This document shows positions 1 through 64,000 of a stretch of 64,000 nt of DNA, one piece after another. Every line of letters starts with the position of its first letter. Within the stretch, counting starts at the first letter, position 1. The notes below the pieces were generated by a model. The model was not told where the DNA came from, did no database searches, and saw only the letters and a list, made by a program, of their open reading frames with translations. This DNA is from Bdellovibrionales bacterium (lineage in GTDB: Bacteria; Bdellovibrionota; UBA1018; CAIMNF01), in the NCBI GenBank assembly GCA_040380025.1, contig JBEIJY010000001.1:96001-160000 (forward strand), read 5' to 3'. A program made the translations under genes and the position numbers.

Positions 1-847
1 AAAAACCCTGACCGCACGCCTCTCGGCGCAAGCCGGAGGCTTCAAATCGATGGTGATCGAGATGAACAAGTACGCGAATGGCGATGTCGAGGCATTCCGC
101 TACGAGGTTTTCCGGGCCCTTCGCGGAAGCCCGAATACGGTCATCATTCTGGACGAGATCGAAAAGGCCCATCCGAAGGTGCAGAATGCGACTCTGGCGA
201 TGATGCAGCCCGGGCAGTTCACCGTGAACTTCGAAGACCAAGGGGGACGAAAGGTCTTCGAAGAGGTGAACAGCTCGAATGCGATCTTCGTGCTGACGAC
301 GAATGCAGGACAATCGCTCTTCACCCGCGAGGCGCCGCGCGCCCAGCTCGGATACCGGCCCGTTCCGATTCCGACCGAGCTCCCGGGGGGTGCCCAGGCC
401 ACATCGGGCGAGATCACTGCAACGCTTGTTCGCGACGGGATCTCGGAGCCCCTGCTCTCGCGGATCGAGGCCGTGGTCGGAATGGCGCGGCCCAGTGCCG
501 GAGAGTTCCGGACGGCGCTTGCACGCGAGATTCAGGCGACGCTTGCGCGCGAGAGCGAGAAAGTCGGAGTGACGTTCCGCCTGAGCAACCAGGAAGCCCT
601 GATCGAAAAACTCATGACGAGTTATCAGCCGAACGCGTCTGATTATCGAGATGTGGGCGCACTCTTGCGCGAGAACCTTGACCCCCTGATCGCACAGGCG
701 ATCATCGAACCCGGGATCGAGACGGCACGGGTGATCCGGATCGACTGGTCCCCGCTCATCAATGTGAAGGACCTTCCGAGCGCAAAACCGTGTGACTTCT
801 TGCTTCGCAAAATCAACCGCCCGCTCGGGGAGCTCGGGCGCCAATGA
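1..847 (+). CDS. ClpA/ClpB D2-like AAA+ ATPase, 5'-truncated by the window edge
   Basis: Frame open from base 2 (KTLTARL..., the tail of a Walker A); Walker B IILDEIEKAHP typical of Clp D2 (AAA_2); IFVLTTN sensor-1. Confidence 0.75.
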   Translation, partial: KTLTARLSAQAGGFKSMVIEMNKYANGDVEAFRYEVFRALRGSPNTVIILDEIEKAHPKVQNATLAMMQPGQFTVNFEDQGGRKVFEEVNSSNAIFVLTTNAGQSLFTREAPRAQLGYRPVPIPTELPGGAQATSGEITATLVRDGISEPLLSRIEAVVGMARPSAGEFRTALAREIQATLARESEKVGVTFRLSNQEALIEKLMTSYQPNASDYRDVGALLRENLDPLIAQAIIEPGIETARVIRIDWSPLINVKDLPSAKPCDFLLRKINRPLGELGRQ

Positions 848-864
848 ATCAATCGGGGGGAATC

Positions 865-1917
865 ATGATGAATCGAATGTCTGTTCGCACCGCAGTGGCC
901 GTCCTGATCGGCGCTCTGGTTTTATCGCAAGGTGCGCTCGCACAAACGCCCGAGGAACCAACGGGCACGGATCGTCTGGCTCTTGCGATCGAGAGCATGA
1001 AGGAAGAAACGATCGGCCAGGACTATGCGATCGAGAAGCTGGCGGGTTCGCTCTCGGAGGAACGCTCGGTCACCCTCCTTGTGGGCCCCGAGGGAACCGG
1101 AAAAACCACGCTCGCCCGGAACGCGACCCTTGCACTTGGACTGAATGCGGTGGAGTTCGATCTCGCGAAGGCGAATTCGAGCTGGACGGAGGTGCTGGCC
1201 GCGATCGGACTCGGGGTCACGAAAGAGGGCACGGACACGGTGATTCTGAGCGGAATCGAGGCCCTGTCTCCCCGTGAGCAGGTTCAGCTTGCGCTCATTC
1301 TTCAAAAACGGAAGTTCGTGATCCAACTGCCTGCTGCGAAAGCGAAAACCCCGAAACCGACGATCGTGGACCTGTCGGCGACGCGGTTTGTGCTGATCAC
1401 CCACGAGGGCGAGAATCTGTTTCGCACTCCGGTGGGATTCCGCACGTCGTGGATCCACTACCCGGACACAGATGCGTATGTGCGGGAGATCTCGAATGAG
1501 CGGATCAAGCTTGCGCTCTCGAATGTTACTTTGGTCGAGCCGCTCGTCGATGCGGCGACGACGATGATCCCGGTACGAAGGCTCAGCGCGGAGGAATACA
1601 AGTTCGCAATCGCTGAAACTCTGGATCGCATCACGATGGCGCTCGAGGAAGAGCTGAAAAAACCGGTCATGATCGAGCGAAAAGAAGCGCTGATCGAGAA
1701 GCTCTTCGAGCGGACCCATTTGGCGAACCGCTCGACTTTTCATGATCTGAACGAATCGATCGCGGAACTCCTGCCCGAAGAACTGGACCCGGGTGCGATT
1801 TCGCCCCGGATCCGCCGCCTGAAGTCGATTGTCCTCTCGTGGTCGGACGAGACGCTTCAGATCTCGGTCTCGCGCTCCTGTTCTGACCTTTTGAAGGGCG
1901 AAAAGAAAGACGACTAG
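865..1917 (+). CDS. Signal-peptide-bearing AAA+ (ClpB D2-like) protein with degenerate Walker B
   Basis: MNRMSVRTAVAVLIGALVLSQGALA|Q signal; IGQDYAIEKL, GPEGTGKTT; Walker B position reads VILSGIE. ORF track start 844; ATGATG at 865 follows a G-rich RBS. Confidence 0.7.
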   Translation: MMNRMSVRTAVAVLIGALVLSQGALAQTPEEPTGTDRLALAIESMKEETIGQDYAIEKLAGSLSEERSVTLLVGPEGTGKTTLARNATLALGLNAVEFDLAKANSSWTEVLAAIGLGVTKEGTDTVILSGIEALSPREQVQLALILQKRKFVIQLPAAKAKTPKPTIVDLSATRFVLITHEGENLFRTPVGFRTSWIHYPDTDAYVREISNERIKLALSNVTLVEPLVDAATTMIPVRRLSAEEYKFAIAETLDRITMALEEELKKPVMIERKEALIEKLFERTHLANRSTFHDLNESIAELLPEELDPGAISPRIRRLKSIVLSWSDETLQISVSRSCSDLLKGEKKDD

Positions 1918-1928
1918 GCGAAACGGGT

Positions 1929-2900
1929 TTAAAACTCGCCTTTTTCGAAGATCCAGCTCCAGATCAACTCCTGGTACTCGTCGTTGACCCCGGCCACATC
2001 GAAATCGGGGTCATTCTCTTCGATCGCCTTGATCATGAGGTCGGCGAACGCCTTGCGCTCTTCGAGGCCGCCCAAATGCCGGCTGAAGACCATCTTCACC
2101 GCCCGCATGATGCTTCCCGTGTCCGGACCGACCTCGCCCATGTACTTGCGGGTGAAGATCGCAAGCTCGGCCATGCGGTCCACGGCGCGGATGCGGTCGC
2201 CCCGAAGCCAAAGGTCGATCGCGTCCTTGCATACCGTCCTGACGGTCGCGACGGCGTTCACGAGGGCCGTGCGTGCAGCAAGCTGGGTCGGCGTGAACTC
2301 CCCCATCATCCGGGCGTAAATCTCGTCGAGCTTGAAGTTCTCGGGGGCGTCGTTCTTCCAGGTCTTTCCTTCGCGGAGCCGGAATGCGGCGGAGGTCGAG
2401 ATCGATGAAAGCCGGTCCCAGAAGGGGGCGCCGAACTTCAGGATTCCGATCATCGTGAGCGGCACCGTGAGCTCGGTGATCCACCCCCAGCCCGAGTCGG
2501 CCGGAATCGAGCCCTTCAGCGCGTGGTTCAAGTACGCCGAACCCGCCATGGCCGACAAGATGAGCCCGTAGCCGCGAACCAGGGTGAAGGTTCGATTCAC
2601 TGCTTGCCGGCCTTGCAGGACCCGCCCCACCTCGGTGCGCACCACGGCCTCGATCTCGGCCCGTTCACAGCCTTCGGGTCGCAGGCACTGATTCAGCACT
2701 TTGTTCGAGATGTTTCTGCGCAGGATGCGGATCATGAGGCGATCGAGCCCGTCCTCGGCCCGGTTCAGCTCGTTCAGAATCTGCTCGGACGCAACAGCCT
2801 TCACCTCGGCCCTGGTCAGCAAAAGCCCGCACTCGGATGCCCGAGCGGAGAACGAGAGCAAAAGAAACAGCAAGACCCCGCTTCGTACCCGATTTCCCAT
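1929..2900 (-). CDS. Hypothetical exported protein
   Basis: 323-aa ORF; signal peptide ...LLFLLLSFSARA|SECGLLL; two internal hydrophobic segments. Confidence 0.65.
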   Translation of the reverse strand: MGNRVRSGVLLFLLLSFSARASECGLLLTRAEVKAVASEQILNELNRAEDGLDRLMIRILRRNISNKVLNQCLRPEGCERAEIEAVVRTEVGRVLQGRQAVNRTFTLVRGYGLILSAMAGSAYLNHALKGSIPADSGWGWITELTVPLTMIGILKFGAPFWDRLSSISTSAAFRLREGKTWKNDAPENFKLDEIYARMMGEFTPTQLAARTALVNAVATVRTVCKDAIDLWLRGDRIRAVDRMAELAIFTRKYMGEVGPDTGSIMRAVKMVFSRHLGGLEERKAFADLMIKAIEENDPDFDVAGVNDEYQELIWSWIFEKGEF

Positions 2901-2994
2901 GATGCCTCCGCGGGCGAGGCTATCAAAAAATCAGGAAATGGGAAGGGGCGGCAGCCCGGTAAATTCGTTGATCGGAGAAATAGCTGAGCAAAAG

Positions 2995-3930
2995 CTATTG
3001 ATTTACCGGGCCATATTTGCCAGATTTCAGAAGATTTCGGTAAACATCCCTTTGAGACTCGCTCATCCTGAGTCTCATGGGATCCAAGGTGGAATACTTG
3101 CTCGAACTCATCAGACGCCCCCCTTCGAAAGTATCAACTGCCTCGGTGATATTATCGGCGAAATATTCCATTGTTTGCATTTTCCAATTATTCTGATTCA
3201 GCTCTCGAAACAATAGAATCACGGATAACGGCTTCTTCTCCAGCCGATTCCTGATGAAAAGCAGATAGTCCGAAAGAATGGACTCCGTCATGACTTCACA
3301 AGATTTCGCGTTTTGATCTTTATAAATACTCGAGAACAACCCATGGTCCTCAGCGCAGTCAAAGCGACTGTGGACACCGAACAAACGCGATTGAATCCCG
3401 TCAATGAACTCCGAGGACACCTTTTCGAGAGGATCCTCGATCCAAACCCGGAAGGAGGCTGCAGGCGGTATGAAGATCGTCTCCGGATTCCGTTTTGCGA
3501 TCGAGTAGGAGCTACTCTCCGCATGCCCCGAGGATCGATCAAGGACGCTGTATCCCATCATGAAATTGAAAAAATTCGGATGATCCCGATGATTCACATA
3601 TTGAACCGTGGAGTTGAAACTACTCCTCCATGTTCTCGAGATCTCGACTCGCGGATCATTTTCCTTCACGAATACATCGAGCTTTACCCCCTCAAAAACT
3701 GCAGAAATCGAGGCCATATTGACTTCAATGACAGCAGAAGTCTTGTTCCTCATCTCGAGGATCCCACCCGAGAGAGGAACTGGCGTAAATGAAACATCCA
3801 ATCGAGAATCAGCTTCCCCGGAGCTCCTCCGGACACTGTAATCCAGATAAACATATCGATTCGGCGAAATCGCACACGCAGAAACCATAAACATCAGTAT
3901 TCCGCCCAAGATAAAATGATTTTTGATCAT
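2995..3930 (-). CDS. Hypothetical lipoprotein, AT-richer than flanks
   Basis: MIKNHFILGGILMFMVSA|C lipobox from ATG at 3930; no recognisable domain. Confidence 0.6.
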   Translation of the reverse strand: MIKNHFILGGILMFMVSACAISPNRYVYLDYSVRRSSGEADSRLDVSFTPVPLSGGILEMRNKTSAVIEVNMASISAVFEGVKLDVFVKENDPRVEISRTWRSSFNSTVQYVNHRDHPNFFNFMMGYSVLDRSSGHAESSSYSIAKRNPETIFIPPAASFRVWIEDPLEKVSSEFIDGIQSRLFGVHSRFDCAEDHGLFSSIYKDQNAKSCEVMTESILSDYLLFIRNRLEKKPLSVILLFRELNQNNWKMQTMEYFADNITEAVDTFEGGRLMSSSKYSTLDPMRLRMSESQRDVYRNLLKSGKYGPVNQ

Positions 3931-4056
3931 GAGTTGTATTTTACAAAACCAGCGGCAACCGGTCAAATAATTCCCGGCAAAGCCGGGGAGGACGACTTCT
4001 CCCGGGCCACTTCTTCGCCCGTTTCAATTTGGCTAAGTCGAGCGAAGTGAGCGAAA

Positions 4057-4284
4057 GAGGCGTATGAATAATACGCCGGACTGAGCGAATCTGATGCGAG
4101 ACGACCCCAAATTGGATTGGGTGAAGAAGTGGTTGGGGCGCTAGGATTCATCTCGGCCGTCCCGGCCTCGACCATGCGGACGGCAGTCGCTACCGCTCCC
4201 GCCGTGCAAAAATGCCTCCGCTCCTGGCGGAGCTTCCTTGGCATTAACGCCCCAACCACTTCTCTCCTGTATCTCCCGGAATCC
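4057..4284. repeat. 228-bp direct repeat, copy 1 (contains tRNA-Gln 3'-end inverted repeats)
   Basis: Matches 5751-5978 at offset 1694 with 5 substitutions counted by eye; contains the 26-bp tRNA-Gln 3' end/flank (4124-4149) and its inverted copy (4248-4263). Confidence 0.95.
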
Positions 4285-4410
4285 GGGATAGAGCTGTCCT
4301 GTGTGTTGAAATCCATTGCGATCCGGTTCGGAGAAACAATCGGTTGCTGATCCCGGCAGATCAGTTGTGAACTGCGGGAGCGGGGTGGGGGGGCGGTACT
4401 CGATTCAACC

Positions 4411-4447
4411 TATGTAAAATTAAAAGCAATGATTTCAATTTTACATA
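4411..4447. promoter_or_regulatory. Palindromic operator upstream of AAA_14/DUF4143 gene
   Basis: Perfect 11-bp inverted repeat tatgtaaaatt-N15-aattttacata ending 9 bp before the ATG at 4457. Confidence 0.6.
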
Positions 4448-4456
4448 TGTTAAAAA

Positions 4457-5656
4457 ATGGTGCATAGTGGAGAAATGGCTCACACGAGACCCCGCCATCT
4501 GAAACCCGTTTTCGAGAAATCCCTTCGTTGGTCCCCTTCGGTGTCATTGCTGGGAATGAGGCAGGTGGGCAAAACCACCCTGATGAAGGAATTGGTGGAT
4601 CATTACCAAACCTTCGATGACGACACCCTTGTGTTCAAGGCGAATTCCGGGAATTGGTCGTTCGTGGATGCTCCCAAAGGAACTCTTGGTCTGGATGAGT
4701 GCCAAAAAGCTCCCTCTGTGTTCGATCGGGTGAAATTGAACATCGACCAAAGGAAGCGCCCCGGGCAATATGTGCTGAGCGGCTCCGTTCGCTTCCTCTC
4801 CAAAAAACAGATTCGCGAATCCCTCTCCGGAAGAACCGACATTCTCGAACTGTTTCCGATGGGCATTTCGGAATGCCATTCGGGGGAACCGAGCCGGTTC
4901 CTGCCCATTGCGCTGAAGCTCGAGGGGCAAGCATTGCTCAATAAGATCGAGAGCAACGCCCGATACTCGCGGAAACAAGTTGAAGACGGCTTCATTTCGG
5001 GCGGATTGCCCGGGATCTGCTTCTTGAGGGATGCCGCAGTCCGAAATGCGAAATTCAGGATCCAAATCGAGACGCTTTTGAGTCGAGACATCGAAATGAT
5101 CGCCCCGACCGATGTCGGATATGCAAAATTGAAGGCTCTCGCCACCGGGGTTTTGAAGGAGTGCGGATCTCCTGTCAATCATTCCCGCCTCGCGAAGAAC
5201 TCGGGCCTTTCGGCCCCTACTGTACGGAGACTCCTCGGAGCACTCGAGGGTCTGTTTTTGATTCGAAGACACGGTCGCTGTTTTTTCGGGACCGATACGG
5301 GACTCACCCATTTTCTGGTCAAGGAGTGGGAACCGGACTCCAGGCCATTCCTGTTGAGCACTGTTTTCATGGAGTTGACCCGTCAGCTTTCTTACAGATA
5401 TCCCAATCTTCACGAGTTCGATGAATTCCGGAGTCGAGGAGGCATCGATGTTCCATTCTTGATACGAGTCCAAGGCCATGCTCCGCTCGCGATTGTTCCG
5501 GACATTACGGAAGGCGCCTCGAACAAGTCGCTGATTAGCCTCACGTGGTTCAAGAAAAAATTCAAAGACGCGAAGACCATCGTTCTTCACCGGGGAAATC
5601 GGGCATATCAAGCCTCGAGCGGTCATCTCTGTTTGCCATACGAGATGATCTACTAG
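4457..5656 (+). CDS. AAA_14/DUF4143-family ATPase
   Basis: GMRQVGKTT Walker A, LDECQK Walker B, LSGS, ESLSGR, GGLP, wHTH-like SAPTVRRLLGALEGLFLI; C-terminal nuclease-like motif appears degenerate. Confidence 0.85.
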   Translation: MVHSGEMAHTRPRHLKPVFEKSLRWSPSVSLLGMRQVGKTTLMKELVDHYQTFDDDTLVFKANSGNWSFVDAPKGTLGLDECQKAPSVFDRVKLNIDQRKRPGQYVLSGSVRFLSKKQIRESLSGRTDILELFPMGISECHSGEPSRFLPIALKLEGQALLNKIESNARYSRKQVEDGFISGGLPGICFLRDAAVRNAKFRIQIETLLSRDIEMIAPTDVGYAKLKALATGVLKECGSPVNHSRLAKNSGLSAPTVRRLLGALEGLFLIRRHGRCFFGTDTGLTHFLVKEWEPDSRPFLLSTVFMELTRQLSYRYPNLHEFDEFRSRGGIDVPFLIRVQGHAPLAIVPDITEGASNKSLISLTWFKKKFKDAKTIVLHRGNRAYQASSGHLCLPYEMIY

Positions 5657-5750
5657 GTCGGGACCGAGATCTAGCGAGAAAGGGTTGCCGAATTCTTCAA
5701 GACTCTGCCCATTCTTCCGGATCGTATTCGGAATGACAACGGATCCGAGG

Positions 5751-5978
5751 GAGGCGTATGAACAATACGCCGGACTGAGCGAATCTGATGCGAGACGACG
5801 CCAAATTGGATTGGGTGAAGAAGTGGTTGGGGCGCTAGGATTCATCTCGGCCGTCCCGGCCCCGACCCTGCGGGCGGCAGTCGCTACCGCTCCCGCCGTG
5901 CAAAAATGCCTCCGCTCCTGGCGGAGCTTCCTTGGCATTAACGCCCCAACCACTTCTCTCCTGTATCTCCCGGAATCC
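5751..5978. repeat. 228-bp direct repeat, copy 2
   Basis: Near-identical to 4057-4284; tRNA 3'-end copy at 5818-5843, inverted copy at 5942-5957. Confidence 0.95.
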
Positions 5979-5982
5979 AGAA

Positions 5983-6055
5983 AGACCCGAGCGCTTGAAG
6001 CCGGAGAGGTCAGGATGACCGCAGGAGTCCTCCCCTACTTCAAGCGCTCGGGTCT
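5983..6055. terminator. 18-bp perfect inverted repeat downstream of tRNA-Gln (terminator-like)
   Basis: agacccgagcgcttgaag (5983-6000) / cttcaagcgctcgggtct (6038-6055), 37-nt loop with an inner GGTCA-GGA-TGACC hairpin; only a short U tract. Confidence 0.5.
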
Positions 6056-6084
6056 GTTTGAAAAATGGAAATAAAGGAAAGAAG

Positions 6085-6159
6085 TGGTTGGGGCGCTAGG
6101 ATTCGAACCTAGGAATGGCGGAATCAAAATCCGCTAGCTTACCACTTGCCGACGCCCCA
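6085..6159 (-). tRNA. tRNA-Gln (TTG)
   Basis: TGGGGCG acceptor pairs with CGCCCCA-ACCA; anticodon arm GCGGA-TTTTGAT-TCCGC; GGTTCGAATCC T arm. Confidence 0.97.
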
Positions 6160-6189
6160 ACAGAGTTATGAAGCTTAGCGGATGAAAGA

Positions 6190-6218
6190 GGGATAACACA
6201 GGCACGGGGACAGCGCAA
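6190..6218 (-). promoter_or_regulatory. Candidate sigma70 promoter of tRNA-Gln
   Basis: Minus strand TTGCGC-N17-TATCCC. Confidence 0.4.
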
Positions 6219-6262
6219 GGCAACAGTCCGCAGGATTGCGGAATCAAAAGAAGAAAAGCGAA

Positions 6263-6580
6263 CTACTCGTGACTGGCGAGCTCCTGAAGACCGTCGTCTT
6301 CGGGCAAACCGGAATGCCCCGAACCGCGCTTGATCTCAGTAAGATACGCCTCGAGGATTTTTTTCTCCATCGTCATCCGGGTCGCTTTGTTCAGCGGATG
6401 GGCCACGTCCTTGTATGATCCGTCCGATCGTTTTTTGCTGGGCATGGCGACAAAAAGGCCGGTTGCGCCGTTGATGATCTTGAGATCGCGAACCACGAAA
6501 CATCCGTCGAGCACGATCGTCACATAGGCCTTCAGCTTTTCTTCGCTGACAGGAAAAACTTTGACTTCAGTGATTTCCAT
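6263..6580 (-). CDS. spoVG: SpoVG family protein
   Basis: MEITEVKVF...LKAYVTIVLDGCFVVRDLKII.G..GLFVAMPSKK...YKDVAHPLN signature. Confidence 0.95.
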   Translation of the reverse strand: MEITEVKVFPVSEEKLKAYVTIVLDGCFVVRDLKIINGATGLFVAMPSKKRSDGSYKDVAHPLNKATRMTMEKKILEAYLTEIKRGSGHSGLPEDDGLQELASHE

Positions 6581-8126
6581 TGCATTTCTCCCCCCGCCCA
6601 AACCTTGTAAGATTGACCTAACAACCGGCAAGACCTGTCTTCTATTATTTTACGGAACAAGTCCGGGATATGCAAATTTACTTCTTGACGAGGAAGTTGC
6701 CTTGACCCTCTTGCCAAGGAAGGTGCATTCTGATCTCAATGAAAGAAATCGACATTTTTCTGGCGCAAATTGCAAGCTTTCTGAATCCTGCGCAAATCCT
6801 GCTCGATCCCGAATCGTGCGCCTTCCACGCCCAAGACTGGAGCAAGATCCTCAAGCCAAACACAAGCGCGGTCGTGTTCCCCGAATCAACACAGGAAGTA
6901 TCCCGCATTCTCGCGCTCGCCCACTCGCTCGGGGTGCCGATCGTGCCCTCTGGGGGGCGCACGGGGCTTTCGGGCGGAGCCGTGGCGACGAACGGCGAGG
7001 TCGTGCTCTCGCTCCTGCGGATGAACAAAATCGGCGCGCTTCACAAGGGCGCCCTCTCGCTCCAGGTCGAGGCAGGAGCGATCACCGAGTCGGTGCATCT
7101 TCACTGCGCGCCCTACGGGCTCACCTGGCCTGTCGATTTTGCATCGAAGGGCTCGTCGACGATCGGGGGGAATCTCGCCACGAATGCGGGCGGGGTCCGG
7201 GTGATCCGCTACGGAAACGCCCGGAACTGGGTACTCGGAATGACGGTGGTTACAATGGACGGAACGGTTCATTCCTTCAATTCGGAACTCGAAAAGAACA
7301 ATACCGGGTATGATTTCAGGCAGCTTCTGGCCGGAAGCGAGGGAACACTCGGGGTGATCACCGAAGCAACTCTCAAGCTCTGCCCTCTGCCCGGGCAAAC
7401 CCTGGTGGCGATGGTTCCGCTTGCGAGTTTTTCGAAGCTTCTCGAGCTGTTCGCGTTTGTCCGAAACCGATTCCCCGCTCTAAGCGCCTTTGAGTGCCTC
7501 GATGCGGCCTCGATGAAGGCGGTGCTTGAGCACTTCTCGCTCCCCCTCCCCGTTCAAACCGGGGGGAAAGTTTATGCTCTCCTCGAGATCGAAAATACCG
7601 AATGGAATGCCGCCGAGCCGGCACTGATGGAAATCCTCGCCGAAGGAATCGCTCCCGATGCGATCCTGGCCCGCACCGAAAAAGAGGCGCGGGCCCTTTG
7701 GCGGTATCGCGAAGGTGTGGCCGAGAGCATCTTGCATGGGCATGAGGTCCACCAAGAGGACGTGTCGGTCCCGGTGTCGAGGCTTCAAGAATTTTACAGC
7801 GAAATCGAAGCCCGCTACGCGCAGATGCTTCCCGGATTCCGTGTGTTCTTTTTCGGGCACATCGGAGACGGGAACCTGCACATCTTCATCCAAAAGCCGA
7901 AAGAACTCGACTCGAAGACCTTTCGGGCCCGCGCGCATGAGGCCGATCAGGGACTCTTCGAGATTCTTCGTTCCTTGGGCGGATCGGTCTCGGCGGAACA
8001 CGGCATCGGGCTCCTGAAGAAGCACGCGCTTCCGTTCTCGCGCTCGCTTGCCGAGATCGAACTCATGCGCGGAGTGAAGAAGGTCTTCGACCCGAAGGGG
8101 CTTCTGAACCCGGGCAAGATCTTCGA

Positions 8127-10724
<2,598 letters not shown>

Positions 10725-10766
10725 ACGAGTCTCCCATACGAATCAATGGCACCCGATCGGGATCTG

Positions 10767-11003
10767 TCAAGGCTTGTCGGATTTGCTGGACTGCACAAAG
10801 GCCATCCGGAGCTGAAACAGCAGGTGCTCGATCAGCTGATTTTCTTCTTCGGTCCGGTTTCCTTGTGTTTTTTCTTTCATGAGCTCCAACAGCTCGATGT
10901 TGTGCCTTGCCAGGTTCAGGTCGGTCGAGCCGGCCTCCATCGATTGCATTCCTTGTTGGTAGACAGAAAAAAAGAAGGTGGTGAGATCCCACTTGGGCAA
11001 CAT
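10767..11003 (-). CDS. DUF1844 family protein
   Basis: DLNLARHNIELLELMKEKTQGNRTEEE...L..LRMAFV motif. Confidence 0.8.
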   Translation of the reverse strand: MLPKWDLTTFFFSVYQQGMQSMEAGSTDLNLARHNIELLELMKEKTQGNRTEEENQLIEHLLFQLRMAFVQSSKSDKP

Positions 11004-11006
11004 CGG

Positions 11007-11549
11007 TCAGATCCTCGCTATGGTGAGCAGTCGCTCGATTGGAAACAGCCAGAAAGAAACAAACCAATACCGAAACGAATCCATACTTCCCTTCCAGCCC
11101 TGAAAACGCAGGCTCACGGCGAAGCGGCGGTTCTCGAGAAAGACCTCGCGCAGGCGTGTCCGATCGAGGCCTGCGAACATGGTCGAGAGCGCCTCCTCGG
11201 TGCCGGTTTCCAAAAAGCCCCGACTGAAAAGAATGGTCACCGCCCCGGAATTCCGAACCCAGATCATCGCCTCAGGCACCGGAGACCGGTACTCGAAAAA
11301 ATCCGCCTCCATCCGGGCAGGCGCGGAGGCAATCCAAATCCGCTGGATCGTGGTGGAGGCCCGGGAGTCGAGAGGAAGCGCGCGAAACCGCTCCAGAACC
11401 CTTCCGCGCGAGTCGTAAAAAAACAACACCACAAACCCGGCACCGCAGAATGCGGCGATTCCGGCCATCAGTACGGACTGAAGCGCCAACGCCACCGACA
11501 ACAGGGGCAACGAGCAGGACATAAAAAGAATCAATGCAATTCGGATCAC
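11007..11549 (-). CDS. Membrane protein, weakly HtpX/M48-like without zinc motif
   Basis: Two N-terminal TM segments; SPVPEA...ILFSRGFLE...EEAL resembles M48 core, but no HExxH. Confidence 0.45.
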   Translation of the reverse strand: MIRIALILFMSCSLPLLSVALALQSVLMAGIAAFCGAGFVVLFFYDSRGRVLERFRALPLDSRASTTIQRIWIASAPARMEADFFEYRSPVPEAMIWVRNSGAVTILFSRGFLETGTEEALSTMFAGLDRTRLREVFLENRRFAVSLRFQGWKGSMDSFRYWFVSFWLFPIERLLTIARI

Positions 11550-11584
11550 GGTTCCGCCTCTGGTCTTGCCATCTTGCTCTCTTG

Positions 11585-12064
11585 CTAAGGAAGGGTCAAT
11601 TCTTCAAGATACTCGATCGACTCCCGGATGCCTCGCACCGACTTGATCCGCCAGACGTCCTGCTCCTTCACAATCGTACACAACTTTCGTTGGGTGATCC
11701 GGGTGGATTTTTCCTTCTCCCCCTCCTCGAACGAGAGCTCGTAGGTCAGAGCCACCTCGGCATCGCCGACCCGGTTGCTCTCGAGGATTTTGAGCCCAGT
11801 GAACTTCCGTTTCGACTCCAAAAACGCCTTCGCGAATTGTTCGTCGCTCCATGAATTCAGGCGGCTCTTCGAGTCGCCCGTGAGGAGCTCCTCCATCTTT
11901 TTTTTGTCTCCGACCGAGGAGGCATTGAAGCTGATCCTAATGTATTCCCCGAGCACCTTGGCCGGCGTACTGTCCCGTGCCGGCGGGGTACACCCCCAAA
12001 CCAAACTGGTGAGAAGGGCCATTGCCCCGGCCCCCGCCCGCATGACCCCTCTCCCACCCCTCAT
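11585..12064 (-). CDS. Hypothetical lipoprotein (possibly NTF2-like)
   Basis: ALLTSLVWG|C lipobox; C-terminal ...VKEQDVWRI beta pattern. Confidence 0.6.
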   Translation of the reverse strand: MRGGRGVMRAGAGAMALLTSLVWGCTPPARDSTPAKVLGEYIRISFNASSVGDKKKMEELLTGDSKSRLNSWSDEQFAKAFLESKRKFTGLKILESNRVGDAEVALTYELSFEEGEKEKSTRITQRKLCTIVKEQDVWRIKSVRGIRESIEYLEELTLP

Positions 12065-12750
12065 AATCCCTTTCCCCTCAGTCGTTGAACCAGTCCGGTG
12101 TACAGGCTCAGATGATAAAGGTCTTTCACCAAAAACTGAAGACCTGCGCCCGTGTTTTCGCCGCGAAAGAGCGCCATAACCCTGCCCTCGCCTTCGACCG
12201 GAACACCCTCGACCTCGACCCGCAGCCCCACCTTCGAGAGCGGCGTCAACGAAACCGGTGAATCAAAAAAAACAAAACAGCCCTCGAAATCGATCTTGCG
12301 AACCGAGGCCATGACCGTGCTCCCGCCGACCTGCAGGACCGCACGAACCCCGGCAAGCCCGCGGGGCTTGCCGTCGTACCATTCGCAGTCCGGATTGATC
12401 CCGGCCGAGGACAATCGTTTTTCGAGCCAGAAACCGAGGGCGATCGAGATCATCAGAAAAAACAGGGACCCGGCCATGACCGTAAAATCACGGCCCGGGA
12501 TCGAGGGGATGAGCGCGGAGAGGATCACCGCCCCGATCGCGGAATACAGCGCGAACCGCACACGGAACAGCCCTCGCCTTAGAAAGAACGGAAAGGCCCA
12601 GGCACCCAGAAGGCCCAACACCGAAACCCAGATTCGCGCCTCACGACGAAAGAGCAGATCGTTCGGATGGAACGAAAACCACATCACGGCCGGAAGAAGG
12701 CCGAAACAAAACAAAGCCCATCTAGGGATTCCGTAGATCCTCAATCTCAT
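12061..12750 (-). CDS. Membrane protein with C-terminal PilZ-like domain
   Basis: Four TM segments followed by VRKIDFEGCFV...EGEGRV...GAGLQF PilZ-like barrel. Confidence 0.65.
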   Translation of the reverse strand: MRLRIYGIPRWALFCFGLLPAVMWFSFHPNDLLFRREARIWVSVLGLLGAWAFPFFLRRGLFRVRFALYSAIGAVILSALIPSIPGRDFTVMAGSLFFLMISIALGFWLEKRLSSAGINPDCEWYDGKPRGLAGVRAVLQVGGSTVMASVRKIDFEGCFVFFDSPVSLTPLSKVGLRVEVEGVPVEGEGRVMALFRGENTGAGLQFLVKDLYHLSLYTGLVQRLRGKGL

Positions 12751-13585
12751 GCCGGATATCGTCCATGCGGATCGATTGTTTGCCAAGCTCGAATCGACCG
12801 CCAAAGGTAGGATCGGCGCGGTCCAGGCGCTGCTTCAGGTGGTCCGGGAGGACTCCCCGCGCGATCCAGGCGCGAATTTGATGCTCGGCGCGGAACCAAA
12901 GCACGGGACTGCCAAGATCAAGCCAAGGAGCACTCGAACGCACGAAGCCGACTTTCCCGGCGCGAATCGCGGGCTCGAGAACCGCGGGGACGAACTCGGC
13001 GGGCACCCCCGGAGGAAGATGCGAGAACGCATCGGGCTCGAACACGGCGGTCCCCGTGAAGAAGGGGACTCTTGGTTTTTTTTCTCCGAACCCCGTGATG
13101 AGTCCGCTTCGGGAATCGGCGAGAATCTCGCGGTACTCCCCTTCTTGCTCCGCAAGAACCGGCCCGTCCGCGAGCACGAGGGTCATGGACACCCCGTGAC
13201 GGGCGCGGAGCGCCCCGTGGGCGCGCACCAATTCAGCAAGATCAGCCAGATGCACCACATCGGCGTTCATCGAAAGAAACGGCGTTCCGCCGAGCACCTC
13301 GAGTCCTTGCCGGAGTCCGCCGGCGCTTCCGAGCAAAAGCCCGGACTCGTCGCTTTCGAGGATCCTCGGAATTCCGCCCGGGGATTTTCGCGAAAAACCC
13401 GAAAGAAACCGTCTCATCTGATCGGGGTGCGCGTGGAGGTTCACCGCAACGGGATCGATTCCGGCATGACGGAGCGAGAGAAGCGCGTACTCGAGACAAG
13501 GAACTCCGTACAAGGGAATCAGCGGCTTCGGAACCCGATCGGTGAACGGCCTGAGCCTCGTACCCAATCCCGCGGCAAGCACCAT
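12722..13585 (-). CDS. murU: Sugar-phosphate nucleotidyltransferase (MurU-like)
   Basis: VLAAGLGTRLRPFTDRVPKPL, LLGSAGG, NAD, WLDLGS; directly downstream of an AmgK-like kinase. Confidence 0.7.
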   Translation of the reverse strand: MVLAAGLGTRLRPFTDRVPKPLIPLYGVPCLEYALLSLRHAGIDPVAVNLHAHPDQMRRFLSGFSRKSPGGIPRILESDESGLLLGSAGGLRQGLEVLGGTPFLSMNADVVHLADLAELVRAHGALRARHGVSMTLVLADGPVLAEQEGEYREILADSRSGLITGFGEKKPRVPFFTGTAVFEPDAFSHLPPGVPAEFVPAVLEPAIRAGKVGFVRSSAPWLDLGSPVLWFRAEHQIRAWIARGVLPDHLKQRLDRADPTFGGRFELGKQSIRMDDIRHEIEDLRNP

Positions 13586-13589
13586 TCCG

Positions 13590-14675
13590 CTAGAAATAGT
13601 AGTAATGATACAGAACCTCCCGAAGCTGGGAAAACTCGGGGTATTTGAGAAGATTCCTGCGGATGTTCTCGAAGGTGTTCCCGATGAACTTCAGATAGCC
13701 CGGGTTCCCCCGACGGTTCAAGAAAGAAGCGAAGCTCCCGATCGCCTTGAAATTGCGCTGAACCGCCATCAGGTCGAAAAGCCTGAGAAAGCGCGCCTCG
13801 TCGTTCACGGGGGACCCTGCGGCCGCCATGCGATCGAGGTAATAGCGCACGAGGTGCCGGATCTGGGCCTCATCGAGTTGATAGTAACTGTCCCGGAGAA
13901 GCGAGGCGAGATCGTACTGCGGCGGTCCCATCCGCGCATCCTGGAAATCGATCATGACGTAGCGGCCCGAGGATGTGACCATGAGATTCCGGCTATGATA
14001 ATCGCGATGGGTGAACACCACCGGTTCGGCGGCCAGTTCGGAGCAGATCTTGAGAAATCCAGAATCGAGGATTTCACGGTCGCGGGGACGGATCTTCCGT
14101 TCAAGATGCTTCTCGTAAAAATGCTCGAGGGTGAAATTCACCTCCCACATGAGCTTTTCGACATCGAAGCGAAGCCCGAATCCGCTGATCGATGCGCGCT
14201 CTTCCGCGGTGGCGTGCGCCGGTCCCGAGGCGGTGTGCAGTGCGACCAGGGCATCGATCGCTTTTTCGAAGTACGCGCGTTCCTGCGCGCCATCCGACAC
14301 TTCCTGGAGACTGCGAAGGAGTGTGGTGTCCCCGAGATCTTCGAGCAAAATGAACCCTTGGACGGGATCGGTATCGAGGACACGGGGAACATCGACCCCG
14401 GTCCGGGCCAGATGGCGCTGGATCGAGAGAAACGGAATCTCGCCCGTCTCGCCGGCAAACGGCTCCATGGCCATCACCACGAGCGTGCTTTCGGAATCGG
14501 ATTCGGGGTCATGGGCGCGAATGCGATAATAGCGGCGGGTGCTGGCATCGCCGGGCATCTTTTCGATGGACCGGATGTTCCGGGTTCGTTCGAGAAAAGA
14601 CTGCATCCCCTGCTCTTCGCTCAAGTGTGCTTCCATCGCAATTTTCACCTCGTCCAAAACGGTTCTTCCAGGCAT
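13590..14675 (-). CDS. amgK: APH-family kinase, AmgK-like (MurNAc/GlcNAc anomeric kinase)
   Basis: GDASTRRYYR, LLEDLGD, HRDYHSRNLM, IDFQDA.MGP..YDLASLLRD motifs. Confidence 0.8.
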   Translation of the reverse strand: MPGRTVLDEVKIAMEAHLSEEQGMQSFLERTRNIRSIEKMPGDASTRRYYRIRAHDPESDSESTLVVMAMEPFAGETGEIPFLSIQRHLARTGVDVPRVLDTDPVQGFILLEDLGDTTLLRSLQEVSDGAQERAYFEKAIDALVALHTASGPAHATAEERASISGFGLRFDVEKLMWEVNFTLEHFYEKHLERKIRPRDREILDSGFLKICSELAAEPVVFTHRDYHSRNLMVTSSGRYVMIDFQDARMGPPQYDLASLLRDSYYQLDEAQIRHLVRYYLDRMAAAGSPVNDEARFLRLFDLMAVQRNFKAIGSFASFLNRRGNPGYLKFIGNTFENIRRNLLKYPEFSQLREVLYHYYYF

Positions 14676-14680
14676 GCCCT

Positions 14681-15433
14681 TCAGCGGATCTGATCGAGTT
14701 CACTCTTGAACTGCAGAAACTCCGCGCTCCTGACAATCGGTTTTTCAGCCGGAAGCAGCTCGCTCTTCGCACGATGCGCCTCCCTCAGCTCCGAGTTTAC
14801 TTCTTTTTCGGGGGTTTCGGAACCCGCATTTCGAAAAAATGACGGGTAGCGCTTGAGGATCGACACCATTCCGCGGGAGTCGTACCCGGCGAAATGAAGA
14901 AGGCGCGTTCCGATCCGGATCGACCGGATCCGCTCTTCGGAGGTGAGAGCGAATACACTTTCGGGCCCGAAAAGCGGGACTTCCCGGGAAGCCCCGGTAC
15001 CTCCTTCCGTAGCTTCAAGACGATTCGCAAGATGCCGCTCGATGATTCCGCCCAGCTCGAAGGCGATCGCGGCGGCTAGCTCGTTCTCGAATTCGACTTT
15101 TTTCAGGAATCCGAGCGGAACCGAGACTGTGGTTCCGGGAAACGAAAAGAACCGCGCTTGGGCGGGAGCCTGCTCGACATGAACCAATACCTCGACGGTC
15201 CCGAGCGGAAACCCCTTGGATGCGGCCGAAATCCGCGCCGCGGCCTGTTCGAGGTAGCGCCGGATGTGCGGCACATTCAGCAAGCGCGCCTTCGAGCGGA
15301 ACTCCCCCGTGAGTCCGCGCGCACTCTTCGTGTCGGCGGCGATCTGCTCCACCGGGGAGACGGTTTTCGGTGGCGGAGTGGAACACGAAGCCGCAAGGGC
15401 AAGAACGGCGGCGATCCTAAAACGAGAAAACAT
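14681..15433 (-). CDS. M48-peptidase-like lipoprotein lacking HExxH
   Basis: LALAAS|C lipobox; FSFPG.V.V..G.L...E.ELAAAIA-FELGG; AGYD.RGM. Confidence 0.65.
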   Translation of the reverse strand: MFSRFRIAAVLALAASCSTPPPKTVSPVEQIAADTKSARGLTGEFRSKARLLNVPHIRRYLEQAAARISAASKGFPLGTVEVLVHVEQAPAQARFFSFPGTTVSVPLGFLKKVEFENELAAAIAFELGGIIERHLANRLEATEGGTGASREVPLFGPESVFALTSEERIRSIRIGTRLLHFAGYDSRGMVSILKRYPSFFRNAGSETPEKEVNSELREAHRAKSELLPAEKPIVRSAEFLQFKSELDQIR

Positions 15434-16319
15434 CCTGCACGCTCCAAAAGAACCAGACGAGGCACATCAAGAACAGCAAAAACAGCAAGACGTAGGCTTT
15501 GGCGAAGCTCCAATTGAAGGGAAAATGCCGGTACGCCGAACGGAATTGCGATGCCCCCGCCCCCTTGGTGAGCCAGGGCACGGCTTTTTCGGCCAGAATT
15601 CCGGCTGTGGCGTCGAGACCGACCTGCCCCGAGTGCGCCGTTGCGAGTGCAGGATCGCCCCACCGCCCGTCGATTTTATGAAAAACATAATCAAAAAACC
15701 GAGAAACCGAGGGTTTCGGCGCGGGAACGCGCGCAAGGGTCTCGAATCCCGGACGGACCAGCGCGGGAGCGAGATGAAGCATCGCAGAGGTGTCGGCAAT
15801 ACCGCCGTGCTCGGAGGGAAGCGCGATCATCGGCGACAAAAAAACCTCTTTTGAGTCGACGAGCGCGCTCGTGATCGAAATCAATCTCGCCCCCGAGCCC
15901 GCAAACCAAGCACGACTGGTGACAATCTTCGCCGCCTCTTCGAGCGCGGTGACTTGCTTGGGCGAAAGATGGCTGTTCACGGCGATGAAGTTCTTGTGCC
16001 CGAGTCGCTTCAGATGCTCGCACTGGTCGACGACCGCGTCGCGCACCACATGGGGCCTGACCGGTGTGCAAAGATTCCGCGTGATTCCGTCGATGGTGAG
16101 CGGAATCAGGGGCATCAGAATGAAGTTCCAGGCGGGGAGTCGTTTTTCGAGTTCGCGGGCGATGCCCGAGGCCAGCGCCTCGGCATGGAAGAGCTTGGTG
16201 CCGAGCGGAAGATGGGGGCCGTGTTGCTCGATTCCGCCGACCGGAAAGAGAAACACTGTCAGATCGGGCCTGAGCGCGGTAAATCCGTCCGGATTCAGGT
16301 CGCGAAACGAGGCGATCAT
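15417..16319 (-). CDS. Creatininase family protein with C-terminal TM helix
   Basis: PVGGIEQHGPHLPLGT, VNSH, EHGGIADTS, G.WGDP..AT; ATGA overlap with upstream yceI. Confidence 0.75.
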   Translation of the reverse strand: MIASFRDLNPDGFTALRPDLTVFLFPVGGIEQHGPHLPLGTKLFHAEALASGIARELEKRLPAWNFILMPLIPLTIDGITRNLCTPVRPHVVRDAVVDQCEHLKRLGHKNFIAVNSHLSPKQVTALEEAAKIVTSRAWFAGSGARLISITSALVDSKEVFLSPMIALPSEHGGIADTSAMLHLAPALVRPGFETLARVPAPKPSVSRFFDYVFHKIDGRWGDPALATAHSGQVGLDATAGILAEKAVPWLTKGAGASQFRSAYRHFPFNWSFAKAYVLLFLLFLMCLVWFFWSVQDVFSF

Positions 16320-16939
16320 GCGCCGCAATTCTCGAGAATCCGCGCCTGGAGCTTCAACACCACCTGCGACCAGGTCTTCGAGACCCCGTCGGTGCCCGTG
16401 TGAAGAACCTCGCAAGTTTTATGAAGATCTTCGAACGCGGTCGAAAGGTTGAAATCCAGCACATCGAGATTCCCGGCCGCCTCGAACTCGCCCTCGAGCG
16501 TCCGGCGGTAGTGCATCGGAATAGGGCGGCTCTTGCCGTTCATGTTCAAAAGAAGCTCGAAACTTCCTTCGCGCTTGTCGCCCTTCGCGGTCCGGATGGA
16601 CGCACTCAGGAGCCCGTCCTTGGTGAAGAACTTGAAGAAGTGCTGAAAAAGGGTCAGATCGCGCGCGGGGTTTCCGGTCTGGATGGTTTTTTCGTCCCGC
16701 ACGGTGATTTCGCCCGTGAGGCCCGAAAGAAGCGCAGGCACTCCTTTGGTGCTCTCGAGACCGCCCTTCACGCCCACCTCGGCAAAGGAACCGTTCACCG
16801 CGACCTTTTGCTTGGTTTTGAAGGCGGTCCAGTGGATTTGAACCGAGGCCGGATCGAGGGTGTGCTTGCAAGCACCCCCAGCGCGGGCTGCGATCGGGGC
16901 AAGAGTCCAAATGGCGAGGATCACGATGATTTTCTTCAT
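16316..16939 (-). CDS. YceI family periplasmic protein
   Basis: Signal peptide; I.WTAFKT..KVAVNGSF, TGNPARD, CEVLH.G.DG..KTW pattern. Confidence 0.8.
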   Translation of the reverse strand: MKKIIVILAIWTLAPIAARAGGACKHTLDPASVQIHWTAFKTKQKVAVNGSFAEVGVKGGLESTKGVPALLSGLTGEITVRDEKTIQTGNPARDLTLFQHFFKFFTKDGLLSASIRTAKGDKREGSFELLLNMNGKSRPIPMHYRRTLEGEFEAAGNLDVLDFNLSTAFEDLHKTCEVLHTGTDGVSKTWSQVVLKLQARILENCGA

Positions 16940-17018
16940 GGCGGGTTCAGTGTACGTAAGCAAAAATACCTATGCAACTTTTTTGGTCGGGACAGCCACC
17001 CGGGGTCAAAAATAGCTT

Positions 17019-17047
17019 TTGCGCCAAAACCCAAGCTTTGGTAGCGT
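17019..17047 (+). promoter_or_regulatory. Candidate sigma70 promoter of tRNA-Ser
   Basis: TTGCGC-N17-TAGCGT; same -35 hexamer as before tRNA-Gln. Confidence 0.4.
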
Positions 17048-17070
17048 ACGGACTTCGACCAAGTTTCAGC

Positions 17071-17160
17071 GGAGAGATGGGTGAGTGGTCGAAACCACAC
17101 CCTTGCTAAGGGTGCAGGGAGTAACATCCCTCGAGAGTTCGAATCTCTCTCTCTCCGCCA
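17071..17160 (+). tRNA. tRNA-Ser (GCT)
   Basis: GGAGAGA acceptor / TCTCTCC-GCCA; anticodon arm CACCC-TTGCTAA-GGGTG; long variable arm; GTTCGAATC. Confidence 0.97.
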
Positions 17161-17164
17161 TTTT

Positions 17165-17206
17165 AAAAAAAGCCGGTGAGCCCGCAAGGGTTCAACGGCT
17201 TTTTTT
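17165..17206 (+). terminator. Intrinsic terminator after tRNA-Ser
   Basis: aaaaaagccg..gagccc-gcaa-gggttc..cggcttttttt. Confidence 0.8.
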
Positions 17207-17216
17207 ATTTTGCACA

Positions 17217-17367
17217 GCGGGGAGAGAGAGATTCGAAGCGAGCAGACCGGCCTGCGGTGCAGGCTGAGCGAGCGTGATGCGAGCGAAAGGTCTGCGAGGT
17301 GGCCAGGCGGAGGAGCGGCCGGATGGCGCGACGAGCGCTTGGCCGAATCTCTCTCTCTCCGCCATTT
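17217..17367. repeat. Element bounded by inverted copies of the tRNA-Ser 3' end
   Basis: gcggggagagagagattcgaa (17217-17237, inverted) ... cgaatctctctctctccgccattt (17344-17367, direct copy of 17140-17163). Confidence 0.9.
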
Positions 17368-17405
17368 AAAAAAGGCTTCCGGGCATTTCCCCGGAGGCCT
17401 TTTTT
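17368..17405. terminator. Bidirectional intrinsic terminator
   Basis: aaaaaaggcttccggg-catttc-cccggaggcctttttt. Confidence 0.8.
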
Positions 17406-17425
17406 AGTTCGTATCGCGGGAACCA

Positions 17426-18067
17426 TCACTTTGACTTCTTGTCGCATTCGAGACTTAGAATCGAATGCATTTTTTGAGGCATTTTCCACACAATTCGATC
17501 CAGCGGGATAGATGCGGCGGCCCATTGCTTCCTGTCTGCCAGCGGACCAACGAGTTCGGATTTCAGGAACTTCTTGAAGTCCTCGGAGCTTTCCTCGTAC
17601 CTCGCACCTTCGCAGGATTCCATCCGATTCCAACGCCTCTCAAATCCCAGAAGAACCTCGCGGCATTGCTCGTGCCTCAGCGAAACACGGGCTTGCTTCT
17701 CGCTATCATGGAAATCGGCAAAAAATCTCCGGATGCGAGCCTCGCATCGGACGATGGCGCCCCGATCCCACGCCGCTGACAGTACCCCGATCACAGCCGA
17801 GAGCTTGGTATCCAAGGTCACGGAATCGGGGGTTTTTCGGCTTTCGAGCAACACTCGCTGGCGGAGAGCCTCCGGAAGGTCCTGGACACCGTAATACTGG
17901 CATTCGACCGGGATAACCAACGGGCCCCTTTTTGTGGCGGCCCCGGAGAGCTGATCGAGCTCTTGGGTCACGGCATTCAGGCACGAAGAAGGCACCGCAA
18001 GAGCCGATTGCGAGGCAAATCCGGTCACTACCCCGAACAGAACCAAGAAAAGGAATCCCCTGCCCAT
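17426..18067 (-). CDS. Hypothetical exported Cys-containing protein
   Basis: MGRGFLFLVLFGVVTGFASQSALA|V signal; six Cys. Confidence 0.6.
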   Translation of the reverse strand: MGRGFLFLVLFGVVTGFASQSALAVPSSCLNAVTQELDQLSGAATKRGPLVIPVECQYYGVQDLPEALRQRVLLESRKTPDSVTLDTKLSAVIGVLSAAWDRGAIVRCEARIRRFFADFHDSEKQARVSLRHEQCREVLLGFERRWNRMESCEGARYEESSEDFKKFLKSELVGPLADRKQWAAASIPLDRIVWKMPQKMHSILSLECDKKSK

Positions 18068-18160
18068 GGTTTTATGATGAACGGAAGAGAGCAAAGTGGC
18101 AAGCGAGGGCAGCTTAGGTGAAATCCGCCAATCGCCTCAGGCCCATACTGAGCTCAACGC

Positions 18161-19303
18161 CTAATCCCCCGATTCCCCCCGGCGGGAGAGATCAAGCGTG
18201 GCCAGAAATTCATGTGCAGGAATGACACGGACCCCGCCCGGATAAAGCCTTGCTTTCGAAAGATGGAGTACTACCTGGATCTTTCGGGCATGGGGATGGA
18301 GCTTCTCGTAGTGTCGGAAGTTCTCGCTTGGATCCGGATCGCTCAGTTTCACCTCGATCAAATGAGTCACTGTTTTTCCGTCCATCACCGCAAAGTCGAT
18401 TTCCTGCTTCTGCTTGTTTCGCAGGAATCGAAGCTGAAGATCACACCCCTTGGCCTCGTTGAGATTCAGAATCTCTTTGTACAGGGACAAACCCACACAG
18501 TTCTCGAATCGGGCCGCTTCGTTTTCGATCCGGGGGAGGTCAAAAAAATACAATTTCGGCATCTTCTTGAGCGATGTCGCGGTAGTGCCCAGAGGATGGA
18601 TTCTGAAAAAAAGATATGAATTTTCGAGCATTTCGATCCAATTACGGATGGTCTTGTCGCTTTTCGAAAGATCCTCGCAAAGGGACTGATAACTCAGTAA
18701 TCCACCCACCTTTTCGGTGAGAAGCAAAAAAAGATTCTGAATATCGCTCAGGTTCCGGATGTTCTCGAGTTCGGCAAGATCCTGTTTCAGAATCACATCC
18801 AGATGGGAACTCCGCCATCGTCGATAATCGGAGACACTGCCACTGAAGAACGGCTCGGGGAAGCCCCCCACAGTCAGGATCCTCTCGAGAATCTCGCTTG
18901 AGGAGAGCGAGGGAAGAAGCTTCATTCCTTCTTTCACATCGATCGGAAGAAGCGTGTGATGAAAAAAACGGCCGGCAAGCGAATCCCCCGCTCTCCGGAA
19001 CGTGTTCATGCGGGCGCTCCCGGTCACGATCGTTTTTTCGGGTAAATGGCCGGTATCATACAACCCCTTCAGCCAGAGCTTCCAACGGTTGTGCTTGTGA
19101 AGCTCATCCAGCACCAAGGGAGTGTTCATTTCCCACCGCTGTTTGAGAATTGCGGTACGATCGTCCAGAAAATCGTAGTTATAGTAGGTGCAATCGGGGA
19201 ACAGAGATCGGGCAAGAGTGGTCTTTCCCACTTGCCGTGGCCCGCTCAGCAGAACCAGCTTTTTTCCGAGGTCTTTTTTGAGGTCGGTGCCGAGACTTCT
19301 CAT
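18161..19303 (-). CDS. AAA_14/DUF4143-family ATPase with PD-(D/E)xK-like C terminus
   Basis: GPRQVGKTT, LDELHK, VTGSAR, GDSLAGR, GGFPEP, KMPKLYFFD, FEN, QEIDF...IEVK. Confidence 0.9.
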   Translation of the reverse strand: MRSLGTDLKKDLGKKLVLLSGPRQVGKTTLARSLFPDCTYYNYDFLDDRTAILKQRWEMNTPLVLDELHKHNRWKLWLKGLYDTGHLPEKTIVTGSARMNTFRRAGDSLAGRFFHHTLLPIDVKEGMKLLPSLSSSEILERILTVGGFPEPFFSGSVSDYRRWRSSHLDVILKQDLAELENIRNLSDIQNLFLLLTEKVGGLLSYQSLCEDLSKSDKTIRNWIEMLENSYLFFRIHPLGTTATSLKKMPKLYFFDLPRIENEAARFENCVGLSLYKEILNLNEAKGCDLQLRFLRNKQKQEIDFAVMDGKTVTHLIEVKLSDPDPSENFRHYEKLHPHARKIQVVLHLSKARLYPGGVRVIPAHEFLATLDLSRRGESGD

Positions 19304-19304
19304 G

Positions 19305-19367
19305 TTTACTTTATCGGATCAAACTCCGAGAAAGTAAATACTTTTCCGGAGTTCGCTCCGGGAAAGT
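19305..19367. promoter_or_regulatory. Tandem pair of 28-bp palindromic operators
   Basis: actttatcggatcaaactccgagaaagt (19308-19335) and acttttccggagttcgctccgggaaagt (19340-19367), abutting the ATPase start codon. Confidence 0.65.
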
Positions 19368-19456
19368 TAAAGCATCGTGTATTCAGATACTTAGAATACC
19401 AAAATCGGAGCTCATGCGATCCCTGCCGCACACAGCAGGAAAGGAAGGGTGCGAAA

Positions 19457-20509
19457 ATGCACGAAGTCGGACTCATTGTCGGGAAGTTCTCGCCGCTCCA
19501 TTCGGGGCATGTTCATGCCATCGAAGAGGCCCGGAGGCAGTGCCGCGAGCTGATCATTTTGACCTATTCGAACCCCGAGTTCGAGGGGTGCGAGCGAGAA
19601 AGACGGGAGCGATGGCTGAGGCGGCTGTTCTGCGATTCGAGAATTATCGCACTCAATCAAGAATCGGTGCCGGACCAAGTACTGCCGCTGAACAGCGCAA
19701 GCGACCACGAACAACGGGAGTTTGTGGCATGGGTTCTCGAGACACTGCTTTGCGAGAACCGAATCGGACTTCTGCCGGATGTGGTTTTCACGAGCGAGTC
19801 TTACGGTCCTGGGTTTGCCCGGCACCTCTCGGATCGGTTCAAAAAACTGGTCGAACACATCGCGATTGATCCTTCCCGATCGCGCTACCCCGTCTCGGCG
19901 TCTCTGATCCGGGCTGATCTTCATGGCCAAAGGCACTGGCTCCCGCCCGAGGTGTATCGCGATTTTGTTCAAAAGGTCCTTTTCCTCGGCGCCGAGAGCA
20001 CCGGCAAAAGCACGCTCTCGCGACGAATGGCCCATGATTTCGACAGCATCGCCATCGAGGAATTCGGACGAACCCTCTGGGAGCAAAAAAACGGACTCCT
20101 CGATTTTTCTGACATGCTGGCGATCGGGTGCGGGCAAATCGAGCGCGAGGAGGAGCGCCTGGGGAGGGCGAACCGGTTTTTGTTCTGCGACACCTCCCCC
20201 CTCAGCACCGTTTTTTACAGCGAGGCCTTGTTCGGCCGGGTCGATCCCCGCCTCATGGAACACGCCCGGAGACACTATGATCAGGTCTTTCTTTGCTTCC
20301 CGGATTTTCCACTCGTTCAGGACGGAACCCGCTCGGACGAGGCGTTCCGGAAACGCCACCATGATTGGTACATTCGGGAGCTCGCAGAGAGAAAAATCCC
20401 CTATCACGAACTGCGAGGGCCGCTTGAGGACCGGGTACGGGAGACGCATGCAATGATCGGGAAAACCAGCATTCATTCTGAAGTTGTCAAATTGAACAAC
20501 ATAGAGTAG
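19457..20509 (+). CDS. nadR: NadR-type NMN adenylyltransferase / ribosylnicotinamide kinase (no HTH)
   Basis: GKFSPLHSGH (HxGH), VFTSESYG, PVSASLIR, LGAESTGKSTL, FCDT, QDGTR. Confidence 0.85.
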   Translation: MHEVGLIVGKFSPLHSGHVHAIEEARRQCRELIILTYSNPEFEGCERERRERWLRRLFCDSRIIALNQESVPDQVLPLNSASDHEQREFVAWVLETLLCENRIGLLPDVVFTSESYGPGFARHLSDRFKKLVEHIAIDPSRSRYPVSASLIRADLHGQRHWLPPEVYRDFVQKVLFLGAESTGKSTLSRRMAHDFDSIAIEEFGRTLWEQKNGLLDFSDMLAIGCGQIEREEERLGRANRFLFCDTSPLSTVFYSEALFGRVDPRLMEHARRHYDQVFLCFPDFPLVQDGTRSDEAFRKRHHDWYIRELAERKIPYHELRGPLEDRVRETHAMIGKTSIHSEVVKLNNIE

Positions 20510-20524
20510 ACTGGGATTTGGTAG

Positions 20525-20836
20525 ATGACCTGACGGGAATACATTACAAGAATTACCGTTAACTCCAGAAGCATCCGTAAAGTGGTGATTGATTCCCACT
20601 ATGAGGTCAAACACGGAAGCGCAATGAATGACGACTTAATCTTAAGGTTAGTCAGACTTCTTGATGGTGGTACCTTTCCCTCTCAAGAACGCGATGAACC
20701 TTATGATTACTTCGTAAATGACGGGCTGTTTTTGGATGGTAAGTGCTACAAACCAATCTGACTACTTGAGGATCACGGACTTTACCTTGGGGTAGTCAAT
20801 GCCTACAGAAGGAAAAATCATGGGATTTCCAGGTGA
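20525..20836 (+). pseudogene. Interrupted toxin-like gene (two in-frame TGA)
   Basis: MT*REYITRITVNSRSIRKVVIDSHYEVKH...YKPI*LLEDHGLYLGVVNAYRR; TGA at 20531 and 20759; overlaps the start of the downstream HTH gene. Confidence 0.6.
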
Positions 20837-21122
20837 AAAGAAACTATCCGCAGTCCGATCCAAACTTCAAAAAAAGGACGGATTTCTGATGCTCTCACCC
20901 GGGGCGGATGAGCTTGATCAATTCAGATTTCGGATTTGTCAGGAGATTTTGAAATACGCCCTTCGCAAGAAGCTCACCGCAAGCGAGATGTCGAAACTGC
21001 TTGGAATCACCAAGGCGGACATGAGCAGGATCTTCAATCACCGGATCAAACGATTCAGTACCGACCGACTGATTCGAATTTACTCCAAGATCAATCCCCG
21101 CTACCGCCTGCGCGTAGCCTGA
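20820..21122 (+). CDS. XRE/HigA-like HTH protein (putative antitoxin)
   Basis: LTASEMSKLLGITKADMSRIFNHRIKRFSTDRL HTH_37-like motif. Confidence 0.8.
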   Translation: MGFPGEKKLSAVRSKLQKKDGFLMLSPGADELDQFRFRICQEILKYALRKKLTASEMSKLLGITKADMSRIFNHRIKRFSTDRLIRIYSKINPRYRLRVA

Positions 21123-21127
21123 TTGAA

Positions 21128-23008
21128 TCATCGTCTTTGAAACAACGAGGCGAAACCTCCGAGCACCAAACACACCCCGAAATCGAGCGGATGAATCGGA
21201 TTCATCTCGAACAACCGGCATAGCTCGGGGCTTCGTAGCACCAAAAAAAACACCGAGACCGCAACCATCCCCGCAAGCGCCCGATACAGGGTTCGCTGAC
21301 CCATGATCATCAGCCCCGCATTCGCAAAAACAAAAGTCGTGAGCATGAGGGCACGCACATCCCACTCGCCTTTTCCCTGAAACCACGCGAACACTCCCAC
21401 CACCGCCAGAGACGCAAGAATGCGAAGGCTTCGCACGAGCGCCTTTCGGAGAAGAACCGGATCGCGAAACGCCGCCCTCACGGGTCCGCCCGTGAGCATC
21501 TCTCTTGCCGGATCCTGCACAAACACCAAAAGTCCGAAGGGCACCAGCACAAATGCCAGAACCACCAAATGAAGCGGCAAAAAAACGGGTGGCAAGCCCG
21601 TGACCATCGGTAACAGCACCGCTCCCGCCATTGCCATCCGGACCGACGCAAGATATGCGATTGCACTCTTCATTCGGATCACTTCGCATCGCGACTCCAT
21701 GACGGCCTCGCGCACAAGAGCGGCATCATCCCGAAGAAGTACGAGCTGAGACTTTTCTCGCAATGAATCGGGACCCTTGTACCCGGGAGCAATCGAGACC
21801 TCGGCCTCGGCAAACACGGCCTGATCTTGTACCGAATCGCCGAGAAGGATCACCCGCTCGCCTTTTCGTCGAAGAATCCGAAGAAGCCTGCTCTTTTGCT
21901 TGGACTGAAGCCCCTGAAATACCGGCACCGGATTTGCCGCAGAACTGCCCGTCGATTCGCGCGCAATTTGGGCATCATCCATCAAGTCGAACGCATCGGA
22001 GACAATGCGGTTTTCCGGATGATTTGCAGGGTGATGGAAACCGTGATTTTCGCGATGAACCTCCGCCTCCCCAGCCTGAGCCAGCACCGTGACTGCGACT
22101 CCCTCGACGGGATCACGCAAAAAAACTCCCGCATGGTGATGGTCCAAAACCACGCGATTCGCGCCCGAAAGCCCCTCGATCGCACTCGAATCCCGAACGG
22201 CGATTCCGGCGGCAAGAAGCCTTGCCGCACTTTGCTCGGCGAAAATCCGGATCAGTGCTGGCATCTCGGCCGGGATTGCCGCCAGAAGAAACCCCACACT
22301 GAAATCCACCCCATCCGACCAATCCTTCCGAAGGGCCACGAACAAAAACAACAAAACCCCGCTTAAGGGCACGGTGATCCAGAACCACTGCCGTAAAAAA
22401 TCGCGCGCCTCCGCAAGGAGTCCTCGCTCTGCTCCACGCCCTTCTTCTACCTCGATCCACTCCGCGGGGAGATCGCGGGACCTCGGTTTCGCCGCGCGGA
22501 TCCTCACCACGCCCGAGCCACGGGTCACGACCGAACCGGGTGCCAGCATCTCGTGCATCGGGGTTGCCACACTGAGTTCGATCGGGGAGCCGGCAAGGAG
22601 CTCGGCCTCGGCCGGAACCCGATCGCCCTCTTCGAGGAGCACGAGGTCCTCCCGCACGAGTTCGGAATGGGGAATCCGGAAGGTTCGGCCGTCGCGAATG
22701 ACTTGCGGCCGACAGGTCGCCCATTCGCGCCAACGCTCGAGCCTGATTTTTGCGCGCCAGCGTTGCATCAAAAGACCCGCTAACAAAGCGGCGAGAATGA
22801 TCGCGGTCCGCCATCCCGAGGAGCCTCCGGTCGCAAAGAGCGCAACACATCCGAGGGCCACCATGGCTGTGAACGGGTCAAAAATGGCCCGAAGGACTTT
22901 CTTGGGACTCCGCGAGTGAAACCGAAAAATCGAGCTCGTGCCTTCGGCCTCAAGCCTTGATTTCGCGAGGGATTGGGTGATTCCTGAGAACACGGGCTCC
23001 CGGGCCAT
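21128..23008 (-). CDS. P-type ATPase homologue with eroded catalytic motifs
   Basis: VIRDG, EGDRVPA, LAAIPAEMP, LVLLRDD and C-terminal TM helices present; DKTGT, TGES and GDGxND not intact; 626 aa. Confidence 0.75.
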   Translation of the reverse strand: MAREPVFSGITQSLAKSRLEAEGTSSIFRFHSRSPKKVLRAIFDPFTAMVALGCVALFATGGSSGWRTAIILAALLAGLLMQRWRAKIRLERWREWATCRPQVIRDGRTFRIPHSELVREDLVLLEEGDRVPAEAELLAGSPIELSVATPMHEMLAPGSVVTRGSGVVRIRAAKPRSRDLPAEWIEVEEGRGAERGLLAEARDFLRQWFWITVPLSGVLLFLFVALRKDWSDGVDFSVGFLLAAIPAEMPALIRIFAEQSAARLLAAGIAVRDSSAIEGLSGANRVVLDHHHAGVFLRDPVEGVAVTVLAQAGEAEVHRENHGFHHPANHPENRIVSDAFDLMDDAQIARESTGSSAANPVPVFQGLQSKQKSRLLRILRRKGERVILLGDSVQDQAVFAEAEVSIAPGYKGPDSLREKSQLVLLRDDAALVREAVMESRCEVIRMKSAIAYLASVRMAMAGAVLLPMVTGLPPVFLPLHLVVLAFVLVPFGLLVFVQDPAREMLTGGPVRAAFRDPVLLRKALVRSLRILASLAVVGVFAWFQGKGEWDVRALMLTTFVFANAGLMIMGQRTLYRALAGMVAVSVFFLVLRSPELCRLFEMNPIHPLDFGVCLVLGGFASLFQRR

Positions 23009-23048
23009 GCGAAGGAAATGTGCAAGTCCCGCACCGGAATCTGATGGA

Positions 23049-24362
23049 TCAAAACAAATCGGCGATGCTTTGTTTTGGCACCTGATACAACTGCGAGCCG
23101 GGCGAGGGATAATTCTGCTGATCTCCCGTGAACATCAAAAGATCCAAAGTCGGGAGATGGTTCCTGAATGCTCCCCCCCTTCCCGAGGAAAGATACGGGT
23201 AAGAGACTGTGCGCATCCCGGGAAACCCTACTTGTTTGATCTCGTTGGTGTCGGCCTTGACGATGTAAGCTGTGTCATAACCGATGGCCAAAAAGTATAG
23301 GTTTGTTCCTACCTCAAATGCACGAATCCAAATTACTTTCCGCCCATTCGTCCACTGCAGGGGAGTTTCCGGACCCACCGCTCCCAATGCGGAGATGAAT
23401 CGCATTTTGAATTCGAAATTCTGCGGATTCTTTCGATCCTTGTAGATCGCGATCACCTCTCCATTCGATCTTTCGAACAGCTCTGACTGCTCGGCGATCT
23501 CGGGGTACTGATCCGTGATTGCGAGAGGATCCTGGGAGAGATCAAACAGCATCGATTCACTCCACGAGGCTCCATCAAACGAGAAGAAAGGGATTTTATA
23601 ATAGCGATTGAAGGCCGGGGGTCCGGGTACGAACTCGTCCTGGACCGGAAGCAAAAACGCCCGGCCGGAGTCTTTGTAAACCACATAAGGATACCAATAG
23701 TCCGTCGGAAGTTGGGTGATCTTTTGCTCGGTCCAAGCACCGTTCGGGGCTTTCGTATACAGAAACAAAGTCTTCGAATTGGAAACGGGATCGAGAAACA
23801 AGCCGTATGACACCGCAAGATGCCCCTGTCCGTTCGAGGTTGCTCCGACCCGGATGTTCACGACTTCATCGGTTGGAGAAAGAGCCTGACGGATCACGGT
23901 GCGCGAAGTCTGGGAGAAATCATCGGCTTGGACATTCGCATATTCGTAATGAACCAATGATCCGCACCAGCCACAAATGCTCACATCGTATGGCTCGAAG
24001 GCGATCACATGGAGTTTTCCTGAAGGATCCACCAGAACATTCCCGGGCCTCGATACGGGAATAGAAGCCACCCGGGCCGGTGGAAGCCCGTCCTTTTTTT
24101 TGTAAATGACGAAATCCGCAAGAGTGGTTGTGGCGCCTGTGTCTCCCTCGATGATTCCGTAGTAAATTGACGCTCCAAACCTGCTGATTTTTGTCATGTT
24201 GTACCCCCACCAGGTTGAATTCGGGGAGTGCGTTCGGCTTGACGGCAGAATCGTCAACGAGAGTCCGGGAATTGAAACTACCGGTTCTTTGGAAGAGCAG
24301 GAAAAAATGCTCAAAACCATGACGGATGCCGCAAGGGTTGGAAGCAGAAAGTTTCGGATCAT
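23049..24362 (-). CDS. Hypothetical beta-rich lipoprotein (propeller/BNR-like)
   Basis: MIRNFLLPTLAASVMVLSIFS|C lipobox; repeated beta blades (TKAPNGAWTE, SFDGASWSE). Confidence 0.6.
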   Translation of the reverse strand: MIRNFLLPTLAASVMVLSIFSCSSKEPVVSIPGLSLTILPSSRTHSPNSTWWGYNMTKISRFGASIYYGIIEGDTGATTTLADFVIYKKKDGLPPARVASIPVSRPGNVLVDPSGKLHVIAFEPYDVSICGWCGSLVHYEYANVQADDFSQTSRTVIRQALSPTDEVVNIRVGATSNGQGHLAVSYGLFLDPVSNSKTLFLYTKAPNGAWTEQKITQLPTDYWYPYVVYKDSGRAFLLPVQDEFVPGPPAFNRYYKIPFFSFDGASWSESMLFDLSQDPLAITDQYPEIAEQSELFERSNGEVIAIYKDRKNPQNFEFKMRFISALGAVGPETPLQWTNGRKVIWIRAFEVGTNLYFLAIGYDTAYIVKADTNEIKQVGFPGMRTVSYPYLSSGRGGAFRNHLPTLDLLMFTGDQQNYPSPGSQLYQVPKQSIADLF

Positions 24363-25043
24363 TCCATGCTGGAGTTTCTTCACTTCTACTCTTCGGTTCC
24401 CTGCTTTTTTTCTTAAACACCCCGTCGCACTCAAGCGGCCTCGTTGCAAAAAACCTGAAAAGGGACGAAATTTCCCGCGAATTCTTGAAAAATTCTCGTC
24501 CCCGGAACAAGGGAGAATCAATTGATGGAACTCAAAAAAGATGTTCTTTTTTTTTGAATTCACCCGCCATAAGGTGCGGGTGGGTTTGAAAAAGGAGGCA
24601 CCGATGATGATTTGCACACTCAACCCGGACTCCCGCATCCTGATTGCGAGCGGGGATTCCCTTCTTTTGGATCTGCTTTGCGAGGCGATCCAGCTCGGAG
24701 GGGCGGAAGCGATCCGCGCAGGATCGATTCAGGATGCACTGCTGATGCTCAAAAGAAAATCAATCCACGCCGTGGTTGCGGACTCGAAGATGATGGACGG
24801 CTCAGGCGTGGACCTGATTCGAAGAATCCGAAGCCAAGGGATCCTGATTCCGGGCGCTCTGATGATGGGTCGGGACCCGGAGCCCGCAGAGCTCGCCCTG
24901 CTTTCAGGAGATGCGGAGGTCGTATTCCGGAAGCCCTTTGGAATCGACGATTTTTTGGCGGGCTTGCGAGAAATGCTCGACCAGCAACTTCCGGGCCTCC
25001 GGTTTCAGGCACCCCTCCGGCCAAAGGGCTCCGCGCGATCCGC

Positions 25044-26678
<1,635 letters not shown>

Positions 26679-26729
26679 GGAAGCTTGATCTTACCTTTTT
26701 CTTTGATTTTTATCGAGTTCGAAGCGCAA

Positions 26730-27746
26730 TCAGGCCCGCAGGGCCGAGCGTTTGATCATGAGCTGGGGCCCCGAGAAGAATTTGCGGAGCGCCTCCTCGA
26801 TTCCGTCGTAGCTTGCGGAGGCCTGGATCCGGCCCTGAAGATGCTCTCCGAACTGCACCCAAGGCTTGCCCCACACTACCAAAAAGAGCATGCGGCGCTT
26901 GCCGGCCTCCCAGGGGTAATGCGTGCGGAGCTCTTGCAGGACCCGAAGCAGGAACTCGCCATACCAGGCCCCTTGGGTGGCCGGATCGGGCTCGGGCTCG
27001 TTCCGGATGAGCCAGGGCTTTGCGATCATCGCGCGCCCCACCATCACGCGATCGCACTCGGATTCGTGAAACAGAGCGCGCATGTCCTCGAAACACTGCA
27101 CATCGCCGTTCCCGATGATCAGGGGATTCATTCCCCGCGAGCGGAACTCGCGCTTCAGCTTGCGGATGAGATTCCAATCGGCCGTGCCTTTTCGTTTTTG
27201 CTCGGCGGTTCGGGGGTGGATCGTGATCCACGCGGCGCCGGCCTCGAAAAGGCCCTCGACAAAGCCCAAGAGCTGCGAGAAATCCTGTCCGCCGATTCCG
27301 GCCCGGAGCTTCACACTCACCGGCACGCTCGCATGGCGCACGGTCATGCGCACGACCTCTTTTGCGTATGCGGGATCGCCCATGAGCGCGACCCCGTAGT
27401 TGTGCTTCAGGGCTTTTTGCACCGGGCACCCCATATTGATGTCGATCGCGCTCGCGCCCCACGATTCGAGCCTGGGCACCGAAAGACGGATGAACTCTTC
27501 TTCGTTCGCCAACAGTTGGGGGCAGAGCCCGTATTCGGCATCATGGAAATAAATCTCGGGAAACTCATTCGGGCGCTGCGAGGGAATGCGCCGGGAATTC
27601 AGCATCTCGGTGGGCCAGAGAACGCGCGCGCCTCCGGGAAGAAACTGCCTCACCCCGCAGCGAACGGCATAATGCGTGAGCCCCACCATCGGGGCCAGCA
27701 TGATCGGATGCGGAGACAATCGATCGAGAGGATTATTCGAGCTCAT
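26730..27746 (-). CDS. tRNA-dihydrouridine synthase (Dus family)
   Basis: LAPMVG, IDINMGCP, PVSVKLR, IHPRT, IGNGDV, VMVGR. Confidence 0.92.
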   Translation of the reverse strand: MSSNNPLDRLSPHPIMLAPMVGLTHYAVRCGVRQFLPGGARVLWPTEMLNSRRIPSQRPNEFPEIYFHDAEYGLCPQLLANEEEFIRLSVPRLESWGASAIDINMGCPVQKALKHNYGVALMGDPAYAKEVVRMTVRHASVPVSVKLRAGIGGQDFSQLLGFVEGLFEAGAAWITIHPRTAEQKRKGTADWNLIRKLKREFRSRGMNPLIIGNGDVQCFEDMRALFHESECDRVMVGRAMIAKPWLIRNEPEPDPATQGAWYGEFLLRVLQELRTHYPWEAGKRRMLFLVVWGKPWVQFGEHLQGRIQASASYDGIEEALRKFFSGPQLMIKRSALRA

Positions 27747-28876
27747 CGCCGCCGCGGGCCCAGTTCCCGGTCACGCGGCAGGCAAGGTACGCTTTCAGGT
27801 AGCCGTCGAGGTCGCCGTTCAACACCTGATCGGCACTCGAGGAGGTGTGCCCCGTGCGGTGATCCTTCACCATCTTGTACGGATGAAGCACGTAGGAGCG
27901 GATCTGCGATCCCCAGGAGATGTCTTTCTTGGTGCTCTCGATCGCGTCCATCTTCTTTTTTTCTTCTTCGAGATGCCGCTCGTAAAGACGCGACTTCAGC
28001 ACCTTCATGGCAAGATCGCGGTTTTTGATCTGGGAGCGCTCTTGCTGACAGGTCACGACAATCCCCGAGGGAAAGTGCGTGATCCGGACGGCGGAGTCGG
28101 TGGTGTTCACCCCCTGACCGCCCTTTCCGCCCGCGCGATACACGTCGATTCGAAGATCGGCCGGGTTGATCACGACCTCGAAGTCGTCGTCGACCTCGGG
28201 GGTCACGAACACACTCGTGAACGAGGTGTGACGGCGGGCGTTCGAATCAAACGGAGAAATGCGCACCAGACGATGCACGCCGGCTTCGCTCTTTAACAGC
28301 CCGTACGCGTTCGGTCCGTTCACGGTGAAGGCGACGTTCTTGATGCCAGCCTCGTCGCCCGGAAGTACATCGAGAACCTTCGAATCGAAGCCGTGATCCT
28401 TGGCCCACATTTGATACATGCGGAAGAGCATCTGCGCCCAGTCCTGCGACTCGGTTCCACCGGAACCTGCGTTGATGGTGACGATGGCATTCTTCGGGTC
28501 CATCGGGTCCGAGAGCATTTTTTTCAGTTCGGCCTCTTCGAACTTGAGCGACAGGGGCGCGATCATGTCGGAGGCCTCTTTGAAGAGACTATCGTCTTTT
28601 TCTTCTTCGGCCATCTGGAACATCGTCTCGGCGTCCGAGAGCAAAAGGTCGAGCTCCTTGAACCCGTTCACCTCGGATTCGAGGCGGGATTTCTCCTGGG
28701 TCAGGGTCTTTGCCTTTTTGTTGTCGAGCCAGAAGGATCCTTCGGTCTCGAGATGGGAGATTTCTTCTATGCGGCGGGTTTTCTCAGCGAGGTCAAAGCG
28801 AACCTCGGAGGAACTGAAGCTTCGCTTTCATTTCCTCGAGGGTTTTGCGGATCTCAAATGCTTCCATGGTGCTCAT
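27733..28876 (-). CDS. prfB: Peptide chain release factor 2 (+1 programmed frameshift)
   Basis: GGTESQDW, SPF, GGQ motifs; short first ORF MSTMEAFEIRK...LRGSL* joins the main frame at CTT TGA C. Confidence 0.96.
28792..28807 (-). promoter_or_regulatory. prfB +1 frameshift site with internal SD
   Basis: Minus strand CGAGGTTCG-CTTTGAC; frame arithmetic fits a +1 shift. Confidence 0.9.
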
Positions 28877-28915
28877 ATGGGAAAGACTCTAGCAGGAAAA
28901 CACCCCGCTTGGCAA

Positions 28916-29398
28916 TCAGGAGCGCGCGACCAGGCTTTTTGTTTTCTCGCCCAGAATCTTTTTTTCGAGGCTCGCCATGAGTTCGGCCTCTTTTTTCGAG
29001 GTCTCGTGGTCGAAATGACAAAGATGGAGAAGCCCGTGCACGATCAGAACGTCGATTTCGCGCTTCCAGGAATGCTGGAATTCCTTTGCCTGACGGAGGG
29101 CGACTGGGCCGCATAAAATGAGGTCTCCGAGCATGCCCTGACGCTGGAAGATCTCGGGGGTCGGGAAGCTCAGCACATCGGTGGGAGCAGGCTTCTTGCG
29201 GAACTCGCCGTTCAGCCGGGCCATCGTGACCGGGCCACAGACCGAGATGTCGACCTGGTAGGTTCCCGACTCGCACTCCACGAGGCGGGAGCGCACCTTC
29301 GATTCGCTTATGGTTTTCTTCAAAAGGCGTTTTACCGAACGAACAGCATACTGTTCGATCTCTTTCAGCGGGACCGGTTTTGATCGCATGGATTCCAT
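28916..29398 (-). CDS. ybeY: rRNA maturation endoribonuclease YbeY
   Basis: PTDVLSFP, LGDLIL, VHGLLHLCHFDH. Confidence 0.93.
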   Translation of the reverse strand: MESMRSKPVPLKEIEQYAVRSVKRLLKKTISESKVRSRLVECESGTYQVDISVCGPVTMARLNGEFRKKPAPTDVLSFPTPEIFQRQGMLGDLILCGPVALRQAKEFQHSWKREIDVLIVHGLLHLCHFDHETSKKEAELMASLEKKILGEKTKSLVARS

Positions 29399-29415
29399 GC
29401 TAACAAAGACCCATC

Positions 29416-30276
29416 ATGCCCTACAACGAAGAAGCCACCCTCCGCGCGTTTTCTGAAGTCCTCCGAACCGTAGCCCGCCTGAGGGGCCCCGGGGGATGCC
29501 CCTGGGACCGCGAGCAAACCCACCATTCGTTACGGAAGTTCCTGATCGAAGAGACCTACGAGGTCACCGATGTGCTCGACCGGATCGACGATCCAGCGCG
29601 CCTCAATGAGCCAAATTTACACTTTGCGTTTCGCGAGGAATGGGGAGACCTGCTCCTTCAGATCTTGCTCCATGCCGAGATCGCGACCGAGACGAATCCC
29701 GAGCTCGGGTTCGAGGCGATCGCAAAAACCCTGAACGAGAAGCTGATCCGCCGGCACCCGCATGTGTTCGGCGAGACGACCGTGAGCGGAACCGATGAAG
29801 TGCTCCGGAACTGGGATGAGCTGAAGAAAAAAGAGAAGAAGGATCCGACAGACGGAAGTCTTTTTGACTCGATTCCGAAGAGCATGCCTCCCCTGCCCCG
29901 GACCGAGAAGATCATCGCAAAGGTCACCAAAGCGGGATTCCAGTGGCCGGACCTGAAGGGACCGCTCGCGAAGCTCGAGGAGGAAGTCTCGGAGCTCCGG
30001 TCCGCCCTCGAGAACGCGGACCTCTCGGACCGCGAGACGCGGGCGAAGGTCGAATCCGAGATCGGCGACGTGCTGTTTTCGGTCGCGAACGTGGCGTTTT
30101 TATCAAAAATCAATCCGGATGAGGCCCTTCGCTCGACCCTGAACAAGTTCGAATCGAGATTCCGTCACGTCGAGAACCGCCTTCGGGAATCGGGAAAGAC
30201 CCCCGAGTCATCGAATCTCGAAGAAATGGACCGCCACTGGGACGAAGCAAAACGCCTCGAGCGGGGGCAGAAATGA
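29416..30276 (+). CDS. mazG: Nucleoside triphosphate pyrophosphohydrolase MazG
   Basis: LRGPGGCPWDREQT, EETYEV, EEWGDLL, KLIRRHPHVFG, EIGDVLF. Confidence 0.95.
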   Translation: MPYNEEATLRAFSEVLRTVARLRGPGGCPWDREQTHHSLRKFLIEETYEVTDVLDRIDDPARLNEPNLHFAFREEWGDLLLQILLHAEIATETNPELGFEAIAKTLNEKLIRRHPHVFGETTVSGTDEVLRNWDELKKKEKKDPTDGSLFDSIPKSMPPLPRTEKIIAKVTKAGFQWPDLKGPLAKLEEEVSELRSALENADLSDRETRAKVESEIGDVLFSVANVAFLSKINPDEALRSTLNKFESRFRHVENRLRESGKTPESSNLEEMDRHWDEAKRLERGQK

Positions 30277-30854
30277 AAAAAATCGGCCTGACCGGCGGCA
30301 TCGGCACGGGGAAGTCGACCGTGGCGCGGTTATTCCACGAAATCGCAGGAGTGCCGGTGATGGATGCGGATGCGATGGCCCGCGCCCTTCGCGCTCCGGG
30401 AGGAGAAGCCTCGGCGCCGATTCTGAAGCGCTTCGGAACACTGGATCCTTCGGCCCTCAGGGCGCTTCTTGCCTCGGATTCGAAAGCGAAGGCGGATCTG
30501 GAGGGAATTCTGCACCCCTTGATTCGCGAGAAAACCGCGCAGGAATTCGCCCGGATCGGGCGGGAAAATCCGAATGCGCCTTTTTTGGTTTATGAGGCAA
30601 GCCTGCTGATCGAAGCGGGACGCGCGCAGGATTTTGATGCCGTAATCGTGGTGACGGCGGCTCTGCCCGATCGCCTTGCGCGAATCATGAACCGCGACGG
30701 CTCCTCGAAAGAAGCGGCCCTTGCCCTGATTGGGGCGCAATCGAGCGATGAATTCCGGCTCAAACACGCGGACTACCACATTCAGAATCTCGGAAGCCTC
30801 GAGGATCTCAGGCTTCAGGTGGCGAAAACAGTGGATCAAATCCGGCAGTCATGA
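30273..30854 (+). CDS. coaE: Dephospho-CoA kinase
   Basis: IGLTGGIGTGKSTV, DAD, LEGILHPLI. Confidence 0.95.
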   Translation: MKKIGLTGGIGTGKSTVARLFHEIAGVPVMDADAMARALRAPGGEASAPILKRFGTLDPSALRALLASDSKAKADLEGILHPLIREKTAQEFARIGRENPNAPFLVYEASLLIEAGRAQDFDAVIVVTAALPDRLARIMNRDGSSKEAALALIGAQSSDEFRLKHADYHIQNLGSLEDLRLQVAKTVDQIRQS

Positions 30855-30868
30855 TACCCCCTTAGCCC

Positions 30869-31015
30869 ATGGCAACCAGACTTCGTGTGAAAAGACAAAA
30901 GCAAATCCGCGACCGCGCTTCCGAACACCGGCAAAGCCCGTCCCTCCGTCCCCACAAAATCGATCAGGCGCGTTCCGCCAAGATGAAGAAGCGCAAGCTG
31001 AACCGCGCCCGCTGA
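30869..31015 (+). CDS. Small basic protein (48 aa, below ORF-track cutoff)
   Basis: MATRLRVKRQKQIRDRASEHRQSPSLRPHKIDQARSAKMKKRKLNRAR*; fills the coaE-ppx gap. Confidence 0.5.
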   Translation: MATRLRVKRQKQIRDRASEHRQSPSLRPHKIDQARSAKMKKRKLNRAR

Positions 31016-31021
31016 TTCCGG

Positions 31022-32611
31022 ATGCGGATCGCGATCGTCGATCTCGGTACGAATTCCATCCGTTTTGATGTTCATGAGGTCTTTGCGAACCGCAAAGGTG
31101 TCATTCAGCATCGTCGTCTTTACCGTGAGAAAATCATGGTTCGCCTCGGGCAGAACCTGTTCTTGAACGGGAGCCTGAGCGCAGAAAGCAAACGCCGCAC
31201 CCTTGAGGCAATCCGGTCCTTCAAACAGACCATGGAGGCGCTCTCGGTGCACAAGACCGTGGCCTTCGGGACTGCGGCCGTCCGCGATGCCTCGGACGGC
31301 GAAGCGTTCCTGAGAGAAGTCCGACAAAAGACCGGCGTTCAAATCGAGATGATCACCGGGGCCGAAGAAGCGGCTCTGATTGCGAAGGGGATCCTGAACA
31401 ACGAGACCCGATCGCCGAAGGGCATTTTTGCCTTGGTGGACATCGGTGGCGGAAGCACCGAGATCATCGTCTGCAAGGGAAAACAAATCCTCCACTCCCA
31501 CAGCTTCAACCTGGGGGTCGCAAAACTTCAGCAGGTGTTTTTGAAGACCCAGCCGCCCGTGCGCGAGAAGGATCATCCGCAGGATCCGGTGACGGAGCTT
31601 CGGAATTTCATCAAGAGCGTGATTCTCCCCCACATTCTGATCGATCACTGGCCCAAGGTGCCGACCATTCTGGGCTCCTCTGGCAGCATCCTTGCGCTCG
31701 CACGGCTGGTGAACCAGGACAAGGAGCTCGGAGAAAAGCCATTCGAACGGAAGAACCTGAGCCGAATGGTCCAAGAGATCAAGACCAAGACCACGGCCGA
31801 GCTTCTTTCGATGAAGGGCATGGATCCGAAGCGTGTTGACTTGATTCTGGCGGGCGGGATCCTTCTGGACGAGATCGCCCAGCTCCTCGGCACCAAAGAG
31901 ATTCGCACGACTCCCTTTGCCCTTCGCGATGGCATTCTGGAAGACGAGCTGGCCCGGTTTGCCGGGCGCATGGACCGGACGGCGCAGTTCTCGATTTCAG
32001 AGATCGAGCAGCGGGTCCGCGCCTGGGGTGTGGACCTCGGGCACGCCAAAAAAGTAGCCCTGCATGCGGAGTTCCTGTTTGACCACCTGAAGCCCGTTCA
32101 CAAGCTGAAGCCCGAATGGCGGCCGTACCTTTCGGCCGCGGCCCTTTTGCACGATGTCGGCGAGACGATCAGCCACGCCCATCATGCGGAGCACTCGGAA
32201 TACATGGTGAGGAATGCGAATTTCATCGGCATGCATGCCTGGGAGGCGAACTTCATCGCAGGCCTGTGCCGGCTCCATAAAGAAGAAAAACTGCTCGAGA
32301 AGAAGAGCGACAAGAAGATCCCGTTTCCGAAACGGGATGAGCTTCGCACGCCTTTTTTGGGGCTTTTGTCTCTTCTTCAGATCGCCGATTCGTGCGACCG
32401 GACCCACAAGGGCTCGCTCCGGATCCTGCGGGCGAAAGTCTCCGCCCGGCGGGTGGACCTCGACTTCACCTCGAAAGGCCCCTCGGATCTGGAACTGTTG
32501 CGATTTGATCAAAAGAAGGCTCTTTTCGAGCACCTCTTCGGGCGCGAGATCCATCTTGCGCGACGGAAAGAAAACAAAAAAGCCCGCGCAGTGACTGCGC
32601 GGGCTTCTTGA
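31022..32611 (+). CDS. ppx: Ppx/GppA exopolyphosphatase with HD domain
   Basis: IVDLGTNS, GTAAVRDA, ITGAEEA, DIGGGSTE, ALRDG, LLHDVG. Confidence 0.93.
   Translation: MRIAIVDLGTNSIRFDVHEVFANRKGVIQHRRLYREKIMVRLGQNLFLNGSLSAESKRRTLEAIRSFKQTMEALSVHKTVAFGTAAVRDASDGEAFLREVRQKTGVQIEMITGAEEAALIAKGILNNETRSPKGIFALVDIGGGSTEIIVCKGKQILHSHSFNLGVAKLQQVFLKTQPPVREKDHPQDPVTELRNFIKSVILPHILIDHWPKVPTILGSSGSILALARLVNQDKELGEKPFERKNLSRMVQEIKTKTTAELLSMKGMDPKRVDLILAGGILLDEIAQLLGTKEIRTTPFALRDGILEDELARFAGRMDRTAQFSISEIEQRVRAWGVDLGHAKKVALHAEFLFDHLKPVHKLKPEWRPYLSAAALLHDVGETISHAHHAEHSEYMVRNANFIGMHAWEANFIAGLCRLHKEEKLLEKKSDKKIPFPKRDELRTPFLGLLSLLQIADSCDRTHKGSLRILRAKVSARRVDLDFTSKGPSDLELLRFDQKKALFEHLFGREIHLARRKENKKARAVTARAS
32575..32609. 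terminator. Hairpin terminator (U tract on the minus strand)
   Basis: aaaaaagcccgcgcag-tga-ctgcgcgggctt overlapping the ppx 3' end. Confidence 0.7.
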
Positions 32612-32700
32612 AAGATGGTACAGATGAGCTGGGAAAAACAAGCTTCGTTGGGATTGGGGGAGGGGAGGATGAACACTCGCCATTCCCAGATCATCTGTAA
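32575..32700 (-). ncRNA. Candidate sRNA with C-rich anti-SD loop
   Basis: 17-bp stem 32619-32635/32683-32699 (1 mismatch) enclosing UCCUCCCCUCCCCC on the minus strand, followed by an intrinsic terminator; no convincing ORF. Confidence 0.45.
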
Positions 32701-32824
32701 CTTTGCTTGCGGTACCGGAGTGCCGCAGAACTTTGGTATGAACGCAATCTGCCAGAATTCAGGCTTCAGTGATAATTATTGTTTTTGATTGCGCAAATTC
32801 AAATTCCCTAATCAATTGAAAAAG

Positions 32825-34165
32825 ATGACAAAACCAGAGCAACTAAAAAAAACCCCCGGATATTGGCCGATTCTGATCACGAGCGCGACCAGCTACCTCG
32901 GACAATCCTTCATGCAGGTGGTGGACCTGTTTTTTTGCCGCGACCTCGGAAGCACGGCCTCCGCCACAGTGGGCACCTCCTCGACCTTCTTTGCGTGGTT
33001 CATGATCCTCGGAACTGCGATCTCATCGAGCCTGGAGTACCTGATCCCGCACGCGCTCGGTGCGAAAGAAGAGAAAAAGGCGGGGGAGTATTTCTTCTCG
33101 GGAACAGCGCTGGTCCTCGGAATCAGCCTAATCAGCATGGCGGGGATGGTTCTTCTTGCCCGCATGGGATCGCTCTACGGCATGAACCCAGAAATCGCGA
33201 CCTCGGTCGAGGGATTCAGTTCGATTCTGGCACTGAGCTTGTTTCCGACATTCATGATCCCCCTCGTTCGGATCGAGCTGCAGTCCCGAGGATTTCCGAA
33301 TGACACTCTGTATGCGTTTCTGATCGGAAACGTGTTGAATGCATTTTTGAACTGGTCGCTCATTTACGGCCATGCGGGCTTTCCCGCTCTCGGCGTGAAC
33401 GGCTCGGCCTGGTCGACCGCCCTCTCGCGGACCGGGATTCTTTTGTTTCTTTTGTACCGGCTCTTCGCCTCGCAAAAACGATCCCACCCCTTCCCTCCCC
33501 TTCACGAGGTTCGCTGGAAGCTCAGGATCAAGACGATTCTTCGCATGGGTCTGCCCTCGGCGTTTCACCTGTTGTTCGAGATCGGGGCCTTCATTCTGGT
33601 CAGCCTTCTTGCCTCAAGACTCAGCACCGCCGAAACCGCGGCCCACGCGATCGCGATCACGATCGCGAGCTTGATCTTCATGCTTCCGGCCGGAATGAGT
33701 TCGGCCGCGGCCCTGACCATGGGCCGGAAGATGGGCGAGAATCTTCCGCGTGAGGGTACCGCCCTTGGTGACCGCACCCTGCTCGTGGGATTCGGCTACG
33801 CGACCCTGAGCTCGGCAATGTTGCTGTTTTTCAGGCATGAGCTGATCGGATTTTTCACGAATGATCCGGGGGCGGCGTCGGTCACGACCTCGCTCCTTTT
33901 CATCACGGCGATTTTTCAGTTCGGCGATGTGTTCCAGGCGATCCTCTCGGGGTGCATCCGGGGCTTCGGCGAAACCACCATGCAAGCCAAGGCGAACGGG
34001 ATCGGTCACTGGTTTTTTGGAATTCCAGCGGGACTTTATTTTTGTTTTTATCGAAACCTCGGGGTTCAAGGGCTCTGGGGCGGGCTCTGCATCGGGCTTT
34101 TTGTCGTCGCCCTGATTCTGGCAGTCCGTTACCGGAATCTTACGCGTCCGCACCGCGGGATTTGA
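32825..34165 (+). CDS. MATE family efflux transporter
   Basis: About 12 TM segments; GFPALGVNGSAW, AAHAIA, FQFGD.FQ...GCIRG, GVQGLW.GL. Confidence 0.9.
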   Translation: MTKPEQLKKTPGYWPILITSATSYLGQSFMQVVDLFFCRDLGSTASATVGTSSTFFAWFMILGTAISSSLEYLIPHALGAKEEKKAGEYFFSGTALVLGISLISMAGMVLLARMGSLYGMNPEIATSVEGFSSILALSLFPTFMIPLVRIELQSRGFPNDTLYAFLIGNVLNAFLNWSLIYGHAGFPALGVNGSAWSTALSRTGILLFLLYRLFASQKRSHPFPPLHEVRWKLRIKTILRMGLPSAFHLLFEIGAFILVSLLASRLSTAETAAHAIAITIASLIFMLPAGMSSAAALTMGRKMGENLPREGTALGDRTLLVGFGYATLSSAMLLFFRHELIGFFTNDPGAASVTTSLLFITAIFQFGDVFQAILSGCIRGFGETTMQAKANGIGHWFFGIPAGLYFCFYRNLGVQGLWGGLCIGLFVVALILAVRYRNLTRPHRGI

Positions 34166-35246
34166 GCTCATCGGGAAGAAGCCGCAGGGAATTGCTCCTG
34201 AGAATCTCGAACCCGTCCTGCGAAAACACCATCGGGACCAGCGCAAGCGGCATTCCCGGATGAGCGCGCCTTACCTGCTCTGCGGCGCTTTGGCACCGGT
34301 CGGCACGGGCGTTGCCGTGATCCCGCAGGAGTTCGACTTTGGCTCGAAGCCCGGAATCCAAGGACTCGAGCTCGGGCCAGGGGCCTCCCTCGGCTTCTTC
34401 GATTTGGTTCAGAACAATGGCCTGAAGCGCAATTCCCTTTTGCTCCAGGAATCCGGCAAGGCCCTCGAGCTCCAAAAGGGGCGTGGATTCGGTCGTTCCC
34501 ACCGCAATCACCCCCACGGAGCGATCGGCAAAAAATGCGGCAAGCTTCCCGCAGCGATCGAGGATCCGGTCACGAAGCGAGACGAACGTCTCGAAAAAGA
34601 GCGTGCTCTCGCGGAAGAGCGGAGCACCCAGGAGCTTCTCGACCCAAGCAAAGGACAATACGGTTTTGAACCAGGCGTTTTTTTTGGGAAGAAAAATCTG
34701 GAACACACGGCTCTCCATGAGATTCCGGATCTTGTCGGGTGCATTGAAAAACTCCTTGGCATGAAATGCCGGAGGAGTATCGAGCACGATCAGATCATAG
34801 CGGTCCTCGGTGAGCATGCGGGTGACCCACTCATAGGCCGTGTACTCCTGAAGCCCGTGGATCATCTGGGTCATCTCGCGATACAAAACCGTGCTTCGAA
34901 GCGATTGAGCGGTCGAGGGACTCAGGGTTTGATCGATGATCTGATCGATCACATACTTCGGGTTCAGGATCGCAACCGAGAGATTCGCGCTTGCGGGAAG
35001 CCCGAGCGATTCCTTCACCCGGGAAGAAAGCACAATCGGCTCGCCGCCTTCTTGCAAAAGCGCATCGGTGTACCCGAAGGCCTGAAGGAGCCTGCGTGCG
35101 GGATCGATCGTGAGCACCAGTACCCGCGGCCGGATTCGCGCGGCCGCGATCGCAAGACTTGCCGAGATGGTGGTTTTTCCCACCCCACCGCCGCCGCACA
35201 CCATGATGCATCGCTTTTCTGCGAGAAGATCCCGAAGATTCATCAC
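34140..35246 (-). CDS. ArsA/GET3-like ATPase (subunit 2)
   Basis: CGGGGVGKTT, LTIDPARRL, YDLIVLDTPP. Confidence 0.85.
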   Translation of the reverse strand: MMNLRDLLAEKRCIMVCGGGGVGKTTISASLAIAAARIRPRVLVLTIDPARRLLQAFGYTDALLQEGGEPIVLSSRVKESLGLPASANLSVAILNPKYVIDQIIDQTLSPSTAQSLRSTVLYREMTQMIHGLQEYTAYEWVTRMLTEDRYDLIVLDTPPAFHAKEFFNAPDKIRNLMESRVFQIFLPKKNAWFKTVLSFAWVEKLLGAPLFRESTLFFETFVSLRDRILDRCGKLAAFFADRSVGVIAVGTTESTPLLELEGLAGFLEQKGIALQAIVLNQIEEAEGGPWPELESLDSGLRAKVELLRDHGNARADRCQSAAEQVRRAHPGMPLALVPMVFSQDGFEILRSNSLRLLPDELKSRGADA

Positions 35247-36163
35247 GCAGTGCGGATCCGATATGCGAGGTCGGGCTCCTCGCGGGGATTGAATACCTCG
35301 GGCGCAACCCAGAGTCCGAGGTTCCGTCCGTCGCTTGCCGGGAGTTCGCTTGCGAGACGGTTTTTGGCTTCGCGAAACCTGCGAATCCGCTCGAGCTCGA
35401 CCATGAGCTTTCGCGTTTTGCTCTTTTGGCTCAACGCTTCGAGTACCTTTTCTTCGGCCTCGGTGAACGGGTTGAAAGGCGCACGATTCAGAATAAAACC
35501 GCCGATCGGGAGCGACTCCCGGACCAGCAGGGATTTGAGTTCGATCGCCTCGCTCACGGGAAGCTCCTGGGGAAGTGTGGCGATGAACACCGCCGCACGA
35601 TCGGGATCGAGCAAGTATCGCTGCCCCTCTTTCATGCGCTCGGCGATCGGCCCGAAGGGAATCATTTTGAGCAAAAGCGCGGGAAGTCGTGCCAGGCCCA
35701 AAAAATGTCCGGTGGCGGGGAGATCAAGAATGATGCAGTCATAGTCGGCGCGCATCTGGAGCAGGAGATGATAAAAAAAACCCATCTCGCGGAACGAAGG
35801 CGCTCCCTCGAGAAACCACTTCACGCCTTGATGACCAAGAACCATCTGCGAAAGGGTTCCGAGCTTCAGGAACGAAGTCAGAAACCGCTCCTGCCCGACC
35901 TTGGCCGAGAGGCACAACCCGTGAAGATTCGCGTCGAGGGGCTCGGGTTCGATCTTGAAGTGGCGGAGACCGAAGTTCCCCGCCAAGGCGGAATCCCAGC
36001 CGGAATCGTCTTCGATTTCGATCAGAAGAGTCTTTTTTCCTTCTTTCGCGGCGGCTTTGGCGATCGAGGCCGAAAGCGTGGTCCGCCCCGTGCCGCCTTT
36101 TCCCGAGATGAGGTTGATCCGTTTCAGGCTGGCGAGAATCGTGTTGGTAGCGTCGATGCCCAT
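35243..36163 (-). CDS. ArsA/GET3-like ATPase (subunit 1)
   Basis: SGKGGTGRTT, YDCIILDLPATGH, TLPQELPVSE. Confidence 0.85.
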   Translation of the reverse strand: MGIDATNTILASLKRINLISGKGGTGRTTLSASIAKAAAKEGKKTLLIEIEDDSGWDSALAGNFGLRHFKIEPEPLDANLHGLCLSAKVGQERFLTSFLKLGTLSQMVLGHQGVKWFLEGAPSFREMGFFYHLLLQMRADYDCIILDLPATGHFLGLARLPALLLKMIPFGPIAERMKEGQRYLLDPDRAAVFIATLPQELPVSEAIELKSLLVRESLPIGGFILNRAPFNPFTEAEEKVLEALSQKSKTRKLMVELERIRRFREAKNRLASELPASDGRNLGLWVAPEVFNPREEPDLAYRIRTA

Positions 36164-36236
36164 GCTGGCGCCCCTCCCATTCCGTCCACGGTAGCGACCG
36201 CTTGACGGACTTGCAACCCTGAAATACCAAAAAGGG

Positions 36237-37157
36237 ATGGATCTTTTTGAGAAAATCGCCCGTTTGAAGCGCGAAAAAAACGCGGTCATCCTTGCCCACT
36301 ACTACCAGGATCCGGACATCCAGGACGTGGCGGACTTCATCGGAGACAGCCTCGAGCTCGCCCGAGCCGCGGAGCGGTCTACGGCGGATTTGATTTGCTT
36401 TGCGGGCGTGCATTTCATGGCCGAGGGCGCGAAGATTCTGAACCCAGGGCGGAAGGTCGTGCTTCCGGATTTGAGAGCCGGGTGTTCGCTCTCGGATTCC
36501 TGCCCGCCCGCGCGGCTCCGGGAGTTCAAAGAAAAAAACCCCGATCACTTCGTGGTGAGCTACATCAACTGCTCGGCCGAGATCAAGGCCTTGAGTGATG
36601 TGATTTGCACCTCCTCGAATGCCTTGCGGATTGTGGAGCGCGCTCCGAAGGATCGACCGATCCTGTTCGCACCGGACCGGAACCTAGGTGCGTGGGTCAT
36701 GAAGCAAACCGGTCGCGAGATGACGCTCTGGCAAGGAAGCTGCATTGTGCATGAGACGTTTTCGGAGCGGAAGATCATTGATTTGAAAACCGCGCATCCG
36801 GCGGCGAAGCTGATCGCCCACCCCGAGTGCGAGGCGAGCCTGTTGAAGTCGGCGGATTTCATCGGGAGCACGAGCCAGCTGTTGAAGTATGTCTGCGACA
36901 GCCCCGAGCGCGAGTTCATCGTCGCGACCGAAGCGGGAATCCTGCACCAGATGGGCAAGCGCGCGCCAGGGAAGATTCTGATTCCCGCTCCGCCGAACCA
37001 GAACTGCGCGTGCAACGAGTGCCCCTTCATGAAGCTGAACACGCTCGAGAAAATCGCCTCGTGCCTCGAGAACGAGACCCCCGAGATCGAGGTTCGGGTC
37101 GAGGTGCAAGAGAAGGCGCGACAGGCGCTCGCGCGAATGCTCGAGTGGTCGGTTTAA
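36237..37157 (+). CDS. nadA: Quinolinate synthase A
   Basis: [45 protein letters not shown]. Confidence 0.96.
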
Positions 37158-37221
37158 GTCTGCTTGTTTTCTTCGCTTTGCTTGATTTTCATTCTTGAAG
37201 ACTAGGAGGAGATCACCCCCC

Positions 37222-37422
37222 ATTCGTGTATTGCCTCCGAGCCCTCTGAACGATCAATCAAGCAATCAAGGGGAAGCCCAATCATGCCTGATCCAGAAGG
37301 GGTGGTGCCAGACAGAAAAGAGGTTTGGCCGACTCTCGCGAGCCAGGATGGCGAGAGCGAGGCCGGAGGACCCGGCTCGGAGGCAAAAACGGAATCATTC
37401 CATCCTCTTCTGCCGCTCCCGC
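37222..37422. repeat. Structured intergenic repeat (REP/MITE-like), homologous to 62591-62686
   Basis: 13-bp inverted repeat 37231-37243/37374-37386; 37329-37422 aligns with the reverse complement of 62591-62686. Confidence 0.75.
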
Positions 37423-37462
37423 TCCATCTCAAAGCACAATCAAAGGGGGCAGTTCGGAAAGC

Positions 37463-37894
37463 TTACTCCCGCACCGTCTCGGCCGGACTTCCGAGGTAGT
37501 GCGCCTCGCTCGCGGTGTTGTTGTCGCGGATCACGACCCGGGTCGAAAGATCGCGGTAGGTGGAGATCTCGATCTCGGAGTTCTTGCTGGTTGCGAACAC
37601 GCGAATCAGCTGGCCCTCGTGGACCTGGAGATTCGAGATCTGGAAGGTCGAGTAGCGAGTCCGCTCGAGGCAGGGAAGGCCCTCGTGGCACTCGTTCGGA
37701 ACCGGCAGGTGAACGAGGAAGTCGGTGGTGTCGATGTAGAGCGTCTGCTGGCGGGCACCGGCGGACTGGTCACGGGCCCCGGAGAGGGCATCGGGCTGGG
37801 AGAGGGAAATCTGGTAGAGCTCGGCCGATGCGGTCTGTCCGGTCAGGGTTGAGGTGATGAGGGCGGCTGCGATCAGAGCGATGATGGTTTTCAT
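37463..37894 (-). CDS. Hypothetical secreted protein
   Basis: MKTIIALIAAALITSTLTGQTASA signal; AAGGA RBS. Confidence 0.7.
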   Translation of the reverse strand: MKTIIALIAAALITSTLTGQTASAELYQISLSQPDALSGARDQSAGARQQTLYIDTTDFLVHLPVPNECHEGLPCLERTRYSTFQISNLQVHEGQLIRVFATSKNSEIEISTYRDLSTRVVIRDNNTASEAHYLGSPAETVRE

Positions 37895-37970
37895 GGATTC
37901 CTTGTCTCCTGGAATCCGTTGTATCGGGAACCGGCAAAAAAGATAAATTAATAGTATTTACGAATATCAA

Positions 37971-38807
37971 TCAATTTGACTGATGAGGTTCGGCCGGTGT
38001 CTCTGCTCCCGGCTTCGAGCCGTTCTCTTTGATCGTCTGCCGGATCAGATTGCGCATGATCCGGTTCCGGTTCACCTGGCCGACGAGGGATTTCGCGTCG
38101 TCGTAGAGCCCGGGATCGTTGATGAACGCGCCCATGCTGCCGCGCCCTTGGTCGATTTTCTCGAGAATCGAGTTCAGGTGGTTGACCGAGGACTTGAGCT
38201 TCATCTGGCTCATCTCCTCGTTCAGGCGGGAGGTGAGATCGGTGATGTTCTTCGAGGTCGTGGCGAGGGAGTGGAAAAACTGCTCGGCGCGGTTTCCGCG
38301 GTTGAATGCGGTCAGGATCCGGTCGAGGTTCTCGGCGGTCGAGGTGAGCCGTTGCACGAGCTGGTCGCTCGAGGTGATGATTTGTGAAAGATCATTGCTC
38401 TTGCCCTGCGGGATCTCGCCCGAGTCCTCGATCAGAGGCTGGGCCGGATCGCCCGGATTCAGCGAGAGGTATTTGTCGCCCAATACGCCCTGGGTGACCA
38501 CCTCGATGGTCGAATCGCGACGCACGTAGGTGGCGTACTCTTTTTCGACCGAGAAGGAGACCTGCATGCCGCGGGTCGCGGGATCGAAGGAAATCTGCGT
38601 GACCGCGCCGACCTGGAGCCCGCCCAAGGTGACCTTCGCGCCGTGAACCAGTCCGTCGACCCGTTCAAAATGGGTGCGATACCGGTTCACCGAGGTGAAC
38701 ACGCTTTGCTTCCCGCCCAGGACGATGATCGAGATCATGGTGATCGCAAGGCCCGCCAGAACGAACAGGCCCACGCGGACTTCGACTTTTTTCTCATCAA
38801 TTCTCAT
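37971..38807 (-). CDS. mlaD: MlaD/MCE family protein
   Basis: VGLFVL TM; GL..GAKVTLGGLQVG.V; QGVLGDKYLSL.PG. Confidence 0.9.
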   Translation of the reverse strand: MRIDEKKVEVRVGLFVLAGLAITMISIIVLGGKQSVFTSVNRYRTHFERVDGLVHGAKVTLGGLQVGAVTQISFDPATRGMQVSFSVEKEYATYVRRDSTIEVVTQGVLGDKYLSLNPGDPAQPLIEDSGEIPQGKSNDLSQIITSSDQLVQRLTSTAENLDRILTAFNRGNRAEQFFHSLATTSKNITDLTSRLNEEMSQMKLKSSVNHLNSILEKIDQGRGSMGAFINDPGLYDDAKSLVGQVNRNRIMRNLIRQTIKENGSKPGAETPAEPHQSN

Positions 38808-39559
38808 CGGATATGTGCTCCTGTTGTGAAGGATTTCACCAAAGCGTGATCGGAATGCCTCATTTCGTCGATGCCCATGACGAGCTCGATCCGCCCCTGG
38901 TTCAGGATCGCGATGCGATCGCAGATCTCGAATGCGGCGGGAATGTCATGGGTGACGAAGATCCCGGTCATGCCGCGTCTCTTGAACGCAAGGATGTTCT
39001 GCAGAAGGCGGGCCGTGTTCACCGGGTCGAGGCCCGCGGTCGGCTCGTCGAACAGGACCACCTTGGGCTGGAGAATGATCGCACGCGCGAATCCGGCGCG
39101 CTTTTGCATCCCTCCCGAGAGCTCGTTCGGCAGAAGGGAGTTGGCCCCCTTCATGTCGATCATCTCGAGCAGTTCGTCGACGCGCTCCCGGATCTCGGTC
39201 CGGGTCATGTGCGCATGGGCCTGCAGGGGGTAGGCGAGGTTCTCTTCGACCGTGAGGGAGTCGAAGAGCGCGCCGTTCTGGAAGACATACGAAATCCGGG
39301 TGCGGATGTCGAAGAGCTCCCGTTCCGAGAGGGGAACCAGATCCCGTCCCTCGAAGAGGATCTCGCCCTCGTCCGGACGCTCGAGCCCGATGATCGAGCG
39401 GAGGATCACGCTCTTTCCGCTGCCGGACCCGCCGAAGAGACCAAGAATCTCTCCCTCGTGCAGATCGAGGCTCACGCCCCGGTGCACCACTTTCTCGCCG
39501 AAGGATTTCTTCAGGTTCCGCAGGCTCAGGACGACCGGATTGGATTTTTGCTCACTCAT
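38804..39559 (-). CDS. mlaF: MlaF-type ABC ATP-binding protein
   Basis: GGSGSGKS, FQNGALFDSLTV, LSGGMQKR, DEPTAGLDP. Confidence 0.9.
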   Translation of the reverse strand: MSEQKSNPVVLSLRNLKKSFGEKVVHRGVSLDLHEGEILGLFGGSGSGKSVILRSIIGLERPDEGEILFEGRDLVPLSERELFDIRTRISYVFQNGALFDSLTVEENLAYPLQAHAHMTRTEIRERVDELLEMIDMKGANSLLPNELSGGMQKRAGFARAIILQPKVVLFDEPTAGLDPVNTARLLQNILAFKRRGMTGIFVTHDIPAAFEICDRIAILNQGRIELVMGIDEMRHSDHALVKSFTTGAHIR

Positions 39560-39566
39560 GGCGGGG

Positions 39567-40364
39567 TCAGTACCTCGGAAACACCGTGATGATGAAGAAC
39601 TTGGTCAGGAAGAAATCGGCGATCATGATGAAGATCGAGCTCGTGACCACGACCCAGGTCGTGGTTTCGCCGACGCCCTGGGTGCCACCCTCGGTGTTGA
39701 GGCCTTTCCAGCAGGCCGAGATCGCGATGAAAAACGCGAAGACAAGGGTCTTGGCCATGCCCGTGAAGAGATCGGCCAGCGTCAGGGTTTCAAGAATCTT
39801 GGCATAAAAAAAACTGATTCCGATGTTCAGCTCGAATTTTGCGATCAGCATCGCGCCGATCAGGCCCACGTAATCGGCCAGCAGGGTCAGAATCGGAAGC
39901 GCGAGCATGCAGGCGAAAAGCCTTGGAATCACGATCCTCTCGATCGGAGAGGTGCCGAGCGCCCGGATCGCGTCGATCTGCTGGGTCACCTTCATCGAGG
40001 CGATCTCGGAGGCCATGCCCGAGCCGATCCGGCCCGCAACGAGCAGGCTCGTGAACACCGGCCCCATTTCGCGCAAAATCGAAAGAGCGGTGATTTTCGG
40101 CACGTACAGGGTTCCGCCGAAGCGGGCGAGCCCGTAGCCGAACTGGAGTGCCATCACCGAGCCGGTCGCGAGTCCCGTGATCAGGACCAGCAAAAGAGAC
40201 TCGACGCCGATCGCGTATGCTTGCTTCACGATGAGCCGGAAGGGGATGGGCCCGCGAATCGCCTCGCCGAAGGCCTGCCAGCTCAAGGACGCGAATCCTC
40301 CCGCAAAGCGGGTCGCGCTCAGAACTCGAAAACCGATTTTTCCGGGGAGAGTGGATTCGTTCAC
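39567..40364 (-). CDS. mlaE: MlaE-type ABC permease
   Basis: REMGPV...LVAGRIGS..ASEIASMKVTQQIDA; GG..GVG..TT. Confidence 0.92.
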   Translation of the reverse strand: MNESTLPGKIGFRVLSATRFAGGFASLSWQAFGEAIRGPIPFRLIVKQAYAIGVESLLLVLITGLATGSVMALQFGYGLARFGGTLYVPKITALSILREMGPVFTSLLVAGRIGSGMASEIASMKVTQQIDAIRALGTSPIERIVIPRLFACMLALPILTLLADYVGLIGAMLIAKFELNIGISFFYAKILETLTLADLFTGMAKTLVFAFFIAISACWKGLNTEGGTQGVGETTTWVVVTSSIFIMIADFFLTKFFIITVFPRY

Positions 40365-40888
40365 TGGAACTCCACGCTATCACGGAACCCGAGAAATGCG
40401 GAGAGCTCCTGATCGAAGCTCGGGACCGGTCCGAGAAACACCAGGTCGTAGGTGCAGCCGGGAGTGCGAAGCACGAAGGTGCGGATTTTGCGCTCGTTCC
40501 CGAGATAGGTGCCGATGGCGGTGGTTTCTTGAGCGGGAAAGCCGCGAAAGAGCAGGTCTTTCCGCGAAAGAATGGTGAGGCTGTCCCACTGCGAAAGCAG
40601 AAAATCAGTGACTTCGCCGACTCCCCGGAGCTTGTTCGAGGAACTCCGGCAGGCCGAGCTGAGCGAGATCACGGCCGATGTCTTCCCGGACTGCCAGGCG
40701 GCATCGGGAGAGTCGGAATCGGCGTCCGATCCTGCGCGGAGGTCGACTTTCTTCCAGCCCAGGGGCTCGAGGATGGCCGCACCCGCCGATCCGTTGACGG
40801 CCTTCTCTTCGACGGGCTTCACGTGTCCGACCAGGATGCTGCAGGAGCCGAGGAAAAATGCAAAAAGGGGCAGGATCAGCAATCTCAT
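40361..40888 (-). CDS. Lipoprotein heading the mla operon
   Basis: FFLGS|C lipobox; overlaps the mlaE start. Confidence 0.7.
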   Translation of the reverse strand: MRLLILPLFAFFLGSCSILVGHVKPVEEKAVNGSAGAAILEPLGWKKVDLRAGSDADSDSPDAAWQSGKTSAVISLSSACRSSSNKLRGVGEVTDFLLSQWDSLTILSRKDLLFRGFPAQETTAIGTYLGNERKIRTFVLRTPGCTYDLVFLGPVPSFDQELSAFLGFRDSVEFQ

Positions 40889-41039
40889 GGATTCCCTTCG
40901 ATTTTAGGGGAGCGATGCCCGATTGAGAAGGGCAAAAATGGGGAATCTGCAAATCGGGATTGCGGCAGGCTCGGAGAATCTGCAACAATGGGAAAGAAGT
41001 ACCCGGCAATTCACGACTAGGAAGGGAGTGATCGCTACG

Positions 41040-43823
41040 GTGAAGACCGCTCGAATCATCACATGGATCGTTGCAGGCAAGGCCGCAATTCTGGGCGCAG
41101 GCCTGCTTTTTCTTCCGGGCCGGGTCGCAGGCGCCCCGGGCTTCGACGGCTCGATCGAGATCGAGACCCGTCCGACCCATTCGCGACTGATGGTCTCGCT
41201 CGATTCCTCATTCACGCCTGTTTTCCATGATTCCGAAAAGGGCTTCCGGATCGAAATCCCCGTGGCCACGCTGATGGACATCGGGGTTCCGTTCGGAGCG
41301 GAGGCGGCATTCAACCAACGGTTGAAGGAGCTTGCCGACGAGCGCCTGGCCGGCATCCGCGTGCGCGAGCTCGAGGGCCGGCTCGAGATCACGGGAGAGT
41401 ACCGGTTTCCGGAAGGGGAGCGCGCGTTCGCCTATCCGAAAATGGAGCATTTTGACTTCCGCAAGGATGGCCAGGGACGGTTTTTGATCGATTTCTTTTA
41501 CCGGAAAGGTCCCACCCGGATCGAGGTCGCGCGGGAGCAAAGAGCTCTCAAGATCCGTCAGGAACGCGAAAAGGCCGAACTCTTCCGAAAGAAAGAGGAA
41601 GAAAAGAAGGTGCTCCGCGAGAAGAGAATCGCCGACGGCCGGAACGCACTCCGATTCTGCGAGCAGCCTTTCAACCGCGAGACCACCGTATTCTTGAAGT
41701 TCCGTCCCGAGCATGAGGCGATTGACTTTCATGAGTATTTCTCGGCCAAGATCCCGGATCATCGCTTCGAGTACACCGAGCCGAAGGGAAAAGACGAGGA
41801 GGCGGGAATGGTGCGTCTCGCGCTGAAGCTCGCTCGCGAGAACCGTCATGCGCTCGCCATCCGCACGGTGGATTTCCTCGAAAAAGAGCATCCGAAATCG
41901 AAGCATCGCACCGAGATGCGGTTTTTGAAGGCGAGTGCGTACTTCCGGCTCGATCAGCCCGAGAAGGGGCGCGCGCTCCTGCGGGAGCTGGCGAAAAGTC
42001 CGGATGCCACCGAGGCGGGATTCCAGGCTGCCGGTTTTCTTGCGGCCGCCGACCTGTGGGAATCGCGTTGGCTCTCGGCATTCGACCTGCTGATGCGACA
42101 GAAGAAAATCCATCCCGATCACCCGCTGATCTGGCTCGTCCGGTACGGAATCGCCGAATCCCTGTATCAGATCCGCCAGGGGGATCAGGCGCGGGAAGAG
42201 CTCGAGTGGATCGCAAAAAACGCACCCAAGCCCGAGATTCGTGCTCGCGCGGCGTTTCAGATGGGGGATGTGTTCCTCGAGCGCGGGCAGTATGCGCAGG
42301 CAGTGACGGGCTATACCGAGGCCCTGAAGGGCCGCGAAGCGCTTTTGCCCTCGTACCCGGCGGTGCTCTTGAACCTGGCCGAGGCGTACTTCCAGCTGGA
42401 TGAGATGGATCGCGCACGGACCACCCTCCAGAAGTTCCTCGAGGTCGGGCCTTCCCACATCGGCGCCTGGCGGGCGAGCATCCGGCTTGCCGAGCTCTCG
42501 GCCATGACCGATGGCTTGAACGAAAAGACCGAGAAAGACTTCATGGAGACGATCAACCGGTATCCGCTGTCTCCGGGCTCCCTGGTGGCGCGAATCCGCC
42601 TGCTTCCGTGCGGTAGTCACGGCGGCTTTGATCTGCCTTCGGCCGACCGGCTCTTGTATTCGCCGGAAGTGCTGGATTTTCCGGCGGATGGCGCGATCCG
42701 CTCGAACCAGTTCCGGGAGCTGGTGGGGCTCACCGAGGTCAGGATGCTGATCTCCTTTGGCGAGCACCAGAAGGCGATCGACCGCGGACTTCTCAGGCTC
42801 CGTGCGAACCCCGGCATCGAGACCAGGAAGCTGATCGAGCAGGCCATGATCGGCGCGATCAAGATGATTCTCGAGAAAAAACTCGACGCCGCCGATCACT
42901 TCGGAGCGATCGCTTTTTACGAGAAATTCGGCGATTTTCTGCCACTTCCGGCCCATGATCCCCTCGTGGACGAGCTGAAGATGCGCCTCGCAACCGTGTC
43001 GGCGCAGAAAGGTCTCACCCGCTTCGCCCTGAAGCTGATCGAGCCCTACCGGATGATGAACGAGGCGAGCCGCAAAGAGGTGATTGCGGCGATCGAAAAG
43101 CATGTGACCCTCGAAGGACAAGATGACCAGGAAGAACGAAACCTGGTCGAGGCGAAAACCCTTTGGAATGGCGCGGACTTTAAAGTTGAGGAGCAGGGGC
43201 CATCTGACCAGCTGGTGGCCCGTCTCGGGGCAATCCGGGACGAATCGAAACAGGGCTTCGAGAAGAACCTGATTCTGGCTCTTTTTTATCGCGAGAAGAA
43301 GGAGTTTGGGAAGGCGCTCGAGCACGCCAAGCGCCTCGAAAAGGGCATCATTGCCTTAAAGCCGCGGGAAAAAGCGCAGATCCGGGCGTTTGCGGGCGAT
43401 GTGGCCGGCGAGGCGAAGGACGCGGACTTTGCGGCAAAATCCTGGCGTGAGGCGCGAATCGCACTTGCGCAGGCAACCGCAGAGGACCGGGGCGAGCTTC
43501 CGTTCCGTCGTCTTGGTCCGGTGCCGACCATGGCATTTCTCGTGCAAAGCGAGGGAGAAGCGCTGGAAAAGGGGCAAAAATGGAAAGAAGCCGTTGCTCT
43601 TTACTCGGAAGCCGTGGACAATAAAATTGGAGGGAATCTCCTGCTTTACTCGCATGCAAAAGCGGTTTTGCGGGCCGGCGGGAAGGATTCCAAAGCGGTG
43701 GCCGCCGCTTCTCTCAAAAAAATCGAACAGAGTCAGGAAGACGATGTTTGGAAGCGGCTGGCAAGGGAAACCTTGAATGAAATTGCCAAGGAGGGCGATG
43801 TCGATGGTCAGCGGAATCCGTGA
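41040..43823 (+). CDS. Large exported tetratricopeptide-repeat protein
   Basis: Signal-like N terminus from GTG 41040 (ORF open from 40923); multiple TPR-like helices (AESLYQ, MGDVFLERGQY, LAEAYFQL). Confidence 0.8.
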   Translation: MKTARIITWIVAGKAAILGAGLLFLPGRVAGAPGFDGSIEIETRPTHSRLMVSLDSSFTPVFHDSEKGFRIEIPVATLMDIGVPFGAEAAFNQRLKELADERLAGIRVRELEGRLEITGEYRFPEGERAFAYPKMEHFDFRKDGQGRFLIDFFYRKGPTRIEVAREQRALKIRQEREKAELFRKKEEEKKVLREKRIADGRNALRFCEQPFNRETTVFLKFRPEHEAIDFHEYFSAKIPDHRFEYTEPKGKDEEAGMVRLALKLARENRHALAIRTVDFLEKEHPKSKHRTEMRFLKASAYFRLDQPEKGRALLRELAKSPDATEAGFQAAGFLAAADLWESRWLSAFDLLMRQKKIHPDHPLIWLVRYGIAESLYQIRQGDQAREELEWIAKNAPKPEIRARAAFQMGDVFLERGQYAQAVTGYTEALKGREALLPSYPAVLLNLAEAYFQLDEMDRARTTLQKFLEVGPSHIGAWRASIRLAELSAMTDGLNEKTEKDFMETINRYPLSPGSLVARIRLLPCGSHGGFDLPSADRLLYSPEVLDFPADGAIRSNQFRELVGLTEVRMLISFGEHQKAIDRGLLRLRANPGIETRKLIEQAMIGAIKMILEKKLDAADHFGAIAFYEKFGDFLPLPAHDPLVDELKMRLATVSAQKGLTRFALKLIEPYRMMNEASRKEVIAAIEKHVTLEGQDDQEERNLVEAKTLWNGADFKVEEQGPSDQLVARLGAIRDESKQGFEKNLILALFYREKKEFGKALEHAKRLEKGIIALKPREKAQIRAFAGDVAGEAKDADFAAKSWREARIALAQATAEDRGELPFRRLGPVPTMAFLVQSEGEALEKGQKWKEAVALYSEAVDNKIGGNLLLYSHAKAVLRAGGKDSKAVAAASLKKIEQSQEDDVWKRLARETLNEIAKEGDVDGQRNP

Positions 43824-44745
43824 ACACAACGAGACAGGCAATCAGCACAACGAAACCGGAATGCCGGTGCATCCCGCGCGGGCCGGCAGTGTGGATCGTC
43901 AGTACAACGAACTCCTTTCGCTCGCCGCAACCGTTGCGAAGAGCAAAGCGGGCGTCCTGATCACCGGCGAGACCGGCACCGGAAAACGCTCGCTCGCCCG
44001 ATATATTCACGAAAACAGTTCCCGCTCCTCGAAATCCTTCTTGCTATTGAATTGCCGCGAGACTGCACCCGGAGACCAGGACCGGATGCTCGAAAGCCAT
44101 CTGATGCAGGCGCGGGGATCGACCCTGATTCTTGCCGAGGTCTGGAAGCTCGTCGCCGCTGCGCAGACCCGTTTGATTTCTTGTCTTCGGAGCGGCGAGG
44201 ACATCCGGATCATCGCGACCAGCTCCCGTCCCCTGGCCGGAGCCGTGCGGAGCGGCGACCTGAAGGAAGAGCTGTATCATCGCCTGAATGTGGTGAATCT
44301 GAGAGTGCCGAGCCTGCATGAGCGGATCGGGGACATCGAGGTTCTGGCGCGCTCGATGATCGCATCGTTCGGGGCGTCGCAGGGACGTCCGGGACTCATT
44401 TTGAGCGAAGAGGCCGTGTTGCTTTTGAATTCCCACCGGTTTCCGGGGAATCTGCGCGAGCTCCAGTCAGTCTGCGAAAGGGCCGTGCTCGTCGCACAAG
44501 GATCCGAAGTCCGCGCGCGCGACATCCAGTTCCAGCAGGGCGAGGCCGCATCAGTCCGCGCCGATTCGGGAGCGCCGGTCTGGCGTCCGGGCAGGACCTT
44601 GGACGAGATCGAGCGCAATGTGATTCTCGAGGCACTCAAGCATTACTCGGGGAATCGCACCCATACGGCAAAAGCCCTTGGCATCTCGATCCGGACGCTC
44701 CGGAACAAGCTTGCCGAGTTCCGGGTGATGGGAATCAAGGCGTGA
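43777..44745 (+). CDS. Sigma54-activator-like AAA+/Fis-HTH regulator lacking GAFTGA
   Basis: ITGETGTGK, RIIATS, LYHRLNV, FPGNLREL, GNRTHTAKALGISIRTLRNKL; no ESELFG..GAFTGA. Confidence 0.85.
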   Translation: MKLPRRAMSMVSGIREHNETGNQHNETGMPVHPARAGSVDRQYNELLSLAATVAKSKAGVLITGETGTGKRSLARYIHENSSRSSKSFLLLNCRETAPGDQDRMLESHLMQARGSTLILAEVWKLVAAAQTRLISCLRSGEDIRIIATSSRPLAGAVRSGDLKEELYHRLNVVNLRVPSLHERIGDIEVLARSMIASFGASQGRPGLILSEEAVLLLNSHRFPGNLRELQSVCERAVLVAQGSEVRARDIQFQQGEAASVRADSGAPVWRPGRTLDEIERNVILEALKHYSGNRTHTAKALGISIRTLRNKLAEFRVMGIKA

Positions 44746-44749
44746 GGGG

Positions 44750-45169
44750 ATGTCGATGAAGGGAATGTTCGATCCGACGATCAGTGCGTTGAGACAGAAT
44801 CTGAATCTCAGGCTCGAGAATCAGAATGTGATCTCGGCGAACATCGCCAATGCCGACACTCCCGGCTACAAGGCGCGGACGGCGAACTTCGAACATGCCC
44901 TGCGCGATGCAATGGATACGGGAGCCGACATCAAGCTCGACACGGGACACGTCGGGCACCTCGGATCGCCGGGAATCGAGGACGTGAAGGCCGATGTGTA
45001 CGACGATCCGAATGGGGTGGAGTCGCTCGATGGCAACACCGTCGATCGTGCCGCCGAGATGGCGAAAATGAAAGAGAATGAGATTCTATACAACGCCTCG
45101 ATCGAGTCGTTGCGGAAGAAACTCGGGATGCTCGAGTACGGGATTTCGGAAGGCGGAGGTAACAAATAA
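44750..45169 (+). CDS. flgB: Flagellar basal-body rod protein FlgB
   Basis: ISANIANADTPGYKA, DGNTVD. Confidence 0.95.
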   Translation: MSMKGMFDPTISALRQNLNLRLENQNVISANIANADTPGYKARTANFEHALRDAMDTGADIKLDTGHVGHLGSPGIEDVKADVYDDPNGVESLDGNTVDRAAEMAKMKENEILYNASIESLRKKLGMLEYGISEGGGNK

Positions 45170-45591
45170 TGGCTGATTTTTTCTCGTCCATGAGGGTGAG
45201 CGCATCGGGGCTCGATGCCCAGATGAAGCGGATGAACACGATCTCTTCGAACATCGCGAATGCCGAAACCACCGGATACCGGAGGAAGGACGCAGAGTTC
45301 ACCGCCACCCCGGACCGCGAGAGCTTCGGCGAGATCCTCCAGAACAAGGTGGATGAGTCGGTCCAGGGGGTCATGGTGACCGATGTGCGCGAGGATGAAA
45401 AGCCCCAGCGTTTGGTCTACAAGCCCGATGATCCCCGCGCCAATGCGGACGGATACATCGAGATGCCGAATGTGAATCCGGTGAAGGAGATGGCCGACAT
45501 GATCAGCGCCCAGCGTTCGTACGAGGCGAACATCACCGCGATCGGCGCCGCCACCCAGATGGCGAACAAGGCACTGGAGCTCGGTAGATGA
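45169..45591 (+). CDS. flgC: Flagellar basal-body rod protein FlgC
   Basis: SASGL.AQ..RMN.ISSNIANA, GY.EMPNVN, A.RSYEAN. Confidence 0.95.
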   Translation: MADFFSSMRVSASGLDAQMKRMNTISSNIANAETTGYRRKDAEFTATPDRESFGEILQNKVDESVQGVMVTDVREDEKPQRLVYKPDDPRANADGYIEMPNVNPVKEMADMISAQRSYEANITAIGAATQMANKALELGR

Positions 45592-45926
45592 ATTCGGTTT
45601 CAGGTTCCGTGAAGCAGTTTGATCCCGATCTGGGCCTGCTCCAAGCCGAGCGCCTGTCGACAGGCAACGCTCCCGAGGCGGGCAAGGCCGGGAATACCAT
45701 GCCCGGCGGAGGCTTCCTCGATGCCCTGAGCAAGTCGATGGAAGAGGTGAACGAAGAGCAACTGAAGGCCGATCAAGGCATCAAGGAGCTCGTGGCGGGG
45801 AAGAGCAAGAATATCCACGAAACCATGCTCCAGATCCAGAAGGCCGAGCTTTCGTTGAAGGCCATGATGCAGGTCCGGAACAAGGTTCTCGAAGCCTACA
45901 AGGAAATCATGAGGATGCAGGTGTAG
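45588..45926 (+). CDS. fliE: Flagellar hook-basal body protein FliE
   Basis: IHETML..QKAELSL....QVRNKVLEAYKEIMRMQV. Confidence 0.95.
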   Translation: MNSVSGSVKQFDPDLGLLQAERLSTGNAPEAGKAGNTMPGGGFLDALSKSMEEVNEEQLKADQGIKELVAGKSKNIHETMLQIQKAELSLKAMMQVRNKVLEAYKEIMRMQV

Positions 45927-45927
45927 T

Positions 45928-47616
45928 ATGGAATTTTTGAATCGGGTTTCAGCGCAGATCAAGGACTTCGTGAGCGGGCTCTCGGCCTCGCGAAAGATGG
46001 CCCTCGCCGTGACGGGGACGGGAATTCTCGCCATTCTCGGAGGATTGTTCCTTTGGGCCTCGAAACAGGGGTATCAGCCGATCACCTACGGAACCCTGAA
46101 CGCCGAGGACTCCGCGAATGTGATGCGGCTCCTTCGCGAAAAAAAGGTTCCGTTCCAGGTGGATCCCGCCGGCAAGCAGATCATGGTTCCGCCCGAGTAC
46201 CTGAACGACCTTCGACTCGAACTCGCCATGCAGGGCATGCCCCAGAGCTCGGGAGTGGGGTATGAGCTGTTCGACAAGCAAGCCTTCGGCACAACGAGCT
46301 TTTTGAACAAGGTGAACCAGAAGCGCGCGCTCGAGGGCGAGCTCATGCGTTCGATCAATACGATCAAGGGCGTGAAGCGCTCCCGCGTGCACCTTGCCGT
46401 GCCCGACAAGACCGCCTTCGTCGAGGACCAGAAGAAGCCCACGGCATCGGTGGTGCTCGATCTCGAAGGCGGCACCCTGCTGAGCGAGAAGCAGGTGTAC
46501 GGCGTCACCCATCTGGTGGCGAGCGCGGTCGAGGGGATGGATCCAGGGAATGTGGTGATTCTGGACTCGATGGGGAAGACCCTCTCGAAAAACAACCAGG
46601 ATTCGGTCATCGGGCTGACCAGCGAGCAGACCGACTTCAAACGGAAGCTCGAAGAGGATTATCAGCGCAGGGTCGAGGAGATTCTGAGCAAGGTCGTCGG
46701 AGAAGGCCATGTGAAGGTCGCCGTGACCGCCGATCTCGACTTCTCGAACGTGTCGGAACAGCAAACCATCCTCGATCAGGACGGCGCCACGATTCGATCT
46801 CAGCAAAAAACGAACGAGAGCATGGAAGGGTCCCGCCCCGTGGCATCGGGAGCGCCCGGAGCCGCCTCGAACACGCCGGGCGAGCAACCCAATGTGGTCC
46901 AGCAGAATTCCGCAAAGAACAACACCCAGAAAACCAACGAGATCGTGAACTACGACATTCCGAAAATCGTCCGCACCACCCAAAAGCCCGTGGGGTCGGT
47001 GAAGAAGCTCTCGGTGGCGGTGCTGGTCGACAGCAAGCAGGTCAAAACCACGGGAGCCGACGGGAAGGTTGAGACCAAACCCGAGGCCTGGAGCGCCGAC
47101 AAGATGAAAGAATTCGAGGCGCTCGTCTCGGGAGCGCTCGCGCTCGACAAAAAGCGGGGCGACACGCTGGAGTTCAAGAACATCGACTTCGTCCCGGAGG
47201 ATTTCGAGGAGGCGCAGCGGATTCTCGATGCCGCCGCCACCCGGAGTTATATCCAGAGCATGATCTCCTACGGGGTGATCGGGCTCGTGGTCCTCTTGTT
47301 CTTCTTTCTCGTCGTCCGGCCGTACATCCGCTGGGTGACCGAGAACACCACCGACAGCGTCGAGACCTTCCTCCCGCAGACCATCGAGGAGCTCGAGAAA
47401 ATCCAAAAAAGCAGCTCGCTCTCGCAACTGGATGAGGTGGTTCCGGATCTGCCCGACCGGCTCGATCCCGAGAAGGTCGAGGGCGAGATGATCCGCGAGA
47501 AGATCGTGACCCTTGTGGACAACAATCCCCAGAAAGGGGCCCTGATTTTGAAGGAATGGATCGCCCAGAAGAAAGCCGTGAAGGAAGACAAGCCGGCCAA
47601 GGGCGCAAGCGCGTAA
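45928..47616 (+). CDS. fliF: Flagellar M-ring protein FliF
   Basis: GYELFD, RALEGEL.RSI, RVHLAVP, PTASV, KLSVAVLVD, two TM segments. Confidence 0.95.
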   Translation: MEFLNRVSAQIKDFVSGLSASRKMALAVTGTGILAILGGLFLWASKQGYQPITYGTLNAEDSANVMRLLREKKVPFQVDPAGKQIMVPPEYLNDLRLELAMQGMPQSSGVGYELFDKQAFGTTSFLNKVNQKRALEGELMRSINTIKGVKRSRVHLAVPDKTAFVEDQKKPTASVVLDLEGGTLLSEKQVYGVTHLVASAVEGMDPGNVVILDSMGKTLSKNNQDSVIGLTSEQTDFKRKLEEDYQRRVEEILSKVVGEGHVKVAVTADLDFSNVSEQQTILDQDGATIRSQQKTNESMEGSRPVASGAPGAASNTPGEQPNVVQQNSAKNNTQKTNEIVNYDIPKIVRTTQKPVGSVKKLSVAVLVDSKQVKTTGADGKVETKPEAWSADKMKEFEALVSGALALDKKRGDTLEFKNIDFVPEDFEEAQRILDAAATRSYIQSMISYGVIGLVVLLFFFLVVRPYIRWVTENTTDSVETFLPQTIEELEKIQKSSSLSQLDEVVPDLPDRLDPEKVEGEMIREKIVTLVDNNPQKGALILKEWIAQKKAVKEDKPAKGASA

Positions 47617-47637
47617 ACCATCCGGGAGAAGACAGAG

Positions 47638-48654
47638 ATGATCGAAGCGGAATCGTATGAGAATCTGACAGGCCTCGACAAATCGGCGATTCTTTTGAAC
47701 GTGCTCGGAAACCGCGTGACGGCCGAGATCTTCAAGCATCTGCGCGACAATGACGTCAAGCGCCTCGTGACCGCGATGGGGCAGGTGAGCAAGGTGCCGA
47801 TCCCGGTCGTGAAGCAGGTTCTTGATGATTTCTATGCCGAGATCTCAGAAGAAGAACAGCTTATTTTCGGCCACGCCTCGGGCAAGGACTTCATTCTTGA
47901 GACCCTGGGAGAGGAGCGTGCGAAGACCGTGCTTGGCCAGCTCGCCGTAGTCGAGGGAAGCCGATCGCTCGAGGCGCTCGAGCTGGTCGATCCGCGCACC
48001 CTTGCGAACTTCCTCGTGAACGAACATCCGCAGACCACTGCGGTGGTTCTTGCCCATTTGAGCCCGGACAAAAAATGCGAGGTGCTCCGGAAGCTCCCCG
48101 AAACGATCCAGACCGAGGTCGTGCTCCGGATTGCGAACCTCGATTTCATCTCGCCGTCGCTCCTCTCGCAAGTCGACGAGATCCTGAAGCAGGAACTCGC
48201 GACGCTCGGCTCGATCGACACCCAACAGTTGGGCGGGGTCTCGCCGATCGCCGAGATGCTCAACGTCATGGACAAGGGCACCGAGCAGGGGATCATGGCC
48301 AAGGTCGAGGAGCGGGATCCGCAACTCGCCGAGGAAATCCGCCGCCTGATGTTCGTGTTCGAGGACATCATCTTCATCGACGACCGCGGAATGCAGACGC
48401 TCCTGAAGGAAGTCCCGAACGACAAGCTCACGATCGCCATGAAGACCGCGCCCGAGGAGATCAAAGAGAAAATCTTCCGGAACATCTCGAAGCGCGCCGC
48501 CGACCTGCTTCGCGAGGACCTGCAGGCCATGCCGCCCGTGCGGCTCTCGGACGTCGAGACGGCCCAGCAGGAGATTGTGAACGTCGCCAAGCGGCTTGAG
48601 GCCGAAGGCAAGGTCATCATCAGTCGCGGTGGCGGAGAGGATGCACTCGTCTGA
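47638..48654 (+). CDS. fliG: Flagellar motor switch protein FliG
   Basis: EHPQT, GG linker, MFVFED, PVRLSDVE.AQ. Confidence 0.96.
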   Translation: MIEAESYENLTGLDKSAILLNVLGNRVTAEIFKHLRDNDVKRLVTAMGQVSKVPIPVVKQVLDDFYAEISEEEQLIFGHASGKDFILETLGEERAKTVLGQLAVVEGSRSLEALELVDPRTLANFLVNEHPQTTAVVLAHLSPDKKCEVLRKLPETIQTEVVLRIANLDFISPSLLSQVDEILKQELATLGSIDTQQLGGVSPIAEMLNVMDKGTEQGIMAKVEERDPQLAEEIRRLMFVFEDIIFIDDRGMQTLLKEVPNDKLTIAMKTAPEEIKEKIFRNISKRAADLLREDLQAMPPVRLSDVETAQQEIVNVAKRLEAEGKVIISRGGGEDALV

Positions 48655-49418
48655 TGAGCGGATTCAGAAGGCCCGACGGGCAGGAGAAGGGTGTCGAGAT
48701 CAAAGCGTTCCAGCCACGAAAACTCGGCGGCGACGGAGTACGTGAGTATTCGGAGGTGAAGAAAGCCTTCGGAAGCCTTTCTTCGATCGATCCGGGCGGG
48801 AATCCCGACTTCAATCTCGATCCGGCCTCGAAGAAGTTCCTGGGCGTCGAGCGCCAGGAAAAAAATCACGTCGAGAATCTGGTCCAGTCCGAGGTGGCCG
48901 AGCGGATCGCCCGCCTGAAGGAAGGTGCCTATCAGGAGGGCTTCGAGGCGGGCCGGAAGGCAGGATTCGAGAGCGCCGAGACGGAACACCGCGAGGCGGT
49001 GAAGCCTCTTCAGGAGCAGTTTGTCACACTCCTCGGCGAATTCGACCAGATGAAGAAGGATTTGTATCTCGCGAACGAGGCCTTTTTGGTCCAGCTGATC
49101 TTCCAGGTTGGTCGTCAGGTTTTGTTGAAAGAGCTTTCGAGCGATCCGGAATATGTGAAGCGCCTTTGTGCCCATGTGGTCGAAAAAATGGGAGCGAAGG
49201 ATCATGTCCGGATCAAAGTGAGCCGGAAGGATGCCGAGAATATCGAGGCGATCAAGGAGTTCCTGAAGGCCCAGATTCCGGACCTGAAGAATGTCCAGAT
49301 CGAGGGTTCGGATGAGCTGCCGCTCGGAGGATGCAAGGTCGAGACCGACCTGAGCCGGATCAACGCGAGCATCGAAACCCAGCTCGGATCGATCGAAAAA
49401 GCATTGGGCGAAGCATGA
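48654..49418 (+). CDS. fliH: Flagellar assembly protein FliH
   Basis: AYQEGFEAGRKAG GxxxG repeats; GGCKVET; lies between fliG and fliI. Confidence 0.9.
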   Translation: MSGFRRPDGQEKGVEIKAFQPRKLGGDGVREYSEVKKAFGSLSSIDPGGNPDFNLDPASKKFLGVERQEKNHVENLVQSEVAERIARLKEGAYQEGFEAGRKAGFESAETEHREAVKPLQEQFVTLLGEFDQMKKDLYLANEAFLVQLIFQVGRQVLLKELSSDPEYVKRLCAHVVEKMGAKDHVRIKVSRKDAENIEAIKEFLKAQIPDLKNVQIEGSDELPLGGCKVETDLSRINASIETQLGSIEKALGEA

Positions 49419-50788
49419 GCCACACCATTCACGGCAAACGGTACGAAGAACGCGTCTCGCAGGCCATGATGTACGATGAGGCGGGAAAAATCACCCGGAC
49501 CCAGGGCCTGATTTACGAGGCGTACCTTCCGGGGGCGGGAATCGGAAGCATTTGTGATGTGATTCTGAACGAAGCGGATGTCTCGGCTGTTCCGGTCGAG
49601 GCCGAGATTGTCGGGTTCAAGGACAAGCGCGTCTTCCTGATGCCCTATGAGGATGTGGCAGGAATCAACAATGACAGCATCGTGCGCCTGAAACAAAAAA
49701 ACTCCTCGGTGCCGGTATCGCTTTCGCTCTTGGGGCGCGTGCTGGACGGTCGCGGTGCGCCCATCGACGGAAAAGGCCCCTTGTTTTCTCCGGATGTCGA
49801 AACCGCATACCGCTCCCTCTACCGGAAACCCACCGATCCGCTCGCGCGCGCCATGATCGAAGAGCCGCTCGATCTCGGAGTTCGTGCGATCAACGGGCTG
49901 TTGACCTGCGGAAAAGGCCAGAGAATGGGAATCATGGCGGGATCGGGTGTGGGAAAATCCGTGCTCCTCGGCATGATGGCCCGAAACACCAAGGCGGATG
50001 TGAATGTGATCGCGCTGATCGGGGAGCGGGGACGCGAGGTCCGCGAGTTCATCGAGCGCGATCTCGGTCCCGATGGACTCCGTCGTTCGATTGTGATTGT
50101 CGCCACCTCGGACAGCTCCGCGCTCATTCGCACGAGGGCTTCGTTCCTTGCCGCCACGATCGCCGAATATTTTCGTGACCTCGGCAATGATGTTCTTTTG
50201 ATGATGGATTCGGTGACCCGCTTCTCGATGGCCCAACGCGAGATCGGTCTTTCTCTTGGTGAACCGCCCGCATCGAAGGGGTATACTCCGAGCGTGTTCG
50301 CCCAGCTTCCGCGGCTTCTTGAGCGGGCGGGCATGGGTGCGAACGGAAAAAGCATCACCGGTTTGTATACAGTTCTGGTCGACGGTGACGACATGGATGA
50401 GCCGATCGCCGATGCCGTGCGCTCGATCCTGGACGGACACATCGTGCTCTCGCGCAAACTCGCCCAGCAGAATCATTTTCCGGCCATTGACATCCTGGCT
50501 TCGGCCTCGCGGGTGATGCCCGCCGTGACCGATGAGGACCACAAGAGCTGGGCCGGACGGGTGAAAGAGTGGATGGCGGTCTACAAACAGGCCGAGGACA
50601 TCATCAATATCGGCGCCTATGCGAAGGGCGCGAACGCAAGGATCGACCAGGCGATTGCGGTCCATGACCGGATCCAGGGGTTCCTCCGGCAGAGGGTCGG
50701 CGAGGCCGCGGACTTCGGGGAGTGTCTCGGACTTTTGCATGGCATCGTGCGCGCGGGCGAGGCCCAGGCGCAGGACCCGCGGCGGTAG
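49415..50788 (+). CDS. fliI: Flagellar export ATPase FliI
   Basis: AGSGVGKS, IGERGREV, MDSVTRF, GEPP..KGY.PS; likely start ATG 49415 overlapping the fliH stop. Confidence 0.96.
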   Translation: MSHTIHGKRYEERVSQAMMYDEAGKITRTQGLIYEAYLPGAGIGSICDVILNEADVSAVPVEAEIVGFKDKRVFLMPYEDVAGINNDSIVRLKQKNSSVPVSLSLLGRVLDGRGAPIDGKGPLFSPDVETAYRSLYRKPTDPLARAMIEEPLDLGVRAINGLLTCGKGQRMGIMAGSGVGKSVLLGMMARNTKADVNVIALIGERGREVREFIERDLGPDGLRRSIVIVATSDSSALIRTRASFLAATIAEYFRDLGNDVLLMMDSVTRFSMAQREIGLSLGEPPASKGYTPSVFAQLPRLLERAGMGANGKSITGLYTVLVDGDDMDEPIADAVRSILDGHIVLSRKLAQQNHFPAIDILASASRVMPAVTDEDHKSWAGRVKEWMAVYKQAEDIINIGAYAKGANARIDQAIAVHDRIQGFLRQRVGEAADFGECLGLLHGIVRAGEAQAQDPRR

Positions 50789-50889
50789 GGTTCTCGAAGA
50801 GCCCGGCAGATCCTGCCCATCGGAATCCGAAACCAACTGGGCATTCTTTTCAGTCTTTTTATTTAACCGCAACTATATAAAAATTGAAA

Positions 50890-51369
50890 ATGAGCATGGC
50901 GAAATTCAAGTTTCAGCTGGAGTCGGTCGAGAAGTTCAGGATCCGGAAAGAGCAGGAGATGCTCGAGGGGCTCTCGGCCGCCCAGCGCGATTATCTCGCA
51001 AAAATCGCGGCAAAACGCGATCTTCTTTCGAAGAAGCAGGCGGCATTCGAGCAAAAGAACGAGCTCGCCTCGCGCGATGCGAGCATCAACGAGATCCGCC
51101 TCTCCGAGGATCACATCACCGGCCTGAGGCACAACATCGAGCGGGCCGACCGCGCGATCATCCGTTCGCGGAGGTTCCTCGACCAGGCGATGCGGGCCTA
51201 CATCCGCGCCCGCAAGGAGCGCATGATGATCGATCGCCTTAAGGAGAAGGCGCTCGAGGAATTCAAGATCGCGCAGTCACGCCTCGAGCAGAAGAATCTC
51301 GATGATCTGATTTCGATGCGCGCCCGCTTGAATCACGGGCCGATCGACGGGGAGGAGGAGATCGCATGA
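50890..51369 (+). CDS. fliJ: Flagellar export protein FliJ
   Basis: FKFQLESV..R...E, coiled coil, EQKNLDD; follows fliI. Confidence 0.88.
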   Translation: MSMAKFKFQLESVEKFRIRKEQEMLEGLSAAQRDYLAKIAAKRDLLSKKQAAFEQKNELASRDASINEIRLSEDHITGLRHNIERADRAIIRSRRFLDQAMRAYIRARKERMMIDRLKEKALEEFKIAQSRLEQKNLDDLISMRARLNHGPIDGEEEIA

Positions 51370-52049
51370 GCGACCGGATTCTCCCCCTGATTGCCTTGTT
51401 CGCATTCCTTCTGGCGCCGGTCGTGATCGGAAGCGCCGAGGAGGCGAAGCCGGCAGCGGAGGCAAAGCCCGCGGAAGAAGCAAAGCCCGCCGAAGAAGCG
51501 AAGCCGGTCGAGGAAGCAAAGAGCGGCGAGGAGTCGAAGGCTGCCGAAGAGACCAAAACCGCCAAAAAAGAAAAGAAGAAGCCGGTCGAGTGTCTGGCCT
51601 CGGAAGAAGTGATCGCGGATCTCGATGCGCGCGACAAGAAGCTGAAAGAGCTCGAGTCATCGCTCCGGGAAAAAGAAAAACAGATCGCCGCGCAGGAATC
51701 GGCATTGAAGCAGGAGCTTGCCAAGCTCGAGGAAAAACGCGCCGAGATCGCCGGAGTGGCAGGCAAGCGCGCGGCCGAACGCGAGGAGCAGGTGAACAAG
51801 CTCATGGAGACCTTCGAGGGCATGTCTCCGAAGGCGGCGGCTCAGGTGATCGGTGCTGTGGACGAGGAGCTGGCGGTACTTGCCCTCGGCCGTCTGACCA
51901 GCGGGAAGGCGGGGAAGATTCTCGCCAATCTGAAGCCCGAGAAGTCCTCGCGTCTCAGCGAGAAAATGGCATTCGGCAACACCTTCAAACGAAAGGAGGG
52001 TCCGGGCGGTGATACCCATGAACGGACTCCGGCCAGCGCCGGGGAATAA
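51366..52049 (+). CDS. MotE/FlbB-like periplasmic flagellar protein
   Basis: Signal/TM segment, coiled coil, FEGMSPKAAA...AGKILANL.PE MgtE_N-like motif. Confidence 0.8.
   Translation: MSDRILPLIALFAFLLAPVVIGSAEEAKPAAEAKPAEEAKPAEEAKPVEEAKSGEESKAAEETKTAKKEKKKPVECLASEEVIADLDARDKKLKELESSLREKEKQIAAQESALKQELAKLEEKRAEIAGVAGKRAAEREEQVNKLMETFEGMSPKAAAQVIGAVDEELAVLALGRLTSGKAGKILANLKPEKSSRLSEKMAFGNTFKRKEGPGGDTHERTPASAGE
51435..51560 (+). repeat. Seven degenerate 18-bp tandem units (AEEAKP)
   Basis: gccgaggaggcgaagccg-type units in frame within the MotE-like gene. Confidence 0.85.
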
Positions 52050-53346
52050 CATCGCAAATGAGCTTCTTGCCGGAGCGCTCGCTCCGGAGACCGGGCCGCT
52101 GAACGGATTCCGGGGTGATTCCGACGAATCTGCCGGTTTTTTGGGCACGCTTCAGGATCAGGTGGAGCGGGAGCTTCTCGAAGGCGCCGGGGCGGAGGGC
52201 GCCCTGTTGGCCGCATCGGTATCGGTGCAAGCACCATCGCTCCCGGAATCGCCGGTGCAAGCGGCGCCGATTGAAGCCTCATCGGCCCAAGCATCTCCGT
52301 TTCCAGCATCATCCATTCCATTCCCGCCGAGGACTCCCGCGAGCCTTCCGGGGCTGGAGCAGGGCGCATCAAGCGATGTGCCGTCAAAAGAACTTCGTGC
52401 GGCCACTCCTCCTGAGTCCCCAACGTCCACGGGGAAATTCAAAGAAATCAACGGGCTCCAGGACGGCTCTGGCCGCCCGCAAGTCCCGGATGCTCCGCTC
52501 GCACCCGGAGTGGCGCCTCAAACGGCACCTGAAATGGCCATGGTCGACTGGAGGAGTGCGCTTCCTGAGAATGCCGAGGCCGATCTCGAGGAGATCACTT
52601 TGGATGCGAAGGCCGTGAAATCCGCGAAATCAAAAACCGATCCGGCGGAGCAGAAAAAATCCGCGGCACTTCCTGTGCGCGCGTCGACCGAGGATTTCCT
52701 CAGTCTGAGAGCGATTCTTCCGAAGAAATCCGGACGCGAGGAGCCGAAGAGCGATGGCGCAGAGACAGCGCCTTCCTTCGCTCCGGCCCTGAGGCTCGCG
52801 ACGGGGCCGCAGGTCGAGGCTCCCGTGATGAAGTCCCCGTCGGGAAGTCCGATGATCGCCAAAGACGCGCTCGAGCAGATTTCCCAGCAGGTGAACCTGC
52901 TCGGTCAGGCCCGCAAGGACGGAGAAATCAAGATCCGCCTCAGGCCCGATCATCTCGGTGAACTCATGATGAGCGTGAAGACCAACGGACGCACGGTTTC
53001 GCTCGAGATCAAAGCGCAGGATCCCGAAGCCAAGAAGATCATCGAAGAGAGCATCGAGAGTCTTCGCGATTCCCTTTCGCAAAAGAGCCTCGATCTCGCC
53101 AAGGTCGACATCGTGGCCCAGCCGCAACGAGGCGGAGAGTCGGACTTCGGCACCCGGTCGGACTTCGGTTCGGGACAGGGCGGATTTCAACAAAATTCCG
53201 GCGCTCAGGAGCAGGGATTTTCGGGCCGGGACCGGCAGGAGTTTCCCTTGGACGCTCCGGTCGCATCGGGTAGCCTGAAATCAGCGGCAATCGGTGCAAG
53301 ATCCGGCCGTTCGAACGGCGCGGGAACGCTGGACTTGATTGCCTGA
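52009..53346 (+). CDS. fliK: Flagellar hook-length control protein FliK
   Basis: Low-complexity N terminus; IRLRPDHLGEL C domain; precedes flgD. Confidence 0.9.
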   Translation: MIPMNGLRPAPGNNIANELLAGALAPETGPLNGFRGDSDESAGFLGTLQDQVERELLEGAGAEGALLAASVSVQAPSLPESPVQAAPIEASSAQASPFPASSIPFPPRTPASLPGLEQGASSDVPSKELRAATPPESPTSTGKFKEINGLQDGSGRPQVPDAPLAPGVAPQTAPEMAMVDWRSALPENAEADLEEITLDAKAVKSAKSKTDPAEQKKSAALPVRASTEDFLSLRAILPKKSGREEPKSDGAETAPSFAPALRLATGPQVEAPVMKSPSGSPMIAKDALEQISQQVNLLGQARKDGEIKIRLRPDHLGELMMSVKTNGRTVSLEIKAQDPEAKKIIEESIESLRDSLSQKSLDLAKVDIVAQPQRGGESDFGTRSDFGSGQGGFQQNSGAQEQGFSGRDRQEFPLDAPVASGSLKSAAIGARSGRSNGAGTLDLIA

Positions 53347-53359
53347 CGGGGGATGAGGA

Positions 53360-54244
53360 ATGCAGATCGGGAACGGGATGATCGGAGCGGGAATTCAGGT
53401 CGAAGGGGCGGGGCAGGATCGCGAGCAGTCCGCGCGCAACACCATGGCCGAAATCCAGGCCCGGTACGGTGAAAAACCGAAAGAAGCCCGTGCGGTCAAG
53501 AAACAGCTCGATAAAGATGATTTCATGCGGATCATGATCACCGAGATGCGGCACCAGGATCCGACGAAGCCCATGGATTCCGATCGCATGGCGACCCAGA
53601 TGGCACAGATCACCTCGGTCGAACAGCTGAAGAACGTGAGCAATGCGATCGAGAAGCTCTCGGATCGGAACTCCGCGTCCGACCGTCTTGCCATGAGCGG
53701 GATGATCGGCAAATCCGTGACTGTCGACAAGGGCCGGTTCACGCACCAAAAAGGAACGGTTTCTCCGATTAACTTCGAGCTTCCCGAGGATGCCTCGAAA
53801 ATCAAACTCACGATCCTCGATGAGCGGGGCGATGAGGTCGCTTCGCGCGAACTCGAGCCCATGAAGTCGGGATTGAATGTGTTCAACTGGGACGGAGTCA
53901 CCGCAAGCAATACCCAGGGTGGCACCGGGACCTACCTCGTGCGCGTCGATGCCGAGAACGCGAAAGGCTCGAAGCTCAAGATCGATTCGGTCTCGCGCGA
54001 GACCGTCGTGGGTGTTTCGTTCGATGGCGGAGAAGCGCAGTTCCTCGTCGGAGACGCAAAAAGTCCGCAAAAAGTCAGTTTCAAGAATGTCGTCCGGATC
54101 GAGTCCGGGGCGCAGTCCGCATCGCCAAAACCGGCGAACGGACCGTCCCTTGCCCGGGCGGGATCGGAGTCCGTCGCACCGTCCCCGGTGCAGGAACAGT
54201 CCGAAACCGCGCCCGAGGGATTTCCGAACGGCTTGAACGAATGA
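53360..54244 (+). CDS. flgD: Flagellar hook capping protein FlgD
   Basis: LDKDDFM......HQDPTKPMD....QMAQITSVEQ; FNWDG Ig domain. Confidence 0.95.
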   Translation: MQIGNGMIGAGIQVEGAGQDREQSARNTMAEIQARYGEKPKEARAVKKQLDKDDFMRIMITEMRHQDPTKPMDSDRMATQMAQITSVEQLKNVSNAIEKLSDRNSASDRLAMSGMIGKSVTVDKGRFTHQKGTVSPINFELPEDASKIKLTILDERGDEVASRELEPMKSGLNVFNWDGVTASNTQGGTGTYLVRVDAENAKGSKLKIDSVSRETVVGVSFDGGEAQFLVGDAKSPQKVSFKNVVRIESGAQSASPKPANGPSLARAGSESVAPSPVQEQSETAPEGFPNGLNE

Positions 54245-54263
54245 AGAAAGGAGGAAGAGGAAG

Positions 54264-54713
54264 ATGAACCCGAGCAACCCCGTGTTCTACCCGAATGTCA
54301 GCCGGATCCCGGCGAGTCCGGCCACGCCGGAGACGCGGAAGAATCCGGAAGAGGGAACGATCCGGAAAGGCGAGTTCGATGCGAGCCTTCGACAGGCGAT
54401 GGAAGTGCGGAATCCGGAGTCGATCCGTGAAACCGCGCCCGGCGCCGGCCAGATCGCCCAGTCGCTGAAGTTCTCGGCGCACGCGACCCAGCGGCTCCGC
54501 GAGCGGCAGATCCAGTTCGATCCCGACACGCTTTCGCGGATGAACGATGCGATCCGGAAAGCCGATGCGAAGGGCGTGCAGGACACATTGGTGCTGACCG
54601 AGAAGGCGGCGCTGATCGTGAGTGTTCCGAGCCGGACGGTGATCACCGCCATGGACCGGAATCAACTTTCGGGAAATGTGTTCACGAACATCGACGGTGC
54701 CGTGATTATTTAA
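54264..54713 (+). CDS. Flagellar operon protein (TIGR02530 / Flagellar_put family)
   Basis: LKFSAHATQRL.ER.I...ALIVSV..RTVITAMD......NVFTNIDGAVII. Confidence 0.9.
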   Translation: MNPSNPVFYPNVSRIPASPATPETRKNPEEGTIRKGEFDASLRQAMEVRNPESIRETAPGAGQIAQSLKFSAHATQRLRERQIQFDPDTLSRMNDAIRKADAKGVQDTLVLTEKAALIVSVPSRTVITAMDRNQLSGNVFTNIDGAVII

Positions 54714-54720
54714 ATTATTA

Positions 54721-54750
54721 TTGTTGAATTAATGAAAATCGTGCTACGAT
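54721..54750 (+). promoter_or_regulatory. Candidate internal sigma70 promoter for flgE
   Basis: AT-rich patch, TTGTTG-N18-TACGAT with extended -10 TG. Confidence 0.45.
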
Positions 54751-54785
54751 TTCATTAAGGACCGCAGGATGCGAAACAAACCAAG

Positions 54786-54837
54786 AGGCTGGACCCAGTA
54801 GGGAAGCCTTGATCCCCCTGACTGATTGACGGGGGAT
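54786..54837 (+). promoter_or_regulatory. Two-hairpin structured leader upstream of flgE
   Basis: AGGCT-GGA-CCC-AGTA-GGG-A-AGCCT and ATCCCCC-TGACTGATTGAC-GGGGGAT. Confidence 0.55.
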
Positions 54838-54873
54838 GAACCTGAAACAAAGAACGCAAGGAGGCGTCTCTCT

Positions 54874-56157
54874 ATGGGTATTCTTTCTTCCATGTACACG
54901 GGCTATACCGGGATCCAAGGACAAGGCGAGGCTTTGTCGGTGTTCGGCGACAACATCGCGAACTCGGCGACCACCGGCTTCAAGACCGCACGCCCCGAGT
55001 TCAAGGATGCGGTGGCGAAGTCGTTGAACGGCATGGGCTCCTCCCAGGCGACCGGGCGCGGCAGCAAAGTCGGAAACATCCGGACCGTGTTTTCGCAAGG
55101 AACCCTCACCCAGACCGAAAGCCCGACCGATCTTGCGATCACGGGGAACGGATTTTTCGTCACTGACGGTGTGGACGGACGGAGCTTCACCCGCGATGGC
55201 TCGTTCCATTTCGACAAAGAAGGAAAGCTCGTGACAGGCGACGGCGCGAAGGTGCAGGGATTCCAGGCTGATGAGACCGGAAAGATCACTTCGAGAATGG
55301 GTGATATCTCGGTCGAGCGCGCGATCCTCGATGCGAAGGGATCGGCGAAGGTCGAGCTGACCGCCAACCTCGATTCGCGGGCTGACATCAAAATGAAGTT
55401 CGACCCTGCAAATCCCGATAAAACAGCGCATTTTGCGACCGGCGTGACCGTGTACGACACGAACGGCGCACCCCGCTCGGTGACGGTTTACTTCAACAAG
55501 GTGGACGGCCGCCGCTGGGAGTGGAAAGCCATGGCGAAAGGCGATGACATCGAAGGCGGGAAACCCGGCCAGCTGATGCTCCAGGGCTCCGGTTCGCTCA
55601 CTTTCGACGACAAGGGCCGTCTTGCCGAGCAGACCACCGAGAAGGCCTCCTTCAATTTCAACAAGGGCTCGAAGCCCGATCAGAAGATCGAGTTCAATTT
55701 CGGAAAAGACATCAAAGCCGGCGGAGACGGGCTCCAGATCACCCAGTACGGCTCGAATTCCGAGGCCTTCAAGACCACCCAGGACGGCTACTCGTCGGGA
55801 ACCCTGGGCTCCCTGAAGTTCGAGGATGACGGAGCGCTCGTGGCGTATTACACGAACGGCGAGACCGTGAAGATCTCCCAGGTCGCATTGGCGAAGTTCG
55901 AGAGCCCCGAAGACCTGATGAAGACCGGCGGAAACAAGTTCAAGGAAACCCGCGGCTCGGGCCAGCCCACGATCGGCGCGCCCATGGCGGGCGGACGCGG
56001 ACAAGTGAGCTCGAAAGCGCTCGAAGCCTCGACCACCGACATCGCAAACGAGTTCATCAACCTCATGACCGCCCAGCGGAATTTCCAGGCGAACAGCAAG
56101 GTCATCGGGGTGGGCGACGACCTTCTTGGCGAAGTGATCAACCTGAAGCGCACCTGA
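54874..56157 (+). CDS. flgE: Flagellar hook protein FlgE
   Basis: MGILSSMYTG..G..., DNIANS.T.GFK, DLAITGNGFF, LEAS..D...EF..LM.AQR.FQAN; AGGAGG RBS. Confidence 0.96.
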   Translation: MGILSSMYTGYTGIQGQGEALSVFGDNIANSATTGFKTARPEFKDAVAKSLNGMGSSQATGRGSKVGNIRTVFSQGTLTQTESPTDLAITGNGFFVTDGVDGRSFTRDGSFHFDKEGKLVTGDGAKVQGFQADETGKITSRMGDISVERAILDAKGSAKVELTANLDSRADIKMKFDPANPDKTAHFATGVTVYDTNGAPRSVTVYFNKVDGRRWEWKAMAKGDDIEGGKPGQLMLQGSGSLTFDDKGRLAEQTTEKASFNFNKGSKPDQKIEFNFGKDIKAGGDGLQITQYGSNSEAFKTTQDGYSSGTLGSLKFEDDGALVAYYTNGETVKISQVALAKFESPEDLMKTGGNKFKETRGSGQPTIGAPMAGGRGQVSSKALEASTTDIANEFINLMTAQRNFQANSKVIGVGDDLLGEVINLKRT

Positions 56158-56185
56158 TCCTGAATCCTGATCGGTCCTGATTGAG

Positions 56186-56257
56186 GGGGCTGACCGTCAA
56201 TCTCCAGTCGGTTCTGGCGCGACAATGCGCCCCGGGAGACGGTCAGCCCCTTTTTTT
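56186..56257 (+). terminator. Intrinsic terminator after flgE
   Basis: ggggctgaccgtc ... gacggtcagcccc followed by T7. Confidence 0.75.
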
Positions 56258-56300
56258 CGTTCGAATCCTCACCGAATCCCGAAGTTCCCTGCTTGTGATT

Positions 56301-56317
56301 TTGGCGTTCCCCGTGCA
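56301..56317 (+). promoter_or_regulatory. Candidate sigma54 (-24/-12) promoter of fliL
   Basis: TTGGCGTTCCCCGTGCA has exact GG-N10-GC spacing, 30 bp before fliL, just after a terminator. Confidence 0.55.
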
Positions 56318-56346
56318 AAATTTGATAAGGGACGGGATGGCAGAAC

Positions 56347-57003
56347 ATGTCTGAAGAAGCAAAAGATGCAAAAAAAGCCGAAGCGCCGGCGGCGGATGCG
56401 GGGGGAGCCCCCGATAAAACGAGCAAGATCGTTTTGATCCTGACCGGATTGAATCTCCTCCTGGTCCTCGGGATCGGCGGAGTGGTGTTCGTCCAGTTCC
56501 AGAAAGACAAGCACAAGGAGTCGGTGGCCGACATCGAAGCCCATGCCGAAGAGGGCGGGGAGCATGGCGGAGGCGGCGGTCATGGTGATGGCCATGGTGG
56601 CGGCGAGAAAGCCGAAGAAGGCCACGGCGGGGGCGGCGATCACGGTGGCGGCCACGGAGATGGTCACGGCGGAGGAGCCGCAGTCAAAAAAGGCGATCAG
56701 GTGCTCACTCTCGAGCAGTTCACCGTGAATCTCGCCACCAGCCCCGGAACTCCGCCCCGGTATGCACGAGTGATCATCGCGCTTGAAGTTCCGAACGCCG
56801 AGACCGCGGCCGAGGTGAATCAGAAGATGGCGCCCGTCCGCAATGCCGTCATCGATCTTTTCAATTCAAAGCGCCCTGCGGATCTGCAAACCGGAGAGGG
56901 CCGGAACTTCCTGAAAGAGGAGATCCGGAACGCGCTGAACAGTTTTTTGGTTTCCGGCAAGGTGAAGAGCGTATTCTTCAGCAACTTCGCCGTAAGCAAC
57001 TGA
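56347..57003 (+). CDS. fliL: Flagellar basal-body protein FliL with His/Gly-rich insert
   Basis: N-terminal TM; LEQFTVNLA; VRNAVI; G...LKEEI; VFFSNF. Confidence 0.92.
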   Translation: MSEEAKDAKKAEAPAADAGGAPDKTSKIVLILTGLNLLLVLGIGGVVFVQFQKDKHKESVADIEAHAEEGGEHGGGGGHGDGHGGGEKAEEGHGGGGDHGGGHGDGHGGGAAVKKGDQVLTLEQFTVNLATSPGTPPRYARVIIALEVPNAETAAEVNQKMAPVRNAVIDLFNSKRPADLQTGEGRNFLKEEIRNALNSFLVSGKVKSVFFSNFAVSN

Positions 57004-57040
57004 CGGGGGTTCCCGTCATGAACATGGGGCCAGGAGGGCT

Positions 57041-58030
57041 ATGAACCAGGTATTGAGTCAGGCAGAAGTCGATGCACTTCTCACTGCGGTGGCCGACGGA
57101 TCGGTCGAGACCGGAGCCGGCGGCGCCCCCAAGGACAAGGGCGGAAAGTCCAAGGAAATCCAGGAATACGATCTGACCAACCAGGACCGCGTGATTCGCG
57201 GCAAGATGCCCACGCTCGATCTCATCTACGAGCGGTTTGTCCGGCTGTTCCGGATGTCCCTTTCGAACTCTCTTCGCAAAATCGCCTCCATCAGCATCAT
57301 TTCGACCGACCTGCTCAAGTTCGGGGAGTTCGTGAACACGCTTCCGATCCCGAGCTGTGTGGGAATCCTCCGCTCGGAAACCCTGCGCGGGCCCGCCCTC
57401 CTCGTGTTCGAATCGAAGCTCGCCTATGCGCTGATCGATAGTTATTTCGGCGGAACCGACCGTCCCTACACCAAATCGGACGGAAAAGAATTCACCCGCA
57501 TCGAGCTCATGATCATGAACAAGGTTCTGACCCTCGCTGTCGCCGACATCGAGGAGGCATGGGCGCCGGTCCACCGGGTGGGGCTGATTCATCTCAGAAC
57601 CGAGACCAACCCGCAATTCGTCGGAGTGGTTCCGCTCTCCGAAGTGATCATCTCGACGACCTTCGAGGTCGAGCTCGAGAACGCGAGCGGCACGATCGCG
57701 CTCGTGATTCCGTATTCCACCATCGAGTCGATCAAGAACAAGCTGAATTCCTCGTTCCAGTCCGATTCCGACCGTGCCGACCGCGTCTGGGTCGAGAACC
57801 TCGAGGAGCACATGCGCCAGGTGACGGCGAATGTCTCGGTGAATCTGGGCGAGACGGCCATCACGGTGGGCGACCTGGTCAACCTGAACATCGGGGACAT
57901 CATCCCCCTCAATCAGGATTGCGACGGAGAACTCAGCCTCAATGTCGAGGGTGTGGGCAAATTCAAATGTTTCTACGGGGTTTCCAAAGGCACGCGTGCG
58001 GTGCAGGTCACGCGGCCGATTGAAGACTAG
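57041..58030 (+). CDS. fliM: Flagellar motor switch protein FliM
   Basis: VLSQAEVDALL CheY-binding peptide; FGG; ETNPQF. Confidence 0.96.
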   Translation: MNQVLSQAEVDALLTAVADGSVETGAGGAPKDKGGKSKEIQEYDLTNQDRVIRGKMPTLDLIYERFVRLFRMSLSNSLRKIASISIISTDLLKFGEFVNTLPIPSCVGILRSETLRGPALLVFESKLAYALIDSYFGGTDRPYTKSDGKEFTRIELMIMNKVLTLAVADIEEAWAPVHRVGLIHLRTETNPQFVGVVPLSEVIISTTFEVELENASGTIALVIPYSTIESIKNKLNSSFQSDSDRADRVWVENLEEHMRQVTANVSVNLGETAITVGDLVNLNIGDIIPLNQDCDGELSLNVEGVGKFKCFYGVSKGTRAVQVTRPIED

Positions 58031-58044
58031 GAAGGAGTCGAGTC

Positions 58045-58377
58045 ATGACAACGCCGAATCTGGGTAAGATCGATGGAGGAGCGGGACAGGCCGGAGGGGC
58101 CGCCCCCGAGGACGGAATCCACTCGTTGGATTTCATTCTCGACATTCCCCTCAAGGTGACCGTCGAGCTCGGGAGAACCCGCATGCCGATCCGGGACATT
58201 TTGCAGCTCGTGCAGGGGTCGGTCGTCGAGCTCTCGAAGTTCGCGGGAGAGCCGCTCGAGGTGCTCGTGAATGATCGTCTGGTCGCGCGCGGAGAAGTGG
58301 TCACGGTGAACGAAAAGTTCGGAATCCGTCTGACCGACATTCTGTCGCCGATGGAGCGCATCGAGCAGTTGAAATAG
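58045..58377 (+). CDS. fliN: Flagellar motor switch protein FliN
   Basis: ILDIPLKVTVELGRT, ARGEVV.VNEKFGIRLT. Confidence 0.96.
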   Translation: MTTPNLGKIDGGAGQAGGAAPEDGIHSLDFILDIPLKVTVELGRTRMPIRDILQLVQGSVVELSKFAGEPLEVLVNDRLVARGEVVTVNEKFGIRLTDILSPMERIEQLK

Positions 58378-58397
58378 TCCGAATCATCATTCCATTC

Positions 58398-59642
58398 ATG
58401 GACGAAGGGAATCCGCAGATGAAAAGCCGAGGATGGCAGTTGAAGCTTGTTTCTACCCCCGTGTCGACGCTGAGGATGGCGCTGATTGCGATGACACTTA
58501 CGATGACGATCACGCTGATGACGGCGTCCCACGTCCGTGCGGCCGCGCTGACGATCCGGCAGATCGACCTTCCCGGCGAAGGGGTCGCGAAAATCCTGCT
58601 CGATACCGCTCCCCCGCGGGGGACGGTGAACCTGGAGTATGTCCGCGACATCGTGCAGTTTTCGATTCAGAATGCGACGATTTATCCGGCGAAGATCCTG
58701 CATGTCGAAGGCGTACAGCCCTTCACCAAGGTCTTTGCGTATCAGTATGCCCCGAATCTCGTCCGGGTCCGTTTCAGTGTCGACGGAAAAGCCGATCGCT
58801 ATCAGGGCAAAATCAAGTTCGAGACCAAAGGGAAATCACTCGTGATCCGCTTCCCTGCAAGCGCACCCGAATCCGCACCGCAATCTGGAAATGAGGAAGG
58901 GGAGCGCTCCCTTCTCGAGAAAGTTCTCGGCAAGACCACTGCTCCCGAAGCCGCGGAAGCGGCCGAGAAACCGAAGCCCGAGGCACCGGCCGTGAAGCCG
59001 AAGAATGCACGCTCCGCGCCCCCGGCTCAAGCCGAGCTCGGCGGAAAGCCCCAGGGACCGTCGATGTTCCGTTCCCTGTTCGCCATGTTCCTTGTGGTGG
59101 GCGGGCTCGGTCTGGTGCTGATCTACCTGAAACGAAAAAAATCCCCCGCCCAGGCCAAGAAGACGGGCGACTCGTGGATTGCGAACCTTCTTGCCGGCGG
59201 TAAAAAAGACAAGGCCTACATCGAGGTTCTCGCGAATCACGCCCTCGGGCCGAAGCAAAGCATCACCGTGGTGCGAATCAAAGAGCAGCAGTTCGTACTG
59301 GGGGTGACCCACGATAATGTTCAGCTGATCACCCAGCTCGATGCGGATGAAGCGGATCTGGATCTTCTTGAAGATCCCAAGGTCGCGGATTCGATCGGGA
59401 AGATGTTCGGAGCCAAAGTGAATTCCTCGCGCGCGGCGCCTGCTCCCCGTGTTCCGGCACAGGCTGTTCCGGTGAAGAATTCTGTGGCCCCAGTCGAGGC
59501 GTCTCCATCTGGTCCCTCATTTGCCGCTCTTTTGCAAGGCAGTGGAGCCGTGAACCGTACGATCGAGACCCAGGTGGGTTTTCAGAATCAGGGTGTCCGC
59601 GATCAGATCCGCCAAAGACTGAAAGAAATGGGGAACAGCTGA
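58398..59642 (+). CDS. fliO: Extended FliO with N-terminal periplasmic (AMIN-like) domain
   Basis: Signal peptide, beta domain, TM, then LGPKQSI.VV......FVLGVT..N.Q FliO motif; lies between fliN and fliP. Confidence 0.82.
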   Translation: MDEGNPQMKSRGWQLKLVSTPVSTLRMALIAMTLTMTITLMTASHVRAAALTIRQIDLPGEGVAKILLDTAPPRGTVNLEYVRDIVQFSIQNATIYPAKILHVEGVQPFTKVFAYQYAPNLVRVRFSVDGKADRYQGKIKFETKGKSLVIRFPASAPESAPQSGNEEGERSLLEKVLGKTTAPEAAEAAEKPKPEAPAVKPKNARSAPPAQAELGGKPQGPSMFRSLFAMFLVVGGLGLVLIYLKRKKSPAQAKKTGDSWIANLLAGGKKDKAYIEVLANHALGPKQSITVVRIKEQQFVLGVTHDNVQLITQLDADEADLDLLEDPKVADSIGKMFGAKVNSSRAAPAPRVPAQAVPVKNSVAPVEASPSGPSFAALLQGSGAVNRTIETQVGFQNQGVRDQIRQRLKEMGNS

Positions 59643-60406
59643 TGCGGAAGGGATTTCTGCCGGGTTTGCTTGCCCTCGGACTTCTCTCGATCCCTGCCGC
59701 GGCCTTCGCCGCAGGGCCCGGGGATTTCTCGCTTCCATCGCTTGCCTTGAATGTCGCGTCCGGAAAGTCGAGTCCCACGGAGCTCGTGGGCGTCCTCCGG
59801 ATCGTCCTCCTCCTTACGGTCCTGACCCTCGCTCCCGCGATCCTCGTGATGATGACCTCGTTCACGCGGGTCGTGATCGTGCTTTCCTTCCTGCGCCAGT
59901 CGCTCGGGGCCCAGCAAATGCCGCCGAACCAGGTCGTGGTCGGGTTGTCGCTGTTTCTCTCGCTTTTCATCATGGCGCCCACCTGGACGAAGATCCAGAC
60001 CGAGGCGCTGAATCCGTACCTCGAAGAGCGGATCGATCAAAAAACCGCATTTGCAAAGGCCGAGGCACCCATGCGCGAGTTCATGTTCGCGCAGGTGCGC
60101 GAGAAAGACCTCGAGCTGTTTCTTGGAATGTCAAAAATCGCAAAGCCCGCGAGCCGCGAAGAAGTGCCGACTTGGGTGCTGATTCCCTCATTCATTGTGA
60201 GCGAGTTGAACACGGCGTTTCAGATGGGGTTCATGCTGTATTTGCCGTTTTTGGTCATTGACATGGTGGTCTCGAGCATTCTCATGGCGATGGGGATGAT
60301 GATGCTTCCTCCGATGACAATCTCGCTCCCGTTCAAATTGCTCTTGTTCGTGCTCGTCGACGGCTGGGGTTTGGTGGTCGGAAGCATTGTGAAGAGCTTC
60401 GGATGA
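59642..60406 (+). CDS. fliP: Flagellar export protein FliP
   Basis: MTSFTR..IV, PPNQV, PFLVID.VV, MGMMMLPP..ISLPFKL. Confidence 0.97.
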   Translation: MRKGFLPGLLALGLLSIPAAAFAAGPGDFSLPSLALNVASGKSSPTELVGVLRIVLLLTVLTLAPAILVMMTSFTRVVIVLSFLRQSLGAQQMPPNQVVVGLSLFLSLFIMAPTWTKIQTEALNPYLEERIDQKTAFAKAEAPMREFMFAQVREKDLELFLGMSKIAKPASREEVPTWVLIPSFIVSELNTAFQMGFMLYLPFLVIDMVVSSILMAMGMMMLPPMTISLPFKLLLFVLVDGWGLVVGSIVKSFG

Positions 60407-60436
60407 TGAAGTTGGTATGAAGAAAGGATTCCCGAG

Positions 60437-60706
60437 ATGACCGAAGAAATGGTCCTTCAAATCGGAACCAATGCGATCACCACGATCGCCTATCTCGCAG
60501 GCCCTGTGCTTCTTGCTGCGATGGCCGTCGGGATCGTGATCTCGATCCTCCAGGCCATCACCCAGATCAACGAACAGACCCTGACGTTCATTCCCAAGAT
60601 GATCGCAGTCATCCTGACCCTCATGATCATGGCCCCGTGGATGCTGCGGGTGATGCAGGATTACGCGGTCTCCGTGTTCGGCGGCGCAGGGGAGATGTTG
60701 CGCTGA
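60437..60706 (+). CDS. fliQ: Flagellar export protein FliQ
   Basis: QAITQINEQTLTFIPK. Confidence 0.97.
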   Translation: MTEEMVLQIGTNAITTIAYLAGPVLLAAMAVGIVISILQAITQINEQTLTFIPKMIAVILTLMIMAPWMLRVMQDYAVSVFGGAGEMLR

Positions 60707-61512
60707 TGGTGTTCGAGACCTGGTCCGCTCCGGAGCTCCTGTCGTTTTTCCTGGTGCTCGTCCGCGTGAGCGTGCTTGTGTCTCTTTTGCCAGTGTTCGG
60801 CGACAAGGTGGTGCCTGCGCCGGTGAAGATCCTTCTTTCGCTCACTTTTTCTGCAGTGCTGTTTCCGGTCCTGCGATCGAGCGGCTCGGTACGGGTCAGC
60901 GATGCCGAGATCTGGGCCGAGACTTCCGGCAGGCTGCTCCTTGCGGTCGCGACCGAGGTAATGATCGGGATCGGTGTCGGGTTTGCCTCCCAGCTCGTAT
61001 TCCAGGCCGTGACGATCGCGGGTGACTTCATGTCGCAACTGATGGGATTCAGCATGGCCTCGATTTATGACCCCCACATGGAGACCCAGACCGTTGTTTT
61101 GGCCCAGATGCTGAGCGCGCTTGCCATGCTCACGTTCCTGGCGCTTGACGGACATCACATTCTGTTCCGGGCGATGGTCGAGACGTTTCATTCCATTCCC
61201 CAGGGCCATGTGGCCCTGAATGAGGCATTCCGGAACTCCATGCTCGAGCTCGTGAAGAACACGCTTCTGTTCGGGATCCAGCTTTCGGCGCCGATGGCCG
61301 CCTGCATGTTGCTCGTGAACATCGTGTACGGCGTGCTCGGGAAAGCCCTCCCGCAGTTGAACATCCTGACCCTCTCGATGGCCTCAAGTGCCCTGATCGG
61401 CGGATTCGTCCTCCTAGTGACGTATCCGGGGATCCAGAGCGGGATGAGCAATATCTTCAATTCTTATTTCGAAGATCTGAGCCGTTTCTTGGTGGTGTAT
61501 GGCGGAAAATAA
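60706..61512 (+). CDS. fliR: Flagellar export protein FliR
   Basis: PVFG...VP..VK, AG.....MGFS.A..YDP, LDGHH, PQLNI. Confidence 0.95.
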   Translation: MVFETWSAPELLSFFLVLVRVSVLVSLLPVFGDKVVPAPVKILLSLTFSAVLFPVLRSSGSVRVSDAEIWAETSGRLLLAVATEVMIGIGVGFASQLVFQAVTIAGDFMSQLMGFSMASIYDPHMETQTVVLAQMLSALAMLTFLALDGHHILFRAMVETFHSIPQGHVALNEAFRNSMLELVKNTLLFGIQLSAPMAACMLLVNIVYGVLGKALPQLNILTLSMASSALIGGFVLLVTYPGIQSGMSNIFNSYFEDLSRFLVVYGGK

Positions 61513-62587
61513 CGAAGACAGGAATCTAGAGGACTTGTCGGAAGAGGCGTCACCGTATCGCCTCGAGGAATATCGAAAAAAAGGGCAGGTCGCCCAGAGC
61601 AGGGAGCTTGTGACTCTTGCAGTCGCACTCGCATGCGGATTGGTGCTGTTCGTGACCGCTCCGAGCATTGCCGAGGAAGTGAAGAAGTTCATGCGCGAGG
61701 TGTTCACCCAGGATCTCGCGATGAAGCCCGGAGCGAATCTTCTCGAGCTTGCCGGGCTCAGGCTCACTCAGATCCTGAAACTGTTCGCGACCATCGGACT
61801 TCCGGTCGCAGTGGTGGGGTTTCTGCTCGGCGTGGGCGGGCATCTGGGGCAGATCGGATTTCTGTTCACCCTCGATCCCCTGACTCCCGATTTCGACAAG
61901 ATCAATCCCTTGAACGGGCTGAAACGGCTGTTCTCGGTTCGAAACCTGATCGAGTCTGCGCGGGTGGTTCTGAAGGGCGTGATTCTGTGCTTCGCCGCCT
62001 ATGCGATTCTGAAGTCTGCGATCCTCTCGTCTCCGGCCCTGCTTTTTTCGCATCCGGGGCAGGTGTTCTCGGTGCTCGGGGACTCGGGGAAGAGCCTGTT
62101 CTTCACACTCTGCGGGATTCTTGCGGTTTTCGCGGGAATTGATTTTGTTCTGCAAAGGCGCGAGTACGCTAAGCAGGTCCGGGTCACGAAGCAAGAGGCG
62201 AAGCAGGAAGCCAAGGAACAAGAGGGGGATCCTCTCATCAAGGCCCGTGTCCGGTCGATCCAGCGAGACATGGCCCGGAAGCGCATGATGCAGGCCGTGA
62301 AGAAGGCCGATGTTGTGATCACGAACCCGACCCACATCGCGGTGGCCCTCCAGTACGACAAAGACAAAATGGTGGCCCCGAGGGTGGTGGCCAAGGGTGC
62401 GGACTTCATGGCCGAGCGGATCAAGAAGATCGCGGCCGAGAACGGCGTGGTGACCGTCGAGAACGTGCCACTGGCGCGTTCTCTCTTCAAGTCGGTGAAG
62501 GTGGGGCAGGTGATTCCGAAGACGCTCTTCCAGGCCGTCGCCGAAGTTCTGGCGTATGTGTACAAACTCCGGAATCGGAGCATCTGA
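61499..62587 (+). CDS. flhB: Flagellar export protein FlhB
   Basis: KGQVAQSRE, INPLNGLKR, EGDP, NPTH autocleavage motif. Confidence 0.97.
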   Translation: MAENNEDRNLEDLSEEASPYRLEEYRKKGQVAQSRELVTLAVALACGLVLFVTAPSIAEEVKKFMREVFTQDLAMKPGANLLELAGLRLTQILKLFATIGLPVAVVGFLLGVGGHLGQIGFLFTLDPLTPDFDKINPLNGLKRLFSVRNLIESARVVLKGVILCFAAYAILKSAILSSPALLFSHPGQVFSVLGDSGKSLFFTLCGILAVFAGIDFVLQRREYAKQVRVTKQEAKQEAKEQEGDPLIKARVRSIQRDMARKRMMQAVKKADVVITNPTHIAVALQYDKDKMVAPRVVAKGADFMAERIKKIAAENGVVTVENVPLARSLFKSVKVGQVIPKTLFQAVAEVLAYVYKLRNRSI

Positions 62588-62590
62588 TGC

Positions 62591-62725
62591 GCGGGATGGA
62601 GGGAAGGGATTGGAATGATTCGATTTTCCCCTCCGAGCCGCGTCCTGCGGCCTCGCTTTCGCGCGTCACGCGCTCGCGAGAGTCGGGGAAAACCGAATCA
62701 TCCCAGTCCCGTCTCTCCATCCCGC
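62591..62725. repeat. 135-bp imperfect palindrome between flhB and flhA
   Basis: gcgggatggag..gggattgg.atgattcg.ttttcccc / ggggaaaa.cgaatcat.ccagtccc..ctccatcccgc; core homologous to 37329-37422. Confidence 0.85.
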
Positions 62726-62868
62726 TCACCCTTCAGGCCCCTTGAAATGCCACGGGCCGAGAAAATTCTTCCCCGTCCGGCCCGAATCACGTTATTCTTT
62801 TGGAGAGGCGGGATGCCTCGTGTTCCGGAACCGGTCCGGAGCGTTTCTGTTGTGAGGAGTCAAGGAAG

Positions 62869-64000
62869 ATGAATCAGGCAGCAGGCCAGACATCACAGTC
62901 ATCGGGCAAAGGCCCGTTTTCGAGGCTTTTTGGAAGCCCCGACGTGCTCATGGCCGTCGGGATCATCGGGATCCTTGCGATCATGATCGTACCGCTTCCG
63001 GCCTTCCTGATCGATATCTTCATCTCGCTCGGAATCATCATCTCGATCATCATGCTCGCGACCTCGATCAACGTGAGGCGCGCTCTCGAGTTCAGTTCGT
63101 TTCCCACCGTTCTTCTCTTGGTGACGCTCTTCCGGCTTTCGTTGAACGTCGCAACGACGCGGGTGATTCTGCTTCGCGGGGCCGATGCCGGAACATCCGC
63201 CGCGGGCTCGGTGATCCACTCCTTCGGTGAATTCGTGATCGGCGGGAATTACGCCGTCGGTCTGGTGGTGTTCGCGATTCTCGTCGTCATCAACTTCGTG
63301 GTCATCACCAAGGGTGCCGGACGCGTCGCCGAAGTCTCGGCGCGCTTCACCCTCGATGCCTTGCCCGGAAAGCAAATGTCGATCGATGCCGATCTCAACT
63401 CGGGCGGCATCAACGAAGAAGAAGCGAGACGCCGTCGCGCCGACATCGCCCGCGAAGCCGAGTTCTACGGGGCCATGGACGGTGCGAGCAAGTTCGTCCG
63501 CGGGGACGCCATCGCGGGGATTTTGATCGTATTCATCAATATCTTGGGCGGGATCATCATCGGAACCCTTCAGCGCGGGATGAGCATCGCCGATGCCGCA
63601 CAGGTGTTCACGCTTCTGACCATCGGGGATGGTCTCGTGACCCAGATTCCGGCCCTCATCGTTTCGACCGCGGCCGGTATCATTGTCACCCGCTCGGGCG
63701 GGCAGAACGATCTCGGGACGGACCTAGGAAACCAGGTGTTTTCCCAGCCAAAGGCGCTGTATGCGGGCGCCGGCGTGATGGGGGTTCTTGCGGTGATCCC
63801 GGGGCTTCCGTTTCTTCCGTTTGCGATCCTCGGGGGAGCGTTCGGTTTGATCGCGAATCTGCAGGGCAAGAAGGCCCAGGCGCGAGTCAATGAAGAAACG
63901 AAAAAGAAGGAAGTCGAAAAACTGAAGAAGGAACCCGAGAAGATCGAGAACCTCCTCGGGATCGATCCGCTCGAACTCGAAGTGGGATACGGTCTGGTGA
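62869..64000 (+). CDS. flhA: Flagellar export protein FlhA, 3'-truncated by the window edge
   Basis: ATG 62869; translation shows FSSFPTVLL, LNVATTR, KGAGRVAEVSARFTLDALPGKQMSIDADL, FYGAMDGASKFVRGDA, TIGDGLVTQIP. Confidence 0.96.
   Translation, partial: MNQAAGQTSQSSGKGPFSRLFGSPDVLMAVGIIGILAIMIVPLPAFLIDIFISLGIIISIIMLATSINVRRALEFSSFPTVLLLVTLFRLSLNVATTRVILLRGADAGTSAAGSVIHSFGEFVIGGNYAVGLVVFAILVVINFVVITKGAGRVAEVSARFTLDALPGKQMSIDADLNSGGINEEEARRRRADIAREAEFYGAMDGASKFVRGDAIAGILIVFINILGGIIIGTLQRGMSIADAAQVFTLLTIGDGLVTQIPALIVSTAAGIIVTRSGGQNDLGTDLGNQVFSQPKALYAGAGVMGVLAVIPGLPFLPFAILGGAFGLIANLQGKKAQARVNEETKKKEVEKLKKEPEKIENLLGIDPLELEVGYGLV

Follow-up and report, generated by a model that had tools for sequence, protein, structure and literature searches.

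The 3′ end of a tRNA-Gln gene in a bacterium of the Bdellovibrionales looks like a docking site for small cassettes without a recombinase of their own, since the same junction module recurs behind tRNA genes of this lineage and here brackets a single candidate defence gene. The array behind this tRNA may consist of non-autonomous integrative cassettes that were inserted by a recombinase encoded elsewhere, to which we assign close to an even chance. The window, that is, the whole stretch of DNA analysed, comprises 64,000 nt of contig JBEIJY010000001.1 (positions 96,001 to 160,000), and all positions below are counted from its first letter.

Anatomy of the tRNA-Gln locus

The intact tRNA-Gln(ttg) gene lies at 6085..6159 on the minus strand (59.6 bits) and is followed, in its own direction, by a 261-bp non-coding unit, a 1694-bp unit with an ATPase gene and then the third copy of the tRNA end. 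The initial annotation had described 228-bp direct repeats with five differences, each containing 26 bp of tRNA 3′ end and flank that are also present at 6079-6104, and both statements were confirmed by repeat search and alignment. The repeat pair extends over 233 nt (4052-4284 and 5746-5978, 97% identity, start-to-start spacing 1694 bp). Within the 228-nt core (4057-4284 and 5751-5978), the five mismatches fall at 4069, 4106, 4168, 4174 and 4180, and two further mismatches lie in the 5 nt by which the 233-nt repeat exceeds this core at its low end. The 26-nt word occurs in three exact copies, at 4124-4149, 5818-5843 and 6079-6104. The last of these (minus strand, found by direct repeat search), termed O_a, overlaps the tRNA gene's 3′ end and consists of its last 20 nt and 6 nt of flank. 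The 233-nt repeat is confined to the tRNA-Gln locus within the 2.35-Mb assembly.

In the direction of the tRNA, each repeat runs from a short inverted tRNA-Gln 3′ end (O′) through a conserved spacer S, structured and about 100 nt long, and the 26-bp direct copy (O) to the initial 70 nt or so of the trailer; O′ and O can form a stem of about 17-19 bp. The tRNA-proximal copy 2 (5746..5978, minus strand) contains O′ at 5942-5957, S at about 5844-5941, O_b at 5818-5843, and the trailer arm F2 with half of the hairpin M2 at 5746-5817; its minus strand folds at -108 kcal/mol (z -5.45). The distal copy 1 (4052..4284, minus strand) contains O′ at 4248-4263, S at about 4150-4247 and O_c at 4124-4149, and here the trailer runs on intact. 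Behind O_c there is a complete trailer palindrome F2-M2-F2′ (4007..4132, minus strand, arms 4107-4132 and 4007-4032), which is homologous to the sequence directly 3′ of tRNA-Gln in genomes G010 (78%) and G009 (71%; query 3-98), as well as to the sequence behind the tRNA-Leu(tag) gene of the same genome. The repeat had been regarded as one structured unit. Its structure and its tRNA 3′ end hold, whereas its unity does not: three pieces are joined in it, namely a cassette's terminal part (inverted tRNA end with S), the 26-bp core and roughly 70 nt of the tRNA trailer.

Between the tRNA and repeat copy 2 sits a separate cassette of 261 bp that is non-coding. Its body is a long palindrome (5939..6098, minus strand) that starts inside the tRNA 3′ end. 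The outer arms (6067-6098 and 5939-5970; 32 nt, 88%) match the tRNA end and trailer F1 with the inverted F1′ and O′, the inner hairpin M1 is formed by 5978-6009 and 6029-6060 (32 nt, 84%), and the whole folds as single-stranded DNA at -54.3 kcal/mol (z -10.85). Apart from tRNAs, a scan of 3800-6400 and 16800-17700 against Rfam returned no match above threshold.

Beyond copy 1, where an AT-richer lipoprotein gene had been noted, we indeed found an ORF (2995-3966, minus strand) with a lipobox-like N-terminus and a GC content of 0.47 compared with about 0.6 nearby. It has no family match and no homologue behind the tRNA-Gln of relatives, and is probably further accessory DNA outside the array.

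The cargo gene

The segment between the repeats (4285..5745, plus strand) comprises a promoter/operator region and an ATPase gene. As the initial annotation had stated, it holds exactly one gene with its operator: the ATPase gene (4457-5656, plus strand), antisense to tRNA-Gln, is the sole supported gene, and a palindrome with 25-nt arms (4404-4454) lies upstream of it. An overlapping minus-strand ORF (4544-5953) has no support. An alternative start codon at 4478, behind GGAG, appears likelier than that at 4457. The assignment to AAA_14 is firm (1e-19, 71.3 bits against a Pfam cut-off of 27), while the DUF4143 part of the earlier label falls below threshold (19.3 bits, cut-off 28.1), and the same stretch gives a borderline match to HTH_IclR (23.2, cut-off 22). 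The protein also matches the PADLOC PDC-S01 models over residues 5-271 (2e-55, 186 bits), which describe a candidate defence system only; judged by this similarity, the ATPase is a candidate phage-defence gene.

The nearest relative of the ATPase in 60 related genomes is only 37% identical, and the family is patchy and multi-copy among them. Close relatives in other contexts were not found either, with a single 36% match in metagenome_contigs and at most 37% in the 60 related genomes. Since the GC content is also lower (0.53 compared with about 0.6), the cargo looks foreign.

Recurrence at other tRNA genes and in relatives

Extra copies of the own 3′ end occur just downstream of 5 of the 40 tRNA genes of this genome. 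A second example within the window, without cargo, is located at tRNA-Ser(gct) (17071..17364, plus strand), where the tRNA (17071-17160) is followed by a terminator, an inverted 3′ end (17217-17237), an S of type B, a direct copy (17344-17364) and a second terminator. The type A S module of this genome is present at tRNA-Gln only. We compared 13 tRNA or tmRNA loci, picked for a matching repeat or by a scan of this genome. A second, direct copy of the tRNA end was found at 12 of them, 184-373 nt downstream and 10-21 nt long (17-21 nt at 11 loci), and the copied end is in each instance that of the locus's own tRNA. An inverted copy of at least 14 nt lies between the tRNA and the direct copy at seven loci and is short or missing at six, and the second copy in genome G003 is without CCA; consequently, the folded O′-S-O site is not universal.

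In relatives, genes for Gln, Ser, Arg and fMet tRNAs and for tmRNA show this architecture, which there encloses genes of toxin-antitoxin, Fic and ORF6N type. One S type is shared by four kinds of locus, Gln, tmRNA, Ser(tga) and fMet, and its arms match the gene in question each time. Cargo-bearing units with the same module were identified at three other tRNA or tmRNA loci, all ending in a partial F′ and S. At tRNA-Arg(acg) of the same genome, repeats of 64 and 44 nt, separated by about 2.6 kb, surround a BrnT toxin and an ORF6N gene; at tRNA-Arg(tct) of genome G018, the units are accompanied by four direct copies of the tRNA end; and at the tmRNA gene of genome G013, they carry Fic, HxlR and SDR genes. 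In genome G002, the inverted arm corresponds to the tRNA variant of other species and not to its own, which hints at arrival from elsewhere.

The tRNA-Gln site could be read in 11 congeners, five of which have an S-O unit, one the trailer palindrome only and five neither. The five units contain S of type A, of a short form, of type B or of other variants, and their downstream genes differ, while four of the five congeners with neither feature have a conserved neighbouring gene in common. The content of the locus is thus variable between congeners, as the initial annotation had anticipated, and unoccupied sites exist. The structured unit recurs at other tRNAs and the content varies between congeners, unlike in an ordinary island of fixed content.

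The structure of S is conserved as well: among eight sequences, 15 of the 20 predicted pairs keep pairing via double changes. S closes with a conserved hairpin, GGCCnGGAnGGCC, 8 nt from the junction, and GA..TGAA comes next, immediately ahead of the tRNA-end copy. The 23-nt motif of this hairpin also marks a palindromic repeat of about 130 nt with many copies in Planctomycetota MAGs. Searches with the S pattern gave two matches in viral contigs, both chance matches in coding sequence, and 81 matches at 80 loci in genome_contigs, 35 of which also occur in unrelated sequence and are coding-like among those inspected.

Search for a recombinase

The array had been described as lacking a recombinase, and none of the nine ORFs tested at 844-10724, in the array and its surroundings, matched a recombinase family. 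Elsewhere in this genome, tyrosine recombinases are encoded on contigs C2, C27, C31 and C35, and no serine recombinase was found. The candidates are two tyrosine integrases of about 405 aa, two Xer-like recombinases and one Y1-transposase-like ORF; there is no tRNA or S near the integrases on C31 and C35. Tyrosine recombinases are present throughout the genus (17 of 17 genomes), and none was seen adjoining an S unit. An autonomous element with the same S end was likewise found neither next to S at the loci read nor, as a real match, in viral contigs.

Large serine recombinases in relatives abut a tRNA gene at 15 of 20 loci. Since none of six such tRNA-abutting elements has a second tRNA-end copy within 17-20 kb and this genome has no such enzyme, they belong to a different class, and we rejected them as movers. 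Genome G011 has an S unit, and only two Xer-like tyrosine recombinases were found there among the recombinase families searched, so at least some units may be inert relics. In the G018 array, two short fragments matching the Recombinase domain PF07508 were detected (22.4 and 20.7 bits).

Origin of the array

The array is arranged as follows. The tRNA-Gln gene ends in core O_a. Unit 1 (261 bp) consists only of the terminator-like palindrome, the short inverted O′ and the structured S, and is followed by core O_b. Unit 2 (1694 bp) begins with about 70 nt of tRNA trailer, carries the one ATPase gene and closes with an O′-S end, followed by core O_c. Finally, O_c with the intact trailer would be the displaced original end of the tRNA gene. 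It follows from this order of units and cores that the 228-bp repeats are the two O′-S-O junctions. Most likely, circular cassettes recombined one after another with the tRNA gene, site-specifically and inside the 26-bp core, by means of a recombinase that would be supplied in trans. Pairing between O′ and O is possible, so the S-O segment may serve as a folded site in the manner of the CTX-phi attP or an integron attC.

Public contigs (k=31) of four runs (X1-X4) were consulted, of which X2-X4 offer low-depth pieces only. The contigs of X1 support both cargo junctions, with one contig covering 4255-5793, and the repeat node has a depth of 44, compared with 24.3 in the cargo and 22-29 in the flanks; a coverage hole over copy 2 (5856-5949) carries no evidential weight. 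A 1694-bp excised circle or an empty site had been envisaged, and no joint of either kind occurs in the contigs of the four runs, which at k=31 are compatible with a free circle. Such a circle, if formed, could also arise by RecA-dependent exchange between the 228-bp repeats. Of the earlier proposal of a mobilised cassette array growing from the tRNA 3′ end, the array is borne out by its recurrence, its variable content and the cargo units elsewhere, and mobilisation, with no joints in the contigs, is not.

Comparison with known systems

Integron arrays consist of single genes between similar structured, imperfectly palindromic repeats, anchored at one site. Their cassettes are often promoterless or carry defence or toxin-antitoxin genes, and chromosomal arrays may have near-identical attC repeats. 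However, there is no intI, attI or Pc here, the head of the array is tRNA-Gln with no integrase nearby, and the ATPase has its own upstream palindrome and is antisense to the tRNA. The R″/R′ boxes of attC (RYYYAAC ... GTTRRRY) were also sought by eye; arms GTTGGGG ... CCCCAAC occur on both strands, in the wrong order and with the wrong fit.

CTX-phi and other IMEX elements carry no recombinase and use Xer at dif. Their site on the element side contains two inverted target copies about 100 nt apart, folded as single-stranded DNA, the integrated form has an inverted copy, a spacer and a direct copy at one end, and arrays grow at the regenerated target. The recombinase-less order of inverted tRNA end, S and direct copy is partly similar, being present in 7 of the 13 loci and weak or absent in six, but the target here is the tRNA 3′ end and not dif.

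As in REP, BIME and REPIN sequences and hairpin MITEs, S is small, structured, palindrome-rich and non-coding. In contrast to them, the S copies found in this lineage are linked to tRNA ends, with the local tRNA 3′ end as their outer arms. Unlike IS200/IS605 and REP-RAYT systems, there are not many dispersed copies, type A S being at one locus in this genome, and tRNA-end copies of 17-26 nt flank the units.

The three exact 26-nt copies correspond to the direct tRNA 3′ end repeat of a tRNA island with its own integrase, but the internal integrase or recombinase of such islands is lacking here. CIMEs and other non-autonomous integrative elements have att sites at their borders, lack recombination genes of their own and occur in tandem with ICEs or IMEs at one site; they are kilobases long and presumed to be mobilised by the integrase of a relative, and partner ICEs with the same att sites are known, according to the accessible parts of these sources (PMC5704250, PMC7563491). 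The att-like flanks, the tandem array and the lack of recombination or transfer genes are shared with CIMEs so described, whereas the smallest units here are 190-370 bp, non-coding and equipped with an inverted core and a structured spacer, and no partner was found. Tycheposons of Prochlorococcus are tRNA-adjoining islands in which successive integration pushes older elements outward, with partial tRNAs between them; as far as the accessible text goes, they carry their own integrase and adaptive or defensive cargo, and degenerate ones are fragments (10.1101/2020.12.28.424599). A tRNA-adjoining array with tRNA-end copies between elements is common to both, but tycheposons have their own integrase, and an S-like module or an inverted tRNA end is unmentioned in that text. 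Full-text searches, with subscription journals outside their coverage, turned up no account of units at tRNA ends in which an inverted and a direct copy flank a conserved spacer.

Alternative explanations

The array might instead be the inert scars of tandem tRNA-integrating islands whose integrases were deleted, leaving immobile att ends (S being an old attP arm) and a few cargo genes, which we regard as possible although somewhat unlikely. Direct tRNA 3′ end repeats are the classic signature of islands, and arrays of degenerate elements split by partial tRNAs are known in tycheposons, in the accessible text of that report (10.1101/2020.12.28.424599). The two PF07508 fragments in the G018 array would fit as well, as would the lack of empty-site or circle joints in the contigs and the 2.2% difference between the two repeats, by which the repeat-forming event is not recent. 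On the other hand, the tRNA-Gln array contains no integrase remnant, covarying structure is kept in S, and S variants differ at the same tRNA in congeners. Moreover, complete units of 190-370 bp recur at many tRNAs and genomes, unlike the outcome of random deletion.

Local rearrangement without dedicated mobility is an unlikely explanation: template switching provoked by palindromes, or unequal homologous recombination, would have duplicated the 228 bp, and the ATPase DNA would have come in by illegitimate or homologous recombination. The direct, inverted and direct tRNA ends that turn at hairpins resemble tandem inversion duplications, reportedly described by the Roth laboratory, and a 144-nt repeat at the tRNA-Leu(tag) of this genome, 288 nt apart, looks like a simple tandem duplication. 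In addition, the two extremities of unit 2 are each 97% identical to resident sequence, the first to the trailer and the last to the end of unit 1, so that it looks locally built and not imported, and homologous recombination or replication errors could do the same. What such events leave unexplained is the conserved S, always immediately 5′ of the direct copy across tRNAs and genera, and the differing S types at one tRNA among congeners.

Hairpin-dependent single-strand transposition of the IS200/IS605 or REP/RAYT kind by a Y1 transposase, with S as the right end and the T-loop GAA|T as the target, is highly improbable. The hairpin at the end of S, 8 nt from the junction and followed by GA..TGAA, would suit such a mechanism, as would its 23-nt motif in the multi-copy Planctomycetota palindromic repeat. 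This genome has one Y1_Tnp-like ORF, with a weak score (27.5 bits; the IS200 model gives 23.8 bits, where its cut-off is 55), and Y1_Tnp is present in all six congeners with the unit or palindrome at tRNA-Gln and in none of the five without, although the congeners are kin and this split may therefore reflect one or two events. However, G011 has its S unit without a Y1_Tnp match, no S-like repeat was found in the flanks of the Y1-like gene, and TnpB was not found. A target of 4-5 nt also fits neither the restriction to tRNA ends nor the identical copies of 17-26 nt.

Finally, an assembly artefact, with one chromosomal repeat and the ATPase segment and the other repeat on a separate circle or in another strain, is scarcely credible, for although the genome is a 53-contig assembly, the k=31 graph (flank, repeat node, cargo, repeat node, flank) suits both topologies and the repeat node is deeper (44) than the cargo, the cargo depth of 24.3 equals that of the flanks, the assembly phases the five positions at which the copies differ, contigs on either side confirm the first of these (T at 4069 in the flank, C at 5763 in the cargo contig), and comparable layouts of cargo between modules occur in other assemblies.

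Implications

Beyond the single array, which we still read as recombinase-less cassettes, a bolder proposal is advanced tentatively. The tRNA genes of this lineage might be integron-like docking platforms, where S with the inverted and direct tRNA ends is the recombination site of minimal cassettes that an unlinked or host recombinase inserts, stacks and exchanges; this we think possible, if somewhat improbable. With the same reserve, such cassettes might contain nothing or single defence or toxin genes, and the recombinase might be one not yet known to act on tRNA ends. If so, the S hairpin motif in the Planctomycetota repeat would be the sign of a family of hairpin-dependent elements that spans phyla.

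Even inert units would constitute an uncatalogued family of structured repeats, on which assemblies break at tRNA genes and which signals hotspots of defence genes. If the system is active, it would be a minimal route to capture and swap individual accessory genes at tRNA ends with no integrase carried on the element, intermediate among classical islands, integrons and Xer-exploiting elements. It would then offer a compact and testable integration module, with about 130 nt of S and a 26-bp core, and would account for part of the variable tRNA-adjoining DNA in uncultured bacteria with small genomes.

Repeats and units behind tRNA-Gln

A repeat search of the window found a two-copy direct repeat at 4052-4284 and 5746-5978 (233 nt, 97%, spacing 1694 bp), together with a 26-nt word occurring exactly three times, at 4124-4149, 5818-5843 and 6079-6104. 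The initial annotation had described 228-nt repeats differing at 5 positions, and five mismatches were indeed counted in the pairwise alignment; the three exact 26-mers bear out its claim that each repeat carries the tRNA-Gln 3' end and flank also present at 6079-6104. Since tRNA-Gln(ttg) was placed at 6085-6159 on the minus strand by ARAGORN and Rfam, the third 26-mer consists of the last 20 nt of the tRNA and 6 nt of flank. No further copy of the 233-nt repeat exists elsewhere in the 2.35-Mb, 53-contig assembly. The proposed lone gene and lack of a recombinase also hold: 4457-5656 (+) is the sole supported gene between the repeats, and 0 of 9 ORFs tested between 844 and 10724 match a recombinase family.

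Read in tRNA direction (minus strand), the tRNA end (the 26-bp core, O) leads through 18 nt of trailer (F1) to a strong hairpin, M1 (5978-6060), after which come an inverted copy of the trailer and of 11 nt of the tRNA end (F1'+O', 5939-5970). The F1 side, M1 and F1'+O' together form a 160-nt palindrome starting inside tRNA-Gln, with a predicted folding energy of -54 kcal/mol as single-stranded DNA (z -10.9). Then come a structured spacer of about 100 nt (S), a direct tRNA-end copy (O_b) and about 70 nt of a second trailer start (F2) with half of its hairpin M2, where the repeat copy stops and the ATPase segment starts. Beyond this segment, F1'-O'-S-O-F2-M2 follows again on the same strand, M2 here extending into a complete palindrome (arms 4107-4132 and 4007-4032). 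The F2-M2 sequence also lies directly behind tRNA-Gln in the related genomes G010 (78%) and G009 (71%), and behind this genome's own tRNA-Leu(tag); therefore, we read it as the resident trailer of tRNA-Gln. The locus is thus parsed as tRNA, O_a, a 261-bp non-coding unit (unit 1), O_b, a 1694-bp ATPase unit (unit 2), O_c and resident trailer, and the 228-bp repeat is unit end, core and trailer start. On the tRNA strand the repeat is predicted to fold with an O'/O stem of about 20 bp (-108 kcal/mol, z -5.45).

Around this locus, a 66-nt inverted repeat (115-180 and 8650-8715, 79% complementary) lies in a 5'-open ORF at the window start and a ClpB-type gene (8127-10724), and probably reflects an ATPase motif conserved between two oppositely oriented Clp-type genes.

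Congeners compared at tRNA-Gln

Congeners are syntenic on the SpoVG, FAD-oxidase and ClpB side of tRNA-Gln and not on the opposite side. A tRNA-SpoVG probe matched 13 of 17 genomes of the genus, 11 of them readable behind tRNA-Gln. An S-O unit is present in this genome (G000), G002, G003, G008 and G009, with different S variants and following genes, and G010 has the trailer palindrome alone. A T-rich trailer leads directly to a conserved Cys-rich secreted-protein gene in G001, G007, G011 and G016, and G006 has other sequence, with no second tRNA-end copy within the 750 nt examined. The variable content that the initial annotation wished to see checked in relatives is thus found, as presence or absence and as differing genes. 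Because the four empty genomes have a tRNA variant in common and probably form a single clade, few independent events are represented.

Units at other tRNA and tmRNA genes

Extra copies of the own 3' end occur just downstream at 5 of the 40 predicted tRNAs in this genome, namely Gln, Ser(gct), Leu(tag), Glu and Arg(acg). Among 13 tRNA/tmRNA loci, a non-random sample picked by repeat match or own-genome scan, the local tRNA end recurs in direct orientation 184-373 nt downstream at 12 (over 10-21 nt, and over 17-21 nt at 11 of these), and at 7 an inverted copy 14 nt or longer lies between the direct copies; the G010 locus has neither. S type A was found behind Gln (window and G003), tmRNA (G013), Ser(tga) (G002) and fMet (locus L077), while type B follows Ser(gct) and Arg(acg) in this genome and Gln in G002. 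Every variant closes with a small hairpin, either GGCCnGGAnGGCC or one related to it, and the copied tRNA end begins a few bases later. Among 8 type A sequences, changes on both sides preserve 15 of 20 predicted pairs; as the sequences are few and partly related, this indicates structural constraint on S short of proof.

The tRNA-Ser(gct) unit (17071-17364) is of the same kind and has no cargo, its order being terminator, inverted 3'-end copy, type B S, direct copy and second terminator. Behind tRNA-Leu(tag) (G000:C5:22750-23223; L048 7743-8224), one full unit is followed by a second ending 16 nt into S; the 144-nt repeat there has its copies 288 nt apart (91%), and the inverted arm retains the T-arm, with acceptor sequence unlike that of the resident tRNA.

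Cargo

At tRNA-Arg(acg) of this genome, a 64-nt (89%) and a 44-nt (95%) repeat, both made up of the end of the inverted trailer copy (F') and S, are separated by about 2.6 kb. The DNA between contains a BrnT toxin gene, an ORF6N gene and one unknown ORF, and a second ORF6N gene lies beyond. The tRNA-Arg(tct) of G018 has four direct tRNA-end copies, with, in this order, two non-coding units, a cargo unit of about 3 kb ending in partial F' plus S, and toxin-antitoxin genes. Behind the G013 tmRNA, one non-coding unit precedes a 5.3-kb segment bearing HxlR, hydrolase, cyclase and Fic genes, which ends in S and a 12-nt tmRNA-end copy, with SDR and HxlR genes after it. In these three arrays, cargo thus takes the place of the palindrome tip (F-M), the distal F'-(O')-S being retained.

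A 224-nt repeat in the G013 island (L024 8774-8997 and 15114-15337, 92%) is a pair of HxlR-type regulator genes, one per neighbouring cargo segment. Two ORFs inside the G018 array, beside S (L023:7012-7311 and 5146-5481), match the first half alone of PF07508 (Recombinase domain), as do many ORFs of about 150-220 aa spread across many related genomes; instead of being gene fragments, these may belong to a family of small DNA-binding proteins.

The ATPase gene (4457-5656, plus strand) matches AAA_14 (1e-19), and its C-terminal winged-helix stretch scores slightly above the HTH_IclR cut-off and below that of DUF4143. It also matches PADLOC PDC-S01, a candidate single-gene defence family (2e-55). 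In relatives the family is patchy and multi-copy, with identity of at most 37%, and none closer occurs in the metagenome contigs searched. The poly-G run upstream (4380-4390) has one more G in the contig of run X1, one of four sequencing runs, than in the window.

Origin of the units

The layout tRNA-O-[body]-O'-S-O-resident trailer would be expected from a circle, S-O-body-O', integrating site-specifically at the tRNA end, and the newest unit would sit next to the tRNA. Such a picture would match the classical attL/attR arrangement except for an extra core, in inverted orientation, about 100 nt away from the direct core. The folded attP of CTX-phi likewise has an inverted core at a similar position to the direct one, and integron attC resembles this more loosely.

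We tentatively read the units as active non-autonomous cassettes, at nearly even confidence, because units recur, S types are common to different tRNAs and differ at one tRNA, some sites are empty, and the G002 inverted arm has another species' tRNA variant. Against this, no recombinase is linked to the units, excision products occur in none of the data examined (Logan contigs, four runs), and 6 of the 13 loci have weak inverted arms. The cassette array first proposed was largely right in architecture, its mechanism being putative.

That the units are inert scars of decayed islands seems less likely, though it is the strongest of the alternatives. The presence/absence and variable content at tRNA-Gln argue, from sequence comparison, against a fixed, vertically inherited scar. 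Both ends of unit 2 are 97% copies of resident sequence, which also counts against cassettes and favours local rearrangement, an alternative we regard as improbable; homologous recombination or template switching at palindromes could have made these ends.

Candidate recombinases

In this genome the search found a pair of Xer-sized tyrosine recombinases, a pair of integrases (about 405 aa each) encoded on other contigs, one of them near a contig start beside an excisionase-like HTH, and a single weak Y1-transposase-like ORF; it found no serine recombinase and no TnpB. The Y1-like ORF (G000:C13:34748-35038; L200:1336-1938; 200 aa, 27.5 bits) is followed by a hairpin with a 30-bp stem. Y1_Tnp occurs in 6/6 congeners with a unit or palindrome at tRNA-Gln versus 0/5 without, which would suit Y1/hairpin transposition; however, these genomes are kin, and G011, where an S unit occurs elsewhere, gave no Y1_Tnp match and two Xer-like recombinases only. 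We consider such an origin very doubtful.

Of 20 loci in relatives that encode large serine recombinases, 15 have the gene adjoining a tRNA gene. These recombinases were rejected as the source of the units and belong to a different class, because none of 6 such elements has a second tRNA-end copy within 17-20 kb. Their genes (L217-L236) are convergent with the tRNA, the open frame running into its 3' end, and a ..CAAGC..TCGAAC motif (inverted T-loop) recurs about 18 nt after CCA; they are a family of tRNA-end-targeting serine integrases without long duplication. None of the phage/viral contigs searched contains the S motif.

Read-level support

The read evidence consists of Logan contigs (k=31) from four runs. 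In run X1, one contig begins in the left flank and enters the repeat as far as 4099; a 215-nt node covers 4070-4284 at depth 44, a 1540-nt contig 4255-5793 at 24.3, and others 5949-6118 (22.1) and 6092 onward (29.4), which places the ATPase cargo at about one copy per genome. Joints of an empty site or circle are absent from the contigs of all four runs. As to the mis-assembly that the initial annotation wished to exclude, both cargo junctions and the two-copy repeat are confirmed, but a k=31 graph would look the same for a single-repeat chromosome accompanied by a 1694-bp circle. We regard an assembly artefact as most improbable; the five repeat differences, if phased as in the assembly, argue for integration.

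Relation to known systems and repeats

The 23-nt hairpin motif of S recurs in a palindromic repeat about 130 nt long, to which 41 of the 81 matches in 80 genome_contigs loci belong; these 41 are all from Planctomycetota MAGs. Two inner hairpins with nGGAn loops and a constant outer stem of its own make up this repeat, which has no tRNA within 1.5 kb upstream and is abundant in Kuenenia and Pirellulales MAGs (e.g., L102 ~3870-4060 in the L052-L131 scan); one MAG has it at 9 or more loci, and it frequently lies where contigs end. Judged by sequence, its likeness to S would be the hairpin motif. Of the 81 matches, 5 are tRNA-linked, and each of these comes from a MAG titled Bdellovibrionales or Oligoflexia.

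Among known systems, CIME-type non-autonomous elements, tycheposon arrays, Xer-exploiting elements and integron arrays come closest, and some of their defining features are lacking here. The full-text literature searched, with subscription journals outside its coverage, yielded no description of such units. The observation of repeats around a lone gene is real, and the mechanism of the units is a proposal. What holds here is that, with no local recombinase, an inverted and a direct tRNA end surround a structured spacer, and that such units are gained and lost between relatives.

Follow-up and report, generated by a model that had tools for sequence, protein, structure and literature searches.

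How did a short stretch of non-coding DNA come to be bounded by inverted copies of the 3′ end of the tRNA gene next to it, and is it a mobile unit, an integration scar or a structured RNA? This question is raised by the region downstream of a tRNA-Gln(UUG) gene (6085–6159, minus strand; ARAGORN; Rfam tRNA, 59.6 bits) in the 64,000-nt stretch of DNA analysed here (the window). The 16-mer AGAAGTGGTTGGGGCG is present on the plus strand at 4125–4140 and its exact inverse at 4248–4263, a second such pair is located at 5819–5834 and 5942–5957, and a fifth copy, at 6080–6095, is located at the 3′ end of the tRNA-Gln gene itself, the source of the copied sequence. These five matches compare with 0.01 expected, and at least five were found in none of 100 shuffled sequences. 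The 16-nt arms are perfect inverses; when lengthened to 19 nt they are 95% complementary and are separated by 101 nt. Each module consists of an inverted copy, nested hairpins of approximately 100 nt, and a direct copy. The direct copy runs from the GAAT of the T-loop to the CCA plus 5–6 nt of trailer, and is part of a 26-nt block that is 100% identical at three sites (4124–4149, 5818–5843, and 6079–6104).

Read on the strand of the tRNA, the order downstream of tRNA-Gln is palindrome X, module a, the start of palindrome B, an AAA_14/DUF4143 gene, module b, and the full palindrome B. Palindrome X (5978–6060, minus strand; inverted repeats I2 and I3) lies directly behind the tRNA, and at its tip it is similar to the hairpin that follows tRNA-Arg (contig C26). 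Module a (5819–5957) comprises an inverted copy of the tRNA-Gln 3′ end and trailer (5939–5957, minus strand; I9, 19 nt, 95%, with the exact 16-mer), a core of three hairpins (5840–5928, minus strand; H1, which is terminator-like, H2, and H3), and the direct copy of the tRNA-Gln 3′ end (5818–5843, minus strand; D2). Module b (4125–4263) has the same parts, namely the inverted copy as its 5′ arm (4245–4263, minus strand; I7, again with the exact 16-mer), the core (4146–4234, minus strand), and the direct copy as its 3′ arm (4124–4149, minus strand; D2). Palindrome B (4007–4132, minus strand; I5, 26 nt, 85%) starts from the CCA of the direct copy and has homologues in the palindromes that follow tRNA-Leu(tag) on contig C5 (blastn, 81%) and tRNA-Gln in relatives. 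The cargo gene between the modules (4457–5656, plus strand) encodes an AAA_14/DUF4143 ATPase (Pfam, 1e-19) and matches the PADLOC defence candidate PDC-S01 (2e-55). A 233-nt unit that contains the end of an X arm, the inverted copy, the core, the direct copy, and the start of B (4052–4284, minus strand; D1) is repeated at 5746–5978 with 97% identity. On the tRNA strand, a 149-nt stretch has a predicted fold of three hairpins enclosed by a long closing stem, at −83.8 kcal/mol compared with −55.5 ± 3.7 kcal/mol for shuffled sequences (z = −7.6; 0 of 200 as good). The preliminary description of this locus had reported a tRNA-Gln-tailored inverted pair around hairpins, repeated at 5819–5957, and the exact 16-mers, the 233-nt repeat, and the z-score of the fold bear this out.

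Similar layouts are present at other tRNAs of this genome. A scan of the kind proposed in that description found a nearby copy of the tRNA's own 3′ end at five of 40 tRNAs (Gln, Ser(gct), Leu(tag), Glu(ttc), and Arg(acg)), as well as at many tRNAs and at tmRNA in relatives. The spacings of these copies in this genome are 204, 224, 261/1694, and 282 nt, and at all five tRNAs the identity with the tRNA begins in the T-loop. For instance, behind tRNA-Ser(gct) (17071–17160) there is a module (17208–17373, plus strand) with a terminator hairpin before and after it, which consists of an inverted copy (approximately 17208–17237), a type-2 core, and a direct copy (17344–17373; 30 nt, 97%). The same architecture is therefore found at tRNA-Ser with a different tRNA sequence, as had been claimed. 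The type-2 core of this module is approximately 79% like the core behind tRNA-Arg(acg) on contig C26, even though the tRNA-derived ends of the two modules differ.

The three-hairpin core of the Gln modules, a motif of approximately 88–90 nt when read on the tRNA strand, is here named R1. In relatives, matches of 75–81% to the Gln core were found behind tRNA-Gln, tmRNA, tRNA-Pro, tRNA-Ser(tga), and tRNA-Arg(tct), and a covariance model was built from 12 aligned copies from eight genomes. This alignment has hairpins H1, H2, and H3 and a small GCCC...GGG hairpin, with compensatory change in 19 of 25 pairs. The only matches to the model in this genome are the two Gln copies (module a, 77.9 bits, E = 4e-17, alignment A1; module b, 72.2 bits, E = 1.2e-15). 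Searched for more widely, R1 turns up in 13 of the family's 19 genomes, in 37 of the order's 116 (belonging to seven of 12 families), and in 20 of 151 sampled across the phylum. Among 65 aligned copies, 93.8% of cells are paired compared with 63.3% after shuffling and 33–50% with slid partners, and double-sided change is seen in all 25 pairs with a covariation score of 0.606 versus 0.153 (0 of 500 shuffles as high), pair counts that are biased toward structure by the fitting of this alignment to the R1 model. Among 1,462 cells there are 46 G-U and 11 A-C pairs, and in the copies away from tRNAs these numbers are 13 and 1, respectively. This excess of G-U over A-C indicates that the tRNA-sense strand of R1 is the one that folds, either as RNA or as single-stranded DNA.

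The covariance model and the Rfam search that had been suggested for the core thus gave a conserved fold and no Rfam match at threshold. At gathering scores, the Rfam scan of the window returned nothing but the two tRNAs, and with E-values of up to 10 there was no match for the Gln module and there were chance-level matches only for the Ser module. Similarly, no description of the R1 family was found in the literature on tRNA-linked hairpin repeats and on Bdellovibrio/CsrA small RNAs.

The position of R1 relative to tRNA sequence is precise. At 28 family loci, a tRNA or tmRNA is located upstream on the same strand, 85–607 nt away, in 21, and in 18 of these 21 the bases directly after R1 repeat 9–20 nt of the 3′ end of that tRNA, starting from the T-loop (Gln, Arg, tmRNA, Met, Ser, Pro, Glu, and Val genes). 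When 41 loci were examined, the 3′ tRNA piece was present in 24 of the 26 tRNA-linked R1 copies. The 5′ strand of the T-stem plus TTCRA is found just before R1, over at least 6 nt in 21 of the 26 tRNA-linked loci and over at least 8 nt in 17. Since this 5′ piece of the T-arm includes wobble positions, it is a direct tRNA copy, and with the 5′ half before R1 and the 3′ piece after it, R1 is located inside the T-loop of a direct partial copy of the tRNA. The module has the orientation of the tRNA at every tRNA-linked locus.

In comparison, an inverted copy of the tRNA end was detected 5′ of R1 at a significant level in nine of the 26 tRNA-linked loci, in addition to window copy b, at a threshold at which approximately two of the 41 loci are expected by chance, and a flanking inverted repeat was found in none of the 14 loci in which R1 is away from tRNAs. 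Because nine of 26 tRNA-linked loci have the inverted copy and other R1 copies are not beside a tRNA at all, terminal inverted repeats are not a trait of the family. Thus, of the proposed class of tRNA-tailored palindromic elements, what stands is that non-coding, tRNA-tailored hairpin modules occur at many tRNAs and at tmRNA, whereas the terminal inverted repeats do not define them; the constant features are the R1 core and the direct tRNA piece split in the T-loop. Nor do these modules have the shared terminal inverted repeats or the fixed short target-site duplication of a TIR transposon or MITE: the arms differ with the tRNA, and the R1/tRNA junctions that were read have an ambiguous overlap of 0–2 nt and no constant target duplication.

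The Gln copies in the window are atypical members of the family, in that they are without the 5′ half of the T-arm and the first bases of H1, and an arm of the X palindrome abuts H1 instead. Palindrome X is the centre of a larger imperfect palindrome (arms at 5939–5970 and 6067–6098; 32 nt, 88%) that on its left runs into the genuine tRNA-Gln end and trailer and on its right into the inverted copy. The tRNA-derived "terminal inverted repeats" are a by-product of this particular locus, where a remnant of the tRNA is combined with one arm of the adjacent palindrome. A different origin, from the 5′ acceptor strand of a tRNA copy that has decayed, was rejected, as the inverted copy continues as the complement of the T-stem and CCA and not as the 5′ sequence of the tRNA.

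At tRNA-Met in four species of one genus, the order tRNA, terminator, spacer, R1, tRNA piece, terminator is maintained; the tRNA is 100% identical, R1 is 53–74% identical, and the spacers are 37–62% identical, the H1 stems have been exchanged by compensation, and the tRNA piece has decayed in two of the four species. At several family loci the direct tRNA copy is truncated after 8–15 nt, and unrelated, often AT-rich DNA follows the truncated copies. As the direct copy has decayed or been cut short at many loci, strict selection does not act on a CCA-ended tRNA-like 3′ end. Additionally, R1 can occur without a tRNA: in the richest genome, no tRNA lies closer than 1.2 kb to 11 of the 16 copies examined, which immediately precede a terminator hairpin, and five copies in complete genomes of another family are unlinked to tRNAs. 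By crude ORF calls, a co-oriented ORF precedes six of 19 R1 copies away from tRNAs and 12 are convergent with the 3′ end of a gene on the opposite strand; R1 is thus not simply a 3′-UTR element.

To our knowledge, the E. coli element with the most similar layout, RtT, has been an orphan since the late 1970s, and we know of no accepted function or origin for it. Inspection of the 178-bp repeats of E. coli tyrT/tyrV shows that each ends in the 3′ end of tRNA-Tyr, from the AATCC of the T-loop, that CCCGAAGGG, a GC hairpin, and GAGT stand in front of this end, and that a degenerate inverted copy is found approximately 110 nt upstream. The modules described here and RtT (RF00391) are therefore alike in being non-coding tandem units behind a tRNA, on the tRNA strand, that end in a copy of the 3′ end of that tRNA starting in the T-loop, in having a GC-rich core of hairpins in which CCCGAAGGG, a hairpin, and GAGT precede the junction, and in the degenerate inverted copy approximately 110 nt upstream. 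They differ in that there is no significant match of sequence or structure in either direction. The best score of the R1 model on the E. coli tyrT locus is 6.7 bits (E = 0.09), and a full-length alignment, at 6.1 bits, places CCCGAAGGG, the hairpin, and GAGUAAU in register; conversely, the RF00391 model has no match to the Gln module at E-values of up to 10 and, against a gathering score of 45 bits, reaches 14.6 bits (E = 3.6) on the Ser module and at best 19.5 bits in the genome. R1 also differs from RtT in its terminator-like first hairpin, its two CAGGAUG loops, its phylum, its position between the two halves of a T-arm copy, and the accessory genes between modules. Overall, R1 is an uncatalogued, phylum-wide structured repeat, the tRNA-linked members of which reproduce the RtT architecture. 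The suggestion that the window holds an undescribed system has to be given up to the extent that it implied a lack of precedent, since the E. coli RtT/tyrT repeats share the layout. RtT itself has a wider setting: PMC4986893 places RtT-family RNAs beside other tRNAs in Pasteurellaceae, and PMC2965389 (Naville and Gautheret) places rtT-like elements among the BIMEs of enterobacteria. In addition, a preprint (bioRxiv 10.1101/2024.07.17.603846) reports that, under stress, exonuclease-resistant DNA is enriched for the tyrT-rttR region.

Sequence conservation in R1 extends to its loops. Across the 65 copies, GGA is present in the H1 loop of 40, in the H3 loop of 55, and in both of 38, and in many copies these loops read CAGGAUG or CAGGAGG; the more general CAGGANG is found in the H1 loop of 23 copies and in the H3 loop of 31. 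Known CsrA sponges have many more than two GGA loops. Set against a threshold of at least four motifs for a CsrA-binding sRNA, each R1 has two GGA loops, and arrays of units could add more. The consensus of the CsrB repeats, displayed in hairpin loops, is CAGGA(U/A/C)G (PMC7652899), and CsrA is encoded in this genome (PF02599, 92.9 bits, contig C36). R1 thus resembles sRNAs of the CsrB/RsmZ type in having GGA motifs of the CsrB type in hairpin loops in a genome with CsrA, and differs from them in having just two GGA loops per unit. A second group for comparison is provided by the E. coli rrn operons, in which, according to PMC8144298, CsrA-binding sRNAs (RrA/B/F) are located between dual terminators; the likeness lies in the place behind a stable-RNA gene, between two terminator hairpins. 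On the tRNA strand, H1 of R1 is itself terminator-like, as its stem is followed by GCATTTTTGC, and it might end read-through transcription upstream of H2, H3, and the tRNA copy.

The explanation that we favour, tentatively and at somewhat less than an even chance, is that the feature is one of two RtT-like tRNA-trailer modules, each specifying a structured RNA that is driven by the tRNA promoter and has CsrA-type loops, and that the DNA copies of the module provide homology for the gain and loss of cassettes. It builds on what the sequences show, namely how the modules are built, that they form a family whose fold covaries with a bias to one strand, that the loops share motifs, and that sites are polymorphic for presence or absence. 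R1 is joined at its 3′ side to a leftover part of the tRNA, from the middle of the T-loop to the CCA and a few more bases. In most relatives, R1 is located inside the T-loop of the direct partial tRNA copy, such that the T-stem closes R1; in the window, the 5′ half has been replaced by the far arm of palindrome X, which gives rise to the 19-bp "terminal inverted repeat". The proposed transcription would start at the tRNA's own strong promoter and read through the hairpin that follows the gene, in a manner resembling E. coli RtT and the rrn dual-terminator sRNAs. With processing, the module RNA may form a three-way junction that is closed by the tRNA-derived stem, and the proposed binding would consist of two CsrB-type loops (CAGGAUG) being offered to a dimeric RNA-binding protein, most plausibly CsrA. 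As DNA, the repeated modules would supply portable homology at a tRNA that is a hot spot for insertion, and the putative route is that the 1.7-kb unit of the defence-candidate gene and one module entered, and could leave, by recombination between module copies. A considerably broader claim, which we regard as distinctly unlikely, would be that R1 and its look-alikes, including E. coli RtT, are one ancient, phylum-spanning class of sRNAs, with tRNA or tmRNA promoters, closure or maturation by a minihelix, CsrA-type titration along with stable-RNA synthesis, and DNA copies that capture cassettes of defence genes.

The interest of these modules lies in the occurrence of the RtT architecture in a distant phylum, with a strongly covarying core (65 copies), a precise place in the T-loop, and conserved loops of the CsrB type. 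R1 is a candidate new RNA family for Rfam, and a concrete, testable function is suggested for it, namely CsrA binding coupled to the transcription of tRNA operons. The modules may also be a clue to how tRNA genes become hot spots that gather small defence genes without a resident integrase, and they are a warning for annotators that displaced 3′ pieces of tRNAs are not always integrase scars.

Comparisons between species show that these sites can be empty or filled. At the tRNA-Ser(gct) site in 10 species, four have the tRNA and a single terminator (empty), three are filled, one of them doubly, and three further species have unrelated AT-rich DNA. Of the filled sites, that of this genome holds a single 204-nt unit, another holds two units, and the third holds an R1-type unit interrupted by an IS3 element. 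Cargo between modules is also found elsewhere, in the form of ORF6N genes behind tRNA-Arg (contig C26) and, in relatives, genes for a toxin-antitoxin antidote, HTH, Fic, and GNAT proteins. The modules are thus like the attL/attR scars of tRNA-integrating islands in that a direct repeat of the tRNA 3′ end (26–30 nt) bounds an insert that is absent from relatives, that arrays form at one tRNA, and that the cargo is of accessory and defence type. They are unlike such scars in that most units are only 204–282 nt, the junction always carries a structured core, some units have an inverted copy, and there is no integrase: none was found among the ORFs of the window cassette, and among 68 neighbouring proteins at 10 loci the sole match to an integrase or transposase was a 169-aa "Recombinase" fragment.

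The empty and filled sites at one tRNA could also be accounted for by a non-autonomous recombination module, a possible, if somewhat unlikely, alternative in which the folded hairpin of the tRNA strand is a single-stranded att site (cf. integron attC and the attP(+) of CTX phage) and a recombinase from elsewhere (Xer/integrase) inserts small cassettes at the T-loops of tRNAs. The T-loop is, as reported by Williams in 2002, the classic crossover place of tRNA-targeting integrases, and the tRNA junction is in the T-loop in all tRNA-linked copies; the arrays of module, cargo, and module with small accessory genes (AAA_14/PDC-S01, antidote, HTH, Fic, ORF6N, and GNAT) and the unrelated, often AT-rich DNA behind truncated tRNA copies would suit it as well. 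The strand-specific fold fits a site of the integron attC or CTX type, although it is not specific to one. However, R1 splits the T-loop between the halves of the T-stem and would destroy a conventional core site, the copies are diverged and not recent, with only two in this genome, and in the richest genome 11 of 16 copies have no tRNA piece anywhere nearby. The lack of a nearby integrase is also unfavourable to it, as is the finding that one relative with four R1 copies has only two tyrosine recombinases (PF00589), both Xer-sized; in this genome there are four tyrosine recombinases, all on other contigs, the two larger ones on C31 and C35. No excision joint was found at the element in the contigs of four DNA runs, in which the assembly breaks at the repeat, and the depth of the cassette contig (24.3, compared with 28.9 for its flanks) is not interpretable.

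The dispersed copies, including the non-tRNA ones just before terminators, might instead suggest a selfish, REP/MITE-like repeat without cell function that prefers T-loop-like or A-rich sites near terminators and survives solely in dispensable tRNA fragments from earlier island integrations; template switching during replication would keep its hairpins self-complementary, and the same palindrome-extending process would yield the inverted tRNA copy. We consider this reading unlikely. R1 resembles REP, BIME, and REPIN elements and hairpin MITEs in being a short, GC-rich, dispersed, non-coding hairpin repeat near gene ends and terminators, its ends (CGAC... and ...GAGATGAAT or ...GAGATAAAA) look like a T-loop divided in two, the absence of a target-site duplication would agree with it, and the rtT-like elements among enterobacterial BIMEs (PMC2965389) offer a parallel. 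It differs from such elements in having no conserved terminal repeats, target duplication, or link to RAYT/Y1, and in that its copies are diverged, with compensatory changes, and tied to tRNA T-loops. Conservation of the R1 loops besides the stems is not explained by template switching, and at tRNA-Met four species retain the arrangement as compensatory changes alter the stems. Moreover, no mobilising enzyme tracks R1: a cross-tabulation made by hand puts Y1_Tnp in 22 of 37 R1-bearing genomes and in 57 of 79 that lack R1, and the genome with 17 copies encodes none, TnpB is absent from five genomes, and this genome has neither a reverse transcriptase (RVT_1) nor a serine recombinase. The last of the alternatives, a purpose-built tRNA mimic, is very improbable. 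Here, the stem made of the inverted and direct copies would imitate an acceptor/T minihelix with a CCA end, and RNase P, RNase Z, or the CCA-adding enzyme would mature the RNA, or the RNA would decoy a tRNA-targeting enzyme. The stem of the tRNA-Ser module, 15 bp followed by a free GCCA, would suit such a mimic, as would the co-orientation with the tRNA at every tRNA-linked locus and the release of E. coli RtT from the tRNA transcript (Bosl and Kersten 1991, as recounted in PMC2965389 and PMC4986893). In the Gln module, by contrast, the pairing covers ACCA and five more bases, and there is thus no free CCA end; the significant inverted copy in only nine of the 26 tRNA-linked loci and the frequent truncation or mutation of the direct copies in their acceptor or CCA part also speak against it.

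Several partner enzymes were considered and set aside. The preliminary description had proposed that an HUH/RAYT or AAA_14 gene might co-occur with the modules. A RAYT/HUH partner was rejected for want of any association of Y1_Tnp with R1; the single Y1-like ORF in this genome is located on contig C13, and a Y2/IS91-type transposase had no match in five genomes, a negative that carries no information because the Y2 control was likewise without a match anywhere. A reverse transcriptase with a primer-binding site, an idea that came from an 18-nt inverted copy starting with TGG behind tRNA-Arg, was dropped because the genome lacks RVT_1, and TnpB with an omega RNA (a scaffold and a flanking guide) because of the five genomes without TnpB. 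AAA_14, with 0 of 68 neighbouring proteins in relatives, was likewise rejected as machinery and is cargo in this genome only. This genome has nine AAA_14 genes, three of which are located within approximately 3 kb downstream of a tRNA.

Each of the two tRNA-linked modules in the window lies next to a gene for an AAA_14/DUF4143 ATPase. The gene at 4457-5656 (forward strand) adjoins the tRNA-Gln modules, and the gene at 18161-19303 (reverse strand) adjoins the tRNA-Ser module; in PADLOC, the first matches the defence candidate PDC-S01 at 2e-55 and the second does so at 2e-46. Nine AAA_14/DUF4143 ATPase genes are present genome-wide. In sequencing run X1, the contig covering the AAA_14 cassette (4255-5793) had a depth of 24.3, compared to 28.9-29.4 for its flanks. 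This lower depth may hint that the cassette is absent from some cells, a reading that is not demonstrable from contig depths.

The first bases of palindrome B (4007-4132 in the window, approximately 120 nt) are exactly the CCA of a tRNA or of a copy of one, and its last bases are complementary to CCA. Homologues are found at the tRNA-Gln locus, at the tRNA-Leu locus (contig C5, 22.7-23.1 kb), and in other species (relatives L002, L004, and L009), and in one relative the palindrome is solitary behind tRNA-Gln. Behind tRNA-Leu-tag, palindrome B forms part of a tandem 282 nt unit (C5, 22500-23223) that comprises a tRNA end, the palindrome, and another core, is present in approximately 1.7 copies, and begins within the T-loop of the tRNA. 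The long hairpins behind tRNA-Gln (window 5978-6060) and tRNA-Arg (contig C26, 3454-3650) share the tip motif CATCCTG, which is the reverse complement of the loop motif of R1, the three-hairpin core of the modules. Therefore, these two palindromes may harbour hairpins of the R1 type that are oppositely oriented.

At the tRNA-Arg-acg locus (C26, 3376-6700), the inverted copy of the tRNA end is 18 nt long and starts with TGG. Several small genes are bracketed by two type-2 cores, the core type also found behind tRNA-Ser, which are 2.6 kb apart. This bracketed cargo has an ORF6N-domain gene at its end, and a second such gene is located just past the distal core.

The sole Y1_Tnp-like (HUH) ORF of the genome (contig C13, 34580-35300; 27.5 bits) may lack the catalytic tyrosine, and is followed by a palindrome of approximately 110 nt with a perfect stem. 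At the tRNA-Ser-gct locus of a relative (L017 in genome G001), an IS3-family element interrupts the R1 module, severing hairpin H3 and the tRNA copy. Additionally, full-length but sub-threshold matches to RF00391, the RtT RNA family (13.6-19.5 bits, approximately 124 nt), occur at window 62599-62722 (reverse strand) and at five other sites in the genome.
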